DNA of 62,879 nucleotides, counting the filler, from Sphaeroforma arctica JP610 (taxonomy: Eukaryota), in NCBI RefSeq assembly GCF_001186125.1. It is 4 parts of 2 records of this genome, joined end to end, with 100 filler letters (N's around TTAATTAATTAA, not from the genome) between each part and the next. Parts side by side here need not be neighbours in the genome. Positions count along the whole stretch, not along the records: positions 29,028 to 53,347 come from NW_014040529.1; 3 more parts are not named here. One strand, 5' to 3'. The notes under the pieces are model-generated. The model did no database searches, had not been told where the DNA came from, and saw only the letters and a program-made list of their open reading frames with translations. Shown piece after piece: positions 1 through 62,879 of this stretch (its first letter is position 1; every line of letters starts with the position of its first letter). The position numbers and the translations under genes were made by a program.

Positions 1-117
1 ATATATATATATATATATATATATATATCTATATACTATATATATATATATCTATTGTGTCGATAGATTGCAAGACACCTCACTTACTAGTCGAATACAC
101 GCCCACCGCTTCATACA

Positions 118-558
118 ATGGTGGCGTTGATTCACACATTAGAAGACGACGATGAGTTCTTGGCCTTGCACGGGGAGGAGAGTAGCGATTCTGAATCGGA
201 AACAAAGAGCAAGAAGAAACAAGCAAAGAATAAAAAGGTAGCAAAAGGCGAAGAGGCATGGAACGACGACTTTGCATTCCGTCCGGAGGACAATGCTTTT
301 GCCGTCACAAGTCAGAGCTTAGGAGAGAAACGTATGATGAACTACATGCAAACGAAACGATCAACCATAGCTGCTGAGGTATGCTGCAACTAAAGATCTG
401 TATCAGTTGCTACATTTATATCATATATGTCAGAATAACGTTTTGAAAGCCAATTTTCTCGTATGTGCTCATGATTCAGTATTTAAACAGTGTTTAGATA
501 TATATATATATTTGAAATTAACTATATTTATGACCGTAATATACGTATATTTATACAC

Positions 559-603
<45 letters not shown>

Positions 604-653
604 ATAGATATGGGATTGGTTTGTGTGTACGATTTGTGTGTGTCTGTGCAAGT

Positions 654-689
<36 letters not shown>

Positions 690-696
690 AATATAC

Positions 697-734
<38 letters not shown>

Positions 735-1071
735 TTCGCTTATATATATGCATATATGTTTGTGGGTGGGCGGGTTAGTGGGTGCGTATATATATATGTA
801 GATTTAGATATAGATAAAGATATAAACATATTTTGTACATATATTTATATATATATATATCACATTTATGCATCTATTTATTTGTATATTGAATATTTAA
901 ATGTACACCTATGCATGACTACAGATATATGTATATGTATCCATATATGTGTGAATGGGGGTCTGTGCGTATGCGTGTGGGTCTGATACATGTGCTTGTT
1001 TGTGTGTGTGTTTGTCTATTTGTATGTATTTGTATGTTCATATATATTTGTATATTTACCAATACATTTAC

Positions 1072-1108
<37 letters not shown>

Positions 1109-4100
1109 CTTCCTCTGTATACACATCGCCTTTTAACGTATCACTATGATTTTATGCGAATTGGTACCCATGTAGAGATGGAGAGGTCTACTTCTTTTGA
1201 TAGTCATGAAGATTGTGTATATTGATACGAGCCGCTTGCGTTCTATAAACATTTCATAACGGATGCGTGTATCTTATGTCATATGATACATAAGCTATTA
1301 AAGTATCTAAATTTGTATAGTGTGTATACATCTTGCGTCTATAATGTTTCGTTGGCGAGTCTTCCAAATATTGATATGCATGTCAATATACTCTGTCATA
1401 GATAAAATAATGTGTCACTTGCCAATTGATTCTATTGTTTTTCGAACAATTCTATCAAAAATAGGGTGGTTCCGATTATGACAATCCCTCTGATGCGGAT
1501 AGCGACAGTGACGAAATTTCCGATGAAGAGGAGGATGTTGTGGAGGGTCAGGGCACCACAAAAGAGGTCAAGAGTACAAAGAAAGTCCAGAGCAAGAAAC
1601 CTGCGGTGACTCAAGAAGTGAGTGAGGCTAAGCCTGAGCATCACTTCAGTGATTCTGAGGAGGAGGAAAGTGAAAGTGATAGCGACGACGATACCAATGG
1701 AACGAAGGATCATGAGTCTGTGCAATCTGGTTCCAGCCAGCAGAAGAAGTCTAAGAAGGACAGTTTCTTCTCCAAAGCACCAGAGTTGGCCAGTGTTATT
1801 GATTTTCAAGATATGAATTTGTCCAGACATCTTCTGCGCGCCGTGACCTCTATCGGATATGTCACACCCACTCCAATTCAATCGAAAGTCATCCCTTTGG
1901 CGCTTATGGCAAAGGATATCTGTGCCTGTGCGAGTACTGGTTCGGGTATGTTTACACCCAAAGGCGCTATTGGTTTTATATCGTTTTCATGGTATCTGTC
2001 GATGCGGTATCTGATCATTGCGTAAACGCATGTTCGTATCTACTGTGTTTCTTTTTATAACAAAAGTGCACCTAACATGTACTTGTGCTCTTTTGAAGTG
2101 TTTGTACTTTTGGGCCAGCACCTTTACCAATCATCGGATGCGTATAGAGTAGCGTCACCCATGCAAATGCAAGTACAGTACTATATCCTGCAATTATATA
2201 TCTCTGCTTCAGATTTACTGATCTCGAACCATACATTCGACTCAATCTTTGCAGGTAAAACGGCCGCCTTCATGCTTCCTGTGCTCGAGCGTCTGATGTA
2301 TCGCCCCCGCAACAACCCCGCCACACGCGTGTTAGTGCTGGAGCCCACCCGTGAATTAGCGGCGCAGTGTCGTGATGTTGCCGTAAAGCTAGCACAGTTC
2401 ACGGACGTTACCTTCAGTTTGATTGTTGGAGGTGTGGCTGATAAGAGTCAGAAAGTGGAGCTGCGCAACAGACCGGATGTGATCATTGCCACCCCAGGGC
2501 GATTGATTGACCACGTGCACAACACTCAGAGTTTCGATCTGCAGAGTATCGAAGTGTTGATCATGGACGAGGCTGATCGGTGAGTTTGGCTTGTTTTGCC
2601 GTTGCTAAAACTTGTGATAGCTACTTGTCTTTGTGTTTAGATACTTCAGGGTCATATCTGACCGTATGCCAGTCTACTTTCACGCATCTATTTTTTTTTG
2701 CAAATAGAAAATAGCTGTTTCTGTACATTTGTACTGGTTGCATGCTCTCAAAATTGATGTGATGATATTTCTAGATATACTCATGCCTGTTTCCTCATTT
2801 TTTTTTAGACAATGGCCATTTACACATTTAATTGTAAACCGGTGTGCATTGACCTATGATGCCTAATCGTTAGAATAAGTATTAAATGTTCACAATTGGT
2901 TATTTCCAGTCTTCTCGAGCTTGGTTTCCGTGACGAAGTTGATGAGATTGTGCGCAAATGCCCTAAGGGCCGACAAACCATGTTGATTTCCGCCACCATG
3001 ACCGACGAAGTTGACCAGTTGGCTAACTTGTCGCTACACCAGCCTATCCGCCTCTTTATCGACAAGAATACAGGTGAGATCTATCTGAATTGTGGCTCGT
3101 AGTGTTCTCTTCCGCTTTTTCTTTCAATTGCAGAATACTCGCCGAGATGCGACTACATTATTAAAGCTACCAACCATAGGATCCTGGGGTATTTCATGTT
3201 CGTTCAGATTCGTATTTTTGCCGTACAAACGTCACGTCTCGTGGCTCAGTCATCTTCAACGCTTAATCAACGTTTGCTTCCTTCCCATCGTATCTTTACC
3301 CCAGACACGGCTGATAACCTTATACAAGAGTTCATCCGTGTGCGTAAGGCTAAGGAGGGAGATCGAGACGCTATCTTACTAGCACTGTGTAAGCGCTCGT
3401 TCAAGACCAAGACCATCATCTTTTTCCGGTCGAAGGCCGCTGCTCACCGCATGAAGGTTATATTCGATCTTGTTGGTATTTCAGGTGCCGAACTACACGG
3501 TATGTCTTGGTTAAAGAACACGTTCAGCCATACCTTGTGGCTTGCGAGTCAACTGCTCGTTTGACAAAATAGTGTGTGCGCTTGACCGCGTCGCATCGAT
3601 GTAGAGCACCAATGAGGCCATGTGCGTGTTGATAGCATTCCGGCCCGTCACGTTCATTATGCATAGTTCCGTGCATATTCATCCAATTGCTACTTCATGT
3701 GCCTGATTACTATCTAATCTACCCCATGGGGCCCGGCATTATGCTCGTAAATGAATGCACAAAGTTCTGGTGCTGTCTGCAATGCTATCCTTCTCAATCC
3801 TTGTCATTTGCCACATACAGGTAATCTCACTCAGCTCCAACGATTGGAGTCTCTAGACAAATTTAAGCATGGTGAAGTGGACTTTTTGCTTGCTACGGAC
3901 CTTGCGGGACGAGGTCTAGATATCGTGGTATGTCGCTTGATGTCGAAACGATAATACATTATTTGTCTGCATTCTATATTTGTAGAGTCAGTTTCAGTTT
4001 TCACGTCTGCGGGAGCGTGCATTGGGTACAGGCTCACACTTTTAACAAGGCTGCTTCTCTACCCTCCCTTTTACCCTACCAAACACCATCGCCATATAAT

Positions 4101-5151
4101 GTTCACCTGTAGCGCGTAGTGAAGAATATTCAGACAGCTCTTATATACGGTATCACTTACACTTTGCAATGCATATCGCTGGTTTCCACAGGGAGTGGAT
4201 GTCGTCATCAACTTCACAATGCCTCACAACTTGACACAATACATCCATCGTGTGGGGCGTACGGCCCGTGCTGGGCGCAAGGGTCGCGCCGTGACACTCG
4301 TCGGTGAGGGCGAGCGTGCGCTGCTCAAGGAGGTTGTAAACAGCGCCAAAGTGGGTGTACTCAGTCGGGTGGTGCCGGCCACTGTGGTGGACAAGTACCG
4401 TGCGCGTGTGCAGAAGATGTCTGAGAGCATTAAGGAGGTGATGTTGCGTGAGAAGGAGGAACGAATGATGGATGTGGCCGAGCGCGACGCGAACAAGGCG
4501 CAGAATCTGATCAAGCACGAGACCGAAATCTTCTCACGGCCTGCACGCCAGTGGTTCCAGACCATGGCTGGCAAACAGGCGAGTAAGGAACAGGGTAAGA
4601 AGGCGTACGAGGGACGTGAGAGTGAGGACGATGACGAACCTGAGGCGGAGAGTGCTGCACACCACACGAGGACAGATAGTGTAAAGGTGCCGTTGGGTGA
4701 TATGAGTGATCTGAAGGATATTGAGAAACGCACAGGGGCTAATCGGGCACAGAAGCGCAAGATGGCAGCGAGTATGGACGAGGATGGCATGCATGTAGGG
4801 CTCATGGGCAAGGCGGTGCGAGACGCGAAGAAACAGAAGCGAACACCCAGGCTGACGATGTATGAAGAGGAGGTGGCGACGAAGAACAAGAGGCAACAGG
4901 GCAAGAATGCAAAGACTTGGAGGACTGTTGGGTTTGAAAATGACCTCACGGACACGAGTAAGAAGAATGTACAGGCTCTCAGGAGCTCTGGGTCCGCGAT
5001 CAGTGATCACGGCGCGAGAAAACTGTCGAAACGGGATGCGGATACGAAGAAGGCGTCGGACAAGAGTGAAAAGCAACGCAGACTTAAGGAGTTGCGCTCG
5101 ACTAAGGGTAATAAGCAATTCAAGTCGAAGAAGAAACACAAGAGACGATAG
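118..5151 (+). CDS. DDX27: DEAD-box RNA helicase DDX27/Drs1 (60S biogenesis), 7 exons: 118-378, 1465-1945, 2255-2579, 2910-3073, 3305-3499, 3821-3927, 4192-5151
   Basis: Phase-consistent GT-AG splicing joins the Q motif (GYVTPTPIQ), ASTGSGKT, PTRELA, TPGRL, DEAD, SAT and [11 protein letters not shown]. The acidic N-terminus, [20 protein letters not shown] and the [15 protein letters not shown] end match the Drs1/DDX27 subfamily. Confidence 0.93.
486..1110. repeat. (AT)n and (GT)n microsatellite cluster in DDX27 intron 1
   Basis: Long TA runs and a (GT)n run are directly visible. Similar tracts lie at 1-52, 14129-14520, 15960-16290, 23160-23370 and 53448-53710. Confidence 0.95.
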
Positions 5152-5918
5152 ATTGTACGCAAAAGGTGCAGAGATGAGCGTAGGATAACCGGTGTATATA
5201 GCAGCGCTGCTGCAAAATGAAGCAATAAAATCGTATATGTGAAACAATGGTGCAACTGCTAAATAAAATAGATCGTCTCATGTAAGGTGTCCCCGGATCA
5301 CACTCGAGGCGTAAACTGTATTTTCCCAATACTTTTGGGTTATAACATGCTCATGCGCCCCTAAGCGATTCCAGCGGGTAATACTACCCCAGGTAGTTTG
5401 ACACAATGCTGCATAGATTGCAGAAGCGTTGATCTGGATAAATTCGCGATTATATTCCATGTATAGTGATCCTTGAGCCACTGCTGATAAAGTTCCGAAT
5501 TAGTGTTTGCGATACTGCATTCACTTCACGCGTGTGAACAATTCATACTTCTTATTTTTACTCACTCTAACAGGCGGAACAGACGTTTAAAAATTGAATT
5601 GAAAAGGTAGATTTTAATTCAAAACTACCGTATCAGTAATGTCCCTAATGCATTTCAACTGCGATGAACTGGTTTACTTTTCAATTTTATATTAATTAAT
5701 TATTTCCACCAAACTAATTGAGATAGGCAGACCCTATTTTTTTCAGATGAGGATAATACAATTGAAAAATAGTACTAAATATTCATATCGCCCAGATATG
5801 AAGTGCTATATTGTTATCGAGCACAGAAAGCTCTGTGACTTTGCGTAACTGGAACCAACGAAAGCCGAAACACTGGTCGTGGCCCCAGCTGCGGCAAACC
5901 ATCTTCAGACCCACTCCT

Positions 5919-8900
5919 TTACTCGTCAGATACATTTACCTTGGCTACACCCTCAGTGACATTTTGGACGTCCTAGAAGCGTATGAAAAATGAAGTAGAA
6001 TTTCCTTTAAATACTATGTAGAAAGTCACACGAGTACATTGATCCCAAATTCTCTGCGCATAATCAGGTTTCGATGGGCAGAACAGAATGTTTCCAAAAC
6101 GAAAGTCAAGCCTCAAGCCCATAGCAAGCGCACAAGCATACAAACACGCGCCATCTGAAAAAAATATACTCATGCGAATTGGCCCAACCTACTTGCTCCC
6201 AAAATCCCAATAGCTCCGTTTCAGACTCGCATACCTTGTCAGCATCCTTCGGGGCGTCCTTCGATCGCTTATCAGCCAACCTCCTTTCGATCTCAGCCTC
6301 CTTAGCAGCCGTATCAATAGGTTTGGCAGCACCGAATGGGTTGCTCTTTGCACTACCACCAGAAGCGGCAGCAGGCGCACTCGACTCCACTGGCTTGGTG
6401 CGGGGGGCTATCTTTAGTTTGGGTCGTTCAGATGGTCTGCAAACGAGGAGCAACAATGAGATATAGGTACGAACTGGCAACCGCAATCTCGTATATGAAG
6501 CCTCGTGAAATATCCAGCATACAATGTCTACTGCAACCAATGTCTACTGCAACCAATGTTTGGCTGAACCAAATTTGAAACAGTACACACAAACCGAATC
6601 GGGCCAACTTCGCAGATATAAGAAATGAATTCAGATGCACGCACACGCACACGCACACTAATTTACTGGAAATAGTCCATGCCAGCGAGGTGTGTGACAA
6701 CCACTCTGAAATTTTATACAGCAAACTACATGCCTTGCACCCACACCACGTATCAATATATTCACCCACAAATACCGAAGGAGAAGAGATCTATTACAAC
6801 CCCACAACCTACCCATCGTCCCTGCTCGATCCGTACGAGTCGCCGCCGCTGCCTCTCCAGCCACCACCACCACCACTACCATATTTGTCACCACCGCCAC
6901 CACCATATCGGTCACTGCCACCGCCGCCGTATCTGTCACCACCACCACGACTTTCGTAACGGTCGCCACCATATCTGTAGACGGGTAAAGAATTGTTGAG
7001 GTGAGGAATAGAAACATGAATGATTGAGCTACGTTACATTCATGCAAATCCGTGAAAAAAAATATACGAGATTGATTTTAGATGTCAGGATGACAGAAGA
7101 CAAAAGAGCTGCAAAAAATCGTTCCAATCGAATGTGAGAGCGCCTGTGAACACCTTTTCATAACTTCTGCATGCGAACATGGTAAGTGTGCTCGACATTA
7201 ATGTAAACCAGCAGTAATACACAGTATAAACACATGCTCGCCGTGATTGGGAAGATCCACGTACCTATCACCACCACTCCTGTCGTTGTAGCTGCGACCG
7301 CCACCGCCTCCACTGTATCTGTCACCTCCGCCACCACCTAAGAAAAATTTAAAGATCGCGAGAGATTAGAAAGTATAAACGTCTGACTGATGGTAATACT
7401 TGATAAATAAGTATAACCAAATGCGGCTATTTCAAAGACCAATATGTTCCATGGTAAACTTTAGTACGAGAGCTTCGAATAGTTGACACAATACGACAAA
7501 ACTCACTACTAATGATCGCATATGGTACCAACTAGAAGCGAAAACGAAGACTTGGGCGTTGTCCAAATCAATAATTCGATGATATATCAGCATGTATTTA
7601 TAGCCATACCTCCGTCATTCCGCCTCCAGGGGCTATCTGTCGCACGATCATTCTCAGGCTCGCGCTGTTCGAAACCACCACCACCGCCGCCGCCGCCAGT
7701 GCGCCAAGCCTTGTTGGTACGCTCGTCAGCCTGTGCAGTGTCTGCAGGTGAAGATGGCTCTTGTTTGAGCTATCATTGCTATGTATGGGTATGCTGTACA
7801 ATGTCTGGTGATGGCGTGAAGTGCTAGTGTCTATGTAAAAGTGGGTTGAACGCGATGTTCTGGTGATTTAATACAGCACCTGAATGCACATATCTGCTCT
7901 CTGAAGTTGAGAGTCAATTTCGAGAAATACAACATACAGCTTACGAGGCAAGCCTGGCAAACTCAACACAACATGGTGAAATGCCCTTCACGGTTAATTC
8001 ATTTACCTCTGTCTGAGACTGCGGCGACATCGATACGCACACCACGTCCCATGAGCTGCTGACCAGTCATTGCCAAAGCAGCCACCAACTCATCACGAGT
8101 GGAGAACTCAACGTAGCCGAACCCACGGAACTGCATGGTCTCGCGATCGTTCACGGCATGGAAACGAAGAACCTATTGAAAATAAATAACATAGAATATA
8201 GGTATTCGTCAATGTCAGTGCTTCTTGGAATGCATGCGTATGGCTTGAACTACTCGAGTTAAAGTAAGTGTCTCAGCTACAACGTATAGGCTGATATTTA
8301 GTCCAATTTATCCGACAGGAACTTGCTACGACAATATGCAAACTACGAAGCTATAATCCAAAATGCGTCTGATCGCACCAGTTCACTTGAATAGAGGCTA
8401 GCAGCTTGATTGGAAAAGATGTGTGAGAGCAAAGTGCCGTAGAAAGCTAAGACCTGAAATTCACAAAAACTCTCCAACTTTGTAAAGCGAACAAGTGCAG
8501 AGGATTTTTGCGCCGATCTTATCCCCGAAGATTTCCATAAAGTCGAAATATACAAGCACACAATACAATACAATACGCTGAAATGAGCACTAGATATAAA
8601 GGCACGCTACTCCAATCTAATGAAGCAAACAGAAGAACATTGCCATAGATTTGAATTTGGATGGACACACAGTAAACTGTCATAAGAACATATTATAAAT
8701 GCAAGCTATCGACATATTACAAAGGTTTACACGTATTTGAAGACATACAGTCATTCCTGAGAAGAACTCGATGATCTCTTGCTCAGTGCAGTCACGGTCT
8801 AAATTACCAATGAAAATCTTGAACGGGGCCTTGTCAGGAATAGGAGCTGGCTGAAAGACCAAATAATAAACGATCGAGCAGGTATTAGGTTAGAGATAAT

Positions 8901-10717
8901 AGACTTTCGGGTTTAGTGAATAGTCTAAATGGATTGAATCCTAACATGAAACTATACGAATCACAGCTGTCCTGTCATGATTTGGAATAACATCACCTAC
9001 AACTTTTAAGGGCATTCAGCTAATTATACACGCGTCGCATTTCCTTTGGACCTGCACACTATAGAACCGACCGTAATTTGACCGTAATTTGTAGAAAACA
9101 GTAACTGAAAGTGGTGTTACTACTCAAGACATTTCGCACCGTGGTTAGAGTGCAACACTGGTAATAGAACTAACAATAACATACCTCACGAGGAGCTCGG
9201 TCATCACGGTCACCATAGCCGCCGGCACCGTAACCACCTGCAATGGAAACGTAAAATATTATCTATTATCTATTTGATCATCGAGCAACCAAGGACCCTT
9301 ACGGGACCTTTAGCGACGACAAAAACAATGGAATTGTAGATTGGTGTCTTTGTATATTGATCTTAATCACGTACGAAAGATCATTGACGATAACAATGTA
9401 CAGTACCCTGAGCTAGATTTCAACAGTATCATGTGTGTGCGACACCATATAACGGGCAACCCTGCAACTGAATTGGATGCTATGCACACCGCAGTCGCAA
9501 ATGTCCCAAAGTAGTGATACTCAGATTTGTGCCGTAAAAATAGTTCGTGTATATTACTTCGCCCAAAATTACAGAATGGCAGAATGACGAAATACGCCCA
9601 AACTACAACTCTTTGATCGTGTGGCCGAAAGGCTTCAATACCATTCCGTTCCGTTCCGCCGAGCTATATATCAAACAAGAGTAGTCTCATCTGCTACTAG
9701 CAATATTCGTGCAGTATCTGGCTTCGTAGTGATTGAACACTGCATATCTCGTTAACAAGTGCTAAATATAATCTAAACGAAATCACAGCAATACACGAAT
9801 CCGCGTGTGAATCACTTTAGGTATGTTGAATAGGTACGACATTACATACCTTGTCGGCCGAAGCCTCCCGAACCGTCACCGTCCTCATCGAAGCGAGCTG
9901 CAGCTATTTACACAAACAAGAAAATACACACTTTTCAGTTCGTATGTTCAACGTGGTTAAAATCTATGCAAAACAAAGTGTCGGTGACTGACTAGTTCAG
10001 ATGCAGCTGATGCAAAGGTAGCTTTCTTGGAGTGAACACATTGTAAAGTCACAGGTGTCGAGTCCCACAAGACAACGAATAAGAATCCAAAACTTTCTAC
10101 CATCGTTTTCAAATCCCTTATAACCCAGAGGTTTAAATATATCTGGAGAGTTTTCGGATCATTCACGAGACGTATCAGGTGAATACAGAACTGACGGTGC
10201 TCGTGTCGAGACCAGCTATAAAGGGCAACAGCAATAGAATACTTTGTACATGACGTTAAACTCAGAAGAAGAAGAAAACAGGAACAGAATGAAGTTGACG
10301 ATCTGGGCGATAACCCCTTGTCAACTATGAATCATGGTACCTAGGATGTAATAATTCAAAGAAGCACTTAAGAAGCGTAGATAAGCCAAACAGGACGTCC
10401 TGGTAAAGATTGGTCTCGCGAGCCTATTCGTGGCACATACATGTTTATATCAACAGTACGAATCAAAGACCTGATAAATCTTACACGGCTAGACAAGTAC
10501 ACTGCCATTATATTTTGAAATAGACCAGCGAGCGCTCATGTTAACGCAGCGTGGAAGAACCACCAATATAGACACGACAAACCATGCACACTCCAAGTTA
10601 GATGGAACACATACGTGCTGAAGGCAGAGCAACATCCTTTGGGCCAGGTGCGGGCTTGGCATCTCCTAAGAAGTCGTTCAGTGACAAGGTCACTTTTCCC
10701 TGCTTTTTCTTTCCCAT
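5919..10717 (-). CDS. EIF4B: Eukaryotic translation initiation factor 4B, about 10 exons (10717-10615, 9903-9850, 9237-9185, 8850-8749, 8172-8007, 7741-7610, 7337-7265, ~6975-6813, 6436-6235, 5972-5919)
   Basis: Spliced translation gives MGKKKQGKVTLSLNDFLG..LPSAPAA, an RRM with IFIGNL and RGFGYVEF..GRGVRIDVA, Gly-rich DRYG repeats, and RPKLKIAPR..NPFGAAKPIDTAAKEAEIERRL. These are eIF4B hallmarks. Confidence 0.9.
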
Positions 10718-12013
10718 GATTGCAGTGATATGTTTGATTGCTCTACTATGGCGCTCCTATATGTTGTATATATATAAATATATTTTTGTATATATATATA
10801 TTGTATGATATGATGACATTCTCGAACACACGAACGTTCACTTTGACGTGTCAGAATCGATATAGGATGAAACACCTGCAGTCCTGCTGCACGCGGCGCA
10901 ATCAGATTTTTCTCAAACAACTAGTATTTCTATAAAACTATATTCCTAGGATGAGTACCGAACAGCCACCGACTAACAATTTTATTTTATTTTTTGCGAA
11001 AACTTGCATGAAGTCCGTGAAGTATATTTAAATATTTATGTAACTACATATGTACATACTCTCAGACGCCTTGGCTACATACAATTATATGTCGAATAAG
11101 TCCAGTTGGAACATCCAAATGAGCACAATCTGAGACCCTCAATCTCGCTTGACATGCTTGTGAGTAAATTTGCAAAAACAAAAAAAAGATCAACCCGCAA
11201 AGTATATAATACTGATTAGTTTCCAAGAGTACGTATGTATTTCGAATTTAATATTTATCGCTCGTAGAGATCGGGATCGTCCTCGCCAAAGTCCACTTCT
11301 TCGTCGCACATTATATCTGAAGCTACATTTTTGTCCATCTGTTTGTATAGCAAGTTGCAAAAGATGATCAACTTTTAGGCAACTAATTTGAAAACTTGTT
11401 TGTGAAGTAATATTCATCGCTTCGCGTACGGATTGATAATTTATCGACAACCATTTCCATGCCACGTTACTGGTCATTGCGTATAATCAATTTTGAAAAA
11501 AAAATCGCGGCTACACATCAAATCGTTACGGATGTACTCTCTTGTTTATTGCAAGGCGGCGCCAGCTATTATGTAATAAAAATTGTAATATTTATCATTG
11601 GCTATTTGTATTAACATAAAAGTACATACATGTTCTTCTCTAGCTGTAGATCAGCTGTCACGATACGATGAAATATAGACGTACATACTATAGTATTTGT
11701 GAATAGCTTTAGAATTAAGAATCACGAAATATGTCATAGAACAAGTCTAGCTTTTGAATTAGGCTGGCTCTAGCACACGACCAACGGATGCTCAAATATT
11801 TCACTTGATGGAAATTAAATATACCTATTCCTGCTTCAGAGGATTTCGAGCTACAATGAACTGGAAAACAGAGAAACCAACATGATGAATACAACTGCAA
11901 ATTTGGTAAAAACGATAATCAATTTTTACGTGTTGTTAGAAAAATGCGGCCGTCTACATAAACCAGCGCGAATTCAGCTCCGATTTCGGGACCCAAAACG
12001 GAACACCTACCGG

Positions 12014-15000
12014 CTACAAGCACTTATATACACTAACAACACACAACCCCAGTCCATCCACCCATACCGATTTCCTCTTAGCTGTCAGTCTGACCTTCTT
12101 CGCCGACGGCGCTGATGTAGGCTCCACCGGCTCGGCTTTCCTGCGCTGTCTGCTCTGTGCAGAGGGTCCCGTAGACCTAGGTTTCCTCTTAACTTTTCCC
12201 CGAGAATTACTACTGACTTGGTCGCCAGATCTCCTTGTGGCTGCACGTTTCTGTATCAATCTCTCACCCCTCCGCCGATTCTCGCATTCATTAACGGTTT
12301 TGATATGCGCTTCTTCCGCGGCGCGGTCGTCGGCGAGTTTGTCTTTCAGTCGTTTAATCAAGAATCTGAGGTGGATGTGTCGGTGTGGCGTCAGATCGTG
12401 ACAGTCACCGATTGCGTACTATGCACTGACACGCCAATAGGAAAGTACCATCCTGTCTAATAACAGTTGAGACAGAACAGATGATAGCACAAATTCTAGG
12501 AGTCGCACTAATTTGCGATAAATAGCTATGCGAGCATTCAAAACGCCCTACTTCGGTTCGAATCAGCTAAAGCAGCCCTTCAAGGCGCAGATGGGTGCAG
12601 ATTACTTCTGCTTTGCTATAAACACGAACATAGGTGATGAGAATATCAGCCACAAGCGTTTTGTGAATACGTCGGTACAAATATTAAGACGATACTAGCC
12701 CTACTATCAGTAACTTCCCGAAGGGCATCAGAAATGACGCACTTTGCTTCCTGATTGGTATTTTGTACATAGAAAGCAAATACCCGACAAAAGTATCTAC
12801 ACGTTAATATGTACTTTACGACAACGTCGGAGCTCGCACAATAATCAGACTCGCTTCACATACTTCCTTTCAGCGACAAGCGTAGCTATCGTCTTTTGAG
12901 AACAATCCAGTTGAAACTGGGCCGAAGCATTACTCTGCAGCGTTGGATTGGATAAAAGATGTGATGTTTTAGTATTAAGGCATTGAAGAGTTAATGCACA
13001 TCATTGCAATTTAAAATACAATACGCTGGCGTTAGGCAGCTCGCAGGTGAAGTTTATTTTCGGCTATGGTACAGTGAAGCCTTCGATATCGAAATCTACG
13101 ATTCGTCAGTCGAATAAGGATTACCAATTAAGTGATAGCAACTCGGACCGAATCAGGAAGTCATTATCTCGCTCGACATTGGATATGTCGTCGATGAATT
13201 ACACTGTACATGACTTGTAGGCACAATATGTTTCTAAAGCATACAATCATGTGAGAATGGATAATCAAAACGTGTACATATACGAGAACATATAGTGGGC
13301 TTTAAACTAAATCGTAAAAACTATATGTTTAGTATTCTTGAGACTACACTCAGCGTTTAATTTCTACTGAGAATCACAGAAACGATACCACTATACATCA
13401 AAAGATATGAACAGTTACAAACGCACATGTACATGATAACAATATATATATATGAGACTACGCTCCACGTTTAATTTCTACTGAGAATCACGGAAACGAT
13501 ACCACTATACATGAAAAGCTATGAACAATTACAAACGCACATATACATAATCAAAAACAAANNNNNNNNNNNNNNNNNNNNNNNNNNNNNNNNNNNNNNN
13601 NNNNNNNNNNNNNNNNNNNNNNNNNNNNNNNNNNNNNNNNNNNNNNNNNNNNNNNNNNNNNNNNNNNNNNNNNNNNNNNNNNNNNNNNNNNNNNNNNNNN
13701 NNNNNNNNNNNNNNNNNNNNNNNNNNNNNNNNNNNNNNNNNNNNNNNNNNNNNNNNNNNNNNNNNNNNNNNNNNNNNNNNNNNNNNNNNNNNNNNNNNNN
13801 NNNNNNNNNNNNNNNNNNNNNNNNNNNNNNNNNNNNNNNNNNNNNNNNNNNNNNNNNNNNNNNNNNNNNNNNNNNNNNNNNNNNNNNNNNNNNNNNNNNN
13901 NNNNNNNNNNNNNNNNNNNNNNNNNNNNNNNNNNNNNNNNNNNNNNNNNNNNNNNNNNNNNNNNNNNNNNNNNNNNNNNNNNNNNNNNNNNNNNNNNNNN
14001 NNNNNNNNNNNNNNNNNNNNNNNNNNNNNNNNNNNNNNNNNNNNNNNNNNNNNNNNNNNNNNNNNNNNNNNNNNNNNNNNNNNNNNNNNNNNNNNNNNNN
14101 NNNNNNNNNNNNNNNNNNNNNNNNNNNNATGTGTATGTGTGTATACCTGTATGGATGGGTGTGTGTATACTTGTATATGTGTGTGTGTGATTATGTATGT
14201 ATGTATGTATGTATGTTTGTATGTTTTTATGTATGTATGTATGAATGAATGAGTGAATGAATGAATGAATGAAGTTAAATGTGTATGAGTGTGTGTATGT
14301 GTACACGTGTGTGTAAGCATGTTTGTTTGTATGTATTTACGCATGTATGTACGTATGTATGACTGTATATATATATATATATGAACGCTCGTATATATGT
14401 GTGCATGTATGGTATGTATGTATGTACGAATGTGTATACGTGTATGTTTGTGTGTATGTGTTTGTATGGGTGTGTGCGTATGTGCACACGTTTGTTTGTA
14501 AGTGCATGTATATAAAAACAAATATACACACCAATCACGTATGTGTGGCCATATACAGAGAATTGTGAGTTTTCGTGTGCGAAACATGTAGGTTTGTATA
14601 CTATCGTAACCGCAGGTGCATACAACTACAATATTAAGCCGCAGTTACTCTCAATGGTGTACGCTAGTCGCTAATATATGTGGGCAGTATGTATCTCCCA
14701 GATTGTGTTCATAGCAAGCATATGTTTTAGTACAATGCCACAATAGTGAGAACGTGCGCACAGTAATAGCCGTATCTCTACCGCAAAAAAAAGAAAAGAA
14801 GACAGACTCGAACGAGTATCAAATAGTTCCTGTGTATTGCTGAAAGGATCAAGCGAAGTGCACAAAGTGTTCCCTCTCTCGCATATCTATTGTGCGGTAT
14901 GCACATATCTTTAAGTTGTATGAGTATCTTCTAAATGAGCATATAGTACACCATATCAGAAAACGTGAAGTTGTTACTGCAACACAGATGCAGGCAACAG

Positions 15001-15194
15001 TTGGCGCATATTCAATCCGACAATTTTTACCGCTACACCATGATACCTATTCAAGATCACCCGACGATGCGTATTCACTTGAGAGTACTTACATTTTCAA
15101 CACGCCGACACCGTCGGCGTAACGACTTGAGTTGCGCTTGTGTTGATTGTGGTGGCGCCGTAGTATGACTCCCTGCCGCCGTGGAGCTTGACAT
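12014..15194 (-). CDS. TFPT/INO80F-like coiled-coil protein (about 174 aa), 3 exons: 15194-15093, 12934-12864, 12365-12014
   Basis: Phase-consistent splicing gives LKSLRRRCRRVENSNASAQFQLDCSQKTIATLVAERKFLIKRL. This resembles the LxRRCRxxExxN...LxxERxFL helix of TFPT/INO80E/TBRG1-type proteins and is followed by a basic tail. Intron 1 spans an assembly gap. Confidence 0.6.
13339..13561. repeat. About 113-bp tandem repeat (2 visible copies) running into an assembly gap
   Basis: TGAGACTAC..TTTAATTTCTACTGAGAATCAC..GATACCACTATACAT.. occurs at 13339 and again at 13452. Confidence 0.85.
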
Positions 15195-16133
15195 GGCTAG
15201 CTCGACTGCAGATGCTTTAGTGTATCGTTTTAATATAGGATATCCGTATATTCACGACGACACTGTTTACAACTTACACACACGACGATAACAATAACAA
15301 ATATTTATATATTTACACTTCGACAATATATTTTCGCTCTCAGTGGTCGAGTGACCGCAGGCCATCGTACACGTAAATATGCCCTCATCAGCGTACCACC
15401 AGAAGTTCACTGTTCAGAATCTGAAGCACTCAACGGGTCTATTTGTCGAGTGAGAGAGTGATGACAGCCAAAAGCAGTGCAAAGCGACCTGCAAAGTCCG
15501 AAGTCATAGCGTTAATTCGTTTTACATATATGCAGTAAACGTTTAACGCAAGCCCCAAACACGATTGAATTACATATGTTTGTAAATATTATAATACATA
15601 CTACGCAGTAAAAATACGGATTCTGTTTCACTAGGTAAATATTCACGTGTGCTAGCTGCTGATACAGGTTTCTGAATCTGAGCGAGTCCATGTATGTGTG
15701 AATACACAAATTTTGACAGAACACCAATACGTAGTTCAATATGTGCTACGATAGTACCACTTGCGTCACTTCAATTAATGTACTTCAATACGAAACGGCA
15801 CGTCTGCCTGAACTACATTGCTGCGATATATAATTTTACCCATGTCGGTATCTGTACCCATACTTGTACTGCTAGCTATGCGCTCTGTATGAATAAAAGT
15901 ACAAACCCATCAATCTTTACCACGTGCAATCTTTATGATATTTATGGGTATAAATAAAGCTATAGGTATATATATAGATAGATGTATAGTGTTTGTATTG
16001 TATATATATATATATGTATGTATGTATAGATAGATAGATGTATAGTATATTTTTTGTATATATGTGCGTGTGCGTGTGCGTGTGCGTGTGCGTGTGTGTA
16101 TGTGTATGTGTGTGTATATCCACATGCGCACTC

Positions 16134-16178
<45 letters not shown>

Positions 16179-16731
16179 TGCGTGTGCGTGTGCATATATA
16201 TATATATATATTTGTGTGTGTATATGTGTGTATATGTATATATATATGTCGGTGTCTGTCTGTGTCTGTCTGTATCTGTCTGTGTCTGTATCTATTGTCT
16301 ATTCGGTTGGCTTGCAGCTTCTGTGGATCCTTCGGAGATTACAAATACATCACGCATTTTTTGTGATTTACCTTGTGATTCAATACGGTTAGAGCTGCGA
16401 TTGTGTAAGTAAATATGTGGGGTAGCCCGGAACGAAAGAACTAAGCAGGACTTGATTGCCCTGACACATGTTACGAGATACCGTACATCACAGTCGTATA
16501 TTCAATAATCTGGCACGACGCAAATGGTGCAAGCCAGATTTGCTGAACACTATACTAATTTCTGCATTGTCTTCCTTTCGAACGCATACCCTCCAAGCAC
16601 CCTTACAATGTCACAGCGGTACAGGCTGCGTTGAGTAATAATTCAATTGCCCTACATTCGAAACATGCTGATTCTCTTGCCAACCGGTTGACTAGAGAGC
16701 AAGCTATCATTTATTTATTTGACTAATATTT

Positions 16732-19253
16732 CTAGTTTTTCATAAAAGTAGTAGAGGCTTGTGAATTCGTCTTCGGCTGTGGCAAACAGAGAGTCCATCG
16801 ATTGAATAAAAATACACTTATAAGTGCCACTATCTTTCACAATTTATGCATAATGCGGCACGGGTGAAGCAGTCGACACAAAAGACATCTCATCACCCTT
16901 GCACGTGATACGGCACGACAGGTTGTGCACGTGACCATGCGTTATCAACGTATGGTCTGTTACCTCAGCCGCTTCCTCCTTATTTGTGTTCTCGTTCTGT
17001 TGGTTGCTGGCACCACTCATATTTTCCCGAGCAAGTGACGAGGTTGTGAAGGCCGACGTTACTTTCGTCAATTCTTGCAACATACTTGCATTCCCCTGCT
17101 CCGCCTGAAAGATGTAGCAAATATAAGCTATCAGCGAGGGTTGTCTATACGTTGATCAGGCTGTTTTACGAAAACTTAGCAAAGCGACAGTAGACTACAT
17201 TCGTGGACAAGAAAAACACTCGACACAACATGTACTCACCTGAGATATTGCCAGCCGTTGCGCCATAGCGTACTGACAGCTGAGGCGCTCTAATTCAAAT
17301 TCGAGCTCTTTGTTGGAGGACTCAATAGTGTTCGTTACACTTTGCAGTGAACTCACGTCCTTCGCGACAGTACTCACTAAGTTTGTTATGTCCTGATTTT
17401 GTTTGGCCAGCTCTGATACTGAATCTCTGATTTGCTGTTGTTACAATTGGAGTGATTGCGATGAGATGGATTGTTGAAAAACGCAGCAAATACGCGATAT
17501 ATGCTTTAAATTACATCAACTAGAGTGTCAGGAACAGCACACAGAGAAGAGGATAGCGTGCAGTGAACACGCAACAATGAAGAACAATATAAGATAAAAT
17601 TCATGGATTTTCTCGATAGCAACAGAATTCTGCACTTACAGTTAAAGTCTCCTTTTTTTTTTCCTGCACAGAAGTGCGGCTTCCCTATTCCGTTCGCGCC
17701 TCTTGAGTCCTTTCTTCTCGCCGAATTCCGTGAAATCGCCGGGAACATAATCATAACTGTTCAAAAAAGGTACCAGATATGTTTTAGATAAACAGCAAGA
17801 TCCACTAAGGGTCGGTATACAATATACATATCATACCAATCATACCCATTGCATACCATACCAAACATACCAATTACATATCCCAAATCTCAAGGTCACA
17901 AACAATATCGATGGCAGAAAAACATCACAGCTGATCTTCAAATAATCAAGCTGCTTACGTATCATACTTACAATGATCCCTCCTCGCTCTTCTGCGAAGC
18001 CGTCTCGGAGAACATCCAGGACGATCGCTCGTACTTATCGTAGAGTGCTTGGTGGTCGACCGCGTGAGCAGGTGCAGCGGTAGCTGACAGCGACCCTGGA
18101 CGGATGGCCGGAATGTCGTACTTAGATTTCCTCTTCTCAGTATTGATCTGTTGAGAAAGCGACGACGCCTCGGCCGCGGCAACAGACGCCAGAGCTGTGA
18201 AATGAATGGAAATCGCTTAAAATTTTGAATTGTCAATACAATGACTGTTAAACGCACTTGTCGCGCACCACCGACGACCAGTATCTCTCCTAGAACATTA
18301 TCACCACAATACCTCAAGATCAAGTACATATACGCGATTTACGCACGCATTAACGGACTCCCGGCTGCAATCACCCAGTAGTGATAGTTATTTCACATCC
18401 TTGAACCCACCCTCTACCCCCTTTTTTCCGCTTTTCCCGTGCCAAAAACATACACCGAAAAATAGGTGAATAGCGACCAGCAGAAGATACAGGAAAATGT
18501 TGTTGTACATGGAATAGAGAGTTAAAAACGATATCGACACATGCCCTAATACATAAAAACACGAATCATTTTGCATTATGCCTACGTTGATATCCGTATG
18601 CAACGGGACACCGGCATTATATACTTCAATAAAACTGCTTCACTGCCAAATCACACGTTTATACTTGGCAAACAAGCAATCTGTGAAAACTACTCTCGAG
18701 CCATTAAATCTACATGTTTTAGCTATATCTAGATCAAGATCCAGACAAAGACTAACTCTGCCGGAAAAAAACCACCATACAAGAGTAAGATTGCATACCC
18801 ATCAGAGAGTTCATGCCAGCCATATCTTCCTCCTTCGTCGGCGGTCGGAAGTCTGTGGACGCTGACGGGAGCTGTGCGCGCTCTGAATTGGTACGGGGAT
18901 CTGCTAGTAAATTTGTATGTTGTTGTTGCTGTTGTTGTTGTGAGTTTGTACTGTCGGTATCCTTGGCACTGTTTGGAGCATTGAAGGGGGCGCTGTACAC
19001 GTCGGGGGATGCGATTTTCGATGTATACCCAGAGTCTACTCTATTATTATTACTATCCTGCGACCCGTACGCATTATCGTACGTGTTGTTGGTCACTGTG
19101 CTTTTCGTTGCAACTGCTTGCGTGTCATACTTGTTCATGATGCGGGCGTGTGTGCAGCTGCGGCTATCGTTACAATCCGTGACGTGTTCTCTTGGCGCGT
19201 TATCGGTTAGTGGGTTGCTGCTTAGCTCTCCATCTATGTCAAGGCTTGTCAAT
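16732..19253 (-). CDS. bZIP transcription factor; 5' end unresolved; apparent frameshift at an A10 run
   Basis: Exons 19253-18799, 18194-17972, 17756-17640, 17434-17240, 17104-~16962 and possibly ~16776-16732. Basic region KRRERNREAALLCRKKK is followed by zipper IRDSVSELAKQNQDITNLVSTVAKDVSSL. The junction is in frame only with one extra A at 17653-17662. Confidence 0.75.
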
Positions 19254-20359
19254 CTGCAGAACAAAATCCTGTATGGTACGGATAGTTTTAGTGACAAGTG
19301 TTTAGGCGATTCTCTCTACACTCCCTAACTTCTATCACCGTGTTTAAATGCCGATTTCGTCGACTGAAGCCTCTATTTACATTTAAAGCATAAATAGGTT
19401 TGTTTTTATGAGGTGCAGGGAGCTGTAAAATAGTGATGACCCCATGCTTCTGCTCCAATCCTCGTAATGAAGATTTCGGATAAAACACACAGAATTATGT
19501 CTGTAACGCCATACCCGCATATCCCCCGAGGCTTTAGGCCCAGCGGTTGTGTCGACTTGTTTTGGCGATGGCTCCGTCGTAGTATATTATTTCCATCTTA
19601 AAAAAGAACACTGCGTCATGCGAATTGCACCAATCAGATATTGGTAACAAACGTGCGAGTTGTATCAGTGTAGATATTTTCAGTGATTCAAGAATTCGTA
19701 ATGCAAATCCGCTTATCAACGGACACCAAGAGTTGATTGGATTACAAAAATAGTTCTGCCTCGCAGTACGTAAACTAAGATTCAGTACGTAAATACCCAG
19801 AGATTCCGTTTACGTACTAGTATTCAAGAATGTCGAAAGGTGCTCACTTCACAACAATCTTGTGGAGTCATCATGATTTTCAGATAAATAAAGTGATACC
19901 ACAGTACAACGACACAGATTTCGGGCCAGGCTTTTGACCCAGAGTGCGGCAAGAGGCGGAACTTCTGGCAGCAGGTTGACAAGAAGAGAGTGTTATTTAC
20001 GGTCTCACAACCCAATAAACTGTAAAGTGGCCCTTTTTTTTTACCCTACGGGACCGGCCCTTGGCCACGAGATTCATATCATTTTCAATTATTATTTTTT
20101 TCTAAAGTGAAGGAAAGTTCCCAATTACTTTAATCCGTGACCGTCTTGGCTCTTTCCCTTCCTGACACCGATGATGACAGCTCAACACACCCACAGAATA
20201 ATTGATGAATAAACGAATGTTTTTAAAAATTTATCCGAATTCCAAGAGTTCAAGTTCCACGTTCCAACTTTCAAGGCCCAAGCGCCACACTATTTATTAT
20301 ATCAGCGTTTGTAGAATTGCTTGTACCTATCACACGTACGCTTAGGAGACAAATACATA

Positions 20360-22389
20360 ATGTTGTGTACTAGACAGATTGCTTCTCGCACATTAGCGCT
20401 GCGCACGGCCCGTTGCGGTCTTTCATCAACGACGCGATGGATGAGCTCCGCCGCTGAGGAGAGCGAGTCTGCCAAAGCGTTTCGTGTCGAGGTATGGTGG
20501 ATACTTAGCAACACTATGATGTATCGGCTTTGCGTTAATGGTGTTATTTCCTGTGGGTGAGCTGTGATTTACACTCAATTGTTGTCAGCTCACTGGATTC
20601 TTCTATTCGGTTCGTACTATGAACGAATAAAAGCGGGAGTAATTGCAATGACCTGCGCAGAACACGTGTTGGGTGATATTACATACTCTATTTCATCTGA
20701 ACCTTTGTGTTGTTGCTTGGCGTAAGAGGTCACCAACGAGTGTTACATGTTAACCCGATCGCTTATATGTATTTTCAGGTGAGTTGTGACTCCATCTGAC
20801 TGGAACTTCTGTTCAGTACTGTAACATTTTCAATTACCACCTGTACCTGTGTTGTTTCTCGCTTGTAAGAAAACGATGGTATTATGTTTGATTACATACC
20901 TTCTAAGTGCATCTGTCTCCTATGTTCGTGTCGCTCCCTTTGTGTTGGATTTGTTCTTCGGAATCGATAAAATATAAAGGAAATTCATCAATTCGTCGTA
21001 ATATCTTGTATCTCAAAATATTGCAGCCTCACTCCACCGGAAAAATGACCGATCTCGGCACACGCCGTATCTTTAACGAAGAGCACGACATGTTCCGTGA
21101 AACCGCTCGTAAGTACTTCGATGAGGAGTGCAAGCCCCACACTGAGAAGTGGGAGGCTGCCGGTATGGTAGATCGCTCCGCTTGGCTCAAGGCCGGCGAG
21201 CTTGGTCTGCTAGGATGCACCACACCCGCTGAATACGGAGGTTCCGACTGCGATGCTAAATACGCCGCCATTGTGTGGGAAGAGCAGGCGTATAGTCTGT
21301 GCACCGGTCCTGGATTCGCACTGCACTCCGATATTGTCATGCCTTACATCAACCACTACGGAAGCGAGGCGCAGAAGAGCCGCATCCTACCCAAGATGGC
21401 TTCTGGTGAGTTCATTGGCGCTATTGCCATGACTGAGCCTGCTGCTGGGTCTGACTTGGCTGGTATGAAGACCACTGCGCTTAAGAACGAGGACGGCACA
21501 TACAGTCTAAACGGTTCTAAGGTGTTTATCACTAACGGAGCTATGGCCGATGTCACCATTGTGTGCGCCAAGACTGCGCCCGAGAAAGGTCCTCACGGTA
21601 TCTCGCTATTCCTGGTAGAGACTGGCATGCCCGGTTTCGAGCGTGGAAAGAACCTCAGCAAGATGGGCATGAAGGCCCAGGATACCTCCGAGTTGTTCTT
21701 CGAGAACGTACAGCTGACCGAGGCCAACCTTCTGGGTAAAGAGAACCACGGTTTCTACTACCTTATGCAAGAGCTACCTCAAGAACGTCTTCTAATCGCC
21801 GATATGGGAGTTGCCGCAGCCGAGGCTGTGTTTGAGCTGACCCGTGACTACGTTAAGGAGCGCAAAGCGTTCGGCAAGCCCTTGGTAGCCCTTCAGACCA
21901 TCCGCCACAAGTTGGCTGAGTTGAAGACTGACATTTGCCAGGCTCGTTCATTCATCGATAACTGCATTGAGCTGCACTCCATTGGCAAGCTGGACACTGT
22001 AAGTGTTTTGTATTGATTGTTGCGGCTTGAAACATGTGTTTAATATTAATTAATTTCTAAACTATTTAATCTGCTGAGATCTGATCTACAGGTTCTGATC
22101 TATATACCTCGTCTTATGATTTACTCGATGATTTTGTTTTGCATCAGTTGTCGTAGATTGTTCATCCCTTGTCCGTTTATGTCTACAGGCTACCGCATCC
22201 ATGGCAAAGGTCGTCGGAACAGACTTGCAGCACAAGGTTGCTGACGAGTGTGTTCAGCTTCACGGAGGTTGGGGATACATGTCCGAGTACCCTGTGTGCA
22301 AGGCCTTCCTTGACGGTCGCGTACAGAAGATCTACGGTGGAACTAACGAGATCATGAAGGAGGTAATCTCAAGAGATATCGTCGCTTAA
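20360..22389 (+). CDS. ACADL: Mitochondrial long-chain acyl-CoA dehydrogenase, 3 exons: 20360-20491, 21027-21998, 22189-22389
   Basis: Arg/Ser-rich presequence, TDLGTRRIFNEEHDMFR, AMTEPAAGSD, GSKVFITNG and RKAFG. The catalytic Glu is in LPQERL while IYGGTNEI has Gly, which is the LCAD arrangement rather than MCAD. Confidence 0.92.
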
Positions 22390-23277
22390 GCAACGGTAGT
22401 ATATAAATGACATAAATAAACAACAATTGAGCATATTGTTTTGCTCTTATCTATTTCACTCATGTTACATATGAGTGAGACTGAGGGGAAGTTGGCAGGT
22501 CTGTTATCGAGTACGTTGTTTGAACAGAAGTGTGCTTACGCATGTTTGCTGCGAAATGACCCAATGAATGGTTTCTGTTTTGCAGATGGTAAGCTTTTAC
22601 TAGAAGCTCATGATACAATTTTTATTGAGAACATGCTACATACGAGTGAGATTGAATGGAAGCTAGTAAGTCTGATTTCTTGTACGTTGTGTGAGCAGAA
22701 GTGCGCGTAAGCATATTTGCTGCGAAATCAAACTCAAAAGAATGTTTTTTTATCGCGGAGCTATACACTTTTAGTAAAGCTTCTGGAACGATATTTATTG
22801 AGAATTCTTTATTTCAACTTTTAAGTTCTTTGACGTGAACATATGTATGCGTGAACAATACCGTCGATGTCGATGACATCGTTTATCGTTAAATATGCCT
22901 ATACCAATACATCTTTGATGTGTGTGGACTGCAATGCCGGAGACAATCCCATGTGCGATATTTTGATCTGAGAAAGTCTACAAGGTGGTGCTCTGCATTT
23001 CGCTACTCTATTTTGACGAGAAAATGCAACAATATTGCCAACAGTACAGATGGTCATACGAATAGGTACAAGATTAACAATGCGTAAACAAAATGAAGCG
23101 TGTCTGTAACAGATATACAAATAGGTAGAGACTGATATATAAAAATACGATAAGAGTCTAGATAGATATGTATATATTTATGTATACTTATATCTATATT
23201 ATATATAGTTAAATTTAAATCTAAGTATATATATGTTTGTATGGAAGTATGTATGATAATGAAACAATGTATGTATG

Positions 23278-23311
<34 letters not shown>

Positions 23312-23370
23312 TGTATGTATGTACGTGTGTATGTACTCATGTATGTATGTAAGTTTTTTATATGTATATA

Positions 23371-23470
23371 NNNNNNNNNNNNNNNNNNNNNNNNNNNNNN
23401 NNNNNNNNNNNNNNTTAATTAATTAANNNNNNNNNNNNNNNNNNNNNNNNNNNNNNNNNNNNNNNNNNNN
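23371..23470. other. Assembly gap with artificial TTAATTAATTAA linker (also 28928-29027 and 53348-53447)
   Basis: An identical 12-mer is centred in three 100-base N blocks. Confidence 0.95.
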
Positions 23471-23917
23471 GCGACCAGCAATACAGACTTGTATTATGTT
23501 ACCATTGCGCAATGGTACAACATAGCGACCAGCAATACAGACTTGTACTATGTTACCATTGCGCAATGGTACAACAAAGCGACCGGTAATACAGACTGGT
23601 ACTATGTTACCATTGCGCAATGGTACAACATAGCGACCAGCAATACAGACTTGTACTATGTTACCATTGCGCAATGGTACAGAATAGCGACCAGCAATAC
23701 AGACTTGTACTATGTTACTATTGCGCAACGGTACAACATAGCGACCAGCAATACAGACTTGTTCTATGTTACCATTGCGCAATGGTACAACATAGCGACC
23801 AGCAATACAGACTGGTACTATGTTACCATTGCGCAATGGTATAACATAGCGACCAGCAATACAGACTTGTACTATGTTACCATTGCGCAATGGTACAACA
23901 TAGCGACCAGCAATACA
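23471..23917. repeat. 54-bp minisatellite, 8 full copies plus a partial one, built around the palindrome TACCATTGCGCAATGGTA
   Basis: Units start at 23471, 23525, 23579, 23633, 23687, 23741, 23795, 23849 and 23903 (partial). The array abuts a gap on the left. Confidence 0.95.
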
Positions 23918-24523
23918 ACACAGACGCGCCCGGCAAATAGGTACTATATGATAAATGCAAGCGGACCTCATACAGGGATTGCATATTGTGGGCAGTAAGT
24001 TGCATACCATGAACACTTCATTCCAATACATGAACAAGGAATAATCGGACTATCACGTATCTGTCCACGCATTGTGAAAATGGTGTAAATTTGCAATAGT
24101 AGCACGCCGTACACGCAATAATTTAAAGCGCTGATCAACTGAGAGTATGCAAGTCATATGAGGCAGGGCAATCCGTGATATAGTAGCGATACACAACTAC
24201 AGCCGCCTAAGAATGACATGCATATATATAAACGTGATCACGTTGGGGGTAATCACAACTACAGCCGCTTTAGAATGACATGCATATATGTAAACGTGTT
24301 CACGTTGGGGGTAATGAGATGCCAAATTGCACGCGTATATATCAGAGATATTGTGTATCGCACATTTCAACAAGCATATAGGAGGTGCAAAAAAGAGGGA
24401 CAGTCCATCTAGTTGACGGAACGGAGGCACATGTGCACACGTGCAATGGAGACAGGCATGCGGCTTCGTATACACTGGCAAAGCAAAGCGTTGGTGACTT
24501 GCGGAACAATTCGGACACCATAC

Positions 24524-27500
24524 CGCTATCGTCAGAATCTCCTTCAGCTTCACCGCCATCGTCATTGACGAGGTCACTGACATTCCAGAACTGGATGTTG
24601 GATGATAAAGTTATGATGGTTTGGGTGTGAACTTGGTAAGATTGTGTACTCACAGAGAAGAATACGAAGTAACAAGTGTGCATACACACACCCGAGTGCG
24701 GCCCAGATACCAAGCCGAGTGTACCAAAATCAAAACACAGGAGGTCCCAATACACCCCACACAACCCAGCACTATCTTACGGCAAGTTGCGCACGGGGCG
24801 AACATACACTTCGCACTCATGCGAACTGTTCGAAAGACTGGGTCTATATATTGGTGTATGTGCATACAACATGCAGACGTCATACCGATGGGCGTAACAA
24901 CACGTGCATTGCACGTGTGCAGGAATGAGCTTAACGCATCTCTCGATACCAGAAGGACCTACGCAACTGCTGCGGCACACCAGAAGTACCCGCAGAAGAG
25001 TGAAGCTAAGACTGAAAAACAATACATACCTTACAGTCGCCTGCTTACGAATAGACACGCCCGCACAGTGAGAGACTGTGTATATGAGGATTTCCGAATA
25101 CGCACGATACCTCAGCTATCTTTACGTAGGAGCCTCCAAAGTCGTTGTATCAACGATTGGTTCACACGCACGTACCTAACGCGCCCATCGCACACTTAGC
25201 AGACACACACATACATGTTGTCGTCCATCTTGAATTTGTACCAAGCATCCAAACGCTTCACAAACAGAAATACAGTCACCGCAACACACACCTGTACGGT
25301 CTTGTCGTGGGAGCAGGAACCCACAAGCGCACCACTGCGATCAACTCGTAACCTCTCGACCGGGAAATCAGGGTGTTGCCCGACCACCCCTAGCAGTTTA
25401 TGCGGGTGAATAGCCACAGCTCTGTTGTGAGGTAAGGTGCAAGATAGTCTGAATGGTTACGGAATAAGCTGGAGAGAATACTTTTTTCTGTTCCGTATAG
25501 CGATCTGCTTGTAGCCCTCTTGGGTGTAGAGCTACAATGTGGTGAGGCAAAGTGGAAGATAGTGCGAATGGGTACTGAATAATTGGACAAGTGGTATTTT
25601 CTTCCGTCTATCGATCGGCTTCTAGTCATATCGATTAGAACGTCAGGGTGCAGCAGACGTGTGAGTGCGTAGCAACAGCTCCAAGGTCCGGTAATAAACC
25701 GTGGTTTATTATGTGTGTAAACTAGAATGTCTGAGATATAAGGCAAACAGACATATAGAATGCAATATAACGGACTATTCGCCGCATTGTATGGGCGGTG
25801 TGCCGACGCTCTGTTCCGCCCGTAGATGCCTGCATGAATAACGGGATAGTCACTATCCAACTCTAGTAGATCCTAAGTCTTAAAGGTTGCAGCACTATAT
25901 CACATAACAGCTGTGGTCTTCCTAGCATACCGGATTGTCTGCAGACAACCCCTGACATGACTCATGACCCATCCTCAGCCCATACTCGGCCCATACTCGG
26001 GACTGCACATTTCGCTTACCTTATTAATCCATCTGATGACCCGGTTAAGCATATACCCTCGGTTAGAGGCAGGATAGTGTCAATTGACAGTGGGTGACCG
26101 GGAAACCTGTCGCTGCAATCGCCCCATTGGCCCCAGGAGAAGATGCTTATAATGCCCTCTTGTGTGCCACACACCACCTTCTTGCCATTCTGATACGTAA
26201 TATATTCTCATGATGTTAGTACAGCATAGACGCTCTCTGCAAAAAGTAGAGCCAACAGCCAATGATACGTTTGCTCAGGATTTCCTCTCGCGTACCACAG
26301 CGATTACTGCTCATACTATATTGAAGTTGCTCATCGTCTCGTTCTGTGCTCAGTAAGTAGCTGTATCCGAAACACACTCCCACAAACGCATAACACCATA
26401 TACTCGATGTTGCAGGTCTCATCTGCGGTCCACACACACACACAACCCTAAATCCCTAGCGTATTCTGCGCATAGGCAGCAACGAAATCAGAACATGCAC
26501 ATAAGCGTAGCCAATAGCACGCGCGTGACTGAATGTTAGACATCCATGGCATGATATGCTCGTACCTTCATTACACAGACAGACAGAAGTTCCTCGTCCA
26601 TGTAATCCGACCTCTGTACAAAGAACGGTTTCCGCGGGTTCTTGACATTGAATATTGATAGCGTGCCGTCTCCGGAGGTGGTGAGCACGGAATTCGTTGG
26701 CTGTTAGCCGGTTGTGCGAAAGTAGCTCGGTTGTTAGCTTGGGATAGGCGGGAGGATCATCAGAGTAAATGGCCTCTGACGTGGGTGTGGGTGATGATTT
26801 GTCGGCGTAGCTTTGAAATTTAATTTACATGTATCGGAATGGAGGCGATTTAATTGGCTATTGACAGCGCGCGCGACGACGAGTTCTATTTGGGCCTGGT
26901 ATGGACTAAGCAACCGTGTGGCCAGGAAAACGGGGGTAAGTGTCTACGCAATGCCTTAGCTGACCAATGCCTATGCGCAAGTGTATATTAATTTGTAGCT
27001 AGCAATACACAGAGGAAAAGCTTTTCAGATGTTTATAGGCACAGGTGTAAGCATTGTTCGGGGTGACTACTAGGTGGGAGTGCAAATGTCAATCACACTA
27101 TTATGCTTGTGATGAGTACCGAGAATGTCTTTAGTACCTTTATGCTGGCGGTGTATAAGCCTGGAAATTCAGCCATGTGCGCTTGGCTGGAGTCTCTGAC
27201 GCCTTTAGGCTTCACATGCATGCATTTGGAGAATAAGCAGCGCTGTGCACACACATATATGCAGGCATTAAGCCTACATGCGCGTATACATATTCGTGCA
27301 AATGCTCGTGAAAGCGCCAACGGCGTACCTGATGGTATGTGATGTCGGATATGAAATCCTCGCATTCGTCATATGTTAGAGCCACTCCTGCTTGCCTGAC
27401 ATCCCAAATCTGTGGGTAAAGAAAAGGCAGGATGTCAGCATAAATATCAATGTTAATTGTCATTGGTAGCAACTGCGTCACACCAGCAAGACCCAAATTG

Positions 27501-28483
27501 TTAATTTAAGCATCTAAATTAGATACACTTATACACACACACACGATGCATACAAACAAAATGAATATCTATTCATACCTTAATCACTCCGCCGTCGTCT
27601 CCACTAACCAGTAAATTATCCTCCACCATACACAACACATTAATAGCATCTGTATGCGCACTCGTAATCTCTCGCATGCTCGTTCCTGTTTCCATATCTA
27701 GAAGACGCATGCTCTTGTCCGCGCTAGCGGTGAAGATATGCTTACCATCAGAACTAAACTGCATCGCGCGCACGCTTTCTTTGTGGAAACTCATCTTGTG
27801 GATCTGTGCGTGTACGGGAGGCATACAATTATTCGTGATTGTAAATGTAGTGCAGCCTAGTATACCCAGTAATCTAAGCGGTGCATGATAGAACACTATA
27901 GCCAATGGGTCTCGAGATGTATATTTGTACTGATGTTGACGACAATGTATATAGGTATATATGAGACACCAGCTGTATTGCAGACTGGCAGCGCCGTTAA
28001 ATATGTTAGAACCGTTGGTACACAGAACAAGATGCAATTAAAGGGACTGAATTGAGGGGCTATATCTATAACATAGTGGGTTTTGTACTCCGGGAAAAGA
28101 TGAGATGTCTATCCAACAGATAGGATGAAACATCAGATACGGGCCAAGATCTATATGCGTGCATGCAGAGCGACATATATACGCACACTAAACTGCAAGC
28201 ATATATAAGTCTAGGTTACAAAATATCTGATAAAAATATGCAACATTATCATACACATGGAAGGAAGCAGAAATGTCTGCAAAACAACATATCTAAACAT
28301 GCAAATAACTCTCAAACTCACTTGTTCGTTACCCGTCGTTCCGTCTGATAACGGGACGGCGTAGCGGTGCAAATAAATGTCCCCAGAGATCAGTCCAGAC
28401 GCCACCATGTCATGTGTAGGCGAGAATTGTATCTCAAACACCTGGTCATCAAAATCGAGCTCTAACGGAGCATTTTCCTCGAA
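24524..28483 (-). CDS. WDR55: WD40-repeat protein WDR55/Jip5, partial; exons 28483-28322, 27803-27579, 27409-27329, 26700-26566, 26189-26020, 25421-25292, 24590-24524
   Basis: Spliced product includes HKESVRAMQFSSDGKHIFTASADKS, SGDDGGVIKIWDVR, EDFISD, TSGDGTL, DEELLS, GKKVVCG, WGQWGDCSDRFPGHP, TGSSDGLIR and SCSHD..VQFWN. First and last exons were not located and may lie in gaps. Confidence 0.88.
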
Positions 28484-29034
28484 CTGTGATTGGTTGGGAA
28501 TGGGTTTACCGCAACGGTGAGACACCGGCGGGAAGTACAGGTGTGGGTAGAATGCACGTGTAAACAGTTTTGCAACTATGCCATATACTGGTGTACTACA
28601 GATATTTGCAAAAAAAAAACACAAGAGTGTGATATATACTTATGTACCAAATACACGACTGCATATATGAAGATAATTGTTTTGCACATAAATATCCGGT
28701 ATACCGGTGTATAAGCGTGTAAGCTTACTTTTCAGTTCCCCCGTGTCTGTGAATGAAATATTGAGCTTAAAGTGGAATTTGTAATCTGTTTTCCGGAATG
28801 ACGTGGATGGAAAACATTCCGAAGTCGCTAGTGATGATGTAGACCACTTAGAAAATGTCTGCTCAATGATTCCAGGATTTACTACCATGGACAACTATAA
28901 TACATACATAGATGCATGCATGTATGCNNNNNNNNNNNNNNNNNNNNNNNNNNNNNNNNNNNNNNNNNNNNTTAATTAATTAANNNNNNNNNNNNNNNNN
29001 NNNNNNNNNNNNNNNNNNNNNNNNNNNTATATAT

Positions 29035-29067
<33 letters not shown>

Positions 29068-29900
29068 TATGCACAAGTATTCTGTTCGTTATTTGCCGAT
29101 TCAATTTGCGCACAAATCAATGGGCTAATATATAGGACGCATATCGATTCACAGCATTGGTTCGTGCAGGTTTAGAATACGCACATATGCTATATTATAT
29201 CTCGAATACACATCGATGGACGTTTTTTTTATCGATTTATGCTTGAATGTACAATTTTGTGCAAGTGTGTATTCTATCATATTTACGCCTATGAAGTCCG
29301 CATAGACATGCTTTATCGTCCGTACGAAGCATTTAGCAATCATATCGATGTAAGTTGAACATTGACTATACAATCAGCTAGATGTCATTTCAATTTTGTG
29401 TTAATCGCAATCCTCCTGTATGCATGGTTGTATATTCGTACGTAAATCAGACTTCTATCTAATGTCGTTCGCCATAGATTCTGTGTCTGCAAGTATTCAA
29501 TTCAAACACACGCGCCTGACTCTTAAGTTTCTGTCATCACATGGTTCCAGTCTTTAATTATTCCAGATCAACTTATACACATTACCCGAATATGTTTGAT
29601 GAGTTTGAAGGATGGTGCTTTTCAATTTTCAATGAAATTGATTATTTTTTTTATAGTGCTCTCTCTGTCAGATCATATCGAAATTAGGCGGGCTCACAAC
29701 CCAATATCCTACACGCCTACATTAGTCACGGTCAAAAATTTATGTGCTCTCGCTGCATTGCCATTTGAGTACCTCTGTCACAATCTCCTAATCCTCGCGA
29801 GGGAATACACACCATTGGCTTGTTTCTTTTCTCACATTAGTAAAGCACTGCATTGTATAGTGATAGCTAATTTCACAATTTTCGTGTTCGTATTATTCAG

Positions 29901-31249
29901 GAATAAACGTGCTTGGTATCCAAATGTGCAGAAGAAACACTTTTTTAGTGCGATCCTGAACAAGAAGATCACGCTCAAGGTCACAACATATGTTCTACGA
30001 TGGATGGATAAGGTATATAATATATCTTTCCAATGTTTAGCTGAGCCTTTACTGAATTTTGATACAGCATATGATGGACATTTTAGAAAATGAGTCATTG
30101 GTGTGTGATGCTCTGTAGCACTGTCTCGTTGGTCGCAGCTGCTACATGTTCTAGTGCTCAATATCAAGGGGTCTGTATTTCAACTGTTTAAATTGTATGC
30201 CTGATGACTTACTTTCGCTCTCCAGCAAAGGTCGATGCTATATATACGTGTATGCGGAGAAGCTAAGTGAACCCGCATACGTGATAGAAAGGATTAAGTA
30301 ACACTTTGTTTAGCACCCCACTTATGTGGTACTTCGAATGGCTACCGATTGCCTACTCACAGCACGATAAGTATCTATATATGTATTGTCAAGCAACAGT
30401 CCTGAAGCACAAACTGTGATTATTCGAGTCACTGTCCTATTCGAAGTCACACCCCTTTAGATATCTGAAAAATGATCATTCAATTTTGATTTAAGTGGTA
30501 TAACAATATACTTATGTTTTATTTGGATCGCTGACAATATATGCATGAATCAAAACACATTCAATTACATCTGCTATCTCATTAATATACCTTCATGCGC
30601 ATCGTCGACTTTAAGAGATACTTTTATTGTGTATGAGCTACTTTTATTGTGTATGAGCCTACCGCATATAATTGTTTTATCGAGCATGAGAGAGGCATTA
30701 GGCGACTTCAAATAATCATGTGATGAGAGTACTTGCAGTGTGACGTCTATCGCATTTTCGACATTTGCGATGCATATGTCCTCATAAGCTTATTTCACGG
30801 ACTTGATTACAATTTTATATTGAAATCTTGTGGTTTTTTTTACTTGGGAGGATTCAAATACGGGTTATAATATGTGCGTTTTTATTTTCACGGAAGGGGG
30901 TATGCAAATTGTTATGCAATATTTCGATATGTTTACTTTGAATTTATACATGAAAGGAACGCATGAAAGAGAAAGGCCATTGTGATGTGCTCATTTTTAC
31001 CTGCTTGTCTATTAGGTTGGCGGTTTCGACAATTACATTCTGAAGACTCCGAAAGCTAAGTTGCAATCTGAGATGGGTAGTAAGCTACAAGATGAAATGA
31101 TGGAGAAACTTCGAGGGCCAGCAGATGCCCTTGTCGAAGCGGAAATGAAGCTTATTCAGATTGACATGGACAAATTGAAATTGAATATAGCTGACATGAG
31201 CGAGTCTCAAATCTCGAAGGCGGTTAGGAACTTGAAGGAACCGAAATAA
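29901..31249 (+). CDS. MRPL28: Mitochondrial ribosomal protein bL28m, partial; exons 29901-30012 and 31016-31249
   Basis: NKRAWYPNVQKKHFFSAILNKKITLKVTTYVLRWMDK|VGGFDNYILKT is the L28 family signature. The 5' exon is missing, probably in gap 28928-29027. Confidence 0.85.
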
Positions 31250-34200
31250 ATCAACATATCTAGGGGTATTTTGATTTCTGAGAGATCTGATGTTGTTACC
31301 AGAATGGCTTCTTTGTTGACACATTTACATTTTGATTTCTGCCAGCACCTGTAGCGGCTAATCGAACGGTTATGCTTTGAACGAAAAGTCGTACTATAGT
31401 ATACAGTCGGGTACACACAGTACTTACTATAACTGTCATGTATAACGCACATGAAGGGGTAAATCCCTACAGAAGGAAAGAACTCGCTGGAGTCGATGAT
31501 AAAAATGTTGATCCCAATGCAAGCTAGTGTGAGCGAGAATCGTGCGAATGAGATAGCCAATTGTGAGTACAATATCCTGCGGTAGTGGCGGCACTCGCGG
31601 GCCAATCTAATTCTAATCTAACACATCTAAAAGATTGGCTTCTTTTATGTTCACAGACAGCAGATTCCTTGTTAACAGAGCATATCACAACTTTAACTGT
31701 TTGTTGAGGTCGATAAATTTCGACAACTTTTCTGGGTTCACTGGAATGACCTATGAACGATAACATTAAGAGAAGATTATTATGATTGACATATAGGAAA
31801 GATTTTGGCGGTCAAATCTGTGTGAGTGTATAGACAATAGTCTCCTAAATTCAGCATATAGACTTGTAGAAACCTTGATTGAACTTGTACTTTTGGTGGT
31901 TATATCTGTATTTTGCAACAGAATTTGACATATCATCACAAGATTCCATGATTACTTTACGACAAATTAATAAAATACAACTATTTACAAACACTACCGA
32001 GCTTGGTTCAACCCGCCCACTGCGGGAAATTATGTTCATATGTAGGGTATTTTTACATTCACTAAGCCCAACTCTGTCGCTTACCTCCACTATACCCCAC
32101 CTTGTTGCTCACCACCCCGCAAGGCACTAGTGATTAAGGGGCTATCTGAATTTTCCTGAAATATTTCAATTTGGGGTATACTCGCAGTGCACCTTGAAAT
32201 TGTCAGTAGAAGTTGTGGTTACTCCTAGGACTTGATGAAAGAAGGAACTTTCGCTACTGTGTTTGACTTATATATTGACGGCAGAGACTACCGTGTCATC
32301 TTTGTCACATCTAGCTCTGTTTATTTGTCAGCCTCTCGGCAGTTCGGTACAAATGAAAGTTCGGTACACCTTTGGCTCTGAAGTCTCTTACACGCCCCAA
32401 CTATAATATATATATATATATATATACGCTACACACACACACACACNNNNNNNNNNNNNNNNNNNNNNNNNNNNNNNNNNNNNNNNNNNNNNNNNNNNNN
32501 NNNNNNNNNNNNNNNNNNNNNNNNNNNNNNNNNNNNNNNNNNNNNNNNNNNNNNNNNNNNNNNNNNNNNNNNNNNNNNNNNNNNNNNNNNNNNNNNNNNN
32601 NNNNNNNNNNNNNNNNNNNNNNNNNNNNNNNNNNNNNNNNNNNNNNNNNNNNNNNNNNNNNNNNNNNATATTCTTAAATGCATGTATATGTATATGAGTA
32701 TACTTACAATATACGTATGTGTGTATGTGTATACACATACATAAAGAGTCATATTTCCGTGATCAGACTACATCCAGAAAGGACGGTGGTGAGCAATACT
32801 GATTTTACAGTTTCTCACACAACAGCTCTGTCACTGTCGCTTCTATACGCTAGTCAAGGAGTACTTCAAATCGAAGATAAATGTTGAGGACAAGTAGCAT
32901 AAATTTTATTACCATTCAATCTATGAACACGTGTTTTATTCTAATCTTCATGGCCTTATCAGTATCACGGGTATCTCAGAGGCTTACTTTGCTTCTAACA
33001 TGCGGTATATGCGCTAAGACTAGCGAAAATGGTGTGCAAAATACGTGTGTTTTTGTGTGTTTATGCATGTTTGGTTCGTTTATTTGTGAGAGCAACGAGA
33101 CTCCTCGTAACAGTGCCAAAAAAACTATCGATCATTTGCCGCCAAAATTAGTGGGGCCGTCCAATAGTTAGAAATAAGTTCTGAAAGCCTTAGTGAGTTT
33201 ACTTACACAAACTTGCACTATACAGCCAATAAGTAGTGAGATAACTAAGCACACTTACTATTACTAAATAATCAATCCGTATCCTGGTCCATTTTCTGGG
33301 CCAAGGTATATTTGGAGCGGTCCCATAAATATCGACCCTGCCTTTGCGAATGGACCGGATGCGGTTTGGACATAGGCTCGGGTGCTAATAATTTTATGTT
33401 AATTGGTGCCGTATAGAGACATTCTAATTTCTTGGTATATTGCAGTGAAATTGCTTATTGCACTGCTTCGTTTCTTCTTTTTTTTAAATAAGCAATAAAA
33501 ATATACTACAACTTTTATTGTTTTTAGAAAAAGGAGAAAAAAACCCACACACGAAATGTTTATTTAGAAGGCGTATGTTCTGTGCTCAGGATACGTTTGC
33601 TACAAAGTCAAGGAAAAGTTTGGAGTAAGCTCTATTACACTGAAAAACCTTCTTTATTAATTTGTTTAGTAAACTAGATGTTAACCTTAGAACACATGCT
33701 TTCTTTCATCTACTTTCAATCCTATTTATACACTTTCTCCCTTTTCCCATCCTCGGAATTATTGTCTTGCTTCTTCTTCAAAGAGAATTATACTCAATCA
33801 AAACCCATATAATTCCTTGGCTAATAGTATTTACTGCATCCTCTACAACGGTCTCCACCAGTAGAAATACTAGTTCATTTCTCACCAATAAACGACTCTC
33901 GTTTGTGAACCAACTACTCCTGAAGTACTGAACTCACTCAGTGGCCGTCATGGCTGACAACTCCTTTTTTGACAGCTGCCATTCGGTTTATTACTCCTCC
34001 GAAAAGCCATGGGTTTAAAACCTGTCTGACGTCAAGCACATACCACGTTTGCCAAGGGCGGTTTTATATTTTATTTTTGAAAAACAATCAACGGTAAATA
34101 TGTGACTGTGTGAGTGTGTGTGTCTGTGTCTTTGTGACTGACACTCTGTGTCCTTGACTCCATTCCCTTTGCCCTTGTTGCTATGTATAAATACCTTTGT

Positions 34201-34969
34201 TTGTTTTGGTTTGTTTTTGATTTTAGCACCGATCCTCACCGATCCTCTCACCTCTGTTGAGGTTTTGCCTTCCAATGGAAGACCTGACACAAAGTACCCA
34301 AAATATAAATAAAACTATTAAAGCCAGAAACAAGCCAGCATAAATTAAGTCTTCCATTGGAAGACTCAATATAAAACCTAATTTATGTGTATCGACCCTT
34401 AAGATTATAGGAATTTTTCCTAAATTTGATAATTCCAGAATTTCAATCAGGAAATATTTAGAATATTCTGGGCGACTTTAAGAATTTCAACCCCGATTCG
34501 ATTGTTTATAATTTTGTGAATGTCTCGACATAAAATCTCATTTTATTTCAAAACAAACAGCACGTGTGAATGTATTATAGCCTTTTAGTCACAGTGTTCG
34601 AGAGATACAACATGAGCCTAGAGAAGGGCTATCATCGGGAAACAAACGTCAAGCCCATGACTAACGCATGGTTTAAGCAATCCATATATTGTATGCGTTG
34701 TGGTAAACTGCTGTACCTGAAAATGAGGTATCAGTCTGCATCGAATGCAGACAAAAATGGCACAGTAAATGTCATCCATCGTGTGGTATAAGTGATGATT
34801 TCAACTACATTGGAGATCCTAAATACACGCGGTACGGCGTCAAGCGAGGCTGCTGCTTTGCCTTTAATAAGAAACCTAAATGCCCTGGATGTACATGTAA
34901 TCGTATAGCAAGGCGTCTGTTCGAGTAAATAGAGCTATAATTTATCTGTAACACAACCAATGCTCATTA

Positions 34970-35739
34970 TGTAAGATTCGGTCTATTAAGGCGATATTAA
35001 CGAATTAGAGTAAATAAACCCGTAGGTAAATTCCAAGTATCGTGAAAATATCAAAGTAAATAAACGAAATGAGACTTTTAGTAAAGTTAGGTATGCCTCG
35101 TGAAAACCACAATAATCTAATGGATTGTGAGGCTGAGACGTTACCTATATATAATCCTCTCAGTACTGTTTCCGCCGAAAGGATTTTGTTTAGTGTTTCT
35201 TTGTCGCTCTATTAGAAACTATAGTATATTTCATTGGGGCGAATCTGAGACACTCATAAAATCCTATCTTTAGAAATAATATATAATAAATAAAGGAAAA
35301 ATACTTTTGATGTCCTTGGTTATTGTCTTAACCAATAACTTGCCACTTATCAAGAATTACCGACTTAGCCTTCATCAGACTGGCGCATCTGGTTGGCTGA
35401 TCGGAGGATCAACTAGGTAACGTTAATAGTCCCTAGAAACCTATATTCGGTTGAGCCATTTCGCTACCGAAGTATTCTGATATAAATAAAGTTGGGAAGT
35501 AGATATAGTTCCATTAATAGAACTAGACCAAATCTTAAGTTTGGTATTTTACTGGGGTATTACAATGGCCTCATCCAAATATCTGATATATAACATGAAA
35601 AATGTATTAATTCATAAAGCCATTTAAAACCATTTAGGAAACAAATTGCTCGTACTATTAAGAGTACGTTTATATTTTACTTACTGCTTAAGAGTACGTT
35701 TATTACATAGAGTCTAATGTAGAGGCCCGGCTTATTACA
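34970..35739 (-). repeat. 3' LTR of the Gypsy element
   Basis: TGTAAGATTCGGTC...GGCTTATTACA; colinear with 41744-42514 and 57688-58507. Confidence 0.95.
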
Positions 35740-35878
35740 CAGCCCCCACCCAGCTTTGAGACCCAAGAGAAGCAAGTTGCTCATTCAAGCTGATTATGGG
35801 TCAAAAAGCGAGAAAGGAAAAACAGGTCGAAAACATTAAATAGCATAACATATAGTTAATGTTTCTCAGGCGGAGAAG

Positions 35879-36460
35879 TTAAGCGTTCTCGGTTACCCTG
35901 TGAGTTTTGAGCTTAGGTTCAGTAGGTCCGTGGTGGTCGATTGGACGTTTCTTACGCTTCAGTGTCTTAAGCACATATGAAGGATGAGCATTAAAGCTCG
36001 GGATAAACGCTGTAGGCGGATAAGTTTTAACTTCCGTGCCTTCAGACGATGGAAACATGCTATCTTTTTCAGCTTGTGACTTATGCAGGCGTTTACGCCA
36101 TTTTCGATTAAAGGCTTTTAAATGGCCTTGATTATCGAAAGCATCTGAAGTCAACTCAGTTATTGTACCGTCTATAAAGCGTGTACGATAGTATGTATAG
36201 CCTCCTATAATGTCTTTAAATTCAAACCGATCAAGAGGGGCATTAAAGTCATGTATTCTTGCAAGTATAATCTCTGTAGTCGGAATACGACTTGTGCCTA
36301 TATTAAGCGCACTAGAGCCATCGGGGTTATTTACTTCGTACGTTCCACTTTTAATGTCTGCCACAGAGATTATATATGGACCTATCCATTTAGATGTTAA
36401 TACAGTAGCATCGGAATTACGTTGACGGATGATAACTCTGTCACCGACCTGATACTCTGA
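35879..36460 (-). pseudogene. Integrase C-terminal GPY/F module plus degenerate chromodomain-like segment
   Basis: EYQVGDRVIIRQ..LTSKWIGPYII..SGTYEV (KWIGPY at 36391-36374) is in frame with ORF 36364-35879, which contains EFKDII..YYRTRFIDGTITELTSDAFDNQGHLKAF. The chromodomain call is weaker than the GPY/F call. Confidence 0.7.
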
Positions 36461-36949
36461 TATCTTCTTGGCAGCTTATGGTTTTTCGTCAGCCAAGCAA
36501 GAATATTTTCATCATTCTGCTCCTCCAGAATAAAGGTAGGGTGTTGAGAATCCACTTGCGTGGTCTTTAAGTCTGTAGTGTTTCTAGAATCCTGTCCTGC
36601 TTTTGCATGAGTGTCATAAGTGCGTTCATTTGCGTTAGATACACCTGATTTATTAAATAGTCGCATTATATGTGTATACGCTTCAGGATTGTCTTTCAAT
36701 AATCCCTTTAGAAATAGGGTTTAAAGACCTCGGGCTTGGACTTTATGTTATTAAACAGAGTCCTAGCTAGAGACTGACGCTTCTTAACAGTAGTGTCATT
36801 AGTAGATTGTATTTCATGTGCACGGACTTCAAGTGCTGCGTTGCCTTTGAACTGCTTAACGTTCAATTGGGTAGAGAGTGGAATCTCTGATTCTTTGACC
36901 TTGATAAGGAAGGTCTCAGAAGGGGTCCATTTGGTTGTTCCAATGGGAC

Positions 36950-37553
36950 CTATACGACATATTATAGTATGTCTCCAGGGCGTCTTCTGGACGGCTCGGG
37001 TACCCTGATATAGGAAAGTATTTAATTCCCTATCTAAATATATTGGCTCGCAATGTATCATGCTTATTAATTCATTGAGCCATGGATCTTTACTCCGTAA
37101 TGGGCTACACGACGTGATGTTAGCTTTATGTATATGAACATAATTCAATAGCTGATTAACTGCCATGGTGGATTAGCCCACGCATTATATTTGGAGAGGT
37201 CTGTTTGAAAGGCGTCTCCCAAAGGATGTTTTAAAGTTCTGTAATTTGATAGTTGTGCATTATGATGAGCAGCAAACATATCTATGGTATGTGGCCCAAA
37301 TATCTTCTTGAGCCAGTTCAACCCACCTGGGATTACATTTCCAGTCAGTGGCTAGTAACTCACGTACAGATTTGGAGAGGTCTATTTGAAAGGCGTCTCC
37401 CAAAGGATGTTTTAAAGTTCTGTAATTCGATAGTTGTGCATTATGATGAGCAGCAAACATATCTATGGTATGTGGCCCAAATATCTTTTGAGCCAGTTCA
37501 ACCCACCTGGGATTACATTTCCAGTCAGTGGCTAGTAACTCACGTACAGATTT
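36950..37553 (-). pseudogene. DNA N6-adenine methyltransferase (Dam-like) domain, disrupted by frameshifts and a 180-bp duplication
   Basis: Reconstructed sequence: DWKCNPRWVELAQKIFGPHTIDMFAAHHNAQLSNY..GDAFQIDLSKYNAWANPPWQLI / QLLNYVHIHKANITSCSPLRSKDPWLNELISM..PIYL..TPWRHTIICRI. NPPW is at 37174-37163. Confidence 0.85.
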
Positions 37554-37569
37554 ATTAAGTCCGGTACGA

Positions 37570-39400
37570 AGCGTGATAACATATCCGGTAAATGGTTGTG
37601 TATTCCTGGCAGATGTTTTATATCAAAATGAACCTTTGATATTGTAACATGCCAGCGACTCAGTATTTGTGAGTCGGGTTTCATCTCATTCATATATTGA
37701 AGGGATTTCTGATCACACATCAGCGTAAATGCTGTTCCTTATAAGTAATCTCGGAAGTGTGTTAGAGCTGCCACTATGGCTAATAGCTCTTGTTTAACAG
37801 TTGGATAATTCAACTGTGAAGCATTCATTGCTCGACTAAAGAATTGTATATATCTAGGTTTGTCATATATAACCTGATATAATACCCCTCCTAAGGCTAA
37901 GTCAGAGGCGTCCGTTGCTATTTCAAACGGCACGCCATCGACTGGTCCTTGTACAACTGGGGCTTGTTGGACTGCGTGTTTGAGCGCTTTAAACGCGTCA
38001 TCACACTCTTTAGTCCACAAGTCTCCTAGTTTGCCTTTATGACATCTTAAGTGTCCAAAAGGTTTAAGGTAATCAGCCAAGTGTGGTACTCCATCTGAAA
38101 AGAAGTTTACAAACCCACACATGCTGTAAACATCTCTTCCTGTAGTTGGTGTTCGCCAATCTAACAGGTGGTCTACCTTAGCGGGGTCGATTTTAATACC
38201 TTCCCCAGATATATGGTAGCCTAAGAGCTGTATTTCGCTCATGGCGAAGTGACATTTCTTCTCGTTAATCTTGAAGTTTTGTTCGTTGAGTCTCTGATGG
38301 ACTCGTCTGGCTAATGCGGCATGTTCGCTTTTAGTCTTAGAAACGACGACTATGTCATCTATATAGACTTGCACGTTAGGCATGCCTGCAAACATTTCCT
38401 CCATTTTTTGTTGGAAGAATGCTGGTAAAGAGTGCAACCCGAAAGGTGCACCTCTGAACCTGTATTGTTTACCTTTCCACGTAAAACTAAAGTATTTACG
38501 ATGTGGTTCATATACCTGCATTTGATGGTATCCTTGTGTAAGGTCTATAGTTGTAAATACTGTAGCACCTTCTATCCTTCGCAGTAGCTCGTTAATACGA
38601 GGTAAGTGAAGGCTATGAGTCGGCAAAAATTTATTTATCGGACTCATATCTAAACATACTCTAATTTTCTTAAATGATCCGTCAGAGTGATGTTGGTCTA
38701 CGGATAGCAGTGCCATGTTAACTGGCGTCTGCTAATAGTTAATTCCTATCACTCCATCTGCTAGCCATTTCTCAATTTGTTCTTTTACCACAGCCTCGTG
38801 TCTCCAGGATACATAGTTCCTTGAGGGACACTTTAACTGTGTAAAGTCCACCTTGGTTAAGTCAAAGTTGATATACCCGTCGTTAAAACGAAATTTTGCC
38901 CAATCTGTGATCTTTATCTTCTTATTAACTAGAATCAGATCTATGATTTTGTTCGCAAAGTCAGGTATTAATGCCTTGACTGTGTCTGACGGGGGCTTAT
39001 ATGGATTCAGACAGTTATCGTCTGACTGATCCTTTAATGGATCTATTGGATCTATGTTATTTGGTAGACCAGTTACGGCTATATCTAGAGTGAGTAAATC
39101 GCTCATTCCGACTATAATGTCGTACTTCTGTGACATCTTAACTATCACAGCTTGGGTAGTGATACTCCTATCATCGGCCAGGGAGATTTTAACATCTGTG
39201 GCCATGGTATCACACTTAGAAGTTTTATCATCAGCTAAAATGAGGTGAGTTGTTTGTGTTCTCCTTTCGATATCTTTCATTATTTCAAAGCGATCGGAAA
39301 TACATGGAATTTCTGAACCAGGATCAATCAATGCAAGGATTTTATTTCCATTGCAGTATACAGGGATTATTACACGCTCATCTAAAGAGTCGTTGTATTG
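37570..39400 (-). pseudogene. pol: aspartic protease, reverse transcriptase and RNase H in one frame with premature stops at 38732 and 37739
   Basis: ALIDPGSE (protease); RVCLD, IDLTQGYHQ, APFGL and YIDD (RT); IATDASD, YPTVKQELLAIV and HLPGIHNHLPDMLSR (Gypsy-type RNase H). Confidence 0.95.
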
Positions 39401-39430
39401 TCTGTGTAACGATTGTATCTGGTAGTACTT

Positions 39431-41616
39431 TCACTCCAACTTAATGTCGGATATTTTGTCACAAGACTTAGTGTGATAACCATTGGTCTTCTCACACTTG
39501 TCGCACTTAATAAGAAGGTGTGTATAGGTGGATGCATGCCTGCCATTCCAATAACCGTTAGGGGTCAATTGGTGCATGTCATACCCACACTGTGCGTCGG
39601 CACATTTCTTAATCTTCGTAAATGGAGGTTCCTTGTCTTCGCCTCCGCGCGTGCCCGTTTATTGGGTCGCGTGGATAGAGTGGAGTCACGAGCACGTGTA
39701 TGTTGGGGTCTCTCATTTGAGGTCTGCCTGGATACGTACCCGTGATCGGTGTGCTCCCACGGCTTCTTAACAGCCGCTTTTCCCTTCGATGTTGCTCGGT
39801 GTGCGGGAAAAAGGGTGGATACAGTATCATAAAACTGTTCCCACGTAAATCGGGATAGATGAAACTTTGTTTCATGTTCCTTGTCTCGAGCCTCAGTAGC
39901 GTGTTTACGTCGCAACTTGGTGTACAGGCTCTCACGGTCGTTATTCCCTATGTTCTTACAGAACACGTGTATAACCAGGAACTCGTACCATCGCTGTGCC
40001 TTGTCCTTTGTTATATCTGGACGTTTCAGGTCAGCATCTAACTTCAGAATATAACTCTGAATGGGCGTGTTCTCAACTGGTTCAGTTAAAGTTGAACTCA
40101 GTCCTGGGCTACGTATGTCCTTACTTAACAAGGATGTAACCAACCAATACACAGCTGGCCAGTCACGACAGGTGTCTAGCTCATGTTGGTGTCGCTGCAG
40201 GATCAAATAACTTGTACCTGTAGGGTCAAACGTCTGCACTAACGCAGAGATCCATTGCTGGGGAGCGATATCATTCGTCTCCAGTATGACCGTAAACGCA
40301 TTAAGCGTACGGGTTGGTGTGTCGAGGTCATGGTTGTTTATATACTCGACCTGCTTACTGTTGGCATCCCAGTTCGACTTAAGTCGACTGATCTGTCCTT
40401 TGTACTTTTGGTTATCCCTGTGGTCTTGTCCAGGCCTGAAGTAGCTGATCGATGCGCATTTGCTTAATCGCAATCATATTAGCAAAATATGATACATCCT
40501 CAGCATGATTGTAATCGTCGACCGATTTGTTAAGTTCGGTCACCTCGTCAGAGTGAAAATTATCTGCGGGTTGATGTAGTGCTGAGCAATCGAAGCGATT
40601 AAATTCGACTTCGTTAACACGTTTACGGGGGTGTTTATTACCCCTTGTAAAGTCCATGGCCGAGGCCTTTCGGTGCTCTGTTCCTCGGATAGTGGTTGGT
40701 ATTATAATCTTGGGTGATTATGCCTCTGGATAACATACCCAGTCTTAATTGGTTTCCGACGATTGTCATCCCAATTGAGTAAAAGTGGCGGAGTATTTCT
40801 ACCTGCCTCTGGGTCTATAATTCCCTCAAGGACGGGTGACTCACGGCCGGGTGTCAGAACAGGCAAGTAATTAGCCTGAAGTTCTGCTGGTAGTACCTCG
40901 TAAGGTATAGATACGCTGAGCACATCTGGCTCATATGCCACAGGTGTAGCGCTCGAGTCTTTACGTTCTTCGGGCGCAATTGCCTGTCGACGTTCTGTCC
41001 ACTTTTGTAGGGCTTCAGTAATGCCCGGAGAAACATGCTCGCGTAAGTGCTGTGTATTTTTTCTTGATCTATACAATCGATCTACATGTTCAACAGTCAA
41101 TTCTTTCATAAGGGTAGCTAACTGATTCTTAAGATCAGTGTTTTCAGGAATTAACTTACTTATGCGCGTTAGCTTAGTAGTCTCGGTCGTATATTCGGGT
41201 TTGCCACTTGAGCTTGCCTCCTATTCTGGTTCCATTATAGGTTCCTTCTGAGATTTGTCCTTGTCCCCAATAATTGGGGACTCCCTTATAATTGGTAACT
41301 TTTCTTTCTGAGTTTCGTTAGAAGAATGGGTTGGGGCGTCTTGAGACGTGTCCCTTGTCTCACTTCTTGGCTCCGTAAATGCAAGCTTTGAGGTTGAGGC
41401 AATAGTTGGCCCTCGGGCTCTGTCAGTGGGAGTAGTCTTCTTAATCGGAGTGGCTACATCCTTATCTGAAGCATTGTCCTGTTGACTATTATTGTCGGAG
41501 GCAAGTGCTTCGGCTACAGTGCGGTTAAACGCATCAGCAGCAGCAGCGGTTACTCTCTCCATCTTCTTCTTTTCACCTCTACGCTTCTTAGAAGGAGTAT
41601 TGTCTTTCTTGATCAT
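39431..41616 (-). pseudogene. gag region (about 2.2 kb), broken into ORFs 41616-41221, 41109-40702, 40657-40412 and 40473-39565, ending in zinc-knuckle-like motifs
   Basis: Lies between the 5' LTR and the protease. CADAQC..H and CDKCEKTNGYHTKSC occur just before the TGA at 39431-39433. Confidence 0.7.
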
Positions 41617-41743
41617 AATCTTAACATATGACTGCTAGCTGATCACTTAAGGACTAGATTGGACAAGATAAATTTTGTGGTAGTTAATCTACCTTGACGC
41701 TTAAGTAGACTAAGTAATTAATACCTTTGCTAACTTTAAAATG

Positions 41744-62879: not shown

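What the first reader, a model, noticed from the sequence alone, without database searches (positions are those of the whole stretch)
36950..37553. Ty3/Gypsy LTR retrotransposon whose pol carries a Dam-type DNA adenine methyltransferase directly after RNase H
Seen: right after the RNase H end (LPDMLSR), in a shifted frame, the minus strand reads DWKCNP..FGPHTIDMFAAHHNAQL..DAF..WANPPWQLI..SP..PWLNEL..PW. This is a SAM-binding DxFA motif plus an intact NPPW catalytic motif. Established: an RT-RH-MTase arrangement is known from DIRS1-type tyrosine-recombinase retroelements, which typically lack a protease, direct TG..CA LTRs and TSDs. This element has all three, plus Gypsy-type RT/RH. Inference: a Gypsy lineage that acquired a 6mA writer, possibly marking its own cDNA or insertion to evade silencing or to mimic a host transcription-linked 6mA mark. 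I do not know of a description of this architecture, but I cannot search the literature.
Basis: partly seen in the sequence, partly recalled or inferred. Interest (0 to 1): 0.92.

Follow-up and report, generated by a model that had tools for sequence, protein, structure and literature searches.

The report
Dead Gypsy retrotransposon carrying adenine methyltransferase
This is a broken copy of an abundant Gypsy-type jumping gene in the single-celled animal relative Sphaeroforma arctica; its enzyme string really includes a domain predicted to methylate adenine, likely on the element's own new copies, but a May 2026 preprint already described this kind of element in this species.

Summary
Observation confirmed. 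Window 42514-34970 (minus strand) is a Ty3/Gypsy LTR element with TG..CA LTRs 89.5% alike and a 4-bp target duplication, in Sphaeroforma arctica (host gene 99% identical). A Dam-family domain with DMFA and NPPW motifs follows RNase H. Intact relatives carry protease-RT-RNase H-methyltransferase-integrase in one reading frame. The RT groups with Gypsy, in one clade with an Abeoforma element. The architecture is already in print: bioRxiv 10.64898/2026.05.21.726589 defines an 'ichthyosporean DAM-LTR lineage' in Sphaeroforma, Abeoforma and Pirum. The scan has noted such elements in other genomes. Two small additions: 5 of 11 integrase-bearing clade members have a chromodomain, although the preprint says the lineage lacks one; and the best fold match of the methyltransferase is the RNA cap enzyme PCIF1, so RNA is a live rival substrate. 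Novelty: already known; interest 0.2.

The parts
41744..42514 (-). 5' LTR, 771 bp, TG..CA
   Evidence: 89.5% identical to the 3' LTR, K2P distance 0.105
42515..42518 (-). target-site duplication TAAT, upstream copy (downstream copy at 34966-34969)
39565..41634 (-). gag region, broken into at least four ORF pieces; assigned by position only
   Evidence: three of the four pieces were scanned and gave no gag family in Pfam
39101..39367 (-). aspartic protease, DPGS motif
   Evidence: Pfam Asp_protease_2 E 0.012; motif; relatives P0002 and P0004 hit at E 1e-6 and 2e-8
38018..38731 (-). reverse transcriptase (YIDD), preceded by a premature stop at 38732-38734
   Evidence: Pfam RVT_1 E 4.5e-27; best solved relative is Ty3 RT, E 1e-48
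37557..38017 (-). Gypsy-type RNase H with a premature stop at 37739-37741, ending LPDMLSR
   Evidence: Pfam RT_RNaseH_2 E 3.5e-28
36930..37553 (-). Dam-family (PF05869) adenine methyltransferase domain with DMFA and NPPW, broken by frameshifts at about 37556, 37307 and 37154
   Evidence: fold of the intact relative
37193..37553 (-). tandem duplication of 180 bp inside the methyltransferase (37553-37374 and 37373-37193)
   Evidence: a joint skipping 183 bases in 3 contigs of run X1
36473..36929 (-). poorly conserved linker and first histidine of the integrase zinc finger; frameshift at about 36715-36722
   Evidence: linker 27% identical between P0001 and P0002
36470..36475 (-). deletion point: the rest of the zinc finger and the whole integrase catalytic core (about 260 residues) are missing
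   Evidence: tblastn gap P0001 771-1174; loose ends at 36472 shown in 5 of the 6 runs laid
36047..36469 (-). integrase C-terminal SH3-like domain (GPY/F) followed by an eroded chromodomain-like region
   Evidence: about 50% identical to P0001 and P0002; alignment; model of the P0001 counterpart
35740..35751 (-). polypurine tract
   Evidence: seen directly
34970..35739 (-). 3' LTR, 770 bp, TG..CA
57688..58507 (-). solo LTR of the same family, 820 bp, with its own 4-bp target duplication ATGG
   Evidence: about 90% identical to either LTR over aligned columns
11064..11140 (+). 77-bp remnant of the methyltransferase C-terminus of a related copy
   Evidence: 79% identical, E 1e-14; tblastn

Best explanation
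It is a dead copy of a multi-copy Ty3/Gypsy LTR retrotransposon of Sphaeroforma arctica whose Pol carries a Dam-family methyltransferase domain between RNase H and integrase, and in intact copies that domain likely methylates adenines on the element's own reverse-transcription intermediates. Shown here: the anatomy, the host, the Gypsy RT, the one-frame order PR-RT-RH-MTase-IN in intact relatives, the conserved motifs, the predicted fold, and that this copy cannot move on its own. Inferred: Pol is packaged in the virus-like particle and cut by the protease; the methyltransferase meets the RNA:DNA hybrid or the new cDNA there and adds 6mA; after integration the host maintenance enzyme AMT1 would keep the mark, so the new copy looks like an active promoter region and is transcribed more. 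The last steps are the model of the 2026 preprint and have not been shown biochemically. My odds: 0.95 for the identity, about 0.55 for this mechanism.
For: Host gene 21045-22013 is 99% identical to an S. arctica JP610 protein. P0001 (70% RT-RH identity), P0002 (67%) and Abeoforma whisleri P0004 (42%) hold RT, RH, Dam and an integrase in one frame. RT tree: DIRS-type rows split off at 100/100, and the window lies in a 10-row clade of methyltransferase-plus-integrase elements at 99/99 (98/97 with RT-RH). Nesting inside the DIRS-type rows is rejected (p-AU 4e-104 and 7e-60). The methyltransferase tree gives the matching clade at 99/96. The domain is as conserved as RT between P0001 and P0002 (67% against 63%; linker 27%), and 13 of 14 clade members keep NPPW or NPPF. 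Model pLDDT 93.5; top fold matches are adenine methyltransferases. Many different flanks at the LTR ends show a large family: 46-62 loose contigs per end where shown, agreement 0.35. The preprint reports more 6mA and more RNA on DAM-LTR copies in S. arctica and A. whisleri, and AMT1 in 9 of 13 DAM-LTR species.
Against: The preprint's E. coli assay of representative eukaryotic DAMs showed no rise in 6mA. The best fold match is PCIF1, an RNA enzyme (Z 10.3), above E. coli Dam (8.1) and T4 Dam (7.7). The close relative P0002 has CPPW in place of NPPW while its frame is intact. The 6mA enrichment is a correlation and could come from host AMT1 acting on transcribed copies. A tree with the Sphaeroforma trio next to the DIRS branch was not rejected (p-AU 0.157 and 0.098), so its exact depth inside Gypsy is not fixed.
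Confidence: 0.55

Rival explanations
1. Same element, but the domain is an RNA adenosine methyltransferase of the PCIF1 clade. It would methylate the element's own RNA (the cap-adjacent adenosine or internal sites) to aid its stability, translation or packaging; the 6mA on genomic copies would be a side effect of their transcription and host AMT1.
For: Foldseek: the 3 matches with E up to 0.001 are all PCIF1/CAPAM, best E 1.1e-4. VIA-align: PCIF1 Z 10.3, rmsd 3.6 over 141 residues, then mostly rRNA adenine methyltransferases. 9 of 46 aligned homologues hit Pfam PCIF1_WW at E up to 0.05. Iyer et al. place DIRS methyltransferases in the PCIF1 clade (PMC4738411, passage). It would explain the negative assay on E. 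coli genomic DNA. The preprint's main text has 0 mentions of PCIF1, CAPAM or m6A.
Against: 43 of 46 homologues hit the phage Dam family, and the preprint's tree ties the clade to prokaryotic Dam. Identity to PCIF1 is only 14%, the match covers about a fifth to a quarter of that chain, and a shared fold shows no function. DAM-LTRs occur mostly in AMT1-bearing hosts, which fits a DNA mark better.
Confidence: 0.25
2. The domain is kept as a non-catalytic nucleic-acid or SAM-binding module, or as a structural spacer in Pol, and methylates nothing that matters.
For: CPPW in intact P0002; negative E. coli assay; Iyer et al. regard DIRS copies as likely inactive.
Against: 13 of 14 clade members keep NPP plus an aromatic residue, although this set was found with an NPPW query and is biased towards it.
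Confidence: 0.15
3. A DIRS element, or a DIRS fragment that landed by chance in one Gypsy copy.
For: RT-RH-MTase is the DIRS order, and the frame break at the RH-MTase border could look like an insertion edge.
Against: Direct LTRs, 4-bp target duplications at two insertions, protease and integrase tail. RT-RH scores 141-510 bits against Gypsy-type rows and 38-81 against DIRS-type rows. The break at 37556 is a single missing base relative to other copies. One-frame relatives exist from Sphaeroforma-like to Abeoforma elements.
Confidence: 0.02

Closest known systems
Ichthyosporean DAM-LTR lineage (Fernandez-Moreno et al., bioRxiv 10.64898/2026.05.21.726589, 22 May 2026; whole main text read, figures and supplements not seen)
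   Same: Same host species (S. arctica), Ty3/Gypsy RT, Dam-family domain with an NPP motif, and one clade with Abeoforma whisleri elements.
   Different: This copy is decayed and lacks the integrase core. The preprint says the lineage lacks chromodomains, but 5 of 11 integrase-bearing clade members here, Abeoforma P0004 among them, have one by a custom profile, and the Sphaeroforma-type tail has a chromo-like predicted fold. I could not compare with the preprint's own sequences.
DIRS1-type tyrosine-recombinase retrotransposons with an RT-RH-MT frame (as described in the preprint and in PMC4738411, passages read)
   Same: Homologous methyltransferase directly after RNase H.
   Different: Gypsy RT and RH, protease, DDE integrase in intact relatives, direct LTRs and target duplications; no tyrosine recombinase profile hit in P0001, P0002 or P0004.
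PCIF1/CAPAM cap-specific adenosine N6-methyltransferase (PDB 6irw, 6irx)
   Same: Closest solved fold of the domain; same clade according to PMC4738411.
   Different: About 14% identity; the retroelement domain is a bare core of about 135 residues; its substrate is unknown.
DNMT-carrying retrotransposons (PMC5890265; search listing and start of abstract only)
   Same: A retrotransposon that captured a DNA methyltransferase.
   Different: Those carry C5-cytosine enzymes; this one has an amino-methyltransferase with NPPW.

Membership tests
Ty3/Gypsy LTR retrotransposon | Direct LTRs with TG..CA ends, target-site duplication and polypurine tract | tested here: met
   LTRs of 771 and 770 bp, TAAT duplication, tract at 35740-35751
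Ty3/Gypsy LTR retrotransposon | Pol order PR-RT-RH-IN | tested here: met
   whole in relatives; this copy keeps only the two ends of the integrase
Ty3/Gypsy LTR retrotransposon | RT groups with Ty3/Gypsy | tested here: met
   the DIRS-type label is mine, from architecture, and none of the DIRS-type rows looked up carried a DIRS name
Ty3/Gypsy LTR retrotransposon | Primer-binding site after the 5' LTR | tested here: inconclusive
   no TGG-type site; a 9-bp complement to the LTR is matched by 315 of 5000 shuffles
Ichthyosporean DAM-LTR lineage | Ichthyosporean host (Sphaeroforma, Abeoforma or Pirum) | tested here: met
   host gene 99% identical to S. arctica JP610
Ichthyosporean DAM-LTR lineage | Dam (PF05869) domain with NPP motif inside a Gypsy Pol | tested here: met
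Ichthyosporean DAM-LTR lineage | One clade with Abeoforma DAM-LTRs in the methyltransferase and RT trees | tested here: met
Ichthyosporean DAM-LTR lineage | No chromodomain (descriptive statement in the preprint) | tested here: inconclusive
   no Pfam or custom-profile hit in the window, P0001 or P0002, but clear custom hits in 5 clade members and a chromo-like predicted fold at Z 6.5
Ichthyosporean DAM-LTR lineage | Raised 6mA and expression of insertions | not testable with these tools
   reported for the family class in the preprint; no methylation data here
DIRS retrotransposon | RT inside the DIRS clade | tested here: not met
DIRS retrotransposon | Tyrosine recombinase in place of integrase and protease; no direct LTR pair with target duplication | tested here: not met
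Active N6-adenine DNA methyltransferase | Methyl transfer to adenine in DNA | not testable with these tools
   motifs and fold present; published E. coli assay negative

The most novel reading that the evidence does not exclude
The ichthyosporean DAM-LTRs are chromoviruses in disguise whose methyltransferase is a PCIF1-like RNA enzyme. The lineage arose from a chromodomain-bearing Gypsy, kept the chromodomain in Abeoforma and eroded it in Sphaeroforma, and its domain marks the element's own RNA or RNA:DNA hybrid inside the particle, not double-stranded DNA. That would be a retrotransposon with its own RNA-methylation writer and would explain why expression in E. coli left no 6mA on DNA.
Probability: 0.2. 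Interest if true: 0.6.

Novelty: already known. Interest (0 to 1): 0.2.

Why it matters
As an architecture it no longer matters as a discovery: it is in a May 2026 preprint for this species, and this copy is dead. What stays open is the substrate. If the domain writes 6mA on new copies, a transposon forges the host's mark of active chromatin. If it writes m6A on RNA, retroelements carry their own RNA-modifying enzyme. S. arctica can be cultured and holds many copies, so the question is testable there. The chromodomain result, if it holds on the preprint's own sequences, corrects its description of this lineage and places its origin among chromodomain-bearing Gypsy elements.

Tried and rejected
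No whole genome was held, so genomic copies could not be counted or used for dN/dS. A word-based search with the methyltransferase region of P0001 found only P0001 and P0002 among 37 candidates; the full profile search found 1709 proteins at E up to 0.001, of which the best 150 were listed and used. Sequence searches of solved structures with the domain gave nothing useful (0 hits; 5 weak unrelated hits). The metagenome scan gave 2 loci, both ordinary Gypsy elements with no match over the methyltransferase region. Self-priming of the Tf1 type (PMC6317226, passages) was considered because there is no TGG primer site, but the 9-bp complement is not significant (315 of 5000 shuffles). No tRNA gene lies in the window. 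Expression: no RNA holder listed; this says nothing either way. Classifying 12 listed single-base differences in the last methyltransferase piece gave 4 synonymous of 12; the table was cut short and mixes this dead copy's own changes with those of other copies, so it is no test of selection. ApT and CpG content of the element are near expectation. The first AU test only moves the trio next to the DIRS branch and was not rejected; I then tested true nesting. Foldseek on the C-terminal model gave no match at E up to 0.001. A look-up of earlier scan notes by sequence found nothing.

Full report
Observation. They are spread over three pieces in two frames: 37553-37374, 37306-37154 and 37154-36930. 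A 180-bp tandem duplication repeats the first part; the second unit has one extra base and two substitutions. The middle piece, which runs from FGPHTIDMFA to WANPPWQLI without a break, hits Pfam Dam PF05869 at E 6e-6. The pieces are 66-73% identical to the same domain of an intact relative.

Anatomy. The element spans 42514-34970. Its LTRs are 771 and 770 bp, start TG and end CA, and are 89.5% identical (K2P 0.105), so the insertion is old. TAAT is duplicated at both ends. A solo LTR at 58507-57688 has its own duplication, ATGG, so 4 bp is the family's length. A purine tract precedes the 3' LTR. There is no TGG-type primer site, and a 9-bp self-complement is not significant. Inside lie a broken gag-like region, a protease (DPGS; Pfam E 0.012), RT (E 4.5e-27) and RNase H (E 3.5e-28), with two premature stops in this stretch. 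After the methyltransferase come a linker, the first histidine of the integrase zinc finger, and then at once the integrase C-terminal domain. About 260 residues, including the whole catalytic core, are deleted at about 36472. This copy cannot move on its own.

Host. The gene at 21045-22013 is 99% identical over 99% of its length to a Sphaeroforma arctica JP610 acyl-CoA dehydrogenase; the next hit is at 87%. The host is an ichthyosporean, a single-celled relative of animals.

Family. Contigs of six public runs were laid on the element. At the outer LTR ends 46-62 contigs per end shown run on into unrelated flanks (agreement 0.35), which means many insertion sites. Each frameshift in and after the domain has a compensating indel in other contigs, at 37556, 37307, 37154 and 36715/36722, and a joint skips the duplication in run X1. 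Loose ends at 36472 are shown for 5 of the 6 runs (X1, X5, X6, X11, X16 and X18 were laid; X6 shows it only), and read by eye in frame they supply the second histidine of the zinc finger. So the damage belongs to this copy. Contig depth is no copy number, and I give none.

Intact relatives. Among 85 long proteins found with RT-RH, 3 carry the domain: P0001 (70% identity), P0002 (67%) and P0004 from Abeoforma whisleri (42%). Each has RT, RNase H, Dam and integrase in one frame, with protease hits in P0002 and P0004. Between P0001 and P0002 the methyltransferase is 67% identical, RT 63%, RNase H 76%, integrase core 58% and the linker 27%, which points to selection on the domain. P0002 has CPPW in place of NPPW.

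Trees. A profile search with the domain found 1709 proteins at E up to 0.001; I used the 150 listed. I labelled as DIRS-type the 47 that have a full RT and end at the methyltransferase without an integrase; this label is mine, and none of those looked up carried a DIRS name. The RT tree used 12 of those 47, 20 of 80 Gypsy rows without the domain, all 15 rows with both domain and integrase, and the window. DIRS-type rows split off at 100/100; the window sits with P0001 and P0002 (100/98) in a 10-row clade with P0004 (99/99), inside a 20-row group (95/86) whose 7 members without the domain all have chromodomains. RT plus RNase H on 40 rows gave 98/97 for the 10-row clade. Moving the trio next to the DIRS branch was not rejected (p-AU 0.157 and 0.098), but nesting it among DIRS-type rows was (4e-104 and 7e-60). 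The methyltransferase tree (23 of the 47 DIRS-type rows, 18 with integrase, 3 truncated, and the window's pieces as separate rows) gave the matching clade at 99/96; it is unrooted and does not name a donor. In that clade 13 of 14 proteins keep NPPW or NPPF, as do 42 of 47 DIRS-type rows, but the set was found with an NPPW query.

Fold. The P0001 domain, modelled on 46 sequences, has pLDDT 93.5 and pTM 0.88. Foldseek's three matches at E up to 0.001 are all PCIF1/CAPAM, the mRNA cap-adjacent adenosine methyltransferase (function from abstracts listed). VIA-align ranks PCIF1 first (Z 10.3, rmsd 3.6, 141 residues), then mostly rRNA adenine methyltransferases, E. coli Dam (8.1) and T4 Dam (7.7). 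Iyer et al. already put DIRS methyltransferases in the PCIF1 clade and thought them likely inactive (PMC4738411, three passages read). The fold shows an amino-methyltransferase but not its substrate.

Chromodomain. Pfam finds none in P0001, P0002 or P0004. A profile built from 39 chromodomains of the Gypsy hits finds one in P0004 (E 1.4e-9 among 17 proteins) and in none of the other 16, which include P0001, P0002, the window and 13 controls. A second profile hits 5 of the 11 integrase-bearing members of the clade. The Sphaeroforma-type tails align with that of P0004. A model of the P0001 tail (pLDDT 79, only 4 rows, one of them P0004) matches SH3/Tudor-like folds over residues 1-70; the four listed rows that fall within residues 70-141 are all chromo or chromoshadow domains, at Z 5.8-6.5, which is a middling score. 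The likeliest reading is a chromodomain that has eroded in Sphaeroforma.

What is known. Three literature searches on this architecture returned bioRxiv 10.64898/2026.05.21.726589, whose whole main text I read; its figures and supplements were not available and may hold the exact domain order and sequences of the ichthyosporean elements. [quoted passage not shown] It reports that DAM-LTR insertions in S. arctica and A. whisleri are more often 6mA-marked and more expressed than other LTRs, that 9 of 13 DAM-LTR species have AMT1, and that representative domains expressed in dam-minus E. coli did not raise 6mA. It proposes methylation of RNA-DNA intermediates followed by AMT1 maintenance. Its main text does not mention PCIF1. 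A search on chromoviruses and Ichthyosporea listed no paper, among the 10 of 110 shown, that describes the chromodomain in this lineage. Earlier notes of this scan report such elements in other genomes and reach the same preprint; I had found it before and they did not change my reading.

Verdict. The most likely role of the domain is to mark the element's own replication intermediates with 6mA (0.55), with an RNA substrate (0.25) and a non-catalytic role (0.15) as rivals. Novelty: already known. Interest 0.2.

Noticed in passing
P0004 residues 1347-1392; window 36047-36250 (-): The Abeoforma DAM-LTR has a clear C-terminal chromodomain that Pfam misses, and the Sphaeroforma tail looks like an eroded version; the preprint says this lineage lacks chromodomains.
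   Followed up: yes
P0002, methyltransferase motif IV: An intact close relative has CPPW in place of NPPW, a natural comparison for tests of activity.
   Followed up: partly
window 41704-41743 (-), after the 5' LTR: No tRNA-type primer-binding site; 9 bases complement a stretch inside the LTR, as in self-priming elements, but this is not beyond chance (315 of 5000 shuffles).
   Followed up: partly
window 43505-43841 and 48507-48846: A second pair of direct repeats, 340 bp, 92% identical and 5 kb apart, starting TGTGG; possibly the LTRs of another decayed or non-autonomous element.
   Followed up: no
P0239 and P0258: Unnamed long proteins with the order endonuclease/exonuclease/phosphatase domain, Dam, RT, RNase H, integrase (P0258 also has a protease); their RT lies on a very long branch on the Gypsy side.
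   Followed up: no
window 58867-59319 (+): ORF piece with a SCAND3-like zinc-finger hit (E 0.00065) next to the solo LTR, likely the remains of another mobile element.
   Followed up: no
window 11064-11140 (+): A 77-bp remnant of the methyltransferase C-terminus, 79% identical to the element, far from it.
   Followed up: partly
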